From the IMG/VR virus record IMGVR_UViG_3300021399_000113, positions 74,607 through 138,606 of that record: 64,000 nucleotides of DNA; one strand, given 5' to 3'. The notes beneath the pieces were generated by a model that did not search any database, was not told the origin of the DNA, and was given only the letters and a program-made list of their open reading frames with translations. Made by a program: the position numbers and the translations under genes. This document shows, piece by piece, positions 1 to 64,000 of the stretch. Numbering within the stretch: position 1 is the stretch's first letter; each line of letters opens with the position of its first letter. The DNA comes from a virus (taxonomy: Duplodnaviria; Caudoviricetes).

Positions 1-2
1 GA

Positions 3-938
3 ACAGATAAACGTTTAGGTGATAACGTACATATTTTAGCATTTGGTGGTTCTCATGCTTATGGTACAAATGTGCCCACCAGTGATATTGATGTGCGTGG
101 AATAGCCTCAAATTCTATTGATGATGTTATTCTCAATAAAGGATTTGAAGAGATTACTGATAACACAACAGATACTGTTATTTATTCTGTTGAGAAGATG
201 TTTAGACTTCTTGCACAGTGTAACCCTAATACCATTGAAATCGTTGGTGTAAAGGACTACCTTAAAGTTGATGAAATCGGAAAGATGATTCTTGATAACA
301 AGAGTATCTTCCTTTCCAATGCTTGCACAAGAACATTTGGTGGATATGCTACACAGCAGTTATATCGTTTAAGACAGAAAACACTCAATGCGCTTGAAGA
401 AGATGAACTTGAGCGTCATATCGCTAAGGTTTTAAATGAGATGGATAAATACATCAAAGAGAACTTTGGCATCTCGGATTATAGGGTTTACTATGACACA
501 GAGCTTAAAATTGATATGCCAGCCGTTAAAGGATTTCCAATGGAAAAACTTTATGATTATCTTAATACTCTCAACTGTGTGGTTAGGGATTATCATAAGC
601 GCTCTGTCAGAAATGAAAAGGCTATTGCCCATAACAAGATTAACAAACATGCTATGCATCTTCTCAGACTGTTTATGATGGAAGAAGATTTACTGCTTAG
701 GGGTGAGGTAATCACCTATCGAGAGAAAGAGCATGACTTGCTTATGGCAATTAGAAATGGAGAGTTTTACGATACTGAAAGTGGACAGATGACAGCAGAA
801 TTCTTCAAATTGTTAGAGGATTATGAGAAGAGAGTTGAATATGCAAAAGAGCACTCAATTCTCCCTAACAAGCCTAACATGAAAGCCATTGATAAGTTAC
901 AGTTGGATATTTTCAATAAAAGGTTGGAGATGAGATGA
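3..938 (+). CDS. Nucleotidyltransferase (RlaP/PF10127-like), 5'-truncated by window edge
   Basis: Frame is open from position 3; GGSHAYGTN..SDIDVRG Pol-beta NTase signature; NPN.IE and KHAMHLLRL motifs. Confidence 0.85.
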   Translation, partial: TDKRLGDNVHILAFGGSHAYGTNVPTSDIDVRGIASNSIDDVILNKGFEEITDNTTDTVIYSVEKMFRLLAQCNPNTIEIVGVKDYLKVDEIGKMILDNKSIFLSNACTRTFGGYATQQLYRLRQKTLNALEEDELERHIAKVLNEMDKYIKENFGISDYRVYYDTELKIDMPAVKGFPMEKLYDYLNTLNCVVRDYHKRSVRNEKAIAHNKINKHAMHLLRLFMMEEDLLLRGEVITYREKEHDLLMAIRNGEFYDTESGQMTAEFFKLLEDYEKRVEYAKEHSILPNKPNMKAIDKLQLDIFNKRLEMR

Positions 939-2263
939 TAACAGAGATAACACCTATCAGCTTATTCTTTAATGTATTAGACCATATAGTTGGTACAAAC
1001 AATAAAAAGAATTACATACAGCAGTATGCTACCGAAGATATAAAATACGTTATGCAGTGGCTATACGATACCAGTATAGTCACTGGCATTTCTGACAGTA
1101 AGTATGACAAAGAGGTTGAAGAGGTTCAGCCTTATAAGACCTTAAAAGAATTGTTCTTATACCTTAGCAAGAGGCATACTGGGAGTGATTATGATATATC
1201 TGTGGTTAAATCCACAGCAAAGCAACTGTGTAAATGTGAGACTGATTTCAAATTCTTTAAATCATTATTAACTAAAAATGTAAAGGTTGGAATTGACAGT
1301 AAGTTAATAAATTCGGTATTTCCGAATTTAATTCCGACCTTTGATGTGATGTTGGCTGATAAATACCTTGATTTAGATGATAAGCAATTAAATAAAGTAT
1401 CTAATAATGGCACAAGGGAATTTGTACTACAAGAAAAGTTGGATGGATTTAGGTGCATTGCTATTAAAGAGGGTGAAAGCGTTAGACTTATTTCCAGACA
1501 AGGTAAGTTGTATGAGAATTTAGTTGATGTAGAATCTGCTATTATCAAGACATTTAAGGGATATGACTGTGTACTTGATGGAGAACTTCTAATATCTAAC
1601 AGAGAGAATATTCCAAGCAAAGAACAGTACAAAGCCACGTCAAAGTTGGTAACCCTTAAAGATGTGGAAATTAAAGGAATTACATATAACGTATTTGATT
1701 TATTACCAATTACTGATTGGCAGAATAAAGTTGGTAATAAACCTTACGATGATAGATACAGCACGTTATGTTCTTATATGGCTAAAAACACCAGCAATGC
1801 CATTAAAATCGTCCCTTGCTTATATCGTGGTAACAATCTCGATGAAGTATTAACAAGGCTTAAAATAGCCAAAGAAATGAACTGGGAAGGGTTAATGCTG
1901 AGGTGGGTAGACTCCCTTTATGAATTTAAACGTAGCAAAGAATTACTAAAAGTTAAGCCCTTTAATGAAATGGATTTAATCATTACTGGGTATGAAGAAG
2001 GAACTAATAAAAACAAAGGAAAACTTGGTGCATTTATATGTGAGGTAGAACACCCTAAATTTGGTCATATTGAAGCCAAAGTAGGTGGTGGATATTCTGA
2101 TGAAGAAAGAGAGAGATTCGCAGAAATCCGTAATGATTTAATTGGAAGAACTATTGAAGTGCAATACTTTGAGGTTACTGAAAATACTACAACACATATT
2201 AAGTCATTAAGATTTCCTGTATATAAATGTATAAAAGACATAGGAGTTGTACCAAACAACTAA
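935..2263 (+). CDS. lig: ATP-dependent DNA ligase
   Basis: QEKLDGFR (KxDG adenylation motif), LDGEL, EGLMLR, LLKVK, C-terminal OB domain with SLRFP. Confidence 0.95.
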   Translation: MITEITPISLFFNVLDHIVGTNNKKNYIQQYATEDIKYVMQWLYDTSIVTGISDSKYDKEVEEVQPYKTLKELFLYLSKRHTGSDYDISVVKSTAKQLCKCETDFKFFKSLLTKNVKVGIDSKLINSVFPNLIPTFDVMLADKYLDLDDKQLNKVSNNGTREFVLQEKLDGFRCIAIKEGESVRLISRQGKLYENLVDVESAIIKTFKGYDCVLDGELLISNRENIPSKEQYKATSKLVTLKDVEIKGITYNVFDLLPITDWQNKVGNKPYDDRYSTLCSYMAKNTSNAIKIVPCLYRGNNLDEVLTRLKIAKEMNWEGLMLRWVDSLYEFKRSKELLKVKPFNEMDLIITGYEEGTNKNKGKLGAFICEVEHPKFGHIEAKVGGGYSDEERERFAEIRNDLIGRTIEVQYFEVTENTTTHIKSLRFPVYKCIKDIGVVPNN

Positions 2264-2273
2264 GGAGCATAAA

Positions 2274-2807
2274 ATGATTTGGATTACGAGTGATTTACAT
2301 CTCTGTCATGACAGAGATTTTATTTATGGAAAGCGTGGTTACAAGAACGTTCAAGAGATGAACCACGATATTGTGAAAAAGTGGGACGCAAAAGTAAAGG
2401 CTGAGGATACTGTCTATGTGCTTGGTGATGTAATGCTGAATGATGATAATACTGGACTTGGTATATTATCATCATTAAAGGGTAAAATACATATCATCAT
2501 AGGTAACCATGATACAGATAACAGAATAACAATGTATAAGCGTTGTTATAATGTAGAAGATGTAGTGTATGCAGACAGAATTAACTACAATGGCTACACC
2601 TTCTTCTTAAGCCACTATCCCACATTAACTGACAATCATGATGTGTCAAGACCATTAGAAAAGTGTGTATTAAATCTTTTTGGTCATACACATTCCACAG
2701 ATAAGTTCTATGAGGGAAATTCTCATATGTACAATGTAGCATGGGATGCTCATCATGATTTGATTTCATTAGACACAATTATCGAAGACATTAAAAATGC
2801 GAGGTAA
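2274..2807 (+). CDS. Calcineurin-like metallophosphoesterase
   Basis: SDLH, LGD, GNHD, SHYP and GHTH motifs; start placed after AAGGAG. Confidence 0.9.
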   Translation: MIWITSDLHLCHDRDFIYGKRGYKNVQEMNHDIVKKWDAKVKAEDTVYVLGDVMLNDDNTGLGILSSLKGKIHIIIGNHDTDNRITMYKRCYNVEDVVYADRINYNGYTFFLSHYPTLTDNHDVSRPLEKCVLNLFGHTHSTDKFYEGNSHMYNVAWDAHHDLISLDTIIEDIKNAR

Positions 2808-2812
2808 CAATT

Positions 2813-4030
2813 TTGGAACTGTACAAGCAAGGTGAACATTATACTTTATATAATGGCAGTATGTTGGAACTTAATAATGTAATAGCGGATAACAGCATTG
2901 ATAGTATTGTCTGTGACCCACCTTATGAATTAGGGTTTATGGGAAAATCTTGGGACAGTTCTGGAATTGCCTTTAATCCAGATACTTGGAAAATTTGCTA
3001 TAATGCTCTGAAAAGCGGTGGGTACTTATTAGCATTTGGTGGAAGTAGAACATATCATAGGATTGCTTGCGCCATTGAGGATGCTGGATTTGAAATAAGA
3101 GACACTATTATGTGGATTTATGGTTCAGGGTTTCCAAAATCTATGAATATAGGGCTTGCTATTGATAAAAAGAATGGTGTAGAAAGTAAGATTAAAGCAC
3201 AGAATGAATGGGATGGCTGGGGGACAACGTTAAAACCAGCATTTGAACCTATAATAGTAGCAAGAAAGCCGTGTGAGGGCAGTACCACAGATAATGTTCT
3301 AAAATATGGTGTGGGTGGTATCAATATTGATGAGTGCAGAATCCCAACAACGGACTATTTATATAATCATGGTAATTCTAAAGGCACTATTAACAGTTTT
3401 TCTGTCGGTAATTTCAAGAAGGCAATTAAAGGAGAAAATGCAAGCACTGAACTTGGTAGATTTCCCGCTAACTTAATCCTCACATATGATGAGTCTGATT
3501 ATGATGAAGTGTGTGGTGGATTTCCTGTTGGTGGTAACGCTGTGTATGATAAGTATAATGGGGTTAAACCTTTTGAGGCTTATGATGACGAAGGCTCTGC
3601 ATCTCGATATTTCTACTGTGCTAAAGCAAGCAAGCGAGATAGAGATGAAGGGCTGGATAGCTTTCCAACACAAACAAAAGTCTTCAATGGAAAGTCTGAT
3701 ATGAGTTCAAAAGATATAAAGGACGTTGAGAAGCGGTTCACGACAGAGGGCAAGAACGTACATCCCACAGTCAAGCCAACTGACCTTATGGAGTACCTTG
3801 TGAGATTAGTGACACCTAAAGGTGGAACTGTTCTTGACCCGTTTAATGGGAGTGGTAGCACTGGCAAAGCCGTATTATATGAAAACCTTGACAGAGATAA
3901 AGATTATAAATATATTGGTATTGAGTTAGAGAGAGAGTACTGTGGAATCAGTGTGGCAAGGCTTGATTATGTCGAACAGCTATTAAAACAGCCCAAGCAA
4001 CTTTCTCTCTTTGATACATTGACAACTTAA
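2813..4030 (+). CDS. DNA amino-methyltransferase (N4-C/N6-A, beta-class motif order)
   Basis: DPPY near the N-terminus; HPTVKP and VLDPFNGSGSTG near the C-terminus. Confidence 0.9.
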   Translation: MELYKQGEHYTLYNGSMLELNNVIADNSIDSIVCDPPYELGFMGKSWDSSGIAFNPDTWKICYNALKSGGYLLAFGGSRTYHRIACAIEDAGFEIRDTIMWIYGSGFPKSMNIGLAIDKKNGVESKIKAQNEWDGWGTTLKPAFEPIIVARKPCEGSTTDNVLKYGVGGINIDECRIPTTDYLYNHGNSKGTINSFSVGNFKKAIKGENASTELGRFPANLILTYDESDYDEVCGGFPVGGNAVYDKYNGVKPFEAYDDEGSASRYFYCAKASKRDRDEGLDSFPTQTKVFNGKSDMSSKDIKDVEKRFTTEGKNVHPTVKPTDLMEYLVRLVTPKGGTVLDPFNGSGSTGKAVLYENLDRDKDYKYIGIELEREYCGISVARLDYVEQLLKQPKQLSLFDTLTT

Positions 4031-4047
4031 TCATTGTATGATATAAT
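4019..4047 (+). promoter_or_regulatory. sigmaA/70-type early promoter
   Basis: TTGACA-17nt-TATAAT with extended -10 TG. Confidence 0.85.
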
Positions 4048-4081
4048 ATATTCATAATCAAGATAACGAGGTGAATGAACA

Positions 4082-4522
4082 ATGAGAGATGCTATGATGC
4101 ATGAGTATGGTGTTAGAAAGCCTTACATTGAGAACTTAAATCTTTTCAAAACAGTCTTGCACAATAAGATTGCCAATAGTTTTTTAAAGGATTATGTAGA
4201 TATAAAGATTACCGATAAGGGAAATGTAATTGTAAATTTCAAACCTTTTACTATTGACCTATCAAAAGATGACTACTACGACAGCAGAAAACAGCAGATA
4301 AATGCTTGCAAGCTGGTATATGTCCTTAATGATATTGACTTTGAATGGCTGTTTGAAAATGCCATTCCGCAAGAAGATGAATTAAGAGATGATGAAATCA
4401 GTCAATTGTATGAGGAATTTGATGACTATCTTGACGAGGCATACAAGGTTGAGTTTGGTTATCAGAATAGTGTGGCTGACCAGATAATTAAAAATTTCTA
4501 TATATACTATGGGGATGAATAA
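4082..4522 (+). CDS. Hypothetical protein
   Basis: ORF with GAGG RBS downstream of a promoter. Confidence 0.7.
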   Translation: MRDAMMHEYGVRKPYIENLNLFKTVLHNKIANSFLKDYVDIKITDKGNVIVNFKPFTIDLSKDDYYDSRKQQINACKLVYVLNDIDFEWLFENAIPQEDELRDDEISQLYEEFDDYLDEAYKVEFGYQNSVADQIIKNFYIYYGDE

Positions 4523-4550
4523 AAGAGAACTTAGGTTCTCTTTTTTTTTT
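4521..4550 (+). terminator. Intrinsic terminator
   Basis: AAAAGAGAAC-TTAG-GTTCTCTTTT hairpin with long T-tract. Confidence 0.8.
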
Positions 4551-4554
4551 GCTA

Positions 4555-4583
4555 TTGACAAATTTATTGTTATGTGCTATTAT
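4555..4583 (+). promoter_or_regulatory. sigmaA/70-type early promoter
   Basis: TTGACA-17-TATTAT with TG extension. Confidence 0.75.
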
Positions 4584-4618
4584 ATTATCACAAAGAAAAT
4601 TTATTGGAGGTAAATATT

Positions 4619-5158
4619 ATGAACTCAACAGAAATTGACCAGCGAATTAGTGAGATTGAAAATTCTTTGAAAAGCCTTAATGGGCAAATAGAGAAATTGA
4701 AGAAAATCAAGGAAGAATTGAAGATGGAACAGGAACGTCTTGATGGTAAACCCTCGATGGGTGAGTTTTACTATTCTATTGATGAAACTGGTTGTATCAG
4801 TGAAAATGTCTGGGGATGTAATCATTGGAATGACAATGATAGATTTAATATAGGAAATGCATTTAAGACATTTGAAGACGCTGAATTTGAGCTTGAGCGT
4901 AGAAAGGTTTATGCACAACTCCGCAGACTGTCTGACACATCTATGGAGAAAGTTGGTAGCAGAAAGAGTCCAGATATTGAAAAGTATACGATTATTGCTA
5001 ATTTAGGCTATACTGGGGGTATAAAGGGCAAAATATACACTTACTTTAATAATACGGATATTGATACAGACATATTTTTTAGCACAGATGCAGACGCTGA
5101 GAGCGCCATTAAAACAATAGGGGAAGATAGACTTCTGAAATATTATTTTAGATTTTAG
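4619..5158 (+). CDS. Hypothetical phage protein (N-terminal coiled coil)
   Basis: ATG after GGAGG; IGNAFKTFEDAE motif typical of Firmicute phage hypotheticals. Confidence 0.7.
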   Translation: MNSTEIDQRISEIENSLKSLNGQIEKLKKIKEELKMEQERLDGKPSMGEFYYSIDETGCISENVWGCNHWNDNDRFNIGNAFKTFEDAEFELERRKVYAQLRRLSDTSMEKVGSRKSPDIEKYTIIANLGYTGGIKGKIYTYFNNTDIDTDIFFSTDADAESAIKTIGEDRLLKYYFRF

Positions 5159-5170
5159 GAGGTAAGTAAA

Positions 5171-5398
5171 ATGGAGATTATCGACAACTCAAATTACAAA
5201 CAGTTGGGTGAACTTGAAACTGGAAGTCTCTTTGAAATTGATGGAGCAATTTATCTTTTAACCGATAATTATGAAGATAAATTTGGTGGTGGAGATAAGT
5301 GGGAATGCATCTCCCTTTCTCATACCTGTGGTTCATCCTACTACTTTGACGATAAGACACTTGTTGTTCCTCGTACTGGTAAACTTATTCTTGTGTGA
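5171..5398 (+). CDS. Hypothetical protein
   Basis: AGGAGG RBS, 75 aa. Confidence 0.7.
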   Translation: MEIIDNSNYKQLGELETGSLFEIDGAIYLLTDNYEDKFGGGDKWECISLSHTCGSSYYFDDKTLVVPRTGKLILV

Positions 5399-5406
5399 GG
5401 TGGATA

Positions 5407-5581
5407 ATGGAAGAATTATTAAAAGAGGCTGATAACCTTTTGGAAATGTTTTGTGATGGATTTTCTGATATGCCTTGTGGGTGTGAGGGATGCCCAATGT
5501 TTACAGGAGAAGAAGAAGAGGGGGTGTGACCTTGCAACATTTCGTAAACAGCTTAAAGAGAAAGAGGTAAAAGGAGCATAA
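5407..5581 (+). pseudogene. Small Cys-containing ORF with apparent +1 frameshift in a G5 run (5520-5524)
   Basis: MEELLKE...CGCEGCPMF...EEEG continues as CDLATFRKQLKEKEVKGA* if one G is removed. Confidence 0.5.
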
Positions 5582-5584
5582 CAA

Positions 5585-6130
5585 ATGAGCAATATTATAA
5601 TTATGATAATTATTTTAATGATTATTAGAGTGAGTGTGATAATCATTCTTGATGCCGATGGAGACCACATTGCCGATGGAGACCACATTAGTGAATTTAC
5701 TAAAGGATATAACAACGGATATAAGAAAGGCAAATACGATGGATATATTGATGGGAAAGACATGGTTCTCCAGCTTATCGACCTTGGGCTGGACAAAAGA
5801 AAAGCGATTTTCAACACTGACAGCGTACAGGAAATTCTGAAGACTTTTGATGTGTTTACTATTAGAAATATGCTTGAAGCTAATAAAGAGTTAAGAGTTG
5901 GAGATATAGTAACGTTCACAAGTAGTAACACACTGTCTGGAAACGCGGTCACCAATAGTGGGGTAATTACAGCTATTGATGAAGGTGCTCACTATATAAC
6001 AACAAAGACTGGATATATTTATGTCGTTTATGCAAGCAAAATACTACGTGTAACGGGTCACTTAACGCAAACTGAGGAATTTTTACGTGCGTTAGATTCT
6101 GCTATTACACATAAGGAGGATGAAAAATGA
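5585..6130 (+). CDS. Hypothetical protein, paralog of 6127-6615
   Basis: Shared GY..GY..GK..L.L..LG...R...F.T.S...IL and VGD.V motifs. Confidence 0.65.
   Translation: MSNIIIMIIILMIIRVSVIIILDADGDHIADGDHISEFTKGYNNGYKKGKYDGYIDGKDMVLQLIDLGLDKRKAIFNTDSVQEILKTFDVFTIRNMLEANKELRVGDIVTFTSSNTLSGNAVTNSGVITAIDEGAHYITTKTGYIYVVYASKILRVTGHLTQTEEFLRALDSAITHKEDEK
5653..5688 (+). repeat. 18-bp tandem duplication (ADGDHI x2)
   Basis: TGCCGATGGAGACCACAT repeated twice. Confidence 0.9.
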
Positions 6131-6615
6131 GTATTGCTAAAGTAAATTTTCCACCATCTGAGGTTACATCAAAAGAGACACAGATATGGAATGATGGATA
6201 TTCTGCTGGGTATTCAGATTGTGAAAATGATGGCAAAGGGGTCATACTTGACCTCCTACATCTTGGAGCAGTAGGAAGGCAGAAAATGTTTCATACTGCT
6301 TCTATAATATCAATTCTGCATGACCTAACATTTGCTGAGATTTCAGAGGCAATTAAAAAGCGGGAAACCCCACCAGAAGTTGGAGATGTGGTGTGTCTTG
6401 TAGAGCATTATACAGCATTAAATGAAGACAAAGCAGTGCGTGGTGTAGTTGTTGGAATCGAAGGAAACCATGAAATCTATTACATTGTAGGTAATAATGG
6501 TAAAACTTACACACGAAATGTTGAAGATATAGCTCGCCTTAAGTGTTCCTTAAAATCGACAGTAGATGGATTTCTTTTTACTGTTGAACAAAACACAAGA
6601 AAAGAAGACATTTAG
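6127..6615 (+). CDS. Hypothetical protein, paralog of 5585-6130
   Basis: AAGGAGG RBS; motifs shared with the upstream ORF. Confidence 0.7.
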   Translation: MSIAKVNFPPSEVTSKETQIWNDGYSAGYSDCENDGKGVILDLLHLGAVGRQKMFHTASIISILHDLTFAEISEAIKKRETPPEVGDVVCLVEHYTALNEDKAVRGVVVGIEGNHEIYYIVGNNGKTYTRNVEDIARLKCSLKSTVDGFLFTVEQNTRKEDI

Positions 6616-6631
6616 TTAGATAGAATATATA

Positions 6632-6660
6632 TTGACAATTATTATTTTTCATGCTATACT
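6632..6660 (+). promoter_or_regulatory. sigmaA/70-type early promoter
   Basis: TTGACA-17-TATACT with TG extension. Confidence 0.8.
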
Positions 6661-6682
6661 ATCATCATCGGAGGTAGATAGC

Positions 6683-6897
6683 ATGAAAAATCTTAAGAAG
6701 ATAAGCAAGGTGAAAGCCAGAACACTTTTCAATAATGGGCAGTCTGTGTACATCAAAGCAAGCAAGTTATGGCTTGACTGTGCTGTTGAGATTTCACCAG
6801 ATGTGAAAACCATTTTGATTCAGCAGTAAACGCTTACGTCTATTATAACTGTAACTCAGAGTGTGGTAAGACTGTTGAATATTATGAGGTGGCTTAA
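6683..6897 (+). pseudogene. Small phage gene with apparent frameshift near 6806-6810
   Basis: MKNLKKISK... continues in another frame as NHFDSAVNAYVYYNCNSECGKTVEYYEVA*. Confidence 0.55.
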
Positions 6898-7098
6898 ATG
6901 ACAAAAGCACAGATTGAAAAGAAGTATGGTGTTCATATTGTGTGGAATCTCTGGAATGAAGAGTACGTGATTTATAGTGCTGATGGCTGTCGCTGGGATT
7001 GCGGATTCCGTACAATCAAGGAATGCGAAAAAGAATGCAAAGAATGGAAAGATGCACTCATAGCTATTAAAAATAAAGAAATTTCAAGAAAGAGGTAA
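6898..7098 (+). CDS. Hypothetical protein
   Basis: GAGGTG RBS, 66 aa. Confidence 0.65.
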   Translation: MTKAQIEKKYGVHIVWNLWNEEYVIYSADGCRWDCGFRTIKECEKECKEWKDALIAIKNKEISRKR

Positions 7099-7430
7099 TG
7101 AATATGAAAAATACAAAAACAATTAAGACACTTTTTACAGCAATGATTATCGTTCCTATTGTAATTCTTCTTCTCACTTCTTTACTCTGTTCAGCCCCTA
7201 TCTCACCTTGCCTTTGGATAATGGGTCAGATTGCAATTGGGGCTATCTGTATGGGTGCGTATAAGACAATAGACAGCTTTGCAGTTAATTCTGTCATTAC
7301 AATCCTTGCTGTACTGCTTTATGTCTACCTTCCTCCCATCTCTATCTTTTTCACAATATATTGGGTGCTTGATTTTATCCCCTTTGTATTGGGTGCTTAT
7401 GTAGGCAACAAGATATTGACAATTAAGTAA
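7098..7430 (+). CDS. Small multi-pass membrane protein
   Basis: About four hydrophobic segments. Confidence 0.7.
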   Translation: MNMKNTKTIKTLFTAMIIVPIVILLLTSLLCSAPISPCLWIMGQIAIGAICMGAYKTIDSFAVNSVITILAVLLYVYLPPISIFFTIYWVLDFIPFVLGAYVGNKILTIK

Positions 7431-7444
7431 TTTGGTGCTATAAT
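7416..7444 (+). promoter_or_regulatory. sigmaA/70-type early promoter
   Basis: TTGACA-17-TATAAT with TG extension. Confidence 0.85.
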
Positions 7445-7470
7445 GTTTTCAGTGAGAACAATTCGGAGGT

Positions 7471-7761
7471 ATGATTATGAAAAAGTATCTTGTTGAAGTA
7501 ACCAACACACCTACTCAGATAAATCATTATACGGACGCTTATGTTCAGAAGTGGATATATGGTAAGGCTGACCACTGCCTCACATCATGGGAATACATTC
7601 ATGTTGGGGATGTTAGCAAGATTAACACCAAGGAACTGCTGGAATATGGTTACAACTCTGAGACGCTTGCTAAGAGATGCTATTCCTACAAAAGCCGAAA
7701 CGACCAGACAAGCGAGTTCTGGACAAAATCAGCAAGAGTAATTGAAGTAGAGGTGGCATAG
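7471..7761 (+). CDS. Hypothetical protein
   Basis: GGAGG RBS downstream of promoter. Confidence 0.7.
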   Translation: MIMKKYLVEVTNTPTQINHYTDAYVQKWIYGKADHCLTSWEYIHVGDVSKINTKELLEYGYNSETLAKRCYSYKSRNDQTSEFWTKSARVIEVEVA

Positions 7762-7941
7762 ATGGACAACCAAATAAATGATATAAGAAGAGATGTAATT
7801 TGCAACTGTGACAACTTCAGATATTATTTAGATTATTTGTACGGAAACAGTTCTAACGAAGAGGTTCGACAGTGCATAGTAACCATTTGGAATCAATTCA
7901 AAGATTTCTTTGATTCGTATGTTAAAGAAATAGAAGACTAA
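7762..7941 (+). CDS. Hypothetical protein (59 aa, below ORF-track cutoff)
   Basis: MDNQINDIRR...KEIED*, GAGGTG RBS, fills the intergenic gap. Confidence 0.55.
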   Translation: MDNQINDIRRDVICNCDNFRYYLDYLYGNSSNEEVRQCIVTIWNQFKDFFDSYVKEIED

Positions 7942-7958
7942 AATATAAGGAGATTATT

Positions 7959-8165
7959 ATGAGCAGAAATGGTGGTAATACAGTAGTTAAGAAATACGGA
8001 TGTGGATTATCTACACTTTTAACAGTGGTATTTGTGGTACTTAAACTGTGCGGTGTAATTTCTTGGTCTTGGTTTTGGGTATTCTTCCCTCTTATTCTTG
8101 ATATTGGGCTGAGCATACTTATTGCTCTTATTGCCGTTATCGTTCTTGCCATTATTACGAGGTGA
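7959..8165 (+). CDS. Small membrane protein
   Basis: LTVVFVVLKLCGVISWSWFWVFFP motif common in phage membrane proteins. Confidence 0.75.
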   Translation: MSRNGGNTVVKKYGCGLSTLLTVVFVVLKLCGVISWSWFWVFFPLILDIGLSILIALIAVIVLAIITR

Positions 8166-8407
8166 GTATGGAGGCTTACAAACTTTTTCAGATACTTCAC
8201 AAAAGAACAGATTACTTTGGGTGGAATGGTCTCTATGATTTTGCACGTAGAACATTACTTCCAGAGGAATATGCTGAAAGGGAAAGGCAAGCACATCAGT
8301 CTTTACTGATGCTAAACACAGCGTTAGGATTTCTCTCAGCACACACTAATAGTGGTATGTCTTGGTTTAATCATGGAATAGGATTTGACGATGACGATTG
8401 GGATTGA
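8162..8407 (+). CDS. Hypothetical protein
   Basis: Coupled ORF. Confidence 0.55.
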   Translation: MSMEAYKLFQILHKRTDYFGWNGLYDFARRTLLPEEYAERERQAHQSLLMLNTALGFLSAHTNSGMSWFNHGIGFDDDDWD

Positions 8408-8660
8408 TTTTAGAAACGCTGACAAAAAGACAATAGATGAAGCCCTTGAAAAACTTATTAGAGGGGAAGTCGTAAGTATCACCCTTAATAATGCAGTTTC
8501 TGCATTATTAGCAGAGATGTATATTGTCAATAAGACCCTTAGCAGAGTGTGGGATTGGGATGACTGGCAAGGCACATTGATTTACAACGATACAGAGTTT
8601 GAAGTTCATGCTTACATGTGGACTGGAGACATCTATATCTTAAGAAAGACAGAGCAGTGA
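8385..8660 (+). CDS. Hypothetical protein
   Basis: Coupled ORF. Confidence 0.6.
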   Translation: MTMTIGIDFRNADKKTIDEALEKLIRGEVVSITLNNAVSALLAEMYIVNKTLSRVWDWDDWQGTLIYNDTEFEVHAYMWTGDIYILRKTEQ

Positions 8661-8851
8661 TGAAAAATTATAATTATGTAAAAATAAATGGAACTGTTAT
8701 AAAGCAGACTCAAAGCCAAGGCTGTGGGTTAAAACACTTCTTGTCCAATCTTTTTAAGCGACCAAAGGACAACATTTCTCAGTTCTCTTCTATCACTGTA
8801 AACAATAATGATGCTCATGTGGTGATTAAAAATGGTGATAAAGAAAAATAA
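8660..8851 (+). CDS. Hypothetical protein
   Basis: TGATG stop/start overlap. Confidence 0.55.
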   Translation: MKNYNYVKINGTVIKQTQSQGCGLKHFLSNLFKRPKDNISQFSSITVNNNDAHVVIKNGDKEK

Positions 8852-9068
8852 ATATGACAAGAGACCCTTCTTTAAGCGTATTTTTGGGTACTGTGATTGC
8901 CCTTGTCATAAAAGGCATTGGTTTGTATATCCAGTAACTGTACGAATGAACACATGTTATGAAAACGAACAAGCAAACTGGGTTACGTGCTGTAAAGAGT
9001 ATTACGATGATTGGGTTGCACCACTGATAGAAGAAATGTGGGCTGAGTATTGGGCAAGTAGGATTTAA
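8832..9068 (+). CDS. Hypothetical Cys-containing protein
   Basis: CDCPC...CC motifs. Confidence 0.6.
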   Translation: MVIKKNKYDKRPFFKRIFGYCDCPCHKRHWFVYPVTVRMNTCYENEQANWVTCCKEYYDDWVAPLIEEMWAEYWASRI

Positions 9069-9070
9069 CT

Positions 9071-9337
9071 ATGGGAAGATTGATGGAAGACCACCTTGAG
9101 TTATACCTTAAAGATAGATATGGATTAAAGGTGTCAATTGAAGAAACAACTACAAGAGAAGAAACTGACCAACTAATACAGTTAGAGGAAGATTTAAGGT
9201 CAGCAAAAACAGCAGTTTGGAAAGAGGATTATTGGGGCACAACTTGTTGTAGTAATTGCAATCAGACCAGCGAAAGACCAGAACCTTATTGTTGTAAGTG
9301 TGGAGCAAGGATGACTGATGTAATAAAGGAGAGATAA
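9071..9337 (+). CDS. Zn-ribbon protein
   Basis: CSNC...YCCKCGARM. Confidence 0.7.
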   Translation: MGRLMEDHLELYLKDRYGLKVSIEETTTREETDQLIQLEEDLRSAKTAVWKEDYWGTTCCSNCNQTSERPEPYCCKCGARMTDVIKER

Positions 9338-9339
9338 GG

Positions 9340-9717
9340 ATGAAGAAATCTATAGTAGCAGATTATGATAGAATGGCTGGATATTCATTGCCAGTATATA
9401 TCTTTATCTGTAAAAATATACAAAGGGCAAGATATTGGCACAATAAAACTTGTGAAAAGTTTAACTACAACTGGATGCAGTGGAAAAATAATGTAGGACT
9501 TATTCAGTTTGCGGATTGTGCCTATTACTTCATAAGTCAATATGGTGCACGAGAATATCTTCGTGATATGCGAAAGTATAACCCCACGATTTATACAGAA
9601 GAGTGTATCTACATCATTTTGGATGATATAGAAAGATTTAGAATAGATGAGCGTGACGATACCACTTACTATAATCTGTGGGTGACAGAGATGGTTGAAA
9701 GAGGGTGGGAAGTATGA
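9340..9717 (+). CDS. Hypothetical protein
   Basis: 125-aa ORF in operon. Confidence 0.6.
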   Translation: MKKSIVADYDRMAGYSLPVYIFICKNIQRARYWHNKTCEKFNYNWMQWKNNVGLIQFADCAYYFISQYGAREYLRDMRKYNPTIYTEECIYIILDDIERFRIDERDDTTYYNLWVTEMVERGWEV

Positions 9718-10196
9718 CACAAGAAGAGGTATTATCAAAAGTTAAAGGTTGTCTTGCAGAGTTATTTCCTGTTGACGAGCATGATGATGTAAATGAGGAT
9801 GTGGAGGAAATAATTAAATCAGTAGAGCCAAAGATAAGGAAGTTGGTGGCGAGGACAAAGACAGCGCATTGGATAGAAGCTGACAGAGGTAAGTTTGTAT
9901 GTAGTAACTGTTTTGAACGCTTCTCTATGTTTGCAGAAGACGGTTCAGTACGAAAATACCATATTTGTCCCGAATGTGGTGCAAGGATGATTTTTACACT
10001 ACAGAAAGAAACAGATAGTGCCAAACCTACGATAATTGATGAGAACGTTAAGGGTGAAATCAATAAGATTCTTGATAAGATTGAAAAGGAAGTTGTCTTG
10101 ACCGATGGTTGGTGGTTTGGAAGAGACCGCATGATAAAGGTAACCAATGTATTTCAGATTATTAACAAGTGTAGAGAAAAAGTTGGGGATAAGTGA
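9714..10196 (+). CDS. Zn-ribbon protein
   Basis: AHW...CSNC...CPECGARM. Confidence 0.7.
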   Translation: MTQEEVLSKVKGCLAELFPVDEHDDVNEDVEEIIKSVEPKIRKLVARTKTAHWIEADRGKFVCSNCFERFSMFAEDGSVRKYHICPECGARMIFTLQKETDSAKPTIIDENVKGEINKILDKIEKEVVLTDGWWFGRDRMIKVTNVFQIINKCREKVGDK

Positions 10197-10951
10197 TGAC
10201 AAGAGAAGAAGCAAAAGATTGGATTGATAAATTAATCAAAACAATGAAACAAGAAACAAGCGGAAAATTTCCCGAACCTCCATACAAAGATGAGGTATAC
10301 GAAGCCCTTAATATGTGTATAGAATTTCTCAAGACCAAGCCTTGTGAGGACATGGGTGAGGTGTCTGATGGTTATCATACTTTTAATCAATTATATCATC
10401 AGAGGGCAGTTTTATTTGCAACAATCGTAAATTTAAATAAAGATAAAGCATGGAAATCTTTTAAACATTCTGACGGAAAATATTGTTTTGACAGAAACGG
10501 TGAGTGGTTTATCGTAGGAGTAGATACACCGCAAGGAAGTTACACATATCATTATGATAAAAAATACTGGGATATGTTTGATTGCAAAGAACTGCAATGC
10601 GGTAAAGAATGGGACGGACATACAGAGGAAGATGTCACAAGACTTTTATCATTAGAGCAAGAGCCTTGTGAGGATTGTATAAGCCGACAGACGGCAATTG
10701 ATGCAATAATAAGCGTTGATAAGTATGACCTTATAGCTTCTCAAATCTTTTATAAACAAAAGCGTATAGAAAAGATAAAAAATCTCCCTTCCGTTTATCC
10801 GAAAGCAAAGACAGGAAAGTGGATATTAGTACACCCGTTACAAGACGATATTGAAGGGGGATATATGTGTTCGGAATGTGGGACAGGGTACTATGATAAC
10901 AGCCATTGGAACTATTGTCCCAACTGCGGAACAAGAATGAGTAGAGGATAA
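10193..10951 (+). CDS. WDGH-domain protein fused to a Zn-ribbon
   Basis: SDGYHTFNQLYHQR...WKS..HSDG...WDGHT; C-terminal CSEC...YCPNCG. Confidence 0.75.
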   Translation: MMTREEAKDWIDKLIKTMKQETSGKFPEPPYKDEVYEALNMCIEFLKTKPCEDMGEVSDGYHTFNQLYHQRAVLFATIVNLNKDKAWKSFKHSDGKYCFDRNGEWFIVGVDTPQGSYTYHYDKKYWDMFDCKELQCGKEWDGHTEEDVTRLLSLEQEPCEDCISRQTAIDAIISVDKYDLIASQIFYKQKRIEKIKNLPSVYPKAKTGKWILVHPLQDDIEGGYMCSECGTGYYDNSHWNYCPNCGTRMSRG

Positions 10952-10954
10952 AGA

Positions 10955-11230
10955 ATGACAAACGAAGAAATTATAGAACAGCTTGAGAATACTATTGGAC
11001 TTATCAAGCAAGATGGGAAAGATTGGTTGGACGATAGGGATATTCCAATTCTTGAAGCATGTATTAAGTCGCTAACAGCACTTGACAAGATAAGAGTCGA
11101 GATAGAGCAATTGCGAATACATAAGGCACAATTCCTTACAAGCGATAATAAGGTATGTATTGATAGTCAAGCGGTGCTTGAAATCATTGATAAGTACAGA
11201 GAGGAGCAGACAAATGCAGTTAGTGATTGA
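10955..11230 (+). CDS. Hypothetical protein
   Basis: MTNEE start typical of this gene class. Confidence 0.65.
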   Translation: MTNEEIIEQLENTIGLIKQDGKDWLDDRDIPILEACIKSLTALDKIRVEIEQLRIHKAQFLTSDNKVCIDSQAVLEIIDKYREEQTNAVSD

Positions 11231-11492
11231 TATAAAAGAGGCAACTTACGATGCGGTTTGCAAACGCAACATGTTACCACCTGATATTACGGATTTAATG
11301 GGAGCAACCAAGAACGGCGCATCACTTCCAAAAAGGCACGGAAGGTTGATTGATGCAGATGAATTGGAAGAATGTAAAGAAATAATGACTACTATCAGCG
11401 GTGAAAGCAAGTATGCTGTAAGAATGAATGATATTAGAAATATGTCAACAATCATACAAGCAGACAAGGCAGAAAGGGAGGAAAAGGAATGA
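11214..11492 (+). CDS. Hypothetical protein
   Basis: GAGGAG RBS; HGRLIDAD motif. Confidence 0.7.
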   Translation: MQLVIDIKEATYDAVCKRNMLPPDITDLMGATKNGASLPKRHGRLIDADELEECKEIMTTISGESKYAVRMNDIRNMSTIIQADKAEREEKE

Positions 11493-11671
11493 CAGTAGGA
11501 GAGCTAATTAACGAATTGCAGAAGTATCCAAAAGAAAGAAGAGTATTGCTGTATGCACATGGACGATGCTCAGTGAAAGAACAAGATGAAATTCTTGGAT
11601 GCTACGAAGAAGAAATTTATGACAAGGATGACAACGTAATCGAAGAAGTAGTGAGCTTATACGAGTATTAA
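11489..11671 (+). CDS. Hypothetical protein
   Basis: MTVGELINELQKYP motif. Confidence 0.7.
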   Translation: MTVGELINELQKYPKERRVLLYAHGRCSVKEQDEILGCYEEEIYDKDDNVIEEVVSLYEY

Positions 11672-11843
11672 AGAGTGGGATGAATAACAGAAAATGAGGG
11701 CAGTAGAAATGACAAATGAAGAGGAATTAACTGGTGACACTTGTGATGAACACATCAAGGAGGCTATACAAAGCCAGTTCAGAGGAATGTTGAACGCTTT
11801 TATAAAAGAATTTAAGCCTATGGGTGATAATGGGGGACAGTAA

Positions 11844-12209
11844 ATGGAAAACATCAGCAATGCAACCAATGGAGATATAATAAAACTATTATTTCCTAAA
11901 CTTGAATATGACCGTTCACTTCGACCTTTGGTGTGTGCCTTTATTCGTGAACTTATCACTTTTATGCAAAAGCCACCACGAATAAGTATGGAGCTTTCTT
12001 TGTGGAATGAACCATATAAGGGAGATATAGCAACATTAACTGAAAGGATAGCGGGTGCACTCACAAATGGCGATGTAATAACAGAGGCATTTTCTGAATA
12101 TACATTCCAAAATAGAAGTGATTTGCCTATGGCACACATGGTTGGTAGTACGATACCTTTGTTTGCTGTAGCAAAAGATTGGTGGAATGAACCCTATAGG
12201 GAGGATTAA
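11844..12209 (+). CDS. Hypothetical protein with internal duplication
   Basis: TNGD.I...F...WNEPY unit present twice. Confidence 0.7.
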   Translation: MENISNATNGDIIKLLFPKLEYDRSLRPLVCAFIRELITFMQKPPRISMELSLWNEPYKGDIATLTERIAGALTNGDVITEAFSEYTFQNRSDLPMAHMVGSTIPLFAVAKDWWNEPYRED

Positions 12210-12212
12210 GTA

Positions 12213-12410
12213 ATGATGAATAAAAAGGATTTAATCATTTGGCTTTACGAACAGAAAGATAACATAGATTATAAACTTCATGTAGAAGGTGCAGAGGGTG
12301 CTTATAGAGAACAGCTGTGGGCACAAGTTAACTTACTTGACACCATCATTGCCAAAGTAAAGAAGGAGTTAGCAGAAAGTATTCAGAGATTTTGTGAAAC
12401 AGATGATTGA
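12213..12410 (+). CDS. Hypothetical protein (probably extends to 12453 if the T4 run at 12390 is T3)
   Basis: Shifted frame gives FVKQMIDSITKELESLGVIG*, similar to the C-terminus of 13997-14251. Confidence 0.55.
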   Translation: MMNKKDLIIWLYEQKDNIDYKLHVEGAEGAYREQLWAQVNLLDTIIAKVKKELAESIQRFCETDD

Positions 12411-12448
12411 TTCCATTACAAAAGAACTTGAATCTCTTGGGGTAATTG

Positions 12449-12499
12449 GTTAACCTACTATAGCCTAATGTTAACGCTATGGTAGGTTAACATTTTTTT
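12449..12499 (+). terminator. Intrinsic terminator
   Basis: GTTAACCTACTATAGC...GCTATGGTAGGTTAAC stem followed by T7. Confidence 0.75.
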
Positions 12500-12515
12500 A
12501 TCATTAAATAAAGTA

Positions 12516-12544
12516 TTGACAGATTTAATTTTATATGATATAAT
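12516..12544 (+). promoter_or_regulatory. sigmaA/70-type early promoter
   Basis: TTGACA-17-TATAAT with TG extension. Confidence 0.85.
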
Positions 12545-12589
12545 CACCAATGTGAGAAACAGATTAGCACAATCAAGCGAGGTAGAAGG

Positions 12590-12847
12590 ATGAAATTGAG
12601 AATATACTTTCATATACTCGGAACAGAACCTTATCACAGAGAAGTATCGTCTGCAGAAGAGGCAAAAATTATGATTGATGCCATTGCAGACTTTGTGAAT
12701 ACAAAGGTTGATGAAGGAGTATTCCCCGACCATTGCAGTACCGCTGGGCTTGAAGAATACGATGAAGAAGAACACGATTGGGTAACTTGGTACGATGAAA
12801 ACGGATTAGATTTAAATGAACACTTTAACACAGAATGGAGAGAGTAA
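12590..12847 (+). CDS. Acidic hypothetical protein
   Basis: GLEEYDEEEHDWVTWYDENG C-terminus. Confidence 0.7.
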   Translation: MKLRIYFHILGTEPYHREVSSAEEAKIMIDAIADFVNTKVDEGVFPDHCSTAGLEEYDEEEHDWVTWYDENGLDLNEHFNTEWRE

Positions 12848-12849
12848 TC

Positions 12850-13041
12850 ATGGTTTGGATTGAGATAGTGTGTGATGGTTGTAGTCATTCTCCTTGTGGA
12901 GAATCTTATAGAAAAGGTTCATTGAAAAGAATCAAAGCAGAGGCAAAGGAGTATGGTTGGAAAACCATCAAGGGAAAAATATATTGTCCCAAATGTCAAA
13001 AAATTTTAAAAGCAATGGCAAAAGTGAGAAAGACGATGTAG
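12850..13041 (+). CDS. Zn-finger protein
   Basis: CDGC...GW...YCPKC. Confidence 0.7.
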   Translation: MVWIEIVCDGCSHSPCGESYRKGSLKRIKAEAKEYGWKTIKGKIYCPKCQKILKAMAKVRKTM

Positions 13042-13057
13042 AAAATGAGGAAGAAGA

Positions 13058-13243
13058 ATGATTTGTGAAAACTGTAAGAACAATACTGAATGTGACTATT
13101 ATTTCCGCAACATCGAACCTGTTCTGCATACAGAACAAGGTATGTTTGTGAATGACAGTTATCTATTTGCATTGTTTAAATGCTTGGACGGTTTTACTTG
13201 CAACTATTATGAACATCAATCAGAAAGTGGGGAAGAAAGATGA
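13058..13243 (+). CDS. Cys-containing hypothetical protein
   Basis: CENC...C...C. Confidence 0.6.
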   Translation: MICENCKNNTECDYYFRNIEPVLHTEQGMFVNDSYLFALFKCLDGFTCNYYEHQSESGEER

Positions 13244-13701
13244 TTAAAACAAGATTAACAGTAGATGTAAATGCAGAGGATTTTGACAAAGAGTTACAGA
13301 AATACCTACAGGAAAAAAAGGAGAAAATTAAGATGACTGAACAATTCTTAATTGATAATAATTACAAAATTCAAAATGCTAAAATCACTTCTGTAGATTT
13401 ATCTATGAAAGACCATGGCTGTCTTACTCTTAAACTTGTACTTGAAGGTAGCGGGTGGGGATGTGTTTTTGGAAATGTCTCTCTGGGCAATGGATTTCTT
13501 GGAGCAAAAACGTTCAAGGGCTGGGAGCACTGCGGTGATTATCTGATGATGCTTATGGACACTGTTGGGGTTGATACCTTTAATGATATGACGGGCAAAT
13601 ATGTTCGTGTAGCCTTTGATGATGAGGATAGAGCGAAAATAATCGGAAATCTAATTGAAGATAAGTGGTTTACAGCGAAGATGCTTGGAGATGAGGTGTA
13701 A
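13240..13701 (+). CDS. Hypothetical phage protein
   Basis: NAKITS...DHG.L....GWG..FG motif. Confidence 0.7.
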   Translation: MIKTRLTVDVNAEDFDKELQKYLQEKKEKIKMTEQFLIDNNYKIQNAKITSVDLSMKDHGCLTLKLVLEGSGWGCVFGNVSLGNGFLGAKTFKGWEHCGDYLMMLMDTVGVDTFNDMTGKYVRVAFDDEDRAKIIGNLIEDKWFTAKMLGDEV

Positions 13702-13704
13702 ATT

Positions 13705-14016
13705 ATGTTAATAAATGGTTCGGATGCGTATTTCTTTTCTCAGAATCAGCTGGGAACATTGTGGAAAAAGATTGATACTGAGGTTAACTCAGCAATATAC
13801 AGAGATGAACTGGCGGTGAAGATTTCTATCCCTAAAAAACTGTCGTTATCAGAAGAATATCGGTTAAAAGATATTCTTACCAAGAACCTTCACTATACCG
13901 TCCACATAGAACAGTCTGAAGTAACTGATATTTATATAACATGGAATGCATTTTTATTTGACGATTGGTGGGAAGATGTAAAGAAGAGGTATAAAGATGA
14001 CACTAAAGACAATTGA
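13705..14016 (+). CDS. Hypothetical protein
   Basis: GAGGTG RBS. Confidence 0.6.
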   Translation: MLINGSDAYFFSQNQLGTLWKKIDTEVNSAIYRDELAVKISIPKKLSLSEEYRLKDILTKNLHYTVHIEQSEVTDIYITWNAFLFDDWWEDVKKRYKDDTKDN

Positions 14017-14251
14017 GAAAATCAATGAGCTTGTTAGAGAGCGTAAGGGTTTAGAAGAATTCTTGTGCCTTGGAGAGCATAGCTTATGGGTGCAAATTAA
14101 ATACACAGTGAAAGATATAGACCTTTGCCACTACTTCGACAACACCATAGACTTATCAAAAAGTGGAAAACAGAGCCTCATTCAGTTTATTAAAACTCGT
14201 ATTGAAGAGATTGATAATGAACTAACAGAGTTAGGTGTGGAAGAGGGATAA
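13997..14251 (+). CDS. Hypothetical protein
   Basis: GAGGT RBS; ELTELGVE C-terminus. Confidence 0.65.
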   Translation: MTLKTIEKINELVRERKGLEEFLCLGEHSLWVQIKYTVKDIDLCHYFDNTIDLSKSGKQSLIQFIKTRIEEIDNELTELGVEEG

Positions 14252-14268
14252 AAGATAATAATAAACTA

Positions 14269-14297
14269 TTGACAAATTCTTTTTTCTATGCTATAAT
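14269..14297 (+). promoter_or_regulatory. sigmaA/70-type early promoter
   Basis: TTGACA-17-TATAAT with TG extension. Confidence 0.85.
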
Positions 14298-14344
14298 GCT
14301 CTTGTAAGGTTAAACAAATCAAACAAATTTTGGAGGTAATGATT

Positions 14345-15283
14345 ATGAGTGCCGAAGTCGAGAATATGTTTTACGTAGGAAGAGAAACCCCTTGGCATGG
14401 ACTTGGAATCAGTGTAGAGAGTGCCCCTATTTCAGAGGACGCTATCGTAATGGCAGGTCTTGACTGGGAAGTAACAAAGGAAAAGGTGTTCACCGAGGGT
14501 GGCAAATTAATCCCTAACTTCTATGCTACTACTCGTAGTACAGATGGTAACGTGTATGGAATGGTTACCAACAAGTACAAGGTAATTCAGAACAGAGAAG
14601 CATTTGGTTTCATGGACAACCTCATTGGTGAAGGTGTTAAGTATGAAACCGCTGGTAGCCTTTTTGAAGGCAAGAAGATTTGGTTGCTTGCAAAGATGCC
14701 CGAGAGACAGATTCTTGGTGACAAGTTTGAAACATACTGTGTGCTTACCAACTCCCATGATGGAAAGAATGCAGTACAGGTGGCTATGACCCCCGTGCGT
14801 GTGGTCTGCAACAACACACTCAATCTTGCACTTGGCAGAGCAAAGAGAATCTGGTCTACCAGACACTGTGGGTCAATTGAGGGTAAGCTTGCAGATGCAA
14901 AGGAAACCCTTGGATTCGCAGAGCAGTATATGAATGAACTCAACACTGAGGCTGAAAAGATGGCAACAACCACTCTTAATGCTGTTCAGTTGGGCAAGGT
15001 TGTTGCAAATGTATTCCCTATTGCTGAGGCAATGAGCAACAGACAGAAGACAAATGCAGAGGATGCACGTAACACCTTTATGAACTACTACAACAGAGAT
15101 GATGTTCAGCCTTTCAAGAACACTCTCTATGGTGCTATCCTTGCTATCACAGACTATGTTGACCACGCAACTCCTGCACGTGTTACCACTGACTACAATG
15201 CAAATCGCTTTAACAAGATTATCACAGGACATGCGCTTATGGATAACTTCGTTAAGGTTGCCAAGAGTGTAGCAGTAGCTTAA
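14345..15283 (+). CDS. DUF932 (phage/plasmid TIGR03299-like) protein
   Basis: MSAEVENMFYV..TPWHGLG, YKVIQNREAF, ETAGSL, NSHDG, TPVRVVCNNTL, RH.G. Confidence 0.9.
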   Translation: MSAEVENMFYVGRETPWHGLGISVESAPISEDAIVMAGLDWEVTKEKVFTEGGKLIPNFYATTRSTDGNVYGMVTNKYKVIQNREAFGFMDNLIGEGVKYETAGSLFEGKKIWLLAKMPERQILGDKFETYCVLTNSHDGKNAVQVAMTPVRVVCNNTLNLALGRAKRIWSTRHCGSIEGKLADAKETLGFAEQYMNELNTEAEKMATTTLNAVQLGKVVANVFPIAEAMSNRQKTNAEDARNTFMNYYNRDDVQPFKNTLYGAILAITDYVDHATPARVTTDYNANRFNKIITGHALMDNFVKVAKSVAVA

Positions 15284-15294
15284 TCAAAGGAAAA

Positions 15295-15321
15295 CACAGA
15301 GGGGACAAGTTTCCCCTCTGT
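15295..15321 (+). terminator. Hairpin after DUF932 gene
   Basis: CACAGAGGGGA-CAAGTT-TCCCCTCTGTG; no T-tract. Confidence 0.55.
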
Positions 15322-15343
15322 GAATATAGAAAGGACAACATAT

Positions 15344-15649
15344 ATGTTGAAAGACGTTTTTGGTATTCTTAAAAGGTTGCGCAAAGACAACACGGACGTT
15401 TCAGAAGAAGCTGTTAAGGAAGTTACAGAGGAAATTAGCGGTTTCGGAATTGGAATGATTCTCGTATTACTAATCATTTTACTTGGATTGATTGCAGTAG
15501 TATCATTGGGATATGGACTCATGATGTATGGGTTTATATGTCTGCTTGGAACAGTAACAAATGTATCGGTGACATTTCTGCCGTGCTTTATATCTGGGCT
15601 ACTGCTTACCATAGGTCAAGTGATTGTATCGTCCAAATCAAACGAGTAA
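15344..15649 (+). CDS. Membrane protein
   Basis: Long hydrophobic segments. Confidence 0.65.
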   Translation: MLKDVFGILKRLRKDNTDVSEEAVKEVTEEISGFGIGMILVLLIILLGLIAVVSLGYGLMMYGFICLLGTVTNVSVTFLPCFISGLLLTIGQVIVSSKSNE

Positions 15650-15663
15650 ATGCGGAGGCTAAT

Positions 15664-15822
15664 ATGTTCATCATTAAAATGTACAAGTACAAGGAACTAA
15701 TCAAAACACTCAAAGACAAATTTGATACTTATGAAGATGCGAAAAATTTCATCTATGAGTCAGAAGATATTCAAGACAAATTAGATGCTAATTATGAATT
15801 TAAAATTGCGGAGGAAAATTAA
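15664..15822 (+). CDS. Hypothetical protein
   Basis: GGAGG RBS before MFIIK. Confidence 0.6.
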   Translation: MFIIKMYKYKELIKTLKDKFDTYEDAKNFIYESEDIQDKLDANYEFKIAEEN

Positions 15823-15823
15823 C

Positions 15824-16315
15824 ATGCAGATTACTAATGAGATGAGAGAAGCGGTAAAGAACGCAGAAATCAAACTTCAGATTATTGAGGATATTGTAAA
15901 CTCACGAGGTTATGAGAACACAATCCTTGCCCACAAGAATGTGGTGGACTATAAGGATATTTCAAAGGTAGATGAAAATCTTGGTCTACTTCTTGAAAGC
16001 GAAGCACTTAAAGCACAGGCAGAAGAGGCTGGAAAACTTGAACCCACAGACATTGAGAAGGTACTTTTCAAAGAGCCTTACACAATTGTTTATTGGGCTG
16101 ATGGCACAAAGACAAAGGTTAAGTGCAGTGATGCTGATAAATACAGCAAGGATGCTGGACTTGCCTTCTGTATTGCAAAGAAGATTTGTGGTAGCAAGCG
16201 TAAGTTTGACGCACTTTTTGAGGCTATCACTGGAGAGCCAAAAGGCACTCTTGTACAGCCTACTGAGAAGTTTTACTGTTCAAACGGAACTTGTACAGTA
16301 GCAGAAGAAAAGTAA
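15824..16315 (+). CDS. Conserved phage hypothetical protein
   Basis: IEKVLF..PYTIVYWADGTKT.VKC...K..GLA.CIAKK motif. Confidence 0.75.
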   Translation: MQITNEMREAVKNAEIKLQIIEDIVNSRGYENTILAHKNVVDYKDISKVDENLGLLLESEALKAQAEEAGKLEPTDIEKVLFKEPYTIVYWADGTKTKVKCSDADKYSKDAGLAFCIAKKICGSKRKFDALFEAITGEPKGTLVQPTEKFYCSNGTCTVAEEK

Positions 16316-16316
16316 A

Positions 16317-16323
16317 TTGTATA
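16317..16323 (+). promoter_or_regulatory. Candidate late-promoter motif TTGTATA
   Basis: The same motif precedes most virion-gene units. Confidence 0.5.
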
Positions 16324-16334
16324 TCAATAGTGAG

Positions 16335-16374
16335 TACCGATACAACTTAATATTAAGTTGTATCGGTATTTTTC
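16335..16374 (+). terminator. Perfect 34-bp palindrome plus T-tract
   Basis: TACCGATACAACTTAAT|ATTAAGTTGTATCGGTA followed by TTTTT. Confidence 0.7.
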
Positions 16375-16419
16375 ACTGAAAATATCAATTTCACTAACTG
16401 AATGAAAGAGTGAGTAACG

Positions 16420-16965
16420 ATGAAATTTAGACTAAAAGAATCCAAGCCCTCCAACATTATAAAACTTGCTGGCTTAAATGGTAACGCTTACAGTACATCA
16501 AAATATTTATATAAACAGATTGTGAGGGAGAATACAAAGTATAATTACGAGGGAGTAACACTCTCTGAAGGGATTGATTATACATTTGACCCTAAGAATT
16601 TGGGTGGTACAATTGTATTCTCTACCGATGTAAACGCAGTTGAAGCCTCAAAAAATAAAATTATAAATTGGGTAAAGCAAAAAATTGCCACTCTCAATAA
16701 CAGACTTCATGCTGTAAATAGAATAGATAAAATTGCACAGAAGCATGACCTTGCTGGCTGGACAGTAGGCAAGGGATTATCTGTTAGGTATACAGCAAAA
16801 AATGGTAAGGTGTTCGGAGAAAATAGTATATCTGTGGATATTGTTGGTATTTCCACTGACACCCTTTTAGAGATTGCAACAGAATTATGTAATTTATTTA
16901 ACCAAGAGGCAGTTCTTGTTAAAGACTACACAACCAAAGATATTTATCTTGTAAATGGAAAATAA
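16420..16965 (+). CDS. Putative SAM-lyase-fold protein with MKFRLKE leader
   Basis: RY...GENS.SV...LLEIATELC..FNQEAVLV resembles the C-terminal SAM lyase pattern. Confidence 0.5.
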   Translation: MKFRLKESKPSNIIKLAGLNGNAYSTSKYLYKQIVRENTKYNYEGVTLSEGIDYTFDPKNLGGTIVFSTDVNAVEASKNKIINWVKQKIATLNNRLHAVNRIDKIAQKHDLAGWTVGKGLSVRYTAKNGKVFGENSISVDIVGISTDTLLEIATELCNLFNQEAVLVKDYTTKDIYLVNGK

Positions 16966-16974
16966 GGAGGACAT

Positions 16975-18339
16975 ATGAATAATCTAATGTTAGAAAATGC
17001 AAACAGATTAGACGAGATTTATAGCACCTATGGCAGACACTATATTCCTCTCACAGAGGCTAATCTTAATCGCATTATTAAGGGACATGATTCTACTGGG
17101 TATGGTGTGTTAAGTGCCTCACGTGCTAACCTCTCAAAAGAAGAAAACGATAAACGCACAAAAGAACTTAAATCAAAAATAAATTCTTTGGGCTACTCTC
17201 ACGTTCCTGTGCTGGGTGGGTATAGAGAAGAGGGAGAGCCTAAAGCAAGTCTGGAAAAGTCCCTTATTGTTTATCCTTATAATTTACGCACAAAGGAATA
17301 TGCAGACCTCAATAAGTTTAAGGATGACCTTGTTGAGTTGGGCAAACATTACAATCAAGACACAGTAATGATTAAAGAACCCGACAAGAACCCTACTTAT
17401 ATTCGCTGTGCAGATAGACAAGCCGATATGGAATTTGATGATGGCTACACTACAAATGATACAGAAGAACCATTCTTTACAGCGCTTAAAAAGTGGAGTG
17501 ATTCTTCTCTTAATCGTAAAAGCCATAATTGGGATAAGGGCAAGCCTCAGAGATTTACACTTAAATCAAATGCTGTTTTTGAGGCATATATTGACCAACA
17601 ACCTATGAGTATTACATCAGAAGTACCTCCAAGATATGCTCTTGGTGAACTTTTTAAGGTTGGATTTACTGGGGAACTGACTGACACATTAAATGAGTCC
17701 AATAATTTCAGAAGAGTTAAACAAGCATTGTGGGGTGACCCTACTGGAAAGATTAGAACCTTTGCTATATTAACTGGTGAAAATCCTCTGGCTTGGGGAA
17801 ATGCTACAGATGATGAAGTTCTCGACCGATACAAAAAATGGCTTAATAATCCAAAAGAATACAATGATAAGATTACTAAGGGACTAAAGGCAGAACTTGT
17901 ACAGAAGTCATTAGAGCAGAATAAAGATAAAGCTTTAAGATATGGTGGGTTTAACTATGCTAAGATTAAAGGAAAGTATGGAGACATCGAGCACTCATTG
18001 ATGATTTTCAATATATCAAAAGAGGATGCTGAACACTTAGCAAGAGCCTATGGGCAAGAGAGTTTCTTTTTTGGTAAGGTATATCCATCATACACACATG
18101 TGGCTTATTACAAAACAACAAATGCTTGTGCAACATATAAATTGATAGAAATATCTGATGTTACAACTAAAGAAGATGGGGATGATTTCTTTAGTAAGTA
18201 TGGTTTTAAGTACAAGATTAACATGAGGGAATTTGGTGATGATGTAATCCCAGTAAAGAATGAGAATGAATTTCAAGAGAGTCTTACTGCACCAATGTTT
18301 CAAAGTAGAGCATCACATCGTAGAGAAGCATACAGATAA
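16975..18339 (+). CDS. Tandem two-domain SAM-lyase-like protein (T3 gp0.3 SAMase/Svi3-3-like)
   Basis: Domain 1: VLSASRANL..EN..R...GGYRE...EKS...LG..YNQDTV. Domain 2: FAILTGENP...GKY...EHS...LARAYGQES. Each starts after an LxE site. Confidence 0.65.
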   Translation: MNNLMLENANRLDEIYSTYGRHYIPLTEANLNRIIKGHDSTGYGVLSASRANLSKEENDKRTKELKSKINSLGYSHVPVLGGYREEGEPKASLEKSLIVYPYNLRTKEYADLNKFKDDLVELGKHYNQDTVMIKEPDKNPTYIRCADRQADMEFDDGYTTNDTEEPFFTALKKWSDSSLNRKSHNWDKGKPQRFTLKSNAVFEAYIDQQPMSITSEVPPRYALGELFKVGFTGELTDTLNESNNFRRVKQALWGDPTGKIRTFAILTGENPLAWGNATDDEVLDRYKKWLNNPKEYNDKITKGLKAELVQKSLEQNKDKALRYGGFNYAKIKGKYGDIEHSLMIFNISKEDAEHLARAYGQESFFFGKVYPSYTHVAYYKTTNACATYKLIEISDVTTKEDGDDFFSKYGFKYKINMREFGDDVIPVKNENEFQESLTAPMFQSRASHRREAYR

Positions 18340-18359
18340 TCGCATAGGAGCATAATTTA

Positions 18360-18935
18360 ATGATTATTTTAACTGGAAAGACTGCTACTGGAAAAGATAC
18401 AATTAAAAGAGAGTTGCTGAAAATCCCAGCACTCTCTCCTATTGTTACATACACAACACGCAAAAAGAGAAATAATGAAAAAGATGGGGTGGACTACCAT
18501 TTTGTATCTATTGACAAATATATGTCAATGAGAGATAATGGTGAATTAATTGCTTGTAATTGCTTTACTAAATCTAATGAGGGTGACGTTTGGTATGGAG
18601 TTGCCAAAAAGGATTTGATTAATGCAGATACAGATAATAAGGTAATCATTTTGGATGCACATGGGGTAAAGGATTTTCAGAAGATTAAAGATGAGGTAGG
18701 ATTTTCTGATATATTCTTAATTGACACTGTTCCAGAAGAACAGTGGGAAAGACTTATTTCACGTGGAAATGACACAGTAGAAGAGTGTCAGCGCAGAGTG
18801 CTGGCTGATAATACTGATTTTGCAGATATTCAGTACAATCATTTAATTGTTAACAGAAATGTATCTGATATTAAACAGATTGCATACACAATTTATACTT
18901 ACTATTTAATTGATAAAGGGTTTACAATGAGGTAG
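18360..18935 (+). CDS. gmk: Guanylate kinase-like nucleotide kinase
   Basis: GKTATGKDT P-loop; YTTR..R.NE.DGVDYHFV; WYG. Confidence 0.85.
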   Translation: MIILTGKTATGKDTIKRELLKIPALSPIVTYTTRKKRNNEKDGVDYHFVSIDKYMSMRDNGELIACNCFTKSNEGDVWYGVAKKDLINADTDNKVIILDAHGVKDFQKIKDEVGFSDIFLIDTVPEEQWERLISRGNDTVEECQRRVLADNTDFADIQYNHLIVNRNVSDIKQIAYTIYTYYLIDKGFTMR

Positions 18936-18938
18936 ATA

Positions 18939-20180
18939 ATGACAGACAACAGATATTTTGGTGCAATTAAAGACCCTATTGATAATAGGGATTTTGTTGC
19001 ATCTACAGTAGCATCAAAACAAAAAATAGAAATCCCAGAAACATATATTGTACCGCATTTGGATGAAATTCCAGTGTACAATCAAGGGGGCACAGGGTCA
19101 TGTGTGGCACATGCTCTTGCTACAGCCCTCGCTTTAGGTTACGCTCAAAAAGGTATTCAGATTGATTTCAGCCGTGGATTTATCTATGGTAACAGAAGTG
19201 AAGATGATTATCAAGGGTCAGGAATGATTCCTCGTGAAGCGTTAAAGCATCTTAACCATGAAGGTGATGTACACTATTCTGATTTCATCTATAACTTTGA
19301 AGTGCCATTAATCTTCAAAAAGTTCCAAAAAGAAAAAGAACGCTTATTACCTATTGCAAAAGATTATGTAATTGCAAACTATTACAAAGTAACAACACAG
19401 ACTGAAATCAAAACTGCCTTAATGACTACAGGAGCTGTTGTTGTATATTGTCCTGTTTACGGAGATTTTACTGATGACTTAAAAGCTGAGTGGCGAAGTT
19501 CTTATGATTATGCACATGAGGTTTGTTTAGTCGGGTGGGATGAAACAGGTTGGATTATTCGTAACAGTTGGGGAGACTCTTGGGGTAATAAAGGTAATGG
19601 GCATGTTGATTACAAATATGCTTATTGGGAAGAATATAACTTAAGCCTCTTAGACTTCTGGGCAATCACTCCTATATTCGAAGAAGATACAACCATCGAA
19701 GATGAGGAAGATACTGACGCTAATGAAGACATTAAGGAAGATGAACCAATTGAAGATGAAGAACCAATTGAAGAGGATATTGTAATAGATGATGATTCTT
19801 CAGATGATGACCTTAAAGAAGATATTAAGGAAGATGATACTGACGTTGAGGAAGAAGACGTTGACGTAGAAGAACATCAAGACACAGAAGACATTATCGA
19901 AGATACTACAGAGGAAGACTTTAAAGAAGACGTTGATACAGATGTAGAGGAAACAGATAATACAGAAGACGTTGATATTGACACAGAAGTTGATGATAAT
20001 GTCGATGATACTGAGACAGATACTGACACCGATGTAGATGACAACACTGATGTAGAGGATGACAATAAAGATGAATTGTTAGTCAACGATAAGCGGTTTA
20101 TCTCATTTGTAGAGGCAATTAAAGCAATTATCAAACAAATTCTTGATAGAATAAGGAACATATTTAATGGAAATAAGTAA
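18939..20180 (+). CDS. Papain-like (C1A) cysteine peptidase with long acidic low-complexity tail
   Basis: NQG..GSCVAHA, HEVCLVGW, IRNSWG..WG..G; D/E/T-rich repeats. Confidence 0.9.
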   Translation: MTDNRYFGAIKDPIDNRDFVASTVASKQKIEIPETYIVPHLDEIPVYNQGGTGSCVAHALATALALGYAQKGIQIDFSRGFIYGNRSEDDYQGSGMIPREALKHLNHEGDVHYSDFIYNFEVPLIFKKFQKEKERLLPIAKDYVIANYYKVTTQTEIKTALMTTGAVVVYCPVYGDFTDDLKAEWRSSYDYAHEVCLVGWDETGWIIRNSWGDSWGNKGNGHVDYKYAYWEEYNLSLLDFWAITPIFEEDTTIEDEEDTDANEDIKEDEPIEDEEPIEEDIVIDDDSSDDDLKEDIKEDDTDVEEEDVDVEEHQDTEDIIEDTTEEDFKEDVDTDVEETDNTEDVDIDTEVDDNVDDTETDTDTDVDDNTDVEDDNKDELLVNDKRFISFVEAIKAIIKQILDRIRNIFNGNK

Positions 20181-20889
20181 TTTAAAAGTTTATGACATGG
20201 AAGAGTGTATCTCAGCAAGTGGCTATCCTATGAGGACAAAGGCTGAGATACTTCCCCTTAATGAGAAAGACATTTTAAGAGTTAAGAACCTCACAAAGGC
20301 AAGCAATGGCAATGGTGCACATGGACAGTTTCTTTCTGGAATATTAGTCGCTTTTGACCTTAAGTGTTCTAATAAGATGTGGGTTGAGATGGAACGATAT
20401 AAATTTGTGGTGTTTGATTCTTCTCAGTCTACAATGCACCGTATTTGTAAGTTCGACCTCAAATCGCAGTGTGTTGAAGAAGTGGATGATAGAATCATTG
20501 ATATAGTTAATGAGAAGATTGAGGCTTATAATCGAGATAATTCAATTGAGAATTACAGAAGAGTGCTTTATAATGTACCCGCAGGATTTCAATTAACTGC
20601 CAGACTGAATACAAATTATCGTGCTCTATTAAATATCTACGTTCAAAGATACAATCACAGATTGCAAGAGTGGCAAGATTTTTGTCAGTATATGTTAGAC
20701 AATCTCCCGATGTTCAAAGAGTTAGTTGAGCAGTATTACAGTCACGACAAAGAAGTAATCGCTAAATACTTACAATATTGTGCTGAGTTGACAGATGATA
20801 TAGACATATTCGATACGCATACACTTGATGATTATTACTACACGCACATTCTACCACAGCCACTATCGGATATAATAACAATAAAATAA
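20167..20889 (+). CDS. Divergent ThyX-fold (flavin-dependent thymidylate synthase-like) protein
   Basis: H..FL...WVEMERY...SSQSTMH...NYRAL.NIY.QR.NHRL.EW. Confidence 0.6.
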   Translation: MEISNLKVYDMEECISASGYPMRTKAEILPLNEKDILRVKNLTKASNGNGAHGQFLSGILVAFDLKCSNKMWVEMERYKFVVFDSSQSTMHRICKFDLKSQCVEEVDDRIIDIVNEKIEAYNRDNSIENYRRVLYNVPAGFQLTARLNTNYRALLNIYVQRYNHRLQEWQDFCQYMLDNLPMFKELVEQYYSHDKEVIAKYLQYCAELTDDIDIFDTHTLDDYYYTHILPQPLSDIITIK

Positions 20890-20893
20890 AGTA

Positions 20894-20922
20894 TTGACAT
20901 ATTCACCTTCAAGGAGTATAAT
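20894..20922 (+). promoter_or_regulatory. sigmaA/70-type early promoter
   Basis: TTGACA-17-TATAAT. Confidence 0.85.
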
Positions 20923-20951
20923 AGTATTATAATCTTTGGAGGTGATTTTTT

Positions 20952-21488
20952 ATGATAACAGTTTCAAGACTTACTGAAATGCTTTCTGAGGAAATCGTAA
21001 AGGCGAAGGTAAATGGGCTGGATTTAATTCCCATTCACCCCACAGTCAAACTCAAGAACAGTAAAACGTATTATGGGTTAAATTGCAAGAGCAGAGGCAA
21101 TAGTCAGATTTACATTTCAAAGTATTATCTGAACGCTCCAGAAGAAGAACTTCGCTCTGTAATATGTCATGAGGTTTGTCATTCAGTTAAGGGTAGCCGA
21201 GGACATGATGCGATATGGCGAAGAGCCGTTATGAAAATGCGTAGGAATTATTCTTATGCTTGTGCAGATTATCACCTTAATCCTCATCCTTATTCAACAG
21301 ACAGAAGTGAATGCGAGCATACAGAAATGGCAGAAATGGCAAGTGGTACAAGACGGATTAACTACGTTATGGTCTGCACTGGTTGTGGTTGTACAATAAA
21401 TCGCACACGCATGAGTGATTTCGTAAAGCATCCAGAGAATTACTACTGCCGAAAGTGTCATGGAAAATTTGAAAGAAAGGCATCGTGA
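20952..21488 (+). CDS. SprT-like zinc metalloprotease
   Basis: HEVCH...GH...W plus C-terminal CTGC...CRKC. Confidence 0.85.
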   Translation: MITVSRLTEMLSEEIVKAKVNGLDLIPIHPTVKLKNSKTYYGLNCKSRGNSQIYISKYYLNAPEEELRSVICHEVCHSVKGSRGHDAIWRRAVMKMRRNYSYACADYHLNPHPYSTDRSECEHTEMAEMASGTRRINYVMVCTGCGCTINRTRMSDFVKHPENYYCRKCHGKFERKAS

Positions 21489-21982
21489 TGAGCAAAAGAT
21501 TAAAAGGGGTAAGAAAGTTGAACAAGGTCGTCAACTCATTTGCTAAACAGTTTGGTGTTAAGTTCCATCTTGGAACTCAGTTTGAGATTTCTAACACAAC
21601 AAACGATGCTTGGTATGCCATAGTATTGAGTGATAACTACACAGAGTTTTATCGCTCATATGTTGAGGAAATCTCAAATGAAAACATTCCGATTTTTCTT
21701 ATGTCATTTCTACACGAAATTGGGCACTATGTCACAAAAGAATTCTTCACCGAAGATGAGATTGATGATGAGTGGCTAATGAAAGATGAGATTCAAGAGA
21801 AGTATGATGGAGAGGCTTGTAAAGAATATGCTTATGAATACTTCAGTCTTCCTATGGAACAAGAGGCTACGAATTGGGGAATAGCGTACTTTAAACTTCA
21901 TGCTAAAGAGTGCATGGAATTTTATAATAAATTTTTAACAGAGCTTTATCACTTTTTCAAAATTAATCATGTGGAGGGATAA
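21485..21982 (+). CDS. Zincin-like metallopeptidase domain protein
   Basis: LHEIGH...Y..LP.E..A..W. Confidence 0.7.
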   Translation: MMSKRLKGVRKLNKVVNSFAKQFGVKFHLGTQFEISNTTNDAWYAIVLSDNYTEFYRSYVEEISNENIPIFLMSFLHEIGHYVTKEFFTEDEIDDEWLMKDEIQEKYDGEACKEYAYEYFSLPMEQEATNWGIAYFKLHAKECMEFYNKFLTELYHFFKINHVEG

Positions 21983-21984
21983 TT

Positions 21985-22194
21985 ATGAAACATTTTGAGG
22001 AAACTTTTCCATCAATTATTAGTTTGCTTGGAGTCATTGCAGTGACAGTCGGTACACTTACTGGTAACATTTGGGTAGCAATAAGCGGTTTGATGATGTG
22101 TGTAGTTGGTACATCATCATCTACAAAAGTACACATTGACAAAAAGTTTGAGGAACTTTATAAAAAGCTGAATAAGGAGGATGACACACAGTGA
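21985..22194 (+). CDS. Small membrane protein
   Basis: Two hydrophobic segments, GGAGG RBS. Confidence 0.65.
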   Translation: MKHFEETFPSIISLLGVIAVTVGTLTGNIWVAISGLMMCVVGTSSSTKVHIDKKFEELYKKLNKEDDTQ

Positions 22195-22419
22195 AAGACA
22201 TTAAACTGTACAATCGACAACAAGTTTAAAGATTTATTCTTTGACAATAATGGCTATGATGCTCTCTATTCCCACAAGTACACCCTTCCTTATTTTAAGG
22301 ATAGTACAATGGAAGAATTTAAGTACAGCGAGTATGTTAAGTGGCTGTTAAACAGTTGCACGACTCATTGTCAGATGATTCTTACAAAAATGGACGATGA
22401 TTATGAGTGGTTAAATTAG
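22191..22419 (+). pseudogene. Small ORF with apparent +1 frameshift just after the GTG start
   Basis: AAGGAGG RBS; removing one A gives MKTLNCTIDNKFKDLFF...EWLN*. Confidence 0.45.
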
Positions 22420-22438
22420 ATAATAATTAAATAACCTA

Positions 22439-22467
22439 TTGACAAATTCCTTCACTTGTGATATACT
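22439..22467 (+). promoter_or_regulatory. sigmaA/70-type early promoter
   Basis: TTGACA-17-TATACT with TG extension. Confidence 0.8.
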
Positions 22468-22511
22468 GTTCTCAGTTGATAAACAGTATATCACTTTTGG
22501 AGGTATTTGGT

Positions 22512-23741
22512 ATGTGCATTATTCTCAATGAAGGACAGAAGAAAGCAGTTGAACTTGCAGTAAAGAAGGTTAAGGCTGGTGATGATGTTGTGATTGCTGG
22601 CTATGCTGGAACTGGTAAGTCCACCACAGTTTCCAAGATTATTGAGAAACTTACCAAAGAGTGTGGAATCTCCAATGTAGTATATGTAGCATTTGCAGGC
22701 AAAGCAGTAAAGGTTCTTCGTGAGAAAGGTAACGACAACGCAATCACTTGTCACAGACTGCTTTATAAGCCTGTTCTTCAAGAGGATGGCACTTACAAGT
22801 ATGAACTTGTTGACGATATTGATTATGACCTTATCGTTGCAGATGAGTGCTCAATGATTCCCTCTGATATGGTTAATCAGATGAGGTCTTTCGGAAAGCC
22901 TATCATTTGGCTTGGTGACCCTTTTCAGTTACCTCCTGTTGAAAATGAGAACAGCACAACATCTGCTGGAAACACTCTTCTTCAGAACCCCGATGTATTC
23001 CTCACAGAAATCATGAGACAGGCAAATGACTCTGAAATCATCAACGCTGGGCTGAAGCTTCGTAACCTTGAAAAACTTAACTATGGTATCGGCAGAGAAT
23101 TCTCTGTTATTCGCAAGGACAGACTTAACGACAGAACTCTTCTTTGGGCAGACGAGATTATCTGTGCTACTAACAGAAAGAGAACAGAAGTTAATAACTA
23201 CGTAAGAAGACTTAAGAAGTTTTCTGCTCTCCCTCAGATTGGTGACAAGGTAATCTGCCTCCACAACTATTACGAACACCTTACTAACAATGATGAAATG
23301 ATTCCCCTTACCAATGGAACTATCGGCATCATTGTTAAGATGGAAGAAGAGCTTTGGACAGCACCTAAGTCAATTGCTGATAAGTTAACTGTTACAGAAG
23401 TTCCTTGCTACAGAATTTCCATTAAGACTGATTTGGGATTTTATAATAACCTTCTTGTTGATAAGAACGAACTCATCAATGGTATGCCCACCATCACAGG
23501 CAAGGATTTATATCTCATCAAGAAGAAATATGCTGAGCTTGATAAGGCAAAGATTTCTCACAAGCCCTTCCCTCTTGATTTCAATTATGGCTATGCTATT
23601 ACTTGCCATAAGGCACAGGGTAGTGAATGGGACAACATCGTAGTCATGGAAGAGTGGTTTCCTAATGACCTTGAGACCCATTGCAGATGGCTTTACACAG
23701 CACTCACAAGAGCGAGTGAAAAAGTGGTGATTGTTAGATAA
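22512..23741 (+). CDS. SF1B helicase (Dda/RecD-like)
   Basis: GYAGTGKST, DECSM, GDPFQLPPV, LTEIMRQ, YAITCHKAQGSEW, YTALTRA. Confidence 0.93.
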   Translation: MCIILNEGQKKAVELAVKKVKAGDDVVIAGYAGTGKSTTVSKIIEKLTKECGISNVVYVAFAGKAVKVLREKGNDNAITCHRLLYKPVLQEDGTYKYELVDDIDYDLIVADECSMIPSDMVNQMRSFGKPIIWLGDPFQLPPVENENSTTSAGNTLLQNPDVFLTEIMRQANDSEIINAGLKLRNLEKLNYGIGREFSVIRKDRLNDRTLLWADEIICATNRKRTEVNNYVRRLKKFSALPQIGDKVICLHNYYEHLTNNDEMIPLTNGTIGIIVKMEEELWTAPKSIADKLTVTEVPCYRISIKTDLGFYNNLLVDKNELINGMPTITGKDLYLIKKKYAELDKAKISHKPFPLDFNYGYAITCHKAQGSEWDNIVVMEEWFPNDLETHCRWLYTALTRASEKVVIVR

Positions 23742-23757
23742 TCACCACTTTATTTTT
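23721..23757 (+). terminator. Intrinsic terminator
   Basis: AAAGTGGTGATT...AATCACCACTTT followed by T-tract. Confidence 0.7.
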
Positions 23758-23887
23758 AATATAGAAAATTAGAATGAAGATGTTTATATAAATTATATTA
23801 TTATGTGGGAGGACAAGTGCGCCTAAAAGTTGTCACACCTATTGTATCATATAAGAGAGAAACTATAATCAAATTGAGGTAAACATA

Positions 23888-24313
23888 ATGAAATATATTC
23901 TAAATGAAGATTGGGACGATTACTATGACGATTATGACGATAGTGATTGGGAAGATTATATTGATGATGTTATAGATGACGATTTTGATACATCAGAAAA
24001 TAAGAATTTATATCTAATTAAATACATAGACCCAGCGGTAATCATTGAAAATGCACTGAAGGATGAGTCTTTGTCTGATGAGGAACGTGCAGAAATGAAA
24101 GCAACGTGGGATAACGAGTCCTTACAGAACTTCGTAGAGACCTATGATGTAGCAGACTGGATTTTTGATGACGATGACATCAACAAAGAATACAAAGACT
24201 GGCTGAAAGATGAGTTCTACGATGAGATTGAGGCTGAGTGTCGAGAACGTGCAGAATCAGATGATGCTTGGGAATATGATAAGAAAGATTTGATTAGATG
24301 GATTAACAGCTAA
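23888..24313 (+). CDS. Highly acidic protein with MKYILNE leader (candidate DNA mimic/virion cargo)
   Basis: D/E/W/Y-rich; preceded by TTGTATC motif at 23842. Confidence 0.65.
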   Translation: MKYILNEDWDDYYDDYDDSDWEDYIDDVIDDDFDTSENKNLYLIKYIDPAVIIENALKDESLSDEERAEMKATWDNESLQNFVETYDVADWIFDDDDINKEYKDWLKDEFYDEIEAECRERAESDDAWEYDKKDLIRWINS

Positions 24314-24345
24314 AGTATTGACAGAAAGGAGCAGACTGTGTTATA

Positions 24346-24534
24346 ATGAATACTGAGAAACCATATATAGTTTTTTCATATGGTATGATGAGATATTTAC
24401 ATGACTTAGGATTTGATTTCTTTGCCACTAAAACAGACAAATTTAATCCAGCAAAAGTTATTTTTATCTACAACACAACAGATGAATTGAAGACTGCAAT
24501 AAATAATTATTGTAAAAATAGAAAGAACAACTAA
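24346..24534 (+). CDS. DUF5659-like small protein
   Basis: Y.VFS..M..YL...GF....DK.NP.K.IF.Y..T.EL..AI..Y. Confidence 0.65.
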   Translation: MNTEKPYIVFSYGMMRYLHDLGFDFFATKTDKFNPAKVIFIYNTTDELKTAINNYCKNRKNN

Positions 24535-24554
24535 TCAAGGAGCACAATTTAATT

Positions 24555-24863
24555 ATGTCAAAATTATCCGATTACTACATTATCCACGGCTGGATGCAGA
24601 ATAAAGAAGGTCTTGGATTAAAACGATTGGAATTATACCTTTATGCAATCATTTATGGATATAGTAAAGATGGAAACAATTCTATGTTTGCCAGCACAAC
24701 ATATCTTGCTGATATGCTAAACACAACACAGCCAAAGATTGTTGAGGCATTAAAGAAACTGACAGAGAAAAATTTAATAATTAAAGAAACTGTTACCAAT
24801 AATGGATTTGTATTAGGCTGTAAATACATCGTTAATTTTGATATGATAAACAATTTCATATAA
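24555..24863 (+). CDS. Winged-HTH protein resembling the N-terminus of phage replication initiators
   Basis: YYIIHGWM..LGL...EL.LYAIIYG.S......AS..YLA.......I..AL..L.EK.LI. Confidence 0.7.
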   Translation: MSKLSDYYIIHGWMQNKEGLGLKRLELYLYAIIYGYSKDGNNSMFASTTYLADMLNTTQPKIVEALKKLTEKNLIIKETVTNNGFVLGCKYIVNFDMINNFI

Positions 24864-24892
24864 CAATTTTCCTTGTCTTATGATGCAAATCT

Positions 24893-25028
24893 TACTACAC
24901 TTGTAGTACGCTATACCAATTTGGTATAGGGGTTATACCAAATTGGTATAGTATAATATAATATATATTATAGAAATACTAATATACCTACGGTATATTA
25001 GTATTGGGTTTTTTTTTTCAAAAAACCC
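24893..25028. repeat. Cluster of five abutting palindromes/inverted repeats (candidate origin or operator)
   Basis: TACTACA-CT-TGTAGTA; CTATACCAATTTGGTATA-GGGGT-TATACCAAATTGGTATAG; AT-only palindrome; AATACTAATATACC-TAC-GGTATATTAGTATT; GGGTTTTTT..AAAAAACCC. Confidence 0.75.
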
Positions 25029-25125
25029 TTCTCATAACTTTTATGGAAAATTGTATTTATAAAGAGAATAACTTTACATAATAAAAATAAATATATTACG
25101 GAATTTTCAGAAAGGAAACTTTACA

Positions 25126-25422
25126 ATGGCAAATAAAAAAGGAACTAAGAAAGCAGAAACAACTGTTACTGAAAAAGCAGAAATAAAAATAGATGAGCAA
25201 GTTTCGGTTGAGGAAGTGGCGGTAGCCAATGAACCCAAAGAGGAAACCAAAGTTGCTGAGGCTGAAACCAAAGAAATTTCGGTTGAAACCAAAGAAATTT
25301 CGGTTGAAACCAAAGTTGTGAAAGATGAGCCAAAGGTTGTTGTGACTCCAACAGTTGAGGTTAAGAAACCAGTATCACCAGTTCTTCCAGTTGGTGCTAA
25401 TTGGCTACATAGACATATGTAA
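25126..25422 (+). CDS. Low-complexity E/K/T/V protein with 21-bp ETKEISV tandem repeat
   Basis: AAAGGA RBS; GAAACCAAAGAAATTTCGGTT repeated. Confidence 0.7.
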   Translation: MANKKGTKKAETTVTEKAEIKIDEQVSVEEVAVANEPKEETKVAEAETKEISVETKEISVETKVVKDEPKVVVTPTVEVKKPVSPVLPVGANWLHRHM

Positions 25423-25549
25423 TTAAAACGTCATATTTTGCCCTTTTTAGAGCGTGGATATTTTAGGTGGAGAATTTCACTACTGAATACTGCCAAATCA
25501 AATTTAGGGGCAAATAATGCGTTATACGATGTGATAAAGGAGTTATTAG

Positions 25550-25876
25550 ATGTTATACGAATATAAAGGTACTGTTATGATAAACGGAAACTTTATTCAA
25601 TCTTCTACTGGATTAAGAGTAGAGGCTGAGAATAAGAAAGAGGCAGTATATCTTTTATCAAAGAGACTGAGAAGCGTTTACCATACAAATGCAAGTGTAC
25701 AAATCAATCTTAACCTTGACTTAATTCAAGAGGTTAAAACAGAAGAGCCTAAAAGAAGAGAAGTTAAACCTTTGATTGATTTAGAGGCTGTGTTAAAGAA
25801 AAAGAAGTCAAAGAAGAAGGAAACTGAAACTGAACAACCAGAAACTGTATCAGATGAGGTAAACAATGAAAATTGA
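25550..25876 (+). CDS. Hypothetical protein
   Basis: AAGGAG RBS. Confidence 0.65.
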   Translation: MLYEYKGTVMINGNFIQSSTGLRVEAENKKEAVYLLSKRLRSVYHTNASVQINLNLDLIQEVKTEEPKRREVKPLIDLEAVLKKKKSKKKETETEQPETVSDEVNNEN

Positions 25877-27266
25877 TATTGCTAATGAGCTGAAGAAAAG
25901 AGATTTAGAGGATTTTGAAAACGATAGAGGATTCCATGCATTAGAGAATTCTTATGTTATGCTGTCTGAATCTTTTGATAATAAGAAGAAACATAAGATA
26001 GAAAAGATGCTCTCTGAAAATGTATCTTCTGAAGTGTTATCAAGATATATAACAGAGAATGAAGATGTTAGTGCACCAGCAAAAACTGATGAAAGTCTGG
26101 ACGAGTTATTTAATAGAGTGGCGAAATTTGTTGAAGATTTTGACCCTTATGATTATGCTGATAATTATACTGATATAGACCACGATAAATTTATTGAGGC
26201 TGTATACAACGGAGAGTTGCAGTCTTATGTAGATGCTGTTAAACTTATTGTGGACGCATATAAAGAGGATGGTGCTACACAAGAATACGATATTGATTAT
26301 GATTATTCTAAAGATATTGCAGAAGGTGAGCAGTTGGTTAAAATACTTAGCTCTCTTAACAGAGAGGATTTGAAAGAGGCTACAACAGTAACTCATTACT
26401 CTAACAAAAGAAATCCTCACAAACACCTTGAAGTGCATAGTGATGGTCATGGTCATAGAAGTGTTAAGCAATATATTAAGCACACTGCTGATGATTTAAG
26501 AAAAGAGTTCCCAGAGAAAGAGCCATATAGTGAAGAGCCTATAATCAATACCACTGGTGATGGTGCATTACATAGAATGAAGAAACGTGATTTTACCGAA
26601 CTCACTAACGATTATAATGAAGATGGTGACGATGGAACTCGTGTTAAAGCTCCAACATGGAGAAGAAAAAGCAGGGTCACTGAAGATTTAGACCTTTATT
26701 CAAAAGCAGAAAATGCTGGACTTGCATTATTACATGTCGATGAAGCTTTTGAGGGCATGATGGACAACGCCGATGATGAGACTATTGATAATTTTAGCAG
26801 AGTAGTAAATTCGGTATCAAGAAAATTAAAAGCAAAGCAGAACGACATTGCTATTCTTATATCGAGGGATGACCTTGGGCTGACTGGTGGTACACCTCTT
26901 AGCAAACGGGGAGATTTACTTCTCTATGATACACCTATGGTATCTGAAAAGGTAAATGGTGATACATGGCTTTATTTCCCTAACGAAGAGATAGCATATA
27001 ATTGGTTATCTGAACAAGACACATTAAATGAATCCTTAGATGATAATGAAAATTATGCACGTTCTTACTATGACAGAAATTATAGAGGTCTTGAGGATGA
27101 TATAGAAACAGATGACGTTTCCACTCTTGATGATTGGATTTGGGAGAAAGTGCAGAATGGAAATTATGTAGAGGCAGTAAGAATGGGTGTTCATCACAGA
27201 TACTCACCAGATAAGGTAGAATATGGTGATGAAGTTTATGGTATAGAAGATTACGAGGTAGAGTAA
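25866..27266 (+). CDS. Modular polyprotein-like protein with multiple LxE-type sites
   Basis: LSES, ITEN, LKEA, VTED and LNES separate compositionally distinct segments; FDPYDYAD segment resembles polyvalent-protein domains. Confidence 0.65.
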   Translation: MKIDIANELKKRDLEDFENDRGFHALENSYVMLSESFDNKKKHKIEKMLSENVSSEVLSRYITENEDVSAPAKTDESLDELFNRVAKFVEDFDPYDYADNYTDIDHDKFIEAVYNGELQSYVDAVKLIVDAYKEDGATQEYDIDYDYSKDIAEGEQLVKILSSLNREDLKEATTVTHYSNKRNPHKHLEVHSDGHGHRSVKQYIKHTADDLRKEFPEKEPYSEEPIINTTGDGALHRMKKRDFTELTNDYNEDGDDGTRVKAPTWRRKSRVTEDLDLYSKAENAGLALLHVDEAFEGMMDNADDETIDNFSRVVNSVSRKLKAKQNDIAILISRDDLGLTGGTPLSKRGDLLLYDTPMVSEKVNGDTWLYFPNEEIAYNWLSEQDTLNESLDDNENYARSYYDRNYRGLEDDIETDDVSTLDDWIWEKVQNGNYVEAVRMGVHHRYSPDKVEYGDEVYGIEDYEVE

Positions 27267-27268
27267 AA

Positions 27269-27835
27269 ATGGATTACAAAGCATTTCAGAGGGCATTTGG
27301 TGATTATACCACCCCCGACTTCACAGATTTAGTTGAAGATATTTTTGACAGAATTGAGTGTGACGATAGAGACGATTTATCAGAGTGTGTAATACAAGCA
27401 ATAGACGAAGGTCTGATTTATTATGATGATGAGTGGACATTATTAAAGCATTACTGCACACCACAGGATGCGGATTGGAATACAGCACTTGAGCAGTTCA
27501 TTGATGAAATGATTTCTTATGCTTCTTCTGTTTATGAATTTGAAGAGGAGGAAGACGATGAACTTGAAGAAGGTTGTAACGGCAAGAAGACGAGCAAGGA
27601 TGAGTTAAAGGAAAGTGCCTTTGATGGTGTTGAATTCAAAGATGGAATGAAAGAAAAGGAAATCCGTTACGCATTAAGGGAACTTGCAAAGTCACAGGGA
27701 TTTTATGGTAGAGTCCTCCGTAGGTTAGATGAGTTGCAAGAGGAAGAACCCGAAGCATATGCTTCCGCTATAAAAAAACTTGAAGAACAGCAGTTTAAAG
27801 ATATTCTTGATTTAGTAATGTTCTTTGAAACTTGA
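27269..27835 (+). CDS. Two-module protein: Ocr-like acidic N-domain plus LAKSQGFYGR domain
   Basis: DRDDLSECVIQAIDEGLIYYDD versus T7 Ocr [27 protein letters not shown]/LKES linker. Confidence 0.55.
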   Translation: MDYKAFQRAFGDYTTPDFTDLVEDIFDRIECDDRDDLSECVIQAIDEGLIYYDDEWTLLKHYCTPQDADWNTALEQFIDEMISYASSVYEFEEEEDDELEEGCNGKKTSKDELKESAFDGVEFKDGMKEKEIRYALRELAKSQGFYGRVLRRLDELQEEEPEAYASAIKKLEEQQFKDILDLVMFFET

Positions 27836-27855
27836 TTATAGATTATTTGGTGATT

Positions 27856-28446
27856 ATGAAGAAGAATAAATTAACAGAAAAATATAGTTTATACGATGAA
27901 GATAAAACTGCATATGGTGAAAGTCGTTTAGTTGTTCAGAAGTGTAAAGAGTTTTTAAGAGAAATCAATTCTGATATATTGGACGGGTCAAATGCCGATT
28001 TGCCAAATAACGTTGTAGAAATCTTTAAGAGGTTTGGTGGGGGTTGCAGAATATCAGAATTGAGACCACAAAGTTTTCGTTATGAGGGGTGGTTACCCAA
28101 CCCCTCTAAAGCATTTAATAGCGATAGATGGACAATAGGCGGTACATTTATTCAGCAGTACCTTTATGGGGATGCTAATAGGCTTGCAGAAGATTTAACA
28201 ATATGGTATTACAGAAATCAGTTAAATGGAAAGAAGATTCCTAATACTCCCGCATTAAATCGTATTATGAATAATATATCTGATATTGATTGGACTTCCA
28301 ATGTACAGGAAGAAGGATTATCTGTTGGTAGTGTAACGAACAGTTTAGGTAGTTTTAATAAATCAAACACAATGATTCCAACACCCACGAGAAAGGGGTC
28401 TCCCCTACATAGGCAAGGTGGAAAAAGGCGCAGTGTTCAAAAATGA
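27856..28446 (+). CDS. Hypothetical protein with MKKNKLTE leader (likely extends to 28570)
   Basis: Removing one C from the run at 28402-28405 gives ...KGSPYIGKVEKG...FHRTN*. Confidence 0.6.
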   Translation: MKKNKLTEKYSLYDEDKTAYGESRLVVQKCKEFLREINSDILDGSNADLPNNVVEIFKRFGGGCRISELRPQSFRYEGWLPNPSKAFNSDRWTIGGTFIQQYLYGDANRLAEDLTIWYYRNQLNGKKIPNTPALNRIMNNISDIDWTSNVQEEGLSVGSVTNSLGSFNKSNTMIPTPTRKGSPLHRQGGKRRSVQK

Positions 28447-28639
28447 TAAGGGAGAAACGCTTACTATAACCTATGTTGATGATACTTGGGTAATATTTAA
28501 TAATAGAAAATTAACCCAAAAACAATTTAACACGATGGCACAACTTAGGCATTTCCATAGAACTAATTGAGATTGTTGTATATGCTAAGTGAGAGATTAA
28601 ATCTTGCTTAGCATATATATATGCTTGAAAGGTAATAAA

Positions 28640-29128
28640 ATGAAACATAGATTAAATGAAGGATGCACTTCAAAAAAGAAACACTTAAGGTCATTCAGAG
28701 AAGATTGGGATGACTTTGGTAATGAGTGGGAAGAGATAGATTCTAAACAGGTTCAAGATTCTGATGGATTTTGGACAGACTACACTTGGTATTCTAATGG
28801 AGAAAAGCATATCTTTATGTTTGGTGATAAAGAACTCTATGAGCCAGATGAAGATTATGCTGACTGGGAAACCGAGGACGAGGAAACCGCACAGATATGG
28901 TTCAATACCTATGAAGGGTTTACTGACGATGACGAGATAGAGGAAACCGAGGAAGAAGAAGTGATAGACGAAAATCTCAACGAATCAATTCTTGATAAAG
29001 GATTAAAGGCTAACGTTAATGGAGTTGAGTGTAACACAGTAGAGGCAGTCACCAAAGAGGTTATTAACTCTATAAAACAGTACAGATTCCATAATGGTGA
29101 TGATTCAATCAACATCACTGTTGGATAG
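28640..29128 (+). CDS. Acidic protein with MKHRLNE leader
   Basis: DSDGFWTDYTWY acidic domain flanked by FRED and LNES sites. Confidence 0.65.
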   Translation: MKHRLNEGCTSKKKHLRSFREDWDDFGNEWEEIDSKQVQDSDGFWTDYTWYSNGEKHIFMFGDKELYEPDEDYADWETEDEETAQIWFNTYEGFTDDDEIEETEEEEVIDENLNESILDKGLKANVNGVECNTVEAVTKEVINSIKQYRFHNGDDSINITVG

Positions 29129-29140
29129 GGGTTGGTATAA

Positions 29141-29827
29141 ATGAAATTTAGATTATTAGAATCTTATGAAGATACCGAAGAATTTATTGATAATGAGCTT
29201 CTTGATGAGGATATAAACGAAGAAGATGATTTAGATGAATATTTTTATAATCATTTAAAGGAAGACGACTTAGAAGAAGCTTTTAATGTAGGGGATAAGG
29301 TTAAGGTTAACAAGACTGGTCGTAAAGGTGTTGTGAGTAAGAAGCGAAAAACTCTGTATGATGTAAAATTAGATGCAGACAGAGTGCATAAACCAGAGCA
29401 AGATGTCTTTTATGACCATGAGTTATCACTTACTGAGGGGGCTAACATTGACACAGATATTACAGTGACTGCTGAAGAAGATTTAACAGGTCCTGTTACT
29501 GATAAAGATAATGGCATTTCTAATTTATTAATTGCTTTGATTAACGATGAGTGGAATGCTATTAGTCAGTATAATGATTTTATAGTCAATGCTAAAGCAC
29601 AAGGCTATACAGATACTGAGTCTATTATCAATGATATTATCACAGAAGAACATAAGCATATCGGTCAGCTACAGTCCATCCTTAAAACTATTTCTACAGC
29701 AACAGACGCTATTGATACTGGAATAGTTGAGGGTGAGCAACAAATGTTGGATGATGACACTGATGATGATGTGGCTGGATTAGACGTAATAGCAGACGCT
29801 ACTGCTAATTATTTTAAGGGTAGATAA
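29141..29827 (+). CDS. MKFRLLE-leader protein with KOW/SH3-like and ferritin-like domains
   Basis: FNVGDKVKV; LINDEWNAISQY...IITEEHKHIGQL (ExxH di-iron-type motif). Confidence 0.65.
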   Translation: MKFRLLESYEDTEEFIDNELLDEDINEEDDLDEYFYNHLKEDDLEEAFNVGDKVKVNKTGRKGVVSKKRKTLYDVKLDADRVHKPEQDVFYDHELSLTEGANIDTDITVTAEEDLTGPVTDKDNGISNLLIALINDEWNAISQYNDFIVNAKAQGYTDTESIINDIITEEHKHIGQLQSILKTISTATDAIDTGIVEGEQQMLDDDTDDDVAGLDVIADATANYFKGR

Positions 29828-30772
29828 ATGAAATTAAGTGTTGAAGTCTCTCTTAAATTTAGAGAGGCATTACAAAATGATAATTTTCCACTGATTAAAA
29901 AATCTTTATTGGCATTATATAGAGAGTTACCCCAATTATTATCAGAGGAACTTTTACAAGAAGATGAAGTAAATGTTGATACTAACATAATCAAAGAAAT
30001 GTCTGATAATGTATCTACCTATACTTCGTTGCTTGAGTGTAAGAACTCTTGGGATTATGTAGTAAAGAAATTTTTTGATTTGTGTGAAGCACAAGGGATT
30101 AGTATTCCTACGTCAGATACATCAGATAAGACTAAGGAGTTGGAAGAGAGTATGAAAGTCGTAAAGACAAAGAATTTGAATGAAGCCTTAGAAGATAATA
30201 TGGAGTTATGCAACAACATGGATGAGGGAACAGATAACCTTGTTGTTAACGTATCCCCTACATTTGCTAAGACTGTTAAAGACCACAAGAAATCCAGAAA
30301 AGAACTGGCTAAGATGTGGAAGGATTTATATAAGGACGCTAAAAAGAACGGATTTAAAGAACCATTGGAAGAAGAGAGACGTTCATTCTACGCTGATGCT
30401 TATAACGCTTTGCTAAAGGTATTTAAAGAGTGGAGAGCATACTTCACTGATTTTGATGATTTTATTGATAAATTCTCCAGCGTAGCAAAAGATGTTTACT
30501 TCTATGATGAAGATAATCATGATGATTTAACTGAGGCAGTTGATGAGGCAGACGCAACATCTGAGGAAGAGACAGAAGCCTTTCTTAAAAAGTATACAGA
30601 TGATTACACAAAAGCAAGCGGTGCAGTAAGAACTTACTACAGAACTGAGAAAGATAATGCTCGTAAGATTTTAAGACAGCATTATGGAAATGTAGAAGTT
30701 TCCGATGGTAGACAAGATGAAGATGATGAAATGAATTGGGTTCTTGCATTTAGCAGACCTAAAAAGGATTGA
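29828..30772 (+). CDS. Modular hypothetical protein with multiple LxE sites
   Basis: LEES, LNEA, LEEE, LTEA. Confidence 0.6.
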   Translation: MKLSVEVSLKFREALQNDNFPLIKKSLLALYRELPQLLSEELLQEDEVNVDTNIIKEMSDNVSTYTSLLECKNSWDYVVKKFFDLCEAQGISIPTSDTSDKTKELEESMKVVKTKNLNEALEDNMELCNNMDEGTDNLVVNVSPTFAKTVKDHKKSRKELAKMWKDLYKDAKKNGFKEPLEEERRSFYADAYNALLKVFKEWRAYFTDFDDFIDKFSSVAKDVYFYDEDNHDDLTEAVDEADATSEEETEAFLKKYTDDYTKASGAVRTYYRTEKDNARKILRQHYGNVEVSDGRQDEDDEMNWVLAFSRPKKD

Positions 30773-30797
30773 CATCATTCTTAAAATGTGATAAAAT
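30769..30797 (+). promoter_or_regulatory. sigmaA/70-type promoter
   Basis: TTGACA-17-TAAAAT with TG extension. Confidence 0.7.
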
Positions 30798-30827
30798 AGT
30801 AATAATAAATTAAGGAGATGTCAAACT

Positions 30828-31148
30828 ATGGCAAGAGTAAGAAAATCAGATTTATGGCAAGATGTTTATGACGCAGTTCTTAAGGGTAGAGAGTTTTCTG
30901 CAAATGATGTTGGTATTGATTATGATAACAATATTATTTGTTACTGTAAGGACGATAAGGCTCTTGAAAAAGCAAAGGCAGTTGCAGAAAAGTTTGGTCT
31001 TAAGACCAGCGCAGTAAAAGAGCGCATGATTACTGTGAAGTCAGAAAAGAAGACATCCGCTGATAAGAAAGATGATAAGAAGAAATCAGAGGATGAAAAT
31101 AAAATGTATAAAGTCATAACACTTTATCTTCCAAAATCTTCAGATTGA
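30828..31148 (+). CDS. Hypothetical protein
   Basis: AAGGAG RBS. Confidence 0.65.
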   Translation: MARVRKSDLWQDVYDAVLKGREFSANDVGIDYDNNIICYCKDDKALEKAKAVAEKFGLKTSAVKERMITVKSEKKTSADKKDDKKKSEDENKMYKVITLYLPKSSD

Positions 31149-31170
31149 ATTAAATAAATTAATTGTATAG

Positions 31171-31203
31171 ATAAGAGGATAAACAAATTTATCCTCTTAT
31201 TTT
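31171..31203 (+). terminator. Hairpin directly after TTGTATA motif
   Basis: ATAAGAGGATAAA-CAAA-TTTATCCTCTTAT-TTT. Confidence 0.65.
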
Positions 31204-31226
31204 GGTAATAAAGGAGTTATAATAAA

Positions 31227-32357
31227 ATGTCGATTGTATATAATAGAACTGTTTGGCAGAACTATGTATCGGCTCTTTCAGAAACACCCCTTAACAATAT
31301 AGAATTAGGTATTACTGAGGTTGTTAATGTACTTAATACGTTGGGAATTCAGCCATCACATATAGACTTTATTGAAAGTCTTATGCAAGGTGTGGGTAAT
31401 TCATCTACTCCAATGTACATTGCAAGTGATGGAACACCACAAGAAGTTGGGCAAATCAGCGTTGCACATGGTGGTACTGGTCTTAACACATTAGCATCTG
31501 GTAAGTTGCTTGTCGGTAATGGAACTAATGCAGTTAATTTTAGAGAGATTCAAAATGAAACTGGTGGGGCAGTTCCAATTACTGAGTCTGTGAAAATTCC
31601 AACTGCAAATACTATTAAAAGATGGAATGGTGCTCATGATTCAAATAACAATTCTAATCTTGAGTATGTTAAGTTGGGAAAACTTGGAGACGCTTGTATT
31701 AAGGCTGTATCGACACAAGGTGTTAACAATGATGGAGATAATCTTGTCACAGAGGCACAAGTTAAAGCGTTTGTTGAGGGTAAAGGATATATCACAGCGT
31801 ATGTCGATACAAAGAATACTGCTGGAGCATTAAATAAAAATTCAACAAAGTTATATCTTGTTGGAGCAGAATCACAAACAGCAAATCCACAGACATCTAC
31901 AAATTCCAAGAACTATGTGGGAACAGATGGTCATTTATATTCTAACGAGAAACAAGTTGTAAATGTATCAGATACACAAACAGTATCTAATAAAACATTT
32001 ACTAACAATACTTATGAAGGATATTCGTTAGGAGATGCTTGTGCTAAAGGTGTAGACAGTACTGATGGTGGAACTGCTGGCTCTAATGCTCTTATAACAT
32101 CTGGAGCAGTTAACTCATTAAAACAACAGACAATTACAAGCATTTCTTTTCCATCAGCGGGTGTTTGTAGAGTTGTTCAGAATGGTCAATCATCTGATTT
32201 ACCATTTTCTACATCAGCACAAGCTACATATATTGGTAGTACTGCCCCAAGTAATACACAGTTGGTGTGGATAGATAGTGCTAATGGGTACATACTTAAG
32301 GTTTATGATAGTACACAGCAACGCTGGATTACACCGAGAGCAGTATGGGGTAACTAA
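31227..32357 (+). CDS. Tail-fibre-like virion protein
   Basis: ISVAHGGTG..TL..GKLLVGNGT, repeated LGDAC.K.V, YIGSTAPSNT..VWID fibre motifs. Confidence 0.7.
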   Translation: MSIVYNRTVWQNYVSALSETPLNNIELGITEVVNVLNTLGIQPSHIDFIESLMQGVGNSSTPMYIASDGTPQEVGQISVAHGGTGLNTLASGKLLVGNGTNAVNFREIQNETGGAVPITESVKIPTANTIKRWNGAHDSNNNSNLEYVKLGKLGDACIKAVSTQGVNNDGDNLVTEAQVKAFVEGKGYITAYVDTKNTAGALNKNSTKLYLVGAESQTANPQTSTNSKNYVGTDGHLYSNEKQVVNVSDTQTVSNKTFTNNTYEGYSLGDACAKGVDSTDGGTAGSNALITSGAVNSLKQQTITSISFPSAGVCRVVQNGQSSDLPFSTSAQATYIGSTAPSNTQLVWIDSANGYILKVYDSTQQRWITPRAVWGN

Positions 32358-32360
32358 TAA

Positions 32361-33734
32361 ATGATTACAGCAGATGAATTAATTCAATTAAGAGAAAAAG
32401 TAAAAAATGAAATAGATAGACGATGTTCATTCAATGGATATGGTAGAAATCTGCTTAACCCTTCTCTGTATGAATGGGGAACAGAAGGACAGCCAGTTCA
32501 AGGTGGAATGGTCTATGGTTCACAAGGTAAGACTGTAGTTGATTCATTATTAACAATTGCAGATATAGGTAATTTACGAAATGTTCAGCCCAATGAGCCA
32601 ATCCCAGATTCTTTTGATAATGATACATTAAGTGGAATTGTAGATTTATTAGCAGAAGAAGGACAGCATGATGAAAACTCATCTTGTCGTGGAGCATGTA
32701 CAGGACTTTGTGTGGGTACATGTGCTGGTGATTGTACGAGTGGGTGCGTGAGTGACTGTACGGGGGGTTGTGGCTCAACGTGTACTGGTACTTGTGGTGG
32801 AGATTGTACAGGTGCTTGTAGTGGTGTATGTACATCTTGTTCATCTGAGTGTGTAGATTCATGTATAGATGGATGCACATCTACTTGTGGAAGTGAGTGC
32901 AGTGGACATTGCGGAAATAGCTGTACGGGAGGATGTGGTACTACTTGTACAGGAAATTGTGCATCTACTTGTAGTGCAAGTTGCAGTGGTGGCTGTTCCG
33001 CTTCATGTGGTGGCTGTAGTGGCTGTGATGGCTGTAGTGGCTGTGGCAGTGGCTGTGATAGAGGATGTAGCGGTTGCAGTGGTGGCTGTTATGGTTGCGG
33101 TGGCTGTGGCAGTAGCTGTGATGGCTGTAGTGGCGGTTGCTATGGGGCGACAGGGGACACAACGTGTGGTTCTTCTTGTTCAGCCGAGTGTGCGGGCTGC
33201 CAAGGAGGCTGTGCTGGCGACTGTGATGGCAGTTGCTATTGGTCTTGCGGTGGTTGCAGTGGTGGTTGCACAGGTAGGTGTACAGGCTGTAGCAGTTGCA
33301 GTGGTGGTTGTGATGGTTGCGGTGACTGTGATGGCAGTTGTAGCGGTTGCAGTAGCTGTAGTGGATGTAGTGGATGTAGCGGTAGCTGTGATGGGTGTTC
33401 ATCGGGATGTAAAACATCTTGTTCTGTAACTTGTGGTAGTAACTGCACATCTTGTAGCGCAGTTTGTGCTAATAACTGTGGAACAGATTGTGCTGGGTCA
33501 TGTTCTAATGTTTGTACACAATCTTGTGGTGGTGGTTGTCAAGGAACTTGTTCTAATGGCTGTGATAGCGGTTGTAATCTTTGTACAAGTGCTTGTACTA
33601 CCTCTTGTACAAGTTGTAATGCAACGTGTGAAAATTCTTGTATGACCACTTGTGAAAGTACTTGCTACTCCAATTGTACAAGCGGATGTTATGGTGGTGC
33701 AACAGGTACAGTGATTGGTCCTGTTATCGGCTGA
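32361..33734 (+). CDS. Very long CXXX/CXX-repeat Cys-rich protein (radical SAM target, TIGR04114-like repeats)
   Basis: About 108-aa non-repetitive N-domain followed by about 89 Cys spaced every 3-4 residues. Confidence 0.85.
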
Positions 33735-33759
33735 CAAAACACAGAATATGTTGTATAAT
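33731..33759 (+). promoter_or_regulatory. Promoter (sigmaA-like, overlapping TTGTATA motif) for the maturase genes
   Basis: CTGACA-17-TATAAT. Confidence 0.6.
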
Positions 33760-33818
33760 AGATACGTAGAAATAGAAACTGACAAATTAAATTTTTGATT
33801 TAAGGAGAAACACACATA

Positions 33819-34157
33819 ATGTTTACAAAAGTAATTATTATTGATAGTGAAGTAAGAGATTACATTGAGCGACTTGGACATGAGGTTGATGGAGCAAAAG
33901 AACTTATTGCTTACATGATTGATAGTGGAAGAGATATTAAAACAGATACTTTTAAGGAATATCATGATGAGTACGCCAAAGCCTTAGCCGCTTATAATAT
34001 TGCAAAAGAAGAGCTGGAAAATAAGTATATTCCAAAGGCACTGCTTGGCAGAAATGCAGGTACAGAATGGGAACTCAAGTTTGAAACAGCGGAACTTACC
34101 ATTACAAATAACGGTAAGACGATTACAGAGGAAGAGTTTAATTCATTTTTTAATTAA
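33819..34157 (+). CDS. CXXX-repeat modification system accessory protein (TIGR04116-like)
   Basis: Position between target and maturase; RDYIERL...WELKFET.ELTI pattern. Confidence 0.6.
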   Translation: MFTKVIIIDSEVRDYIERLGHEVDGAKELIAYMIDSGRDIKTDTFKEYHDEYAKALAAYNIAKEELENKYIPKALLGRNAGTEWELKFETAELTITNNGKTITEEEFNSFFN

Positions 34158-34172
34158 TATTTAATTTAACCT

Positions 34173-34212
34173 TCATTCCTAACTTGAATTAAATCGAGTT
34201 AGGAATGATTTT
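34173..34212 (+). terminator. Hairpin/attenuator upstream of the radical SAM gene
   Basis: TCATTCCTAACTTGA...TCGAGTTAGGAATGA-TTTT. Confidence 0.55.
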
Positions 34213-34224
34213 ACTGGAGATAGA

Positions 34225-36690
34225 ATGTCAAGGAACAGAAAGAAATTTGAACAATATCAAGATTTAATTGCAAGGTTATATCCCGAATTAACTAAACATA
34301 ATAGTAGTGATGACCAGTCTCACGGAGCAGAAAGAGTGCTGACAAGGACTGTCACTCTACAGGTGACTGACAAGTGCAATCTTGCTTGTAGTTATTGCTA
34401 CCAAATAAATAAGGGAGTAAGAAGAATGTCGCTTGAAACTGCAAAGAAGTTCATTGACCTGCTTCTTACAGGAGAAAAAGGTTTTAGCAATTATGTTGAC
34501 CCGTCATTCTCTCCTGCAATCGTTCTTGAATTTATCGGTGGTGAACCTTTTCTTGAAATAGAGTTAATTGACAAGGTTTGTGATTATTTCGTAGATAAAG
34601 CAATTGAATTAAGGCATCCTTGGGCAAAGAATTTTAGATTTAGTATCTGTTCGAATGGAGTTCTCTATAGAGACCCAAAGGTACAGAAGTTCTTAAACAA
34701 GTGGAAGAATAAATTATCATTCTCTATAACAATAGATGGTGACAAAGAATTACATGACACTTGCCGAGTATTCCCAGATGGGAGTCCTTCTTATGACATT
34801 GCCATAGAGGGTGCTAAGGATTGGATGGCAAAAGGAAATTATATGGGAAGTAAGATTACTATTGCTCCGCAAAATCTTCATTGTTTCAGTAGAGCACTTA
34901 AGCATATGATTTCTTTAGGGTATGATGAGATTAATTGTAACTGTGTTTATGAGGATGTATGGAAACCCGAACATGGGAAACAGTTATATGACCAATTAAA
35001 GGAAACAGCAGATTATCTTTTAGATAATAATTTAGAAAAAGATATATATGTATCTATTTTAGCAGAAGATAATTTTCATCCAAAGGATGTGAATGATTTA
35101 CAGACTTGGTGTTGGGGAAAAGGCACACCAATTTTAACCACGAAAGGATATAAACCAATAGAGGATATAGCGGTTGGTGATGAGGTATATACTCCGCAGG
35201 GGCATATTAAACCTGTCATTAATGTTATGAGTCATGTAGCTGATAATTGTGTGGAGATTAGCGGTTGTGGTATTCTGCCTATGATATGCACTAAAGACCA
35301 TAGATTGTGGGCTTCTCCGTTTGATTATCGGGGTTGGAAAAATACCCCTCATTATAAACCTTTTGGTGCTTACAGCATTGAAGAAATCATTGATACAAAA
35401 TATCCTACTCGAAGTAGAATTAAGACAGGTGTATTGCCTAATAATCGTACAGTTCATGTAGACCCTAATGTAGCTTACTTACTTGGTCGTACAATAGGTG
35501 ATGGTTGGGTAGCCGATGATATACCCGCTGTATGTTGTGGCAAAGATGAACTGTCCGAAGTGATAAAATGTTTCAATGATGCTAAAATTGCATATCGTAT
35601 TTCAGAGTCAAATACCACATATGATTTTTATGCAACAAAAAAACTTAATATGGGTAACGATAATTATGCTCTTTATAGTAAGTTATGTTTAGATATGGGG
35701 CACAAATCAGTAAATAAACACATTCCTTCCGAGTGCTTTAATTGGGATGATGAATCCCTTGAGGCATTATTACAAGGTTATGTGAGTGCAGATGGGCACA
35801 TTAGAGCAAATCGAAATATATATGTCATTAAAACTTCATCAAAAAGACTTGCAGAAGATGTTATGTTAGTGTGCCGTACACTTGGATATAACCCTATGTG
35901 TGATACCCCTCAACGGGTTAACGGGAAAACCGAAACAATTATGGGTCGGTTGACGCACAGAAATGGGGACGTATTTACGGTGCGTTGGAGTTTCGAAAAG
36001 CACAATGGTAAATTCTACTATGAGGATGAAGACGGGATGTTTACATCTAAACTTCGGGTTGTGTCAGCACCCACTCAAGCTGTGTATAACATAACAGTAG
36101 CCGATGACCATTCCTACATTGCGGGTTCACTTGCCTCTAAAAATTGTGGGGGACTTGGTGACATGCTTGCCTGTGACCCCGATGGTAAATTATTCCCTTG
36201 TATTAGATATATGGAAAGTTCATTAGGGAACACTGTCCCTCCTGTTATTATTGGAGATGTCGATAATGGTGTGTGCCAAAGACCGCACGAACAGAAGTTA
36301 CTCTGTGATATGTGTGCGGTCAATAGACGTACATATAATACAGATGAATGTTTCTATTGCCCTATTTATCAAGGGTGTGCAGAATGCTCCGCTTATAACT
36401 ATCAGTTAAGTGGTGGAGATTTCAACAAACGTGCAACGTGTATCTGCATTACACATAAAGCAAGATGCTTAGCAAATGCTTACTATTGGTCAAAATTTTA
36501 CGAAAAGAACGAACCTCAGAGCAAATTTAAGTTTTATATACCAGACGAGTGGGCATTACAAGTTATTGACAAAGATGAATTAGATATGATAAAATCATTA
36601 CCGAACATAGAGCTTTGTCAAACAACATGGCAAGAATTGAGGGACAAAGACTTAAATGGTGAAGATAAGCAAAAAGAAGAAGTTCAGTAA
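34225..36690 (+). CDS. Radical SAM/SPASM peptide maturase (CXXX-repeat target family, TIGR04115-like), intein-containing
   Basis: CNLACSYC, FIGGEPFL, SITIDG; SPASM CGG...DG.LFPC...CFYCP...GC..C...C. Confidence 0.92.
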   Translation: MSRNRKKFEQYQDLIARLYPELTKHNSSDDQSHGAERVLTRTVTLQVTDKCNLACSYCYQINKGVRRMSLETAKKFIDLLLTGEKGFSNYVDPSFSPAIVLEFIGGEPFLEIELIDKVCDYFVDKAIELRHPWAKNFRFSICSNGVLYRDPKVQKFLNKWKNKLSFSITIDGDKELHDTCRVFPDGSPSYDIAIEGAKDWMAKGNYMGSKITIAPQNLHCFSRALKHMISLGYDEINCNCVYEDVWKPEHGKQLYDQLKETADYLLDNNLEKDIYVSILAEDNFHPKDVNDLQTWCWGKGTPILTTKGYKPIEDIAVGDEVYTPQGHIKPVINVMSHVADNCVEISGCGILPMICTKDHRLWASPFDYRGWKNTPHYKPFGAYSIEEIIDTKYPTRSRIKTGVLPNNRTVHVDPNVAYLLGRTIGDGWVADDIPAVCCGKDELSEVIKCFNDAKIAYRISESNTTYDFYATKKLNMGNDNYALYSKLCLDMGHKSVNKHIPSECFNWDDESLEALLQGYVSADGHIRANRNIYVIKTSSKRLAEDVMLVCRTLGYNPMCDTPQRVNGKTETIMGRLTHRNGDVFTVRWSFEKHNGKFYYEDEDGMFTSKLRVVSAPTQAVYNITVADDHSYIAGSLASKNCGGLGDMLACDPDGKLFPCIRYMESSLGNTVPPVIIGDVDNGVCQRPHEQKLLCDMCAVNRRTYNTDECFYCPIYQGCAECSAYNYQLSGGDFNKRATCICITHKARCLANAYYWSKFYEKNEPQSKFKFYIPDEWALQVIDKDELDMIKSLPNIELCQTTWQELRDKDLNGEDKQKEEVQ
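35110..36144 (+). mobile_element. Intein (345 aa) with LAGLIDADG homing endonuclease in the radical SAM maturase
   Basis: Starts CWGKGTPILT; block B CTKDHRLW; YLLGRTIGDG and LLQGYVSADG; ends VYNITV.DDHSYIAG...SKN|C; splicing restores QTW-CGG. Confidence 0.88.
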
Positions 36691-36886
36691 TTTCATAGTA
36701 ATACTTGCAATAGTTTCTATTATAGCATATACTGCTGTGTGTTTAGCAATACTGCTTACTGGTGGAAGTTTAGAGGGGGTTGAATCCCTTACTGAAAATT
36801 GGTATAATTTCTGGACAACAGAAGTGTTTGCACTTGCTTGTATTAAAACGTTTAAAGTAATAAGAAAGAGTGACGATGATGAATAG
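36656..36886 (+). CDS. Small membrane protein (holin-like)
   Basis: KKKK followed by two TM segments. Confidence 0.55.
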   Translation: MVKISKKKKFSNFIVILAIVSIIAYTAVCLAILLTGGSLEGVESLTENWYNFWTTEVFALACIKTFKVIRKSDDDE

Positions 36887-37547
36887 TGAAGAGAAAGCGG
36901 TAGCATTGGCAAATTATCTTGGTATTGGTGTAGAGGATGTAGCACCAGAGAAATATGATGATAATGCCTTTGAAACTCCAGAGGGAGAGTATCTTGTATT
37001 AGATGAAGATGAGATTTTTGAATACGTTAAAACTGATGTAGAAAATCTCATTGACGATATAGGGCTTAGTGCATTTACGTCAGATTTTCAGTCTTGGATT
37101 TTTGACTATGCAGTATCAAATAACGATTGGTTTGATGAGGCAATGGATGAGTCCAATAGATTTTATGCAGAAGACATTATGGGTGAATCTGACAATAAAT
37201 ATGCCAGCAGATTTATTCAAGAGTGTGTAGAGCGTAATATCTTATCCGATGAGGATTTAGTTGAAACTGAGGATGGACTTGATTATCCAGAAGGAAAATC
37301 TAACGAAGATTATATTGAAGATTTTGTAGCATCTCTTAATGACGACTATGAAGATGGTATTACATGGTTTAGAGACAATTTTGGTGACGATGAATTTAGG
37401 AGAGCTGTAAATGAATATCTTAATGTTAATACAGATGCCATTGCTGAAAAGTTGATTGACCTTGATGGGGTAGGAAACTCACTTGCGAGCTATGATGGTA
37501 AAGAAATTGATTTAGGTGATGGACTGTATGCTTACAGAACGAATTAA
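36870..37547 (+). CDS. Highly acidic protein (candidate anti-restriction DNA mimic)
   Basis: D/E-rich; C-terminal DG.G..LASYDGKE..L...Y.YR.N. Confidence 0.6.
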   Translation: MTMMNSEEKAVALANYLGIGVEDVAPEKYDDNAFETPEGEYLVLDEDEIFEYVKTDVENLIDDIGLSAFTSDFQSWIFDYAVSNNDWFDEAMDESNRFYAEDIMGESDNKYASRFIQECVERNILSDEDLVETEDGLDYPEGKSNEDYIEDFVASLNDDYEDGITWFRDNFGDDEFRRAVNEYLNVNTDAIAEKLIDLDGVGNSLASYDGKEIDLGDGLYAYRTN

Positions 37548-37557
37548 GGAGTAGAGA

Positions 37558-37977
37558 ATGAGTGGATTAATGAATTTTATTGATTTGATTAGAGACCACT
37601 GGACAGAAATTCTTATGCTTGTAGCAGTAGTAGGTGGTTGTGCTTATTGGGTTTACGGATTTGTAACAACCAATAAAGGAAATCTTAAAGAAGCAACTAT
37701 TGAACTTGCAAAGAAACAGGTTAAGAACATTATGCTCAGACTTGTTTCTGATGCAGAGATGGAATGGGGCAGTGATACTGGAAAGATAAAGAGAAGCCAA
37801 GTAATTGACGCAGTATTTGATAGATACCCCATTCTCAGACAAGTAACAAATCAAGATGAATTACTTGAATGGTTAGATACTATTATTGACCAAGCCCTTG
37901 TTGAGATGAGGGAAATCCTCAAGGCACAAGAGGCTGTAGATGTCCTTGTTGAAGATAAAGAAGACGAGAATAACTAA
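37558..37977 (+). CDS. Holin-like protein (LL-H type)
   Basis: N-terminal TM; LV..AE...G..TG..K...V...I..A..EM. Confidence 0.55.
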   Translation: MSGLMNFIDLIRDHWTEILMLVAVVGGCAYWVYGFVTTNKGNLKEATIELAKKQVKNIMLRLVSDAEMEWGSDTGKIKRSQVIDAVFDRYPILRQVTNQDELLEWLDTIIDQALVEMREILKAQEAVDVLVEDKEDENN

Positions 37978-37983
37978 TCTTAC

Positions 37984-38046
37984 TGTCGGACTGGAGACGT
38001 TATAAACCCATTCGAGAGGTCTAAGTTAGAGACCATAAATACTAAC
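37984..38046 (+). ncRNA. Putative tandem H-type pseudoknots in 3' UTR
   Basis: GGTCT-aagttag-AGACC-ataaata-CTAAC (loop GTTAG pairs with CTAAC); weaker upstream TGTC..GACG-ttataaa-CCCA. Confidence 0.4.
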
Positions 38047-38048
38047 AC

Positions 38049-38076
38049 AAAAGGGCTATGCAATGTAGCCCTTTTT
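38049..38076 (+). terminator. Intrinsic terminator
   Basis: AAAAGGGCTA-TGCAATG-TAGCCCTTTTT. Confidence 0.8.
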
Positions 38077-38084
38077 ATTATCTA

Positions 38085-38113
38085 TTGACATTTTGTAATA
38101 ATTAGTGTATAAT
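38085..38113 (+). promoter_or_regulatory. sigmaA/70-type promoter
   Basis: TTGACA-17-TATAAT. Confidence 0.8.
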
Positions 38114-38146
38114 AAAATTGGAATAAGAATATTCATAGTGAGGTGA

Positions 38147-38740
38147 ATGAATATGAGATTTAAATTAGTAGAAAATTTTACATTAACTGAGGGCAGTGGG
38201 TTATCCCGTATCTGGCAATATACTCATAACAATCAAAATTTTGCTATAATCGGCACACAAGACAAAGACACCAAAAAGGATAGGACTAACGAGCTAACGT
38301 CCTTGCTTCGTGATATGATGGATAATCAAGTAAGAATGAAGAAGACTGTAGGCAAACCAATGATTACCTACAAAAAGTTAGAGGGGCATTATATTTATGA
38401 CGATGGAACGCAGGGGACTGAAAATTCTTTCTTGGTTAACAATATAACTAAAGACGAGGCATTAGAGTTAGGAAGGGCAGTAAATCAAGAAAGTATCTTA
38501 TGGAAAGACGATGACTTCTTTGGATATATTTATTGCTCAGATGGTCATCCAGATATGACGTTTTCGAGAGACAATAAGAATATGAGTTTCAATAAAGACG
38601 ATGTATATGCCTTTGGCTCAAGGCTTAAAAGCAAACATAATGAGGGGCAGGGGTTTACCTTTATTGCTGAACATTATGTGTATGATAACTCTAAGAAATC
38701 ACGTAAAAAAGAAGTGCTATTTAAGCTTCATGCAGAATAA
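38147..38740 (+). CDS. SAM-lyase-like protein with MRFKLVE..LTE leader
   Basis: LTE|GSGLSRI..FAII...EGHY...ENSFLV.NI....A..LG...NQESILW. Confidence 0.6.
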   Translation: MNMRFKLVENFTLTEGSGLSRIWQYTHNNQNFAIIGTQDKDTKKDRTNELTSLLRDMMDNQVRMKKTVGKPMITYKKLEGHYIYDDGTQGTENSFLVNNITKDEALELGRAVNQESILWKDDDFFGYIYCSDGHPDMTFSRDNKNMSFNKDDVYAFGSRLKSKHNEGQGFTFIAEHYVYDNSKKSRKKEVLFKLHAE

Positions 38741-38880
38741 TTGTAAATATTTAAGTGGGTATGTTTTTGCATGTCCACTTTATTTTATACCCTTTAAAAG
38801 AAAATTTTCAGTTTCTAATTAAAATATTGTATAGAAATATGGAGATTTTTATAACCGATTCTAAAAGGAGATAATAATAA

Positions 38881-39447
38881 ATGAATTCTGCATTACAACA
38901 GTTGTTCTCAATGGACATACGAATGGGAATCGTTTTTATTGTTGCCTGTGTATCAGTTGCTTATGAGGGGATAAAAATTATATCTTATTTTATAGATAAA
39001 TTTGGAATAACAACTAAGAGCAGACAAAATAAAGAAAACGACCACCAGTTATTGCAAAAATTAAAAGAATCTTCAGAACAGCAAATTGCTCAATTACAGC
39101 AACGAGATAGTGAATTTGAAATAACCTTATCAAGCATGAACGATACAGTATCAAGATTAGATACAGTGTTAACAAAGATTGATTCTGTTATGGAAAATCA
39201 AAATAATGCTACAATAGAAAATTTATATGACTGTGTAAATAGAAAATGTAAATATTATATGTATCAGTTAAAAGGAATTCCAAGTGATGAACTTGAATCA
39301 TTTATCAGATTGACTGATGCTTATACAAAGTGCGGTGGAAATCATGGACTGCAAACAAAAGTTGATTATTGTTTAAAGCATTTACCAGTGATAGAAATGA
39401 AACCTACATCAGTTGTTGCTAATAAGGAAGATGAAAAGAGTAAATAG
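38881..39447 (+). CDS. Membrane-anchored coiled-coil protein (holin-like)
   Basis: N-terminal TM; AY..CGGNH motif. Confidence 0.55.
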   Translation: MNSALQQLFSMDIRMGIVFIVACVSVAYEGIKIISYFIDKFGITTKSRQNKENDHQLLQKLKESSEQQIAQLQQRDSEFEITLSSMNDTVSRLDTVLTKIDSVMENQNNATIENLYDCVNRKCKYYMYQLKGIPSDELESFIRLTDAYTKCGGNHGLQTKVDYCLKHLPVIEMKPTSVVANKEDEKSK

Positions 39448-39459
39448 AGGATTTAAAAA

Positions 39460-40638
39460 ATGAGTGGAATGAATGATTTTAATTTAACCTCAATTGATGA
39501 GGTTATTAAAACTGTTAGACAGTATGGGACTTCAAGTTGGATTTGGGAAAATGGAGAGATTAGTAAAGATGCTTTAGTTTGTAATATTTTCCCCATTCTC
39601 GAAGATGCTAAACAGTTTGAAATCGAATTATCTGAAGAAGACTTCAGAGATATTGAAGAAGATTATGACACAGCAGACAACACTTATAATTATGGATGTA
39701 ATATCTCTAATGAGTTGGATTGGAGAGAAAAGAAAGGTGTTGGCTGTATTGTTAAAGTGCATCTTGGTGGTGATGTGCGTGGCAATTACACTGATTACTT
39801 TGCAGTAGAATCTATGGATGATATTTTTGGTCTTGACAGCACTTTTCAGCCAAAAGAAATTACGGACAGATATATTGCCGACTTAAATGCATTTTCTGAG
39901 TATTATGAAGTATATGATACTGTAACACAAGATAACATCGGTACATGTTATGAGATAGACAGAGAAGATGCTATCAAGTGGATTAAAGAGAATGCAGATG
40001 GAGATGAGACAGTGACTGAAGAACTTAAACTCAGAGAAGCTGTAGCTGATGAAAATACTCAGATTTGGGCTTCTGATGCAGAATACGATTATGTTGAATC
40101 TCTTGATAGAGACACACTTTTAAATGAGTTTGATTTTGTGTTTGAAGACCTTCCAGATGATAAAGATATAAATGAGTATTCGGATGATGAACTTAAAGAA
40201 AAAGTTCATGATTATGACTATGACTTAGACGTTGACCATGAGGATTTAGTTGAGGGTGTTATCCCAGAAATTGAAAAGCAGTGCTATGATAACATGATTT
40301 GGTTTGTAGGTAACTACCAGAGATGGGATGGTGGTCATAGTGTTGTTGGATATTTTGATGATGTAGAAAAGGGTGTGGAGAGCGTTTGCTATCCAAATTA
40401 TGATGCACGTACAGTGTTATATGAGGATAAAAATGGCAATGTTTGCTTCACAGAGTATTCACATGATGCACCTGTGGGTGGTACAGCAATGACACTTTAT
40501 TCATTTAAGGATAGGGACTCATTTGACAAAGCAGATGAAGAGGATGAGGATGGTGCTGTTTACTATGACAGTGAAGACCCAGAAACTGTTCATGGTTGGA
40601 TAGAAAAAGGTTACTTAACTCCTATTAAGTGGAACTAA
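39460..40638 (+). CDS. Acidic two-module protein
   Basis: HLGGDVRGNY motif; VTEE/LREA linker. Confidence 0.6.
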   Translation: MSGMNDFNLTSIDEVIKTVRQYGTSSWIWENGEISKDALVCNIFPILEDAKQFEIELSEEDFRDIEEDYDTADNTYNYGCNISNELDWREKKGVGCIVKVHLGGDVRGNYTDYFAVESMDDIFGLDSTFQPKEITDRYIADLNAFSEYYEVYDTVTQDNIGTCYEIDREDAIKWIKENADGDETVTEELKLREAVADENTQIWASDAEYDYVESLDRDTLLNEFDFVFEDLPDDKDINEYSDDELKEKVHDYDYDLDVDHEDLVEGVIPEIEKQCYDNMIWFVGNYQRWDGGHSVVGYFDDVEKGVESVCYPNYDARTVLYEDKNGNVCFTEYSHDAPVGGTAMTLYSFKDRDSFDKADEEDEDGAVYYDSEDPETVHGWIEKGYLTPIKWN

Positions 40639-40639
40639 G

Positions 40640-42121
40640 ATGAAATTTAAATTACAAGAAAGAATTTCACAAAACTTATATTACGTATCAGACGTTGAAT
40701 TAGTCGGTGGCAAGCCTTGGGTTATGTCAGAGGGAATACACATTGCCACCGACATCAATGTGTGTAGAGAGTTAGCAGATGCTAAAGGTTTTACTGACCC
40801 TCATTATTATGAAGTTAAAGTAAGACCAGATGTATTAGCAAACGCTTTATTTCTTGATTATGATTTAGGTGTATGGTCTGCTGGGAATATTGCAGAAGAA
40901 ATCATAAAGAAAACAAACAAAGAGAAGTACACAAGTGGTACTGACCCTAACCTCTACACAGATGATTCTCATTCTGGTGATACTATACCAACACAAAGAA
41001 TACACCTTAAAAGGGCGCTTGGTGATAGAGAGGTAAATCGTGCCAATGTCATTAAGAGCTATAAAGGTAAGACAATAAAGCAAGATGATGGCACGAGAAA
41101 AGCTGATGTAAATACTGCAAGAGGTTGGGGATATTTAAAAGACCTTTTAAATAAACTTGGGTATAAATGTATCTCATATACTAATTATGTAGAGGATGAA
41201 AAGGGTTCTCTTTGTTACTTATTATTTTCAGCAGATGATATAATCTCTTGTAGACCTAAGAATAATATAAACCCTTTAGGTGAGTCTATGATATTAAAAG
41301 AAAGAGAATATCTTGATAAAGATAGAGATATAATGGATTATGGTACTGGTAGGGCTGAGGGCACAAATGTGTTCACAGAACGTACTGGTGTCTCTTTCTA
41401 TGATAATTTATTTGATAAACCAGATTATATGAGAGACCATAAAAATCTTGTTGGCGAAATCAAGTATATGACACCTCTGGAATATTATAAAGAGTGTTCA
41501 AAGATATTTAGTAATGATAAACATTTCGTATCTATTGATGACTTAAAGAATCAACGTAGTCATGATTCAAGAATTATAAATGAATTAACAGATATAGTTA
41601 CTAAATATAAAACAAGACTGTTCATGCCTTATCTTAATTATGCAGAAAAACAGCAAGAAGGTTTACATAGGATGCTTGCTGTTGCAAATATATTTGGCTG
41701 GACAGAAGAAGAGTTCCCAGTGCTTATTATAAATTGGGCAGATGAAGATTTACATAATGAGCAAGTAAGACAGCGATATGAAATGCACTGTCAATGGGAA
41801 ATTGAAGAGGCAATAAAAGAAGCGTTTAATTATTATTACCCATATAACAATTGTGAGGAATATCTCAAAGAGCAAATTCAGTGGGAGTTACCAAGAAAGC
41901 AAAGTTATATGACAGATGAAGATTTAAAAAGGGCTGTTGATACTCTTAAAGTAGAAATAACTAATGATAAAGTAATTGTTACTGTTGATGGTGAGGAATA
42001 TCCTTATGATAGGTCATGGTTAAAGTTAGAAGACAATGATGATTTACCAGATGAAGATGTATTAACAGATAGTAATGTAGAAGATTTAATTGATATAGAC
42101 GATTTAGAACTGGAAGATTAA
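40640..42121 (+). CDS. MKFKLQE-leader protein: ADP-ribosyltransferase-like plus ParB/Srx-like domains
   Basis: GIH.AT...GY..I.Y.N..ED..GS..Y..F; LGES/LKER linker; QEGLHRM. Confidence 0.5.
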   Translation: MKFKLQERISQNLYYVSDVELVGGKPWVMSEGIHIATDINVCRELADAKGFTDPHYYEVKVRPDVLANALFLDYDLGVWSAGNIAEEIIKKTNKEKYTSGTDPNLYTDDSHSGDTIPTQRIHLKRALGDREVNRANVIKSYKGKTIKQDDGTRKADVNTARGWGYLKDLLNKLGYKCISYTNYVEDEKGSLCYLLFSADDIISCRPKNNINPLGESMILKEREYLDKDRDIMDYGTGRAEGTNVFTERTGVSFYDNLFDKPDYMRDHKNLVGEIKYMTPLEYYKECSKIFSNDKHFVSIDDLKNQRSHDSRIINELTDIVTKYKTRLFMPYLNYAEKQQEGLHRMLAVANIFGWTEEEFPVLIINWADEDLHNEQVRQRYEMHCQWEIEEAIKEAFNYYYPYNNCEEYLKEQIQWELPRKQSYMTDEDLKRAVDTLKVEITNDKVIVTVDGEEYPYDRSWLKLEDNDDLPDEDVLTDSNVEDLIDIDDLELED

Positions 42122-42124
42122 CTT

Positions 42125-42166
42125 ATGAAATTTACAAGAGTTTTAACTGAAGATTCTGATGAATAG
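42125..42166 (+). other. 13-aa leader-only mini-ORF MKFTRVLTEDSDE
   Basis: Same leader pattern, followed by a stop and a terminator. Confidence 0.45.
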
Positions 42167-42176
42167 ATATTGATAT

Positions 42177-42212
42177 AAATACTTGGGAACATACTCCCAA
42201 GTATTTTTTTTT
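42177..42212 (+). terminator. Intrinsic terminator
   Basis: AAATACTTGGGA-ACATAC-TCCCAAGTATTT plus T-tract. Confidence 0.8.
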
Positions 42213-42246
42213 AGTTATTGTATATTGTTGTGTGAGGGGTTCTATA

Positions 42247-42834
42247 ATGTTGTATAGAAGATTAAAATTAACAACAAGAGAGAAGACTAAAGTGATAAAT
42301 TATATTATGGAGAACTTTGTGACTTCTGATAAACCAGTGTCACACGCAAGTTTTATTTTGTCTAATGGGAAGTTTTTAGATATAGCAAACACAAAAGAAT
42401 TGACAGATGTAACAATTCCACCTTCACATAGTGCAGTGGACGTGGTATTAAGTAGGGTAGGTCTTATCCCACCAGAATTTATTGACATATGTGGGAATGC
42501 CAGCTTAACTATGAGGGAGTTAAACGCTGTAAGGATTAACGACAACGTAGACTACCCAGAGGGTAGCCCATACATTGAATTGCCACAATATGAATTGACA
42601 AATGCACAGTATTATGCTTTAGAAGATTATGTTAATTATCTTTATGATAAATTCCATAATACATATAAGATGTTGCAATTGGGTGGGATAGATTGTTTCC
42701 CAGATGATTACCCTATAAAATCAATAGACGCTAAAGATATTGTTAAGAAAGTAAAAAAGTTCTATAGTTGTTCAAAGATGTATGAGAGTGACAACTTTAA
42801 CCATTTTGGAGACTATTTAAACAGATATTACTAA
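42247..42834 (+). CDS. Hypothetical protein
   Basis: FIL.NG.F...H motif; upstream TTGTATA motif. Confidence 0.6.
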   Translation: MLYRRLKLTTREKTKVINYIMENFVTSDKPVSHASFILSNGKFLDIANTKELTDVTIPPSHSAVDVVLSRVGLIPPEFIDICGNASLTMRELNAVRINDNVDYPEGSPYIELPQYELTNAQYYALEDYVNYLYDKFHNTYKMLQLGGIDCFPDDYPIKSIDAKDIVKKVKKFYSCSKMYESDNFNHFGDYLNRYY

Positions 42835-42845
42835 GGAACAAGTGA

Positions 42846-45800
42846 ATGATAAATATAAATACTGAACAATTTAATAATTTATCGGCAGAAGAACAAAAAG
42901 AAGTCGTTAAGATATTAAACGAGTATGCAGAAAAAGGTGCTTCAGTAACATTCGATAATCTTTTATATGAGGATTATAAAGAAATACCAGTAGATATAGA
43001 AACCTTTATTACAGATGATAGATATTTAGGTAAGGCTTGGAAAGATACTGAGAACCATATAAAGTTGTACCCATTCTGGCTTGAACAACTTAAAAAGTTA
43101 TTTCCAACTAATCTTGATACCGCATACAACACTCTGCTTGAAAGCGGAGCAAGGGGAATTGGTAAAGCACAACCTTTATATTCTAAATTACTCACTCCAA
43201 ATGGCTTCATTACAATGAAAGATGTCACTGTTGGCAGTTTGGTTTATGGGGAAGATGGTAAGCCCCATAAGGTTACTCATATCTTTCCACAAGGGGAGAA
43301 AGATGTGTATGAGGTTAGGTTTAGTGATAACTCTACAACACGTTGCTGTAAAGAGCATTTATGGACAGTTATTCAAAAATATAACCATAATAGAGAAACC
43401 ACAATTACCCTTGAAGATATTATGAATAGAGGGCTTAGGACTAATCCAACTAAGCATGGATGGACTGCTTGTAGATTTGGAATTCCTATAACTGCCCCAG
43501 TTGAGTTTGAGCATAGGGATGTGTTTATATCTCCTTATACCCTTGGAGTACTTATTGGTGATGGTCATATTTGTGGTGGAAACACTTGCTTTACTTCAAT
43601 CGACTCAGAGATTGTTGATAGGGTGACCTCTGAAATACTTCCTAATGGATATGTTTTATCAAGGTATGAAGACTCTTATAGTATTGTAAATGCTGATAAA
43701 TCCCATAAAGGGAAGATAAATAATGACAATAAATATAAACAAGCTATTCATGATTTAAAACTTGATGTGAAGTCTTATGAGAAGTTTATACCAGAAGATT
43801 ATTTATTAACTGATGTAAACAGTCGTATTCAATTATTACAGGGGTTAATGGACACTGATGGCTATGTGACAAAGGGTGGCTATTTAGTTTATTATACTAC
43901 AAGTGAGAGACTAAGAGATGACTTTATTTTCTTAGTTCAATCGTTAGGTGGTACTGCTCCTTGCAGAATTAAAAAGGGTAAATATAAAAATACTAATGGA
44001 GAAGTTGTTGAGTGTAGGGACTGTTATGAAATAACTGTAAATTTACCTTCATCAATCTCACCTTGTTCATTAACCAGAAAACTTATTAGATTAAATAATA
44101 ATAAAAAAGAACCATTTAGAACTATACATGAAATTACCTATGTAGGAAAAGAAGAGTGTCAGTGCATATTGATAGATAGTGATAAGCACTTGTATCTAAC
44201 TGATAATCTTATAGTGACTCATAACTCTGAGGTCGCCTGTGGCTGTGCAATGGCATATCTTATGTATAGAGTAATGTGCCTTAAAAATCCTCTTGAGTTT
44301 TATCATCTAAAACCAACAGAAAAAATTGTGTTCGCATTTATGAATATTAAGAAAGAGTTGTCAAAAGAAATTGCCATAAGTAAATTTCAGAAAACAATTC
44401 AGTTATCTCCTTGGTTTATGGCAAGGGGCACTATGACACAATTTGAAAATGCACCCTATTGGAATCCTCCAAGTGACATTAGTATTGTTATTGGTTCACA
44501 GTCAGATGACGTTATTGGTCAGCCAATATTCTGTGCGTTTTTCGATGAAATATCCTTTGTGCGCAATCAAGATATAGATAAGCAGAAAAAGAAAGCACTT
44601 GATATGATTGACACTGCTCTTGGTGGTATGCGAACAAGATTTATTCACGAAGGTAAAAATCCTACCCTTTTGATTGTTGCATCATCAAAGAGAAGCGAAC
44701 AGTCTTTCATGGAATCATATATTAAGACTAAATCAGAGACTGAAGGTAACTCTACTCTTGTCGTAGATAAGCCAGTTTGGGAAGTAAAACCACAAGGTAC
44801 ATATAAGCCAATTACCTTTAAAGTCGGATTAGGTAATAAGTTCCTTGAGAGTGTTGTTATTCCAGATGGAGCAGATGTTTGGGAATATAAATCCAAGGGA
44901 TACACCATTATAGATGTTCCCATTGATTTTAAAGCAACGTTTATAGAAAATATAAATAGAGCTTTATGTGACTATGCTGGTATATCTTCTTTCTCAGCCA
45001 ATAAATATTTCTCTGGCGAAGTTGTTGCTGAGAATATATTAGATTTTATCCATAATGCAATGCCAGAACTTATTACAGTAGGCAATATGGATAAAGTACA
45101 ATATAAAGATTACTTTGATATGACCAAAATACCAAGTGAATATAAATATAAACCTTTGTATATACATTTGGATATGTCTGTATCTGGAGATACTACTGGT
45201 ATCTGTGGTACTTGGATTATAGGTAAGAAACCAACTACTGAAGGTGATGCTGGAAAAGATTTATTATTCAGACTTGCTTTTGGATTTGCGGTAAGAGCAC
45301 CAAAAGGACAGCAAATCTCATTTGAGAAGAACAGAAACTTTATCAGATGGTTAAGGGAGCAAGGTTTTAATATTGGAGAAATATCAGCCGATACATTCCA
45401 GTCCTATGATTTATTACAGATATTACAGAGTGAGGGATTTAATACCACCATTCTTTCAGTGGATAGAGTTGACCCAGAAAGTCACATCTGTAAACCATAT
45501 CAATTCTTACGCTCAACAGTGTATGAACATAGGTTACAGATGTTTAAATGTGATAGATTATTTGATGAGTTTGTAGAAGTTGAAAGAAATAACAGCACAG
45601 GTAAAATTGACCACCCTACTGGCGGTAGAAAGGACTTACTTGATGCTGTGTGTGGTTCAGTGTTTACTGCATCATCTCATGCAGAAGAGTACGCATATAA
45701 TTTCGGAGAAGATTTGGATTTAGCTATTCAAACTAATACAGCTAATCCAATGATAACTCAACAACAGATACAAATGAATTTGGATGATATTCTTAAATCA

Positions 45801-45914
45801 ATAAGACAAAGACAAGACGCAGTAAATAAACAAGTAGAAACAACAGTAGGCATAAATAGCCGCAATCTTGCCAATGACTTATACTTAACAAGTCAAGGTA
45901 TTGTTGCGATATAG
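42846..45914 (+). CDS. terL: Terminase large subunit (intein-containing)
   Basis: Walker A SGARGIGK|S, Walker B FFDE, RNase H-type HLDMS, DHP..G.KD..DA. Confidence 0.92.
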   Translation: MININTEQFNNLSAEEQKEVVKILNEYAEKGASVTFDNLLYEDYKEIPVDIETFITDDRYLGKAWKDTENHIKLYPFWLEQLKKLFPTNLDTAYNTLLESGARGIGKAQPLYSKLLTPNGFITMKDVTVGSLVYGEDGKPHKVTHIFPQGEKDVYEVRFSDNSTTRCCKEHLWTVIQKYNHNRETTITLEDIMNRGLRTNPTKHGWTACRFGIPITAPVEFEHRDVFISPYTLGVLIGDGHICGGNTCFTSIDSEIVDRVTSEILPNGYVLSRYEDSYSIVNADKSHKGKINNDNKYKQAIHDLKLDVKSYEKFIPEDYLLTDVNSRIQLLQGLMDTDGYVTKGGYLVYYTTSERLRDDFIFLVQSLGGTAPCRIKKGKYKNTNGEVVECRDCYEITVNLPSSISPCSLTRKLIRLNNNKKEPFRTIHEITYVGKEECQCILIDSDKHLYLTDNLIVTHNSEVACGCAMAYLMYRVMCLKNPLEFYHLKPTEKIVFAFMNIKKELSKEIAISKFQKTIQLSPWFMARGTMTQFENAPYWNPPSDISIVIGSQSDDVIGQPIFCAFFDEISFVRNQDIDKQKKKALDMIDTALGGMRTRFIHEGKNPTLLIVASSKRSEQSFMESYIKTKSETEGNSTLVVDKPVWEVKPQGTYKPITFKVGLGNKFLESVVIPDGADVWEYKSKGYTIIDVPIDFKATFIENINRALCDYAGISSFSANKYFSGEVVAENILDFIHNAMPELITVGNMDKVQYKDYFDMTKIPSEYKYKPLYIHLDMSVSGDTTGICGTWIIGKKPTTEGDAGKDLLFRLAFGFAVRAPKGQQISFEKNRNFIRWLREQGFNIGEISADTFQSYDLLQILQSEGFNTTILSVDRVDPESHICKPYQFLRSTVYEHRLQMFKCDRLFDEFVEVERNNSTGKIDHPTGGRKDLLDAVCGSVFTASSHAEEYAYNFGEDLDLAIQTNTANPMITQQQIQMNLDDILKSIRQRQDAVNKQVETTVGINSRNLANDLYLTSQGIVAI
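43167..44225 (+). mobile_element. Ala-start class-3 intein (353 aa) with LAGLIDADG endonuclease in the terminase Walker A
   Basis: AQPLYS start; EHLW (Trp, block B), CQCI (Cys, block F), VTHN|S (Thr, block G); LGVLIGDG and LLQGLMDTDG. Confidence 0.9.
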
Positions 45915-45922
45915 AGGTTAAA

Positions 45923-46978
45923 ATGATAACTGAAAAATATATAAAGTACAACATTAACTCAAAGGATAAAAGGACTACAGATTGTGTGGCAAGAGCAATC
46001 TCTACAGCTCTTGATAAAAATTATAATGATGTGCATAAGGCATTGTTAGCAATGCGTAAAGCTGAAAATAAATCATCTTATAAAATAGCCTCAGTATATG
46101 ACAAGGTTATAAATCAATTAGCTGGACAACCAATTGAAAATGTTGTTCTGTATACCCCAATAACAGTGGGGCAGTTCTGTGAGGATAATCCGAATGGGAC
46201 ATACATACTCCATTGTAAGAGTGATGGATTTACCACTGGACATTTGTGTGCTGTAATCAATGGGGACTTATATGATACTTGGAATTCTTCACATTGGATT
46301 GTGCAAGATTTCTATGAAGTTCCTTCTGAAAGAGATGTAGTAGATGTTTACACAGATGAACGTGAGGATAAGATTGATAATTTTGTCCAAACATTCAGTA
46401 AGACTTATTCAAAGCAGATAAGGGATGTTGTGCATACAGCACCAAACATAAAAGCTTGGTGGAGTGGTGCAAGATGTACTGACCCATATACAATTGAGGT
46501 TAGTATAGGATTGTATGATTTTCTTGCTACATCTACACAGCAGAAGCCAACATTACTTTTTAAATATCCTATAAAAATATCTTTAAGGGAAACAGATGTT
46601 GATACAGCACTTGATAATGGACTGCAAGAAGTGCTAAAAAGTCTTAAACGTAAATTGTATGAATATAACAGAAAGTCCTCTGTAGGGTCAAATCACAATT
46701 CAAATGTGGATGTAATTCCAGAGCACGATGATTATACCTATGGAAAGGTTAAATCACTTACTGAAGATGAGAAGCGTTTAATTTCGAGAATAGATGGAAA
46801 TGGTAGAGGTGGTTACTATCGAGTTTGGATATATACCTTGCCAGACGATGAATGGTATGAGAAGTTGTCGAATGGATTTCCAGTACGAAGAGATTTTGAA
46901 ATCTTTGGTGGTGTACCAGAACTGCATAAGTGGTTAAAGACCTATATTAAATCTAATGGTAAAGAAGTATTATGGTAA
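45923..46978 (+). CDS. Protein with N-terminal Cys-His-Asp peptidase-like domain
   Basis: DCVARAI...GH.CAV..G..YDTW.S. Confidence 0.55.
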   Translation: MITEKYIKYNINSKDKRTTDCVARAISTALDKNYNDVHKALLAMRKAENKSSYKIASVYDKVINQLAGQPIENVVLYTPITVGQFCEDNPNGTYILHCKSDGFTTGHLCAVINGDLYDTWNSSHWIVQDFYEVPSERDVVDVYTDEREDKIDNFVQTFSKTYSKQIRDVVHTAPNIKAWWSGARCTDPYTIEVSIGLYDFLATSTQQKPTLLFKYPIKISLRETDVDTALDNGLQEVLKSLKRKLYEYNRKSSVGSNHNSNVDVIPEHDDYTYGKVKSLTEDEKRLISRIDGNGRGGYYRVWIYTLPDDEWYEKLSNGFPVRRDFEIFGGVPELHKWLKTYIKSNGKEVLW

Positions 46979-46999
46979 TACATTAAGGAGAGTAATAAC

Positions 47000-48889
47000 T
47001 TGGAAGATAATAATGTATTTGAAATAGAAAAGGGCACATATAATAGAGAAACAGTTTCAGTTCCAAAGCCACAACCTAAAACTGGTATGGACACTGATGG
47101 AGCATTCTATGATAATATTATATCGGCTGGCTTAACAAACCAACTTGATACAAGTGAGATTGATAGATTCTCCACATTATCAGAACGTAGAAATCAAATC
47201 TATAAAATGTTTGATGCTATGGGAGAAGATTCAAGAGTGTCTGCTGTATTAGACACATATGCTGAGGATGCTACTGAGCCAAGTGATACTGGTAGAATCA
47301 TGTGGTGTGAATCAGATGATGCTGATGTGGCAAAACTCATTACGTTCTATCTTGATAGCATGAACGTAGATAAGAACTGTTTTAAGTGGGCACACGCACT
47401 CTGTAAATATGGTGATGTTTATTTAAGACTTTATAGAGAGTCAGATGAAGATGACCATTTATTTAACAAAGAGGATATTGACGCAAGAGAGTCAGTAAAC
47501 GAGAATAGGAAGTCAACTCTTACAGAGGCAATTAAGATAAGAGCCTATAAGAAAACGGATAACTATACTCATTATGTTGAGATGAAAGAAAACCCAGCAG
47601 AAATGTTTGAGCTGAGTAAGTTCGGTAAGACTTATGGATTTATCCAAGCAGATGTAGAGCGTGTTACAGACGACAACTCACCGATTATGTACCAAGAATA
47701 TTATAGATATAAGTTTAACCAAAAAGATATAAACATCTTTGAGGCAACTGAATGGGTGCATGGTATGTTGGAAGATAATTCTTCTCGTAACCCAGAAGAA
47801 GTTACAATCTTTTTATCTGACAATCTGGAAGACGAGAAGAAGTATACCTATAAAGTTAAGAGAGGTCAATCTTTACTGTATCACGCATTTAAGATTTGGA
47901 GAGAGCTAACACTACTTGAGAACTCTCTTATGCTTAATCGTGTTACCAAATCTTCAGTGTTAAGAGTAATCAGTTCAGAAGTTAAGGATATGCCAAAAGA
48001 GAATGTCATTCCTCACCTTCAGTCCATTAAGAACATGGTAGAGCAAAAGACAGCTCTTAATACAAATCAATCTATGTCTGAATATACAAATCCAGCACCA
48101 ATGGAGAATACCATTTATGTATCAACAAGAAATGGTGTAGGTGCATTAACTGCATCACAGATTGGTGGAGATGTTGATATAAAATCCATAGCGGACATTG
48201 AGTATTTCTTAAATGCTTTGTTTGGAACATTACGTGTACCTAAACAGTATTTTGGATATGTAGATGATAATGGTGGATTTAGTGGTGGTCAATCACTCTC
48301 TATTATTTCATCTCGTTATGCTAAGTTAGTAAAGCGTATTCAGAATGCACTTATACAAATGGTAACAGATGCAGTCAACCTCATGTTAATTGACGTAGGG
48401 TTAGACGCATATATTAATAAATACACATTAAAGATGCAAGCACCTACAACACAAGAAGAGATTGATAGACGTGATAACACATCTGGAAAGGTACAGCTTG
48501 TATCAGATATTATGAATATGTTATCTGATATAGAAAGCCCAGTTGTTAAATTAACAATTCTTAAAACTTTACTTGCAGATGTTGTAAATGAGCCAGAAGT
48601 AATTAGTCTTATTCAAGAAGAGATTGATAGACTTGAACAAGAGGGTGCAACCGAAGGTGAATCCGAAGAGGGTAATAATGACTTTGGTGGAGAATCTACT
48701 GGCTTAGGTGGTGGTGGATTTGATAGAAGCACACCAATGGATTTAAATGATGAAGCAACTGATTTTGGTGGAGACATAGAGGACAATGAAACCTCTGATA
48801 CAGAAGAGCCAGAAAAGGGTGCTGAAGAAACTGTATTACCATCACCAAGTGATTTAGGTGTTGACTTTACTAATGATAATGAACAGTAA
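47000..48889 (+). CDS. Portal protein (T4 gp20-like)
   Basis: KYGD, W..L.LLE.S....R, DIEYF...LF..L.VPK; position between terminase and protease. Confidence 0.85.
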   Translation: MEDNNVFEIEKGTYNRETVSVPKPQPKTGMDTDGAFYDNIISAGLTNQLDTSEIDRFSTLSERRNQIYKMFDAMGEDSRVSAVLDTYAEDATEPSDTGRIMWCESDDADVAKLITFYLDSMNVDKNCFKWAHALCKYGDVYLRLYRESDEDDHLFNKEDIDARESVNENRKSTLTEAIKIRAYKKTDNYTHYVEMKENPAEMFELSKFGKTYGFIQADVERVTDDNSPIMYQEYYRYKFNQKDINIFEATEWVHGMLEDNSSRNPEEVTIFLSDNLEDEKKYTYKVKRGQSLLYHAFKIWRELTLLENSLMLNRVTKSSVLRVISSEVKDMPKENVIPHLQSIKNMVEQKTALNTNQSMSEYTNPAPMENTIYVSTRNGVGALTASQIGGDVDIKSIADIEYFLNALFGTLRVPKQYFGYVDDNGGFSGGQSLSIISSRYAKLVKRIQNALIQMVTDAVNLMLIDVGLDAYINKYTLKMQAPTTQEEIDRRDNTSGKVQLVSDIMNMLSDIESPVVKLTILKTLLADVVNEPEVISLIQEEIDRLEQEGATEGESEEGNNDFGGESTGLGGGGFDRSTPMDLNDEATDFGGDIEDNETSDTEEPEKGAEETVLPSPSDLGVDFTNDNEQ

Positions 48890-48911
48890 TAACTGGAAAG
48901 GATAACTACAA

Positions 48912-49358
48912 ATGGTAACAAAAAACGATTGTATATTACTTTTGTCTACTATTGGAACAGATGAAGCAAAGGCAGAATTAACTAACCTTGTTAAAAATGG
49001 ACTGACAATTGATACATTAAAATGTATCAATAAAAACAGAGAGCTGTCCGTATCTGCTTTCTATGAAAAGATAAGGAATTCTTATAATAATAAGAAATCT
49101 AAATTGTATATAAATATAGTAAAAGGAAATCTGCAAGACGCTGATGATATATTAACCACATTAGCGTCCTTGCAGTTACAGATATTATTATTTGCAAAGA
49201 CAGTAGAGGATAGACAAATCTTTTTAAGACATGCAAGATTTGGAGATATATCTGCTGTATTAGGTCAGTATAGTAAAACTTATGACTTAATTCCTTGTCA
49301 GAAACTTCTTACATATATCAGAGCAGATTTAAAAGTGTTTGAGGAATGTAAGAAATAA
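48912..49358 (+). CDS. Hypothetical head-cluster protein
   Basis: ORF between portal and protease. Confidence 0.6.
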   Translation: MVTKNDCILLLSTIGTDEAKAELTNLVKNGLTIDTLKCINKNRELSVSAFYEKIRNSYNNKKSKLYINIVKGNLQDADDILTTLASLQLQILLFAKTVEDRQIFLRHARFGDISAVLGQYSKTYDLIPCQKLLTYIRADLKVFEECKK

Positions 49359-49453
49359 TACAAAAAGTTTGAATATTCGTAAAAATAAATTATAATAATT
49401 GTATTAAAATATTGTGAGAGAAAGATGATTTCTCTTTTTGGAAGGAGTAGAAG

Positions 49454-50998
49454 ATGCCTCAAGATACAGTAAATGATGGTTTATTACATTTTACTGACGA
49501 GAATGGAATAGAGAAAGCCATATTAGGTACATTAGAAGGTGCTTGTGCAGACTTCATTGCTCCCACTCGTAATGGCAGATTATATAATGATGAACTGTGG
49601 GGGGAAGTTTTTGAAAAGAACCCTATAGTGAATGAGTTATTTGAAAATGGTGGTATCGTTGGTGAATTAGACCACCCAGCAAATTATAATTCAGAGGGTG
49701 TCGAAGACAGAGATGAAAGCGACACTTCCAGAACGGCAATTCTGTTAAAGGAAAAGCCAGTAAAAAAAGATGGTAAATATTGGGCAAAGTTTTTAATTCT
49801 CAATACACCATTAGGTAAGATTGCGTATACATTAGCAAAGGCTGGATTTAAATTTGGTGTAAGTTCAAGAGGGTCTGGAGATGTTCTTACAGATGATAAT
49901 GGTAATGAATATGTCGACCCACTTACTTATGATTTTAAAGCATTTGACTTAGTATTGTTACCAGCAGTTAAGTCTGCAAGGTTAAGTCTTGTTACTGAGT
50001 CATTAGATACCAAAAAGAAATTTAATTATAAAGAAGAACTTACAGAGCAAATCAATTCTGCTGATGATGAGGGTAAAAAGTTAATAACAGAAACCCTTGA
50101 CCATTTAGGAATACGCTATCAATCAACCGATAAGGTTGTTAATATAGAGGATGAGCCTACTAAAGAAGAAGTTGTCAATGACAAGTCAGATTTAATTAAG
50201 CAACTCCAAGAAGCATTATTGAATAACCAAAAGTTAGAAAAAGAGATTACTAATCTTCAAGAAAAATTATCAGTTTGTTATACAAAGGAAAGTCGTAACG
50301 AAGAAGTAATTGAAAAGTATAAGACTTCAATTCAGAAGTTAACCGAGTCACTAAAAATTGCTAAAGTAGAATCCCTAAAAATTCCAAAGTTACAGACTGT
50401 AATTTCTGGTCTTAAGGAAGATATTAATACTAAGGATGCAAAGGTTGCAGAATTAACTGAAAAGTTAAGAGTAAGTGCAAAGAATAAAAAGGGATTAAAT
50501 GAATCTCTTGCTAAACAAGAGAATGATGTAAAAGAATTAACTAATAGAGTACATACCTTATCTGAATCCTTAAAGGAAACCAGAGTAAAGGCAAAACAAG
50601 ATGTTGAAACTCTTACTGAAAAGTTAGAAGACTTAAAGAAGGATTCCGCTATTAAGAAAAAGGAATACTCAGATAAGTTAAAACAGTCCAATGGACTTGT
50701 TGAGAAATATAAATCAATCGCAAAGACAGTTGTAAATGAGTATATTAGTTCTCAAGCGAAAATGATTGGAGTAGGCACTGCTGAAATAACCAATAAACTT
50801 CCTGCTAATTATTCATTAAATGATATAACTGCTGTTTGTGAAAGTTTAAGAGATACAAAGATAGCATTAAATAAATTACCATTTGATACAAGAAGAATGG
50901 CAAATGCAAAAATTGTTGCTAATCAACCAAAAGAGCCAATTCTTCCAACAAATGAAGATGATATAGTTGATGAATCTTTGTTATCATTTTTACGCTAA
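49454..50998 (+). CDS. Prohead protease (T4 gp21-like) fused to a coiled-coil scaffold
   Basis: NGRLY, GELDHP, TP.G, GVSSRGSG, FDLV..P; long coiled coil with many LxES sites. Confidence 0.9.
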   Translation: MPQDTVNDGLLHFTDENGIEKAILGTLEGACADFIAPTRNGRLYNDELWGEVFEKNPIVNELFENGGIVGELDHPANYNSEGVEDRDESDTSRTAILLKEKPVKKDGKYWAKFLILNTPLGKIAYTLAKAGFKFGVSSRGSGDVLTDDNGNEYVDPLTYDFKAFDLVLLPAVKSARLSLVTESLDTKKKFNYKEELTEQINSADDEGKKLITETLDHLGIRYQSTDKVVNIEDEPTKEEVVNDKSDLIKQLQEALLNNQKLEKEITNLQEKLSVCYTKESRNEEVIEKYKTSIQKLTESLKIAKVESLKIPKLQTVISGLKEDINTKDAKVAELTEKLRVSAKNKKGLNESLAKQENDVKELTNRVHTLSESLKETRVKAKQDVETLTEKLEDLKKDSAIKKKEYSDKLKQSNGLVEKYKSIAKTVVNEYISSQAKMIGVGTAEITNKLPANYSLNDITAVCESLRDTKIALNKLPFDTRRMANAKIVANQPKEPILPTNEDDIVDESLLSFLR

Positions 50999-51042
50999 TA
51001 AGTTGTATATATTGTTATAATAAATTAAGGAGTAAATAACAC

Positions 51043-51232
51043 ATGAATCTTTTAGAGAAATATAGCAACAGACTTAAAGTTGCTGAGTCTTTATATTCAA
51101 AGACACACAGTGGTGCTCCTATGGACACCAACCAGAAGCTTTGTGTTGCTACTTGCCTTGATAACGTTTCTCGTTATTTAACAGAAGCATTTAACTCAAG
51201 CGAGGGTACACAGAGAACAGATATGGGAGCGT
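51043..51232 (+). CDS. Major capsid protein (T4 gp23-like), exon 1
   Basis: AAGGAG RBS; YLTE|A processing site; joins in frame to exons 2 and 3 (477 aa spliced). Confidence 0.88.
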
Positions 51233-51280
51233 AAACTTATGCGCAATACTGTGGTGACACAGTAGTGTTTATTAAGATAC

Positions 51281-51370
51281 GTGCTTTATAGGACAAAGGA
51301 GTAGCTACCTCGTTAGTACCTACAATTACTAACTTACTATAAAGCATAAGATATTATATCTATGTAGGAG
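51281..51370 (+). ncRNA. Structured leader with anti-SD loop upstream of the intron-1 endonuclease
   Basis: Three-way junction; loop CCTACA is complementary to TGTAGG at the RBS. Confidence 0.6.
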
Positions 51371-51372
51371 AT

Positions 51373-52110
51373 ATGAATATGTATGGTTATGTTTATAAAA
51401 CGACTGACCTAAGAAATAATAAAATCTATATTGGTCAACATAAAAGTGAACAATATGATGATAAATATTATGGGTCGGGAATCATAATTACTTCTTTGAT
51501 AAAGAAATATGGTACACAGAATTTTAAGAATGAGATTTTGTGTGAATGTGCTTCTGCGGAAGAACTAAACGATAAAGAAATAGAATTCATTGCACAGTAT
51601 GATGCAAGAAATCCAGAAATCGGATATAACATTGCAACGGGTGGTGCATTTGGTGATTCTGGTTATCATTTAGGAATGCTTGGAAAAACTCAAACAGATA
51701 AGCAAAAGGCTTGTGCTTCAAAAGCTTGCTCTTACAAAAGGGATAAGAAATTTTGTGAAAGGATGGCACAGCAGACCACAGCCTTGTGGGAAGATGATAA
51801 GTACAGAGAGTTAATGTCCAAGAAACGCAAAGGTAAAATTCCTTGGAACAAAGGGATGACCATAGATGAAGAGACTAAAGAAAAGATTTCCAAGTCAGTA
51901 TCTAAAAGCCTTAAAGATAAATATGAGGCAATGACCGATGAAGAAAAGCTTGCACGTGGTAAAGCAATCTCTGCTGGAAAGAAAGGCAAGGTTGCAGTAA
52001 CTGATGGCAATAAAACTTACTTTGTTTCTTCTGATGAAGTGGATGATTACATACATAAAGGATATTACAAGATGTCCTTACAGAGATATAAGAAACTTAA
52101 TAAACAATAA
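51373..52110 (+). CDS. GIY-YIG homing endonuclease (intron 1)
   Basis: GYVY...KIYIGQH...YYGSG...E...GYN; NUMOD-like C-terminus. Confidence 0.92.
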   Translation: MNMYGYVYKTTDLRNNKIYIGQHKSEQYDDKYYGSGIIITSLIKKYGTQNFKNEILCECASAEELNDKEIEFIAQYDARNPEIGYNIATGGAFGDSGYHLGMLGKTQTDKQKACASKACSYKRDKKFCERMAQQTTALWEDDKYRELMSKKRKGKIPWNKGMTIDEETKEKISKSVSKSLKDKYEAMTDEEKLARGKAISAGKKGKVAVTDGNKTYFVSSDEVDDYIHKGYYKMSLQRYKKLNKQ

Positions 52111-52387
52111 ACAAGGTGAATTATTGGAAACTCTCTTAACATAGTACAGAGTGTTAAGAGACAATCAATAGCCAAGTTCATATATTTTATATGAAAAGGT
52201 TTAACGACTATCGAAAGCATAGTATGTGAGAAATACACATACGAAGAAGTGAGTAGAGTAGGAGATAGTATCTCCGAAGTGCCTTGCATCTTTATTGCGG
52301 TAGCAGTAATAAAGATGGTGATATAGTCTGAACACTATAGTGATATAGTGAGAATAATCGGAAACGGATTATTCATAACACACTTTG

Positions 52388-52424
52388 ATAAGAAATTCTG
52401 TATGACTCTTACAAACGTAGCCTT
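52388..52424 (+). CDS. Major capsid protein, 37-nt micro-exon 2
   Basis: Encodes (Y)KKFCMTLTNVA(L) in frame between the two introns. Confidence 0.85.
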
Positions 52425-52505
52425 TAACTAATCAGAGGCTGTGAGTAGTAATACTCATGGAAATTTAACAGTTACATATTAGTTACATTATAATCATAAG
52501 GTTAT

Positions 52506-52592
52506 AATGTGGGACAGGGAGTTGCAAGCCTTTTTGATTACCCTTAATAATCAAATTACCACATTTATGATATTAAATAAATTTTAAGGGAG
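52506..52592 (+). ncRNA. Structured leader with anti-SD loop upstream of the intron-2 endonuclease
   Basis: Same architecture as 51281-51370; loop CCCTTAA is complementary to TTAAGGG at the RBS. Confidence 0.6.
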
Positions 52593-52600
52593 TTTATTCA

Positions 52601-53359
52601 ATGTATGGTTATATTTATAAAACAACAAATTTAATAACCAATAAAATCTATGTTGGACAAAAGAAATCAAATAAGTTTCTTGGAACAAAATATTTAGGTA
52701 GTGGAACGCATTTAAAAGAATCTGTAAAACATCACGGCAAAGAGAATTTTACTGTTGAGTTTATAGATAGTGCAGAAACCGCTACTGAATTAAATGAAAA
52801 AGAAATTTATTGGATAGATAAATTAGACGCACGAAATCCTCAAGTCGGATATAACATCTCTCTTGGTGGTGATGGTAATACATCTGGTACATCTTGGAAT
52901 AAAGGTCTTACCAAAGAACAAGATGAAAGGTTGATTTGTTCAGAGCAGACCAGAATGAAACGAAGTAAATCGTTGAAAAGGTCTTATGCTGAAGGACAAC
53001 ACAAAGTCAACTTTACTGATGAGATTCGTGCTAAGATGAGTGCTAAAGCAAAGGCAAGACCTCATCTTCCAACTACCAATGGTAAGAAAGTAATAAATAA
53101 TGGAGAAACAAATAAAATGGTTTATCCACAAGAACTTGAAACTTACTTATCAAATGGTTGGGTAGTTGGTAAATTACCCAGTAATAAACCAGCGTGGAAT
53201 AAAGGGTTGACTAAAGACACAAATGAGAGTGTAAACAAATACTCAAAGGCAAGACAAAAGCTAATAGCAAGTGGTAATCGAGTTGGTTTTTGTAATGCTA
53301 AAGGGAATCATTTTTCTAAAGGTCAAAAGGTTAAAGAGTTTGTTGCTGAAAACTGTTAA
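52601..53359 (+). CDS. GIY-YIG homing endonuclease (intron 2)
   Basis: GYIY...KIYVGQ...YLGSG...E...GYN; WNKGLTK repeats. Confidence 0.92.
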   Translation: MYGYIYKTTNLITNKIYVGQKKSNKFLGTKYLGSGTHLKESVKHHGKENFTVEFIDSAETATELNEKEIYWIDKLDARNPQVGYNISLGGDGNTSGTSWNKGLTKEQDERLICSEQTRMKRSKSLKRSYAEGQHKVNFTDEIRAKMSAKAKARPHLPTTNGKKVINNGETNKMVYPQELETYLSNGWVVGKLPSNKPAWNKGLTKDTNESVNKYSKARQKLIASGNRVGFCNAKGNHFSKGQKVKEFVAENC

Positions 53360-53677
53360 AGAAAACGATGTGAAATCGGGGAAAACCTTATTATGGTTTA
53401 GCAATACATAGTAAGACAATCCCGTACCAAGATATGAGAAATCATATAAGGTGTAACGACTATCGAAAGCATAGCCATCAAGAAATATGGTGGTGAAGAA
53501 GCAAGTAGAGTAGAGCCAAGTGGTTGGTATCTATGCGATATTAACATAGAGTAAGCCCATTAAATCGAAGTGCATCGAGTCCAACAAACGTTAATAGGAT
53601 GTTGGATTGTGATATAGTCTAATCTATATAGTGATATATAGAGAATAATTGGACACGAATTATTCGTAATGATAATG

Positions 53678-54884
53678 ACCTAACCTTATTGCTAACGAAA
53701 TCGTACTTGTAAAACCTCTTCCAAGTATGACAGGCTACATCAGCTACATGAAGTATTCTTATGGTAGCACAAAGGGTGGCACTGAAGCTGGTACAGAGTT
53801 AAACAGCCCATTCAAACTTGGTTTAGTTGATAAGAACTATACTTCAAGGTTTGTTCCAGAGGCTAAGCCCGCTGTAGCAAGTGGTGGTGTTGTTGCTGGT
53901 ACTCTTACATGGACACCAGTTGTACCTAATTTCGTAGAATTCGTAATTGGTACTGACGTATATCGTGATGGTGGCGATGGTAAGATTTACAAGGGCAGAA
54001 CTGTTACTACAAAAGACACAACTGATAGTTGGGGTAATGTAACTCCTGCTGGTACAGTTGTTAATGCTGGTACAGAAGTTACTGGTTCTTCTATCAACTA
54101 TCAGACAGGTGCTTATACATTTACAGATGTTACATTAACAGAAGCTACAGCAGTTATGTGTAACTATGTATATGATAACGAAGTTGTTCCTCAGAACGAC
54201 CTTCCTACTATTGTTGGTAAGATGGATGGTATCGCTCTTGTCGCTAAGCCAAGACGTATTGCCATCTACTACAATCAGTTAGCACAATTTCAGGCTAAAA
54301 CGGATTATGGTTTCGACCTTGCTACTCAGTTAGCAGAACAGGCAGTTGGTACACTCTCTGCTGAAATTGATACTGAAATCACAGACTTACTTATTGATAA
54401 CGCTACACTTAAGCCTTCACTTACTTTCAATAAGACTGTTCCTATTGGTATCACAAAGCACGAGCACTATGCTGACTTCACTGAAATCCTTGAGTTAGCT
54501 AAGAAAGAAATCTATGATGTAACACGTAGATTCGTTCCTAACTACATGATTTGTGCAAGTGATATTCTTCCTATACTTGCTTTCATTCCAGAGTTCAAAC
54601 AGGCGTCTACTGGTCAGATAAACGGGCCATATTTCGCAGGTACTCTTGGAAGTCTGAAGGTATTTATTGTACCTCGTACAGATTTCGCTGGCAAGTTCGT
54701 AATTGGTGTAAATGGTAACGACTATATGACAGCGGCTGCCGTCTATGCACCTTACATGCCTATCATCCCAAGTGGTGAAGTAACTTACGCAGATGGTCTT
54801 ACATCTAAGGGTTGGGCTACTATGTACGACCTTAAGATACTTAACCCTCTGTTACTTATCAAGGGACAAATCGTTGCTGAATAA
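53678..54884 (+). CDS. Major capsid protein (T4 gp23-like), exon 3
   Basis: PNLIANEIVLVKP..SMTG; L.AEID.EI; YAPY.P gp23 signatures. Confidence 0.93.
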
Positions 54885-54887
54885 TTG

Positions 54888-54916
54888 TTGACAAATTAGA
54901 CAATTTATTGTATATT
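54888..54916 (+). promoter_or_regulatory. Promoter for the freestanding endonuclease (sigmaA-like, overlapping TTGTATA)
   Basis: TTGACA-17-TATATT. Confidence 0.6.
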
Positions 54917-54984
54917 AAATATGTGTGGGATTGTGGGGCTACACCCACACATTCTACACATATTTTTATATAAAAGGATTGTTT

Positions 54985-56289
54985 ATGGTCAAAGGACAAA
55001 TTGCATACAATAATGGCAATAGAATAATATTTTTGACTGAAGGCGAAGATATTCCAAAGGGATTTGTTCGTGGAGGATTACCTCGTATGTCTGCTGAAAG
55101 ATATAAACAGGCGGGTAGGAAATCCTCGCAGACACAAAAAGATGCTTGGAATAACTTATCACAGGAAGAAAAAGACATAAGACTTTCCTCTTTACATGAT
55201 AGAATGTTTACTGATGAAGTAAATGCTAAACGTGCTGAATCATGTAGACATACGATGTCATTAAAGAGTGAAGAAGAATTGTCTGCTATTTCTGAAAAGA
55301 AAAGCGAATCACTTAAAAGAACTTGGGCAACAAAAACCTCTATTGATAGAGAGAATAGAAGAATAAAGACAAAAGAGACTTGCATAGAGAAATATGGAGT
55401 AGAGTTTCCTTGTCAACTTCCTCAATGTGGATTATCTAATAGTGGTACACATACCAAACCAAATGAAACATTTGCTCGTTTATTAGATAAATATAATCTT
55501 GAGTATGAGCGTGAGTTCCCTTTAAGTAAATATAAATATGATTTTAAAGTTGGTAATATCTTATTTGAAATAAACCCCACGGCTACACATAATTCTACTT
55601 ATGGAATTTATTATAGGGATGGATTAGATAAAAAGTATCATTACAACAAAACCAAACTTGCTTTTGATAGTGGTTATCATTGTGTCAATGTTTGGGATTG
55701 GGATGATGCAGAACTTCTGATTAAAACCTTTTGTATTCCTAAAGAAAGGATTTATGCTCGGAAGTGTGATATTAAGGAAGTCACACAAACAGATGCTGTT
55801 ACATTTATAAATAACAATCATTTACAAGGATATGCTAAAGATAGTATTAGACTTGGATTGTATTATAATAATGAGTTAGTATCTATTATGACTTTTGATA
55901 AGCCTCGCTATAATCATAAATACGATTATGAACTTGTTAGATATTGTTCAAGTAAATCAATCATAGGTGGGGCAAATAAATTATTCAAACACTTCCTTGA
56001 TAGATACAAACCAACTTCTGTTATATCATATTGTGATAGAAGTAAATTTAATGGTAATGTGTATATTGAATTAGGATTTACTGCCGAGAAGATTTCTGTG
56101 GGAAAGCATTGGTATAATATAAACACTAAAAAGCATATCACAGATAATCTTTTAAGACAAAGAGGGTTTGACCAATTGTTTGATACCAACTATGGTAAAG
56201 GAACTTCTAATCGTGATTTAATGATACAGCATGGCTTTGTTGAAGTGTATGATGCGGGACAACAAAGATATGTTTATTATCACATATAA
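54985..56289 (+). CDS. Freestanding Hef-like homing endonuclease (PD-(D/E)xK plus GNAT-like C-domain)
   Basis: KYDF...FEIN...H...VWDW; YARKC...F...HLQG...YEL.RY...GGA.KL...SYCDR. Confidence 0.75.
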   Translation: MVKGQIAYNNGNRIIFLTEGEDIPKGFVRGGLPRMSAERYKQAGRKSSQTQKDAWNNLSQEEKDIRLSSLHDRMFTDEVNAKRAESCRHTMSLKSEEELSAISEKKSESLKRTWATKTSIDRENRRIKTKETCIEKYGVEFPCQLPQCGLSNSGTHTKPNETFARLLDKYNLEYEREFPLSKYKYDFKVGNILFEINPTATHNSTYGIYYRDGLDKKYHYNKTKLAFDSGYHCVNVWDWDDAELLIKTFCIPKERIYARKCDIKEVTQTDAVTFINNNHLQGYAKDSIRLGLYYNNELVSIMTFDKPRYNHKYDYELVRYCSSKSIIGGANKLFKHFLDRYKPTSVISYCDRSKFNGNVYIELGFTAEKISVGKHWYNINTKKHITDNLLRQRGFDQLFDTNYGKGTSNRDLMIQHGFVEVYDAGQQRYVYYHI

Positions 56290-56321
56290 GTATTAAATTG
56301 TTACATATAATTCCTCCGTTG

Positions 56322-56377
56322 AAAGAGTAGTCTATGGCTGATATAATTTATTCTATACTCGTAGACTACTCTTTTTA
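56322..56377 (+). terminator. Intrinsic terminator
   Basis: AAAGAGTAGTCTA...TAGACTACTCTTTTT. Confidence 0.65.
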
Positions 56378-56428
56378 TTATTGTATAAAGTAGTTGTAGA
56401 ACTAATTTTGTGAAAGGAAATAAAAATA

Positions 56429-56644
56429 ATGAGAATTACAGAAATCGCTAATGTACTTGATATTGCTCGTACTGAGGGTGAAAACTCTATCGTAATTAAA
56501 ATTGATGGTAAAGAAGTTGCTACTGCAACACAGGCTGTAAATGTTCCAAAGGTTACTGGTACAACAGCAAGTGATGCTATTACTGCAATCAATGCCCTCA
56601 TTGACGCTTTAGTTGACGCTGGTGTAATGGCATCAGAAGAGTAA
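56429..56644 (+). CDS. Small head-fibre/decoration-like protein
   Basis: AINALIDALVDAGVMA C-terminal motif. Confidence 0.6.
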   Translation: MRITEIANVLDIARTEGENSIVIKIDGKEVATATQAVNVPKVTGTTASDAITAINALIDALVDAGVMASEE

Positions 56645-56674
56645 TTTATTTAGAAATTATTAAGGTGGTTAACA

Positions 56675-57385
56675 ATGCAACTTGCCGATATAAGAGAAGA
56701 AATTAAACTTAAATTATTTGGCTATGTTCTTGAATCAGAAATAACTGATGAAACTATTGACGCTATTATCTTTAGTTGCATAAGGGAATTAAATAGATAT
56801 TATGATAATGTTATCTTAATGACTATTCCATTTACAAGATGCATAGATTTAACTGAATATAATGTGTCATCGGTTAAGGGTGTATATCGAGCAGAGGGCT
56901 TTGTAAGCACAAATGAAAAACAAGGTGGTGTTGTAGACCCTACACTAATGGCACAATACCAACTTCTTGGTAACGTTGGTAATATGGCTCGTTATAATGA
57001 TGCTATGTATGCTTATGCTTCATGGAATACTATGATGCAAATAAGAAATACATTATCCACTGATTTGGCTTTTAGATATGATAAGCAGTCAAATAAGTTG
57101 TATATCAATATAAGTGGTGGAGAGCCTACAACAATCACCATATCGTATATTCCTAAGTTAGTTAATCCAGAAGATATTACATCTGATTACTGGATTGATG
57201 TACTTGTACGATTATGTGTTGCGACCACAAAGATTACTTTGGGTAGAATAAGAACAAGATTTACTCAATCAAATGCTTTATGGACACAGGATGGTGAATT
57301 GATGATAAATGAAGGAACTCAAGAATTAAATGATTTAAGAACAACATTACAAGAGAACAATGATGTAAATTATATCATTGATTAA
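56675..57385 (+). CDS. Neck/head-tail adaptor protein (T4 gp13-like)
   Basis: I..KL......EITDE.I; W......A..K..LG.IR.RF...DGE....EG..E. Confidence 0.7.
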   Translation: MQLADIREEIKLKLFGYVLESEITDETIDAIIFSCIRELNRYYDNVILMTIPFTRCIDLTEYNVSSVKGVYRAEGFVSTNEKQGGVVDPTLMAQYQLLGNVGNMARYNDAMYAYASWNTMMQIRNTLSTDLAFRYDKQSNKLYINISGGEPTTITISYIPKLVNPEDITSDYWIDVLVRLCVATTKITLGRIRTRFTQSNALWTQDGELMINEGTQELNDLRTTLQENNDVNYIID

Positions 57386-57400
57386 CTAAAGGAGATAACA

Positions 57401-58747
57401 ATGTCAGATTTATTAAAAGATGCATTCAGAGAATTGGATTTTCTGACTGAAGACGTTTTTGATACATCATCTGATGGATTACAACAGTTACAAGATTTTA
57501 ATGATGAGGAAGAGGAATCTCCTATCACCATTATTGACATAGAGGCTGAAACAGAAGATGAACTCAAAGATTCTTATATTGGAAATGTAATTCTGGAATG
57601 TGCTGTATGCAAGACAAAGATTTACAAAGACCCTAAAGATGTGGTTGTTGATGAAGAAGAGGGTCTTGCTAATATGGACGAAGAGTGTCCTTATTGCTTT
57701 AACACATCTGGATATAAAGTAATTGGACAAGTAGCCCCTTACTCTGAGGTTGACGCTAAATCTACTGAAGAAGATACAGATGTTACTGTTGATGGTGACG
57801 AAGTAGAAGTAGAAGAAGAGGACAAGGAAAAGGTTGAGGAAGGATTACTTGACAGCCCAGTAGAAAAGATTTCTAAGGGAATTAAATCTGTTGCAAGCAA
57901 CCTCGGTCTTACTGATGAATTACAGACTGATGATGAAGATGAAGAAATCTTAACAGAGGATTTTGCTTCATTTGTTAATTGGTTAGGGGCACATAAAAAT
58001 CAACTTAATGCTGTAAAGAATTCTGCAAGCGGTATATTAAATATCGTGCACAAGGCATTAAAGGATGATAGTTTCAAGGACAATGAAAAGGTACAGAAAC
58101 TTATTGCTAAGTGGGATAAGGTAAAAGATTCTGCTCAGTTACTTGCTGATATTTTCAAGGTAGCAGATAGCAAGACAGTTACTGAATCATTTGATAATGT
58201 ATCTATTGATTTAGATGATGCTGAGATTTCTATTAAGTCTAAAACACCAGTAAATGATTTTGGTGGTGAACCCAAGGATGAAGTTATTAAACCAATATCC
58301 GATGAGTTAGAGGCTGAGATTTCAAACAATACAGAAGAAGATGAGGAAGATACTGAGGAAGTAGAAGAGCCTATTGAAGATTTCGATGAGGAAGAATTTG
58401 ATAGACTTGGAGAATCCTATCTTAAGAAAGTTTACGAAAACGTAAACTCATTTAAAACAACAAGTGTAAAAGAAAATCATAATAACCTCATTGTTGAAGG
58501 TATGATTAAATTTAAGTCTGGAAGTTCAAAGCCAACACGCTTTGTATTTACACCAGACACAATAACTTCTAAAGGTGCTGTGAGATTCTTAGGTGAAAAC
58601 CTTTCTATTGTTGATACAAGAACAAGAAAGACTAAACCATTTACCTTAACTGGTAAGTTAAATAAAGGTAAATTTATTGCAGAATCTTTAAATTATAATT
58701 ATGCAATTAAGGGTACTGACAATAAATATCACTATGTGAGAGGATAA
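57401..58747 (+). CDS. Acidic virion/core protein with Zn-ribbon and many LxE sites
   Basis: CAVC...CPYC; FLTED, ILTED, VTES, LGES. Confidence 0.6.
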   Translation: MSDLLKDAFRELDFLTEDVFDTSSDGLQQLQDFNDEEEESPITIIDIEAETEDELKDSYIGNVILECAVCKTKIYKDPKDVVVDEEEGLANMDEECPYCFNTSGYKVIGQVAPYSEVDAKSTEEDTDVTVDGDEVEVEEEDKEKVEEGLLDSPVEKISKGIKSVASNLGLTDELQTDDEDEEILTEDFASFVNWLGAHKNQLNAVKNSASGILNIVHKALKDDSFKDNEKVQKLIAKWDKVKDSAQLLADIFKVADSKTVTESFDNVSIDLDDAEISIKSKTPVNDFGGEPKDEVIKPISDELEAEISNNTEEDEEDTEEVEEPIEDFDEEEFDRLGESYLKKVYENVNSFKTTSVKENHNNLIVEGMIKFKSGSSKPTRFVFTPDTITSKGAVRFLGENLSIVDTRTRKTKPFTLTGKLNKGKFIAESLNYNYAIKGTDNKYHYVRG

Positions 58748-58752
58748 TATAG

Positions 58753-60345
58753 ATGCAGATTAAGAAATTAAATGAGGCTTTTACATCTATGTATAAAGCA
58801 GAGGATAACCTCACAGAAAACATTTTTGAAGCATTAGAAGCTATTAACGCTGATGAAGCTGATACTAAGGTGGCAGATACAGATTCTGAATCCCAAGCAC
58901 AGAAAGATGATAAGCTCACTGAAGAGCAACATCATAAAGAGACCGAAGAAGAGAAGAAAGATAACGATAATATTCGTTCAGCTCTTGCAAAGCGTCATAA
59001 GCGTGTTAATGCAAAACTCACTGATGAAGAAGAAACCGCAATGGACAAACATGGAGTTATAGATTCTGGTCATGGTTATGGTTCATATGTGGCTAAGGAT
59101 AATGTCAAATACCTTCCGCATGTCAAGGGTAACCATGATAAGATTAACTATGCACACAAGATTGCCACAGATAAGAGTGGGGAGCGTGGGTATGCTAAAT
59201 CCATCAATGATAACAGACGTTATACTAAACAAACTTTCCAAGATGCTGAAAGAGAGCTGGAAAATGAGTTTAATAAATACCCAGTAGAAAGGGCTAAGTA
59301 TTATACTGGTATTAGAAAAGGTGCACGTGACAATAAAGCTAAAGCTGAGGCAGAGTTTGATAATGCTGTACGTAGGGCTGTATCTAATCGTGACTTTTCT
59401 GTTAATCAAGCAAAAACAACCGAGGATAAAGCTACCAGAGAATTACGTGGTATCTTAAACAGAAGACGTGAAAGATTAGATAAGAAACGTGCAGAACGTG
59501 GAGAGCTTACTGAAGATAGACACCACAGGATAACTGATGATGAAAAGCGTGATAATGCCTTAATTCGTTCTGCTATGAGAAAACGTAAGGCTGAACAATC
59601 TAAAGAAGAGAAAGATGCTTTAGATAGAAACGGACTTTCAACTGACCGCAGAACTGGTTCTCTTTCCTATTATAAGGGTGGTAGAGAAAGAAGCGTTGGT
59701 GGTACAGACATGTATGATGACAAGGTAAATCTTGTTGACAAAGTAAGGACTGCCAAAAGTGCTGAAAGAGATTATGCAAGACATCTTATGGGTGATAAAA
59801 ACAGTAACTCATATACAAGAAAGTATAACCGTGATGCACTTGACAACTTCCAAGCAAGAGAGCGTAGAGTGCAGAACCAGAAATCTGAAGATAGAGCAAA
59901 CCTTGAATGGGCATTACATGATAGAAAGAGAGATACTGAACGTCTCAATGATGTAGATACTGATTTTGAGCGTGAAGTTAAGAACGCAGTAGAGCGTAGA
60001 GATAGGGCTAAGACTCGTTACAGCAAAGACATTGAGGCTGACAATCAAGACATAAGGGATATTCTTGGTAATAAGAAAGCAAAACTCAATGCTAAAAGAG
60101 GGGTAACTGAATCTAAGAAGGTAGATGAGAATAGACCCTCTGTATTTGAAGCGTATAAAAATGAGAGTGTAAAAAGGGCGCAAGCTCTTCATGAATCTAT
60201 TGCAAGAAGAAAGAGAGTTATTGAGTCTCTTAAAGAAAAGAGAGCAACAAAACATCTTACTGAAGCAGTAGCACCTAAGCACAGTAAGAAACCTCTTATT
60301 ACAGAGAGCGCTAAAATGCGTAGAAAACCCATCAAAAGAAAGTAA
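58753..60345 (+). CDS. Arg/Lys-rich protein with two tandem domain copies, each starting after LTE
   Basis: LTE|EQHHKETEEEKKDNDNIRSA versus LTE|DRHHRITDDEKRDNALIRSA. Confidence 0.65.
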   Translation: MQIKKLNEAFTSMYKAEDNLTENIFEALEAINADEADTKVADTDSESQAQKDDKLTEEQHHKETEEEKKDNDNIRSALAKRHKRVNAKLTDEEETAMDKHGVIDSGHGYGSYVAKDNVKYLPHVKGNHDKINYAHKIATDKSGERGYAKSINDNRRYTKQTFQDAERELENEFNKYPVERAKYYTGIRKGARDNKAKAEAEFDNAVRRAVSNRDFSVNQAKTTEDKATRELRGILNRRRERLDKKRAERGELTEDRHHRITDDEKRDNALIRSAMRKRKAEQSKEEKDALDRNGLSTDRRTGSLSYYKGGRERSVGGTDMYDDKVNLVDKVRTAKSAERDYARHLMGDKNSNSYTRKYNRDALDNFQARERRVQNQKSEDRANLEWALHDRKRDTERLNDVDTDFEREVKNAVERRDRAKTRYSKDIEADNQDIRDILGNKKAKLNAKRGVTESKKVDENRPSVFEAYKNESVKRAQALHESIARRKRVIESLKEKRATKHLTEAVAPKHSKKPLITESAKMRRKPIKRK

Positions 60346-60354
60346 TAAATAATA

Positions 60355-60855
60355 ATGGAACAGTACGGCATTTTATTAAATCAACATAATATAAAACTTA
60401 ATAGAATGTACTTCCAAGAAATGACAAGGCTTATTGGGGTACAAGTTATATATCGTGCCCCAAAAGCAAATTGTCATTGGACAACTTATGCAGAAATAGA
60501 AAGTAATTACCAAGCCCCAGAACTCTTAGGTGTTATTTATGAAGAACATCCTTCTCAGAATACATTAAAGAAGATAGGCTGGGTAAGTGAATTACAACCT
60601 AACTCTGTATTGATACATGTTCCTTATGATTTACATGATTTGCAGGCTGGTGCATTGTTTGTTCTTCCAAGTGGTATAGATACAGCCAAGGGAAGATTAT
60701 TCAAAGTAGTTACCATAAGTAACATTATGTTATATCCAGCATCCATACTTATAGAGTTAGTTCCAGAATATATTGATACAATGGATGTAACACAAGTGGA
60801 TGACTACAGAGAAACAAGTTTCAACCTATTAAGGGGTGAGGGGGATGATGAATGA
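60355..60855 (+). CDS. Putative head-closure/neck protein (gp14-like)
   Basis: F.E...L.G..V.Y motif and synteny. Confidence 0.5.
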   Translation: MEQYGILLNQHNIKLNRMYFQEMTRLIGVQVIYRAPKANCHWTTYAEIESNYQAPELLGVIYEEHPSQNTLKKIGWVSELQPNSVLIHVPYDLHDLQAGALFVLPSGIDTAKGRLFKVVTISNIMLYPASILIELVPEYIDTMDVTQVDDYRETSFNLLRGEGDDE

Positions 60856-61646
60856 GAGTATTACATGAGGCAGAAAAACATCCTATCACAGTAGACCCAA
60901 AGATAAAAGAGTTAAAAGGTGGTTTTGCATTTCCTAATAATTATGATGTATTAAGAGATGGAATTATAACACCTTATATACATAAGTATGGTGGAAAATA
61001 TACTGACCCTTTTATTAAATATCTACAGAGTTTACAATTCTCCTTAAAAGGTAAACTTCCTTATGTCAATTGGATAATGCAGAATGTATTAGCAAGTAAA
61101 TATTTGCCATCGTTCTTTTCTGCTAAGCCAGCACAAGACGAACAGTTATTTGATAATAACGATAGAGATTTTAAATACATAACAAATCTTATTTCTGTAT
61201 TATATGATAGGAATAAGGTTAAGGAATATGTAAGCGGTAACCCTACTCAATCAGAAATTAAAGACGTGTTTTATGATGGAGCTAATTTAAGGAAAGCAGG
61301 AATTAAATCAGAAGACCCTGACTCCATTTATCAAAAAGTAGAAGAGATTTCACAAAGTAAAGGTAGAACAAGTAATCTTTCTGATTTAGGTGAGCCTCAG
61401 TACAATGAGACTGTTGAAGATTGTGTTCAATACTTTATTGCTTTATGGAATGCTGAGATAGGTGAACCATTCAGTGATAGGAATGTAAAGGCAGTATTTA
61501 ACTCTTACAAGAATAATAAGCATGATAGAGTTCTTCAGCTTATGACAATCAATCTTAAGAAGTATGCTGAGATTAAACACATTAGTAAATTGGAAGACGC
61601 TCTTGACGCATTGATTAAAGACGTGAACTTTACATTAGCACAATGA
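60852..61646 (+). CDS. Hypothetical protein with MRVLHE leader
   Basis: ORF in the neck/tail operon. Confidence 0.6.
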   Translation: MRVLHEAEKHPITVDPKIKELKGGFAFPNNYDVLRDGIITPYIHKYGGKYTDPFIKYLQSLQFSLKGKLPYVNWIMQNVLASKYLPSFFSAKPAQDEQLFDNNDRDFKYITNLISVLYDRNKVKEYVSGNPTQSEIKDVFYDGANLRKAGIKSEDPDSIYQKVEEISQSKGRTSNLSDLGEPQYNETVEDCVQYFIALWNAEIGEPFSDRNVKAVFNSYKNNKHDRVLQLMTINLKKYAEIKHISKLEDALDALIKDVNFTLAQ

Positions 61647-62071
61647 ATAAATTAAGAATAGATAATAATCAAAAAATACCATATTCATTTGTTCAATATT
61701 TAAAATCAGAGTTATCTAAGATTATTAAAGTCAACATAGATGATAGTAAGATTAAACAGTTAGATATATATTTCAACGAATTGCTTAATGGTTATAATGC
61801 ATATTATACGACCAGACAAATCATTGAGATGGGGGCGAACAATTTAACTATTACCATTTTCCCACAATATTATCTTATTGGGATAAATGGTAATATGTTA
61901 CTTCCTCAGACAGACATCAAGTTATTAGATGCTTGTAAGCTAATCAATGATGGCAATGTGGAATTAAAAGGATTTCCAATATTTAATAATTGTATAAATT
62001 TTATATCAGATAATATAGATTACTTTTATTATAAGTGGAGTAAGCAGAATGTCAACCTATCTGTACGATGA
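61643..62071 (+). CDS. Hypothetical virion-associated protein
   Basis: LINDGN....G.P motif; synteny. Confidence 0.55.
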   Translation: MNKLRIDNNQKIPYSFVQYLKSELSKIIKVNIDDSKIKQLDIYFNELLNGYNAYYTTRQIIEMGANNLTITIFPQYYLIGINGNMLLPQTDIKLLDACKLINDGNVELKGFPIFNNCINFISDNIDYFYYKWSKQNVNLSVR

Positions 62072-62651
62072 GGCATTGTTAGAAAAATTAAATAACTGGA
62101 CTTCTGGACTTTCTGACATGCACATATATGGCACAGAGGAAACTCGTAGATTGTATGAGGTTGTTGCACAATCCACTGATGATGAACCCATAAGACTTCC
62201 TATGGTTTGTTTGAGAAGAAATAGCGGATTTGAGATATTAAGAACTGGTAAAGTTCCTATGGAATATATTGGTGTTACACTTGAGTCCGATACAGAGAAG
62301 TCAACAAAATTAAAGGCTATTCCAATAAACATTGAGTATCAATTAGATGTTTATTGTAAATTGTATAAAGAAGCAGATAGTTATTTAAGGGAGTTTATTT
62401 TCAACTTTATTAACTATCCAACGCTTAAAATAAAAATTCCGTATAACGATGCTAATTATATTCATAAGGCGAATATTAGAATTTCCGATAATGTAGAAGA
62501 TAATTCTGATATTCCTGAAAGATTGATTAAGGGGCAGTTTACAAGATTATCCCTCAGTCTGAATATAGATGACGCATATTTATGGGATGTTTCTAAGAAA
62601 CAAAATAAGTCTATATCTGATACGGATATAGAGATTGTAGAAGGAGTATAA
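62049..62651 (+). CDS. Tail completion/sheath stabiliser (gp15-like)
   Basis: LPM..L.R...IP.NI.YQLDVY; immediately upstream of the sheath gene. Confidence 0.6.
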   Translation: MSTYLYDEALLEKLNNWTSGLSDMHIYGTEETRRLYEVVAQSTDDEPIRLPMVCLRRNSGFEILRTGKVPMEYIGVTLESDTEKSTKLKAIPINIEYQLDVYCKLYKEADSYLREFIFNFINYPTLKIKIPYNDANYIHKANIRISDNVEDNSDIPERLIKGQFTRLSLSLNIDDAYLWDVSKKQNKSISDTDIEIVEGV

Positions 62652-62652
62652 A

Positions 62653-63978
62653 ATGCCAAGCATTAGAATTGGAGAGGTAGACAATACATTATCAGTTTCT
62701 GCTTTATCAGATACAGACGTTGTATATGTAGCTGGCTTTGTTACAATAGAAGATGGTAAGTATGATGCATCTACTATTGTAAATCCATATACACCAACTC
62801 TTTGTAAGACTATTGAGGAATTTGAAGCATTCTTTGGTACAGAGCCAGCAAAATTCCACACTATTCAGAATTACCAAGGATTTGCACAAAACGCAGTTCC
62901 TGTAGGTGTTCCTATGTTCGAACAAGGCGATGAAGACCTTTCATACATTTATGCTAAGGAGTTAATCGCTCGTGGTATCTCAGTAGTATATGAGAGAATT
63001 AATGCTCTCGATGCTTACCCATCGGTATCTGATATGTATGATGCTCTTGCTGGAACAGGACCTGTTGATGTATTCGAGAACTTAAAAGATAAAGGTGAAT
63101 ATACTGTTAAGTATTTAACTACTGGTGGTTATCCATCATTTGAGTATTATGGTGTATCTGAGGGTGGTAACATAATTGTTAATAAGATGTTATCTTGTGC
63201 AAGCGATAGAGGTGACTGTGTTGCTCTTATTGACCCTACTGATAATCCAGACAGAGTGTTAATCCCAAGTAACACAACTTCTGTTTACTACTCAGCAACA
63301 AATACAAACTCATCATATAAGATTGGTACGAATGGTAGCTATGGTGTAATTGCTAACCCTACATGGGTAAACGTTACTTGTGATATAAATGGTACATCAG
63401 AATCAATGCCACCTTCATATTGTTACTTAACAGCTCTTGCTAAATCTATTCAAGATGGTAACCCTAACTTCTTATCCATTGCTGGTGTAAGTCGTGGATT
63501 TATCCCTAACTTTATTTCATTACATACAAATAAAGTTCTTACAAATGCCATTGCAAATGGATATGAAACAGATACTGGAATTAGTATCAATGCTGTTACT
63601 AACATTAAGCCTTATGGTTACTGTTTCTGGGGTAATAGAACTCTGTTAAACAATGCCATTGCTGGTGATAAGACAGCGTTCTCTTTCCTTAATTTAAGAA
63701 ACCTTGTTTCTGATATTAAGAAAGTTGTTTATACGACAGCAAAGAGATACACATTTGAACAGAACACTGACGTATTGCAAGTTAACTTCCAAAACGCAGT
63801 AGAACCTACATTAAAGGCAATGAAGTCTGGTAATGGAATTAAGAATTATAGTTTCAAATTTAATAAGACTTCTGATAAAACGAAGTTATCTGTAACAATT
63901 AAGATTATTCCTATTTATGCAGTTGAAGATTTTGATATTTCAATTGTAATGGAAAATGAAGAAGTTACAGTAGCGTAA
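62653..63978 (+). CDS. Contractile tail sheath protein (gp18-like)
   Basis: MP.I.I.EVD; RGDC.A.ID; MPPS; IAG..RG; WGNRTL; LN.RNL; FEQN; I.P..A.E. Confidence 0.9.
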   Translation: MPSIRIGEVDNTLSVSALSDTDVVYVAGFVTIEDGKYDASTIVNPYTPTLCKTIEEFEAFFGTEPAKFHTIQNYQGFAQNAVPVGVPMFEQGDEDLSYIYAKELIARGISVVYERINALDAYPSVSDMYDALAGTGPVDVFENLKDKGEYTVKYLTTGGYPSFEYYGVSEGGNIIVNKMLSCASDRGDCVALIDPTDNPDRVLIPSNTTSVYYSATNTNSSYKIGTNGSYGVIANPTWVNVTCDINGTSESMPPSYCYLTALAKSIQDGNPNFLSIAGVSRGFIPNFISLHTNKVLTNAIANGYETDTGISINAVTNIKPYGYCFWGNRTLLNNAIAGDKTAFSFLNLRNLVSDIKKVVYTTAKRYTFEQNTDVLQVNFQNAVEPTLKAMKSGNGIKNYSFKFNKTSDKTKLSVTIKIIPIYAVEDFDISIVMENEEVTVA

Positions 63979-64000
63979 TATATAAAGGAGTGAAAGATAA

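Follow-up and report, generated by a model that had tools for sequence, protein, structure and literature searches.

The major capsid gene of a T4-like phage, recovered as a metagenomic record of 138.6 kb, is divided into three exons by two group I introns, and we consider it likely (probability about 0.9) that both introns are removed from the capsid pre-mRNA to yield a precursor of 477 aa. The phage is assumed to be viable, and "the window" denotes the whole stretch of 64,000 nucleotides that was analysed. When the exons listed in Table 1 are joined, a sequence of 1434 nt is obtained that encodes 477 aa without internal stops. The observed product is colinear with the intronless Gp23-family capsid proteins of relatives, with no indels at either junction. 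Its N-terminus reads ...DMGA/YKKFCMTLTNVA/LPNLIANE (slashes at the junctions) and aligns without gaps to the intronless protein P0010 (...DMGAYKKFCLDL...VPNLIAND), as well as to the capsid proteins of phages HSE3, LIS04 and GXN1. Moreover, intronless L005 has GCG TAC AAG AAG TTC TGT at the position where the window has GCG T/AT AAG AAA TTC TGT.

The three-exon layout, the 37-nt micro-exon and the identity of the product as gp23 had all been proposed by a first-pass annotation, and each was borne out, the micro-exon being real and conserved. The match to the Gp23 major capsid family is well above the cut-off (Pfam PF07068, 92.4 bits, cut-off 24.4, E 5e-26), and the gene is placed between the prohead protease and the neck genes; the ORF upstream matches Peptidase_S77, and the gene order in relatives is portal, protease, capsid, gp13. 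Residues 46-48 of the product form a conserved L-x-E motif, a candidate cleavage site of the prohead protease. In the phage collection, megablast returned no matches to the region, indicating that this phage has no close cultured relative.

Table 1. Positions of the exons, introns and associated elements within the window.
Feature	Position	Strand	Description
Capsid exon 1	51043-51232	+	63 codons and 1 nt; last base U51232; residues 1-63 in intronless homologues
Intron 1	51233-52387	+	group I, IA type, 1155 nt
Intron 1 P1	51229-51233 / 51240-51244		
Intron 1 P10 strand	51236-51240		
Intron 1 P2 hairpin	~51247-51264		GUGA loop
Intron 1 ORF	51373-52110	+	putative GIY-YIG homing endonuclease, 245 aa; start maybe ATG 51379
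Intron 1 catalytic core	52107-52387	+	P3 to P9.2
Intron 1 P3	52112-16 / 52282-86		
Intron 1 P4	52122-27 / 52165-70		
Intron 1 P5	52132-40 / 52153-61		
Intron 1 P6	52172-73 / 52198-99		
Intron 1 P7	52206-11 / 52323-28		
Intron 1 P7.1	52222-28 / 52236-42		
Intron 1 P7.2	52261-66 / 52270-75		
Intron 1 P8	52287-96 / 52308-17		
Intron 1 P9	52333-39 / 52344-50		
Intron 1 P9.2	52352-59 / 52367-74		
Capsid exon 2	52388-52424	+	37 nt; codes (Y)KKFCMTLTNVA(L); aligns with homologues
Intron 2	52425-53677	+	group I, IA type, 1253 nt; absent in L004
Intron 2 P1	52419-52425 / 52434-52440		
Intron 2 P2 hairpin	~52441-52458		GUAA loop
Intron 2 ORF	52601-53359	+	putative GIY-YIG homing endonuclease, 252 aa
Intron 2 catalytic core	53361-53677	+	family profile and paired structure
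Intron 2 P3	53366-70 / 53573-77		
Intron 2 P4	53376-81 / 53420-25		
Intron 2 P5	53386-94 / 53408-16		
Intron 2 P6	53427-28 / 53450-51		
Intron 2 P7	53458-63 / 53614-19		
Intron 2 P7.1	53474-80 / 53488-94		
Intron 2 P7.2 region	53513-53566		enlarged
Intron 2 P8	53578-87 / 53599-608		
Intron 2 P9	53624-30 / 53635-41		
Intron 2 P9.2	53643-50 / 53658-65		
Capsid exon 3	53678-54884	+	1 nt, 401 codons and stop; begins ...(L)PNLIANE
Free-standing homing-endonuclease gene	54985-56289	+	directly 3' of the capsid gene; PHROG 3339, 1.3e-61

A profile of the intron family, built from 15 related capsid-gene introns with the window's own two copies left out, gave only two matches (nhmmer) in the 64-kb window, at 52109-52383 (E 2.2e-54) and 53362-53674 (E 2.2e-49). 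In an alignment of 17 sequences, 95.1% of the cells of the P3-P9.2 structure are paired, against 37-43% in slid controls, and 55 of the 73 pairs show compensatory changes, a count that none of 500 shuffles matched; P7 is invariant (GACUAU/AUAGUC). Each intron has the conserved P3-P8 core with its P3/P7 pseudoknot, backed by covariation, and the IA type is indicated by P7.1 and P7.2 lying between P7 and P3', with compensatory changes in all of their pairs (7/7 and 6/6). All 73 structure pairs are formed in intron 1 and 66 in intron 2, where the seven unformed pairs fall mostly in the rearranged, enlarged P7.2 region. The readings as inteins or group II introns were rejected, the inserts being out of frame, interrupted by stops and in agreement with the group I model.

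In the comparison with group I covariance models that had been suggested earlier, the core of intron 1 scored 57.1 bits on RF00028, above the cut-off of 50 (52100-52350, covering model positions 41-253; E 3.5e-14), and 64.8 bits in a search of its own genome; intron 2 stayed below this cut-off (34.2 bits, E 2.8e-7). The ORF-less copy of intron 2 in L090 gave the same 34.2 bits, so that the assignment of intron 2 to group I is drawn from the clade profile and its 66 formed pairs of the covarying structure rather than from RF00028. On the same model, 13 of the 15 profile introns scored 68-106 bits, and those of L004 and L010 gave no match above the cut-off. These RF00028 matches were obtained solely from short stretches around the cores: Rfam scans of the whole window at the gathering threshold, and of a 4.2-kb stretch with E values of up to 10 admitted, found no matches, because ORFs of ~750 nt prevent the model from spanning the introns. 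Three further RF00028 matches in the same genome interrupt two other genes, nrdD and that of DNA polymerase A.

Both introns carry, between P2 and P3, an ORF with its own ribosome-binding site and, as judged from its sequence, a predicted N-terminal GIY-YIG domain followed by NUMOD-type DNA-binding modules. The ORF of intron 1 is located between P2/P2.1 and P3, with its stop overlapping J2/3, and matches SegE_GIY-YIG (PF19835; 7e-7, 29.9 bits, cut-off 25), NUMOD3 (2e-5, 24.8 bits, cut-off 20.4) and PHROG 314 "homing endonuclease" (E 1.4e-33); a sequence search of the PDB with this endonuclease gave no matches. Its counterpart in intron 2 is 32% identical to it (BLASTP 6e-30) and matches PHROG 314 equally well (E 1.6e-33), with Pfam scores slightly below the cut-offs (PF19835, 22.7 bits; PF01541, 17.8 bits).

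Regarding the splice sites, in both introns the exon-terminal U is paired with a G in P1 (U51232.G51241 and U52424.G52435, both recovered in minimum-free-energy folds) and the last intron base is a G (G52387 and G53677). P1 of intron 1 comprises four exon-guide base pairs only and covaries, being GCGU/GCGC in the window and GCAU/GUGC in L004. A P10 is formed in intron 1 by CUUAU (51236-51240) and AUAAG (52388-52392); on sequence inspection, intron 2 offered no convincing P10 pairing. The first-pass annotation had been right about these P1 pairs, the terminal G of both introns, the P10 of intron 1 and the GIY-YIG ORFs. By sequence, only the junctions of Table 1 restore the frame and at the same time obey the group I rule (U as the last exon base, G as the last intron base). 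A junction at 51233/52389 would give an identical protein, but with an intron ending in A and the U.G pair lost, and one at 52425/53679 would keep the frame, with F for L, but again with an intron ending in A. Both alternatives conflict with the group I rules and with the spacing between P9.2 and the terminal G, which is constant throughout the intron family, and were discarded for these reasons. Furthermore, the boundaries are fixed independently by the intron-minus allele of L004 and the ORF-minus allele of L090.

In the mechanism that we propose, the Gp23-family gene would be transcribed as a single pre-mRNA of ~3.8 kb, and the two paralogous IA-type introns would be excised by the standard two-step guanosine-initiated reaction. 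In intron 1, the end of exon 1 (GCGU) would pair with the guide GCGC, with the U.G wobble at the cleavage site, and the 5-bp P10 would position exon 2; in intron 2, AGCCUU at the 3' end of exon 2 would pair with GAGGCU. An omega G would terminate each intron, 12-13 nt past the conserved P9.2 hairpin, and exon ligation would generate the 1434-nt reading frame and the 477-aa capsid precursor. The splicing itself, its efficiency and its order are what we infer. The first five nucleotides of exon 2 belong to P10 of intron 1 and the last six to P1 of intron 2, and consequently the order and accuracy of splicing would be constrained. The most highly expressed late protein would rely on two ribozyme reactions that share one 37-nt exon. 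Because the length of this exon is not divisible by 3, skipping it would shift the frame, as noted from the outset.

It is improbable that the layout is true and that one intron, most likely intron 2, does not splice by itself, needing a protein helper or splicing poorly, with capsid output limited or regulated by splicing, or with occasional skipping of exon 2. Protein cofactors are required in vivo by many group I introns, and the RF00028 score below the cut-off, the enlarged P7.2 region, the lack of a P10 and the seven unformed model pairs of intron 2 would fit such a dependence. However, intron 2 has all core helices from P3 to P9.2, the P7 pocket sequence, the P1 U.G pair and the terminal G, and it is kept in at least three independent assemblies that are ~95% identical; moreover, an inefficient intron should not be tolerated by an essential, highly expressed capsid gene.

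Exon 1, with an AAGGAG ribosome-binding site 9 nt 5' of it, is closed by a stop directly past 51232 (GCG TAA), the frame of exon 2 is open from 52327 to 52428 only, and TGA at 53676-53678 is the codon immediately 5' of PNLIA in exon 3. Public gene calls for the capsid protein begin at MTGY and comprise 385 aa (P0002), thereby missing exon 2 and the true N-terminus, as had been anticipated. These calls are precisely what would be expected if the capsid protein were made from ATG 53727, exons 1 and 2 being decaying, unspliced remnants severed by insertions of endonuclease genes. Maturation of T4 gp23 includes the removal of an N-terminal segment, and the mature shell can therefore do without part of the N-terminus. 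We nevertheless regard this explanation as very unlikely, since ATG 53727 has no Shine-Dalgarno sequence and the frame of exon 3 is open and conserved (PNLIANEIVLVKP) upstream of it, back to the exact 3' splice site. Purifying selection on exons 1 and 2 also speaks against decay: exon 1 is 83% identical to that of L004 in nucleotides and 89% in amino acids, and in exon 2 six codons differ from L004, five of them synonymously. In addition, the Pfam Gp23 profile aligns to exon 3 from profile position 17 only, so that the family profile reaches upstream of this exon, and the catalytic cores of both flanking RNAs are intact.

With two spliced introns as the preferred reading, the public 385-aa calls are lacking 92 N-terminal residues. 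Since capsid proteins serve as phylogenetic markers and as inputs for structure prediction, errors are propagated by truncated calls. The split is missed by standard gene callers and by a whole-window Rfam scan alike, the endonuclease ORF hiding the intron from the covariance model.

Among relatives, both intron 2 and its ORF are observed to be polymorphic in presence. In L004, whose capsid protein is 88% identical, intron 1 is present and intron 2 is absent, with exons 2 and 3 contiguous. The three-exon layout recurs in L090 and L092, which come from other samples and are ~95% identical, with an intron 2 from which the ORF module (~52505-53351) is missing as an indel; this recurrence indicates that the layout did not arise in assembly. 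The record is a metagenome assembly and 83% complete, but a chimera or a defective phage remnant is hardly credible, given that different samples and assemblers yielded the same exon/intron order (ENA ERZ27256958, SRR12529121, SRR13434665), that the adjoining portal, protease and neck genes are intact, and that IMG/VR relatives with contigs of 130-230 kb have similar introns.

In this phage clade, introns are concentrated in the first ~100 codons of the capsid gene, a hot spot with at least nine intron sites and one to three introns per gene in relatives. In L071, two cores that are 93% identical occupy sites 60 nt apart and differ in guide sequences and ORFs; furthermore, the window's two cores cluster with one another and with the L004 intron (support 85/88). 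Tentatively, at somewhat less than even odds, we read both introns as products of one lineage that moved repeatedly, through reverse splicing or endonuclease retargeting, to new and nearby sites at the 5' end of this gene, rather than as independent arrivals. If so, this clade would naturally preserve cases of ectopic group I intron transposition and of ORF modules being exchanged independently. The endonucleases presumably cut intronless alleles of co-infecting relatives, by analogy with I-TevI, and cutting would drive the intron, or the ORF alone, into those alleles. The many sites of the clade, with alleles that have or lack introns and ORFs, offer material on the spread of group I introns and endonuclease genes.

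The T4 introns of td, nrdB and nrdD (sunY) resemble those of the window in their IA-type core with P7.1 and P7.2, the P1 U.G pair, the terminal G, and an intron-borne homing endonuclease of the I-TevI type (GIY-YIG and NUMOD3-type) with its own ribosome-binding site. The host genome is T4-like in both cases and the window's genome likewise has an nrdD intron. In contrast, T4 has one intron per nucleotide-metabolism gene, whereas the window has two, 37 nt apart, in a capsid gene. The T4 intron ORFs are reportedly located in P6 or P9 loops, and those of the window lie between P2 and P3. Phage Twort, in work attributed to Landthaler and Shub in 1999, is said to carry several group I introns in a short gene stretch with small internal exons, and reportedly many introns per genome. 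The window shares the clustering of group I introns in one gene, the small internal exon and the number of introns per genome; unlike in Twort, the split gene encodes the capsid protein. Both of the window's introns carry an endonuclease gene.

The gene for the major capsid subunit contains a group I-like intron in mycobacteriophage LittleE and in lactococcal phage Tuc2009; the exon ends in U, the intron in G, and an endonuclease ORF lies inside (PMC3706429). There, as here, splicing must be efficient, since no virion protein is more abundant than the capsid protein (PMC3706429). In these siphoviruses the capsid gene is of the HK97 type and holds one intron, whereas the window has two in a Gp23-family gene; the LittleE ORF is on the opposite strand and the putative GIY-YIG ORFs of the window are on the same strand, and LittleE splicing was demonstrated by RT-PCR and N-terminal sequencing (PMC3706429), whereas that of the window is deduced. 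[quoted passage not shown] As far as these excerpts go, the likeness lies in two endonuclease-bearing group I introns within one late or essential phage gene; the genes concerned are those of terminase, nrdD and DNA polymerase, not capsid, and the excerpts mention neither an internal exon of 37 nt nor twin introns that are paralogous (PMC4299906; PMC12880540). The rarity implied by the first-pass annotation was therefore overstated, since introns in capsid genes and phage genes with several introns are already on record (PMC3706429; excerpts of PMC4299906) and relatives carry one to three in the same gene region; the split capsid gene is a variation on a known theme.

Outside the split gene and within the same mobile-element cluster, the free-standing homing-endonuclease gene of Table 1 also matches PHROG 559 (HNH endonuclease, 7.9e-51), and the block 54970-56269 is missing, as an indel, in L090 and L091.

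The IMG/VR virus record containing the window (its bases 74607-138606) spans 138.6 kb with a T4-like gene order, and its capsid region is broken into the reading frames collected in the table below. The frame of the 385-aa ORF stays open in the 5' direction as far as a TGA at 53676-53678, and its translation from 53679 matched Pfam Gp23, the T4-type major capsid protein family (92.4 bits, E 5e-26), beginning only at profile position 17, which upholds the Gp23 identity assigned by the first-pass annotation. The proposed joining of three exons into 1434 nt (477 aa) likewise held, in frame and in alignment, as the product was gap-free at both junctions against intronless homologues from isolated phages (HSE3 and LIS04, 455 aa; GXN1, 477 aa) and metagenomes (P0005, P0006, P0008, P0010 and others, 473-482 aa), a comparison that the annotation had recommended and in which both groups of proteins were collinear with the joined product.

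Coordinates of features at the capsid locus and of other interrupted genes (window numbering unless marked genome)
Feature	Position	Remark
ORF with prohead-protease match	end 50998	Peptidase_S77; directly before capsid region
63-codon ORF	51043-51234	strong ribosome-binding site
Capsid exon 1	51043-51232
245-aa ORF	51373-52110	ORF listing
Capsid exon 2	52388-52424
252-aa ORF	52601-53359	ORF listing
Capsid exon 3	53678-54884
385-aa ORF	53727-54884	ORF listing
454-aa ORF	from 54925	ORF listing
Free-standing homing-endonuclease gene	54985-56289	PHROG 3339 (1.3e-61); PHROG 559 HNH endonuclease (7.9e-51); weak DUF7487
Family A DNA polymerase gene	genome 17934-21183 (L007); genome 20504-23665 (L009)	three pieces, two introns
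nrdD (anaerobic ribonucleotide reductase)	genome 51666-55019 (L008)	237-aa and 406-aa ORFs, one intron
Capsid intron insertion positions in the family	including window codons near 39; 63 (phase 2); 64 (phase 1); 68-71; 77 (phase 2); after 78; near 90; near 96

Across the junctions, the homologue P0010 reads DMGAYKKFCLDLVTLSVPNLIAND against DMGA/YKKFCMTLTNVA/LPNLIANE in the window, and the DNA at junction 1 is GCG T/AT AAG AAA compared with GCG TAC AAG AAG in the intronless relative L005. In the relative L004, whose capsid protein is 88% identical, intron 1 is present with a 247-aa ORF and exons 2 and 3 are contiguous; five of the six exon 2 codon differences from the window are synonymous. Since each exon is bounded by stops, there are few ways to restore the frame, and among the frame-restoring junctions only those of the first-pass annotation give an exon ending in U and an intron ending in G.

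The predicted splice-site pairings were recovered as well. Free-energy folding returned P1 unprompted at both 5' segments, GCGU.A with U.GCGC in intron 1 and AGCCUU.U with A.GAGGCU in intron 2, including the claimed U.G pairs (U51232.G51241 and U52424.G52435), and after each placed a P2 hairpin capped by a GNRA-type loop. A compensated change was seen in P1 between the window (GCGU/GCGC) and L004 intron 1 (GCAU/GUGC). The proposed P10 of intron 1 (CUUAU/AUAAG) corresponds to the classical arrangement, with CUUAU immediately 5' of the guide and complementary to exon 2 bases 1-5; inspection of the sequence found no P10 for intron 2. At the 3' end of every family member, 12-13 nt separate the P9.2 hairpin from the exon, the last of them a G, and G52387 and G53677, the stated terminal residues, agree with this spacing.

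An Rfam scan of the whole window gave no match, because an ORF of about 750 nt precedes P3 in each intron. Covariance-model support was uneven when the cores were scanned by themselves: the intron 1 core exceeded the RF00028 group I cut-off of 50 (57.1 bits, E 3.5e-14, model positions 41-253; 64.8 bits in a search of its own genome), whereas the intron 2 core stayed below it (34.2 bits, E 2.8e-7), an ORF-less copy from the relative L090 scoring the same. Given this low score, 80 related capsid loci were collected from IMG/VR, in 12 of which the N-terminal coding region is split. RF00028 matched 13 of the 15 related introns used at 68-106 bits, those of L004 and L010 giving none above the cut-off. 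The two window cores, that of L004 and 14 from IMG/VR (n=17) aligned collinearly from P3 through the terminal G, and pairs were counted over P3, P4, P5, P6, P6a, P7 (pseudoknot), P7.1, P7.2, P8, P9 and P9.2. Paired cells amounted to 95.1%, against 37-43% with slid partners; drawing the structure on window intron 1 favours the unslid register, a bias of which the compensatory changes in the 15 other sequences are independent. Both-sided changes occurred at 55 of 73 pairs, and the covariation score of 0.683 (0.19 shuffled) was reached by none of 500 shuffles. All 73 model pairs form in intron 1 and 66 in intron 2, where those unformed lie mostly within the P7.2 region, expanded there by about 40 nt. 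Moreover, a sequence profile made from the 15 non-window introns only found exactly two full-length matches in the 64 kb, at 52109-52383 (E 2.2e-54) and 53362-53674 (E 2.2e-49). The profile and the covarying structure thus bear out two group I introns, with RF00028 adding to the case for intron 1; the presence of P7.1 and P7.2 assigns the family to subgroup IA. BLAST linked the core by similarity to intron-rich phages, namely Twort-like staphylococcal phages, Bacillus AR9/PBS1 and DNA polymerase genes from rV5-like coliphages.

Both introns also carry the GIY-YIG endonucleases attributed to them: each ORF begins with a GIY...YIG module and matches SegE_GIY-YIG and NUMOD3, the SegE_GIY-YIG match of ORF 2 falling just under its cut-off, and each also matches PHROG 314 'homing endonuclease' at E of about 1e-33. 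Identity between the two is 32% overall, mostly from the N-terminal GIY-YIG domain, and each is situated between P2/P2.1 and P3, with the ORF 1 stop overlapping the junction 5' of P3. The relatives L090 and L092, recovered from other samples at about 95% identity, share the three exons and both introns and lack, of the two ORF modules, that of intron 2 (window ~52505-53351), which shows the ORF to be a separable mobile unit. A third endonuclease gene, free-standing, lies directly 3' of the capsid stop, and its block (54970-56269) is missing from the ~95%-identical L090, L091 and L092.

Read from the sequence, the late capsid transcript would most plausibly lose both introns by ordinary group I self-splicing. 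Exon 2 would then have two roles, pairing in P10 as the 3' exon for intron 1 and in P1 as the 5' exon for intron 2, and the GIY-YIG enzymes would drive homing or ORF invasion. Capsid-gene group I introns are known from lactococcal phage Tuc2009 and from mycobacteriophage LittleE, with RT-PCR and protein evidence in the case of LittleE (PMC3706429). In Bacillus phage Moonbeam the terminase gene is interrupted by two endonuclease-bearing group I introns (PMC4299906), and gut Jug phages carry a mean of 18.5 group I introns in each genome, with metatranscriptome confirmation of splicing (PMC12880540). The twice-split capsid gene is well supported as a further example; what sets it apart is that its two introns are paralogous and share a 37-nt exon, and that its capsid-gene clade is an intron hot spot.

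Within that clade, introns of this family occupy at least nine positions in the first ~100 capsid codons of IMG/VR loci. L025 and L026 are interrupted 2 nt upstream of the intron 1 site and L010 4 nt downstream of the intron 2 site. L053 and L071 carry two introns each and L059 three (93.8, 87.0 and 92.8 bits; four exons within L059:1500-4600), the second being ORF-less, ~350 nt long and located at the window intron 2 site. Internal exons in these three loci measure ~60-114 nt, the 37 nt of the window being the shortest among the loci examined. The two L071 introns (L071:2044-3213 and L071:3274-4533), 60 nt apart, have cores 93% identical with different guides and ORFs (287 and 225 aa), an arrangement that resembles the outcome of a recent duplication or transposition of the core within the gene. 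The window cores group with that of L004 (support 85/88), the rest of the tree being poorly resolved; the pattern suggests that one intron lineage may have spread to neighbouring capsid sites. An enlarged P7.2 block of ~40 nt is common to the L004 intron at the intron 1 site (L004:4880-4945) and window intron 2 (53513-53566), indicating recombination or shared descent between sites. At L037:5567-5886, ~900 nt downstream of the capsid match start, an RF00028 match (77.9 bits) implies that introns may also occur in the capsid gene body or the next gene.

Other genes of the same genome are interrupted too. RF00028 matches of 56.7 and 32.3 bits separate the DNA polymerase pieces, one intervening ORF matching LAGLIDADG_3 and the other NUMOD3, and a 53.6-bit match with no ORF within separates the nrdD ORFs; T4 nrdD (sunY) is likewise intron-bearing.

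Residues L46-T47-E48 of the capsid protein (51178-51186) form an (L/M)-x-E motif that, with A or S after it, is nearly invariant among homologues (FLNEAF, YLNEAF and similar). T4-type prohead proteases cleave by an L/I-x-E rule, with which this candidate site fits; cleavage there would give a mature protein that starts within exon 1 and retains both splice junctions. Just 3' of the capsid stop, a near-perfect inverted repeat (~54918-54966) drew only spurious sub-threshold miRNA matches from Rfam over 54896-54986, and is probably a transcription terminator or processing hairpin ahead of the free-standing endonuclease gene.

Follow-up and report, generated by a model that had tools for sequence, protein, structure and literature searches.

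An interrupted capsid gene and its two leader-bearing introns

The 64-kb stretch of DNA analyzed here (the window) is part of a 138.6-kb IMG/VR phage record from animal-gut metagenomes. Its plus strand carries a Gp23-type major capsid gene in three pieces (51043-54884, identified with Pfam). Exon 1 (51043-51232) was delimited by alignment with homologues, the Pfam Gp23 match lying on the downstream part. It is followed by group I intron 1 (51233-52387), a 37-nt micro-exon 2 (52388-52424) placed by reading frame and homologue alignment and encoding (Y)KKFCMTLTNVA(L), group I intron 2 (52425-53677), and exon 3 (53678-54884; Pfam Gp23 at 4e-21, and homologues), all on the same strand. The exon-intron junctions are fixed because uninterrupted capsid homologues give a continuous reading (...DMGA[YF]KKF.L.L..VALPNLIAN...): the spliced junction of intron 1 reads GA-Y-KKF and that of intron 2 reads VA-L-PNLIAN, both matching the homologues. 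The nucleotide preceding each intron is a U that pairs with a G of the internal guide, and the last nucleotide of each intron is G (G52387 and G53677); for intron 1, the U is the terminal nucleotide of exon 1 (U51232), which pairs in the intron P1 with the internal guide GCGC. An alternative splice site for intron 1, between GA and FDKKF, left no terminal G; GA-Y-KKF with G52387, in agreement with the homologues, was adopted instead.

The Rfam group I model (RF00028) matched intron 1 at 52105-52350 (57.1 bits, E 3e-14, model positions 41-253) and intron 2 at 53469-53641 (34.2 bits, E 3e-7). These matches were obtained from the 3' intron parts alone; a scan of the whole 3.1-kb region was blank even for the introns, which is a filter effect. 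In intron 1, the alignment covers P3-P9, located 3' of an open reading frame (ORF), and the leader described below lies outside it. Both introns carry a leader and an ORF inserted between P2 and P3. The order in intron 1 is P1, P2 (GNRA hairpin, 51247-51264), leader copy 1, a GIY-YIG ORF and P3-P9, and that in intron 2 is P1, P2 (GNRA hairpin), a spacer, leader copy 2, a GIY-YIG ORF and P3-P9. The first ORF (51379-52110, plus strand) encodes a GIY-YIG/NUMOD3 homing endonuclease (Pfam SegE_GIY-YIG at 7e-7, NUMOD3 at 2e-5). The second (52601-53359, plus strand) encodes a GIY-YIG homing endonuclease (SegE_GIY-YIG at 1e-4, GIY-YIG at 4e-3) with an N-terminus, MYGYIYKTTN, common to gene 1.

Leader copy 1 (51281-51347, plus strand) is a three-way junction, predicted by minimum-free-energy folding and recovered by an independent covariance model. 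It consists of P1 (51281-91/51337-47), GACA (51292-95), the P2 hairpin (51296-51310), P3 (51312-18/51327-33) with its loop L3 CCUACAAU at 51319-26, and UUA (51334-36). Downstream lies a ribosome-binding site (RBS) module (51354-51381, plus strand) with a candidate helix P4 (51354-61/51369-76) and the Shine-Dalgarno sequence (SD) AGGAG at 51366-70. The loop complement UGUAGG, which pairs with CCUACA in the loop, is found at 51363-68 and overlaps this SD; the computed duplex free energy is -6.4 kcal/mol. AUG codons occur at 51373 and 51379, and the latter (MYGYVYK) is likely the real start of gene 1.

Leader copy 2 (52506-52565, plus strand; independent covariance model) has P1 at 52506-12/52559-65, extendable to 52500/52571, followed by GACA (52513-16), P2 (52517-32), P3 (52533-40/52548-55) with loop L3 CCCUUAA (52541-47), and UUA (52556-58). 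Its RBS module (52576-52603, plus strand) comprises candidate P4 (52576-85/52589-98), the SD AAGGGAG (52586-92) and the AUG at 52601. The loop complement UUAAGGG (52584-90) again overlaps the SD, with a duplex free energy of -7.3 kcal/mol. A preliminary description of this DNA, made from the letters alone, had proposed one architecture in different sequences upstream of both GIY-YIG ORFs, with the second loop of each copy complementary to the RBS. Every stem that it listed was found where it had been placed, both complementarities (CCUACA:UGUAGG and CCCUUAA:UUAAGGG) were confirmed, and pairing of the loop with the RBS proved to be kept family-wide. The small hairpin P2 is also present, although it is better drawn as a stem of 4-6 bp that contains a bulged A and is capped by a small loop, which is often palindromic; an early version with the P2 palindrome as an 8-nt unpaired loop was replaced by this longer stem. 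RNAfold returned the three-way junction and the downstream RBS hairpin for copy 1 (z = -2.2) and most of the same fold for copy 2 (z about 0). Taken on their own, the two window sequences are only suggestive for the fold.

Size, fold and covariation of the leader family

A degenerate pattern derived from the two window copies matched 72 IMG/VR stretches, which is near the chance number for the pattern, and inspection showed that about 50 of these had the full architecture in AT-rich intergenic DNA. Forty of the pattern-found copies were aligned (A1). RNAalifold recovered P1, P2 and P3 from A1, with double changes in 14 of 19 pairs. A covariance model (R1) was then used to search 30 phage records, and each contained 1-11 copies, including divergent ones that the pattern could not have selected. 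The covariance-model search of phage records that the preliminary description had proposed opened up a large family.

A second model, R2, contained copies from other phages only. In a search of the 64-kb window, it retrieved copy 2 at 52506-52565 (63.5 bits, E 3e-15) and copy 1 at 51285-51343 (37.9 bits, E 4e-8), and nothing beyond these two leaders at E ≤ 1. Both window copies align end to end with R2, with the junction letters present. The window leaders are therefore real and non-random, because a model built without them retrieves just those two sites.

The family fold consists of P1, a G-GAC-A junction, the short hairpin P2, the hairpin P3, a UUA-C junction and the closure of P1. Covariation was assessed with 93 hits from IMG/VR phages, representing 76 distinct copies. 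In these 76 copies, 94.1% of 1433 cells pair, compared with 63.7% in shuffles and 42-52% in slid controls, and changes on both sides were found in 17 of 19 pairs. The covariation score (0.811 vs 0.226 in shuffles) was reached by none of 500 shuffles. The GAC and UUA junction letters are present in 75-76 of the 76 copies; the near-invariant letters comprise the G-C pair that closes P1, G-A-C followed by A at the 5' junction, and U-U/A-A at the 3' junction. Thus, the earlier proposal that stem and pseudoknot pairings covary while junction nucleotides are conserved holds across the family, as judged by RNAalifold with shuffle and permutation controls. G-U cells outnumber A-C cells (98 vs 29), from which it follows that the fold belongs to the sense strand, and the leader always has the same orientation as the ORF.

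The P2 hairpin is short and G/C-U-rich, with apical letters that vary freely in divergent copies, and within single phage genomes, its loop differs widely between copies. Palindromes of at least 6 nt occur in 18 of 30 distinct P2 sequences, compared with 6.1 in the null. A CsrA-type reading of the junction and P2 (motif ACARGGA) was set aside, as divergent copies replace the GGA-containing P2.

The leader is a genuine structured RNA family that is absent from Rfam 15 and, as far as searched, from the literature. No Rfam 15 family matched the window region or 11 loci at E ≤ 1, and the isolated leader gave only sub-threshold, chance-level matches. No description of the motif was found in literature searches by full text and by sequence string. 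The best sub-threshold cmscan match was to the fourU thermometer (RF01795), with 20.7 bits on the P4 part of locus L010. Like fourU, candidate P4 pairs a U run with the SD AGGAG. However, the leader's upstream three-way junction is without counterpart in fourU, and 20.7 bits is far below the gathering score of 60, so the leader is not a member of this family. Int-alpA (RF02996, gathering score 35.8 bits) is likewise an orphan phage-associated structured RNA, although kinship is not supported: it gave no match at E ≤ 10 in G000, G003, G024, G025 and G026, which together hold 28 leader copies.

Loop-to-RBS pairing and the mobile nuclease cassette

Across the family, the P3 loop is predicted to pair with a target located 9-27 nt downstream of P1. 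The target is a stretch of 6-7 nt that abuts or overlaps the SD and, without exception, terminates at the first G's of the SD (..GG/AGG or ..GGG/AG, the slash marking its end), and the start codon usually lies 7-11 nt past it. At least six contiguous pairs between the loop and the RBS flank were found in 74 of 79 non-redundant copies, which carry 60 distinct loop sequences. When loops were permuted among copies, only 25% reached at least six pairs, and the mean length fell from 6.53 to 4.81. A second downstream site for the P3 loop was not enriched (35 observed vs 38 in permutations). The mean computed free energy of the loop:RBS duplex is -7.2 kcal/mol, compared with -10.0 kcal/mol for the SD:anti-SD duplex. 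Since the loop:RBS duplex is the weaker of the two, occlusion must rest on the whole fold or be partial.

In silico folding and covariation predict that the SD of the endonuclease genes is base-paired in local structure. Most minimum-free-energy folds also contain the candidate helix P4, in which U-rich sequence directly 5' of the target is paired with the purines of the SD and with the spacer, placing the target inside a hairpin loop. P4 averages 7.3 bp, compared with 6.1 bp when linkers are shuffled, which lends it weak to modest support, and it is kept here as a candidate hairpin.

The genes downstream of the leader are, with few exceptions, those of GIY-YIG, TnpB (OrfB_IS605), HNH or LAGLIDADG nucleases, often with NUMOD modules. 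Most copies are outside introns, as the heads of free-standing genes with their own promoters, and many of these start 0-10 nt behind a sigma-70-type promoter (TTGACA-17-TGnTATAAT). Other copies are located 3' of a group I core, within IStron-like elements that also have TnpB and RAGATH-18. The carriers are diverse, as a Gp23-type capsid was found in just 2 of 30 carrier records. A consensus 21-mer was found, as an exact match, in 86 metagenome stretches, some of them on contigs labelled human gut, and in 3 of about 185,000 GTDB species genomes. Two of these three matches are on approximately 100-kb contigs of Clostridia/Eubacteriales MAGs, and the third is on a Geobacter contig where the leader model is marginal (20.6 bits, E 0.0017). 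For cultured phages (INPHARED), blastn with the consensus leader gave no real match.

Comparison of related sequences indicates that the leader and the ORF are gained and lost together. In intron 2, a cassette of 854 nt (52498-53351, plus strand) comprising leader and ORF is present or absent as a unit: a joint of 52497 to 53352 was found in three related gut-metagenome runs (X4, X5 and X6), each time on a contig of >2 kb with long flanks, and intron 2 is otherwise identical in the contigs without the cassette. A relative with an 89%-identical capsid (L001) has no intron 2, and its sequence is continuous across the micro-exon/exon 3 junction. Its homologous intron 1 has a nuclease gene and is without the leader. 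As intron 2 occurs without the cassette and L001 intron 1 without the leader, the leader is part of the nuclease cassette and not a ribozyme domain; a group I domain would be present whenever the homologous intron is, and the leader is not.

Comparative sequence analysis thus demonstrates the fold, the pairing of loop and RBS, the link to nuclease genes and the joint gain and loss of leader and ORF. The same results leave little room for the proposal that the leader is a peripheral group I domain (a P2.1-like extension) that aids ribozyme folding and is complementary to the RBS only incidentally. Both window copies do lie inside introns between P2 and P3, and the leaders of L063 and L067 follow a group I core. 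Nonetheless, the majority of copies precede free-standing genes that have promoters of their own, intron 2 is without a leader in three runs, as is intron 1 of L001, and loop:RBS pairing is maintained by covariation in 74 of 79 copies. The preliminary description had named a known intron peripheral domain, with no RBS pairing in homologues, as what would speak against its view. What was found was free-standing copies, leaderless introns and pairing that is retained, and the intron-domain proposal is extremely improbable.

A putative lock on nuclease translation

We consider it probable that the leader is a cis-acting lock on the ribosome-binding site, which throttles translation of the nuclease and travels with the cassette. 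The RNA would fold co-transcriptionally into the three-way junction P1/P2/P3, and the junction would present the 6-8-nt P3 loop. Once the RBS region emerges, 10-25 nt further on, this loop would pair with the 6-7 nt at the SD, and the remaining SD and spacer could pair with the upstream U-rich tract (candidate P4). The SD would thereby be hidden from the 30S subunit in a kissing or pseudoknot complex formed within one RNA molecule, and the nuclease would rarely be translated. Repression of translation would follow from this predicted SD occlusion, and the leader would act mainly as a built-in throttle, as opposed to a signal-controlled switch. In the window, such a lock may bar ribosomes from both introns of the capsid gene, so that these can fold and splice, and may limit the production of a potentially toxic nuclease from a very abundant late mRNA. 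The nuclease gene of L001 intron 1 does without the leader, which counts against the lock reading.

RBS sequestration in phage homing-endonuclease genes is a known principle, whereas a portable family of three-way-junction leaders is, as far as searched, new. Kissing complexes are loop-loop contacts, such as ColE1 RNA I/RNA II and the L2-L3 contact of the purine riboswitch. As in these, the entire 6-7-nt hairpin loop of the leader is paired with a complementary loop or segment; unlike them, the leader contact is intramolecular, its partner carries the RBS, and the loops are diverse among copies yet matched. RBS-sequestering structures control I-TevI, I-TevII, I-TevIII and segB in T-even phages and mobE in Aeh1, and unlocking I-TevI translation by opening the hairpin impairs td intron splicing (PMC2988022). 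The leader shares with the T-even endonuclease genes a predicted cis structure that hides the SD of intron-borne and free-standing homing endonucleases, and the rationale would be the same, namely limiting the nuclease and keeping ribosomes out of the intron for splicing. The T-even structures, however, are simple, lineage-specific hairpins that are bypassed by a late promoter inside the hairpin. In contrast, the leader forms one conserved, portable family, built around a three-way junction with invariant nucleotides and a loop-to-RBS pseudoknot and shared by four unrelated nuclease families in diverse uncultured phages, and no internal promoter is evident in either window linker.

The T-even late promoter inside an inhibitory structure is also the precedent (PMC2988022) for a different mode of action, in which the primary transcript is silent until an RNase cut in the junction or linker, or a second promoter in the linker, removes the P3 loop and frees the SD. 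Many linkers hold TATAAT- or TATAAATA-like strings, and junctions and linker are A/U-rich and single-stranded. Such strings, however, arise by chance in AT-rich DNA, short linkers (9-13 nt) are too small for a promoter, and neither window linker has TTGTATA, the motif before the capsid gene, or a good sigma-70 match. Processing of this kind is improbable. It is very improbable that the element is a catalytic RNA, self-cleaving or of another kind, that it is antisense, or that it acts at the DNA level, for instance as a site of recombination or protein binding. The conserved core of the junction is comparable in size to a ribozyme, and the frequent P2 palindrome could mean RNA dimerization or a symmetric DNA site, whereas no known ribozyme family matches, the G-U excess favors the sense strand over an antisense RNA, and the sequence matched by the P3 loop is the RBS of the same gene. 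Moreover, the helices preserve pairing and not sequence, which indicates an RNA rather than a DNA site.

A plain hairpin would suffice for constitutive occlusion; hence, the invariant junction nucleotides hint at an extra function outside the lock reading. It is possible, though rather unlikely, that the leader is a signal-responsive switch, in which the junction binds a small molecule, an ion or a protein that stabilizes or releases the loop:RBS pairing and so times or conditions nuclease synthesis. The junction is nearly invariant while all helices vary, and a complex fold (three-way junction plus pseudoknot) is found in a 5' UTR right behind strong sigma-70-type promoters. PreQ1-II and SAM-II are translational riboswitches with a pseudoknot that includes the SD. 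The leader resembles them in its 5'-UTR location and in having the SD as one strand of a pseudoknot within a conserved fold. It is unlike them in that no riboswitch or other family of Rfam 15 matches and the genes it heads are those of selfish nucleases, without the metabolic or transport theme of riboswitch-controlled genes. A conserved alternative (anti-sequestering) pairing was looked for, and none was found. The four nuclease families are not related to each other, which makes autoregulation by their products unlikely, and as the P2 loop differs between copies in one genome, P2 is no common protein-recognition site. Given how diverse the carriers are, any partner would have to be a metabolite or a conserved host component. 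A more specific and still more tentative suggestion, which we regard as unlikely, is that the leader represents a sensor RNA of a new class, dedicated to selfish nucleases, whose GAC/UUA junction binds a metabolite or cell component that reports the state of the infected cell and opens or closes the lock. Palindromic P2 loops might add RNA-RNA dimerization.

Homing endonucleases and TnpB need to be expressed in a way that is harmless to the carrier, and hiding the RBS is known from T4 as one solution. In the family described here, one portable and highly structured leader has been taken up by nucleases of at least four unrelated families, many uncultured gut phages carry it, and it moves with the ORF. 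In the window, the lock would account for two endonuclease genes within the most heavily expressed late gene. The leader can serve in annotation as a marker for mobile nuclease cassettes and their boundaries, and it would constitute a natural programmable loop-to-RBS lock, in which each copy has its own matching 6-7-nt "key." If the junction binds something, the leader would represent a new class of regulatory RNA, and the sensor reading, if true, would mean that the timing of homing endonuclease and TnpB synthesis is set by it in many phage lineages.

The interrupted capsid gene and its relatives

The major capsid gene (window 51043–54884) is interrupted by two td-like group I introns, which are spaced only by a 37-nt micro-exon at 52388–52424. 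Both introns carry a GIY-YIG gene placed between P2 and P3, and the Rfam group I intron family RF00028 was detected when the 3' intron parts were scanned separately, while a scan of the whole capsid region misses it. The P7 regions of the two introns (52196–52260 and 53446–53528) showed 81%–85% identity to unannotated stretches in Yersinia phage phiR1-37 and two Vibrio jumbo phages; the matching stretches are probably unannotated group I introns.

A related IMG/VR stretch (L001:4574–5900) has a capsid 89% identical to that of the window, with intron 1 at the identical site. Its intron contains a GIY-YIG gene with a weak RBS and no leader, and intron 2 is absent. By eye, the N-terminus of the L001 endonuclease resembles that of the window's second GIY-YIG gene. 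On related gut-metagenome contigs (runs X4, X5, and X6), an 854-nt block comprising leader and ORF is absent from intron 2 (joint 52497/53352). Further joints and depth peaks at 52112–52414 and 53425–53727 in these runs show multiple occurrences of the intron cores, spread over many contigs of the samples.

A promoter match and start codons at the window leaders

A sigma-70-type promoter match (TTAACA-18-TATAAT, 11/12) lies inside intron 2 at 52465–52494, stopping ~6 nt upstream of P1 (in its extended form) of the second leader copy, and is kept in the intron 2 variant without the ORF. No comparable sigma-70-type match was found at leader copy 1. The gene downstream of that copy has two in-frame AUGs within 51373–51381, of which only the second (51379) has normal SD spacing; starting there yields the N-terminus MYGYVYK, matching that of the second gene.

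Leader settings and recurring sequence elements

In other phage records, the leader occurs in further settings. Two stretches (L063:1372–3101 and L067:116–1739) have an IStron-like order of group I core, leader, and TnpB gene, the cores scoring 90.6 and 72.1 bits against RF00028, respectively, and in L063 a RAGATH-18 RNA follows downstream. One 89-kb phage fragment (G025) holds 11 leader copies, and related records (G026 and G024) hold 4–6; across these three records, the P3 loop and P2 apex differ from copy to copy, and a AAAACACUAAAUAAUA-like box lies upstream of every copy. In L037:1–802, eight consecutive tRNA genes are followed directly by a leader and a GIY-YIG gene, the latter being a free-standing endonuclease adjoining tRNA genes.

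The GAGUAG of leader P2 recurs in the window at 52258–52264 and 53508–53515, presumably P7.1/P7.2 of the two IA-type introns by analogy with the td intron, and likewise in hairpins immediately 5' of TnpB-linked leaders. This recurrence may reflect chance or common ancestry.

Most leader sequence variants have a self-complementary P2 apex (GUAGCUAC, GUAAUUAC, GUCAUGAC, GGGUUGCAACCC, UGGCCA, and GCCGGC), which some copies lack; in the window, the apical loops are GUAGCUAC (51301–51308) and UUGCAA (52522–52527). Such self-complementarity points to loop-loop dimerisation or, at the DNA level, to a symmetric site.
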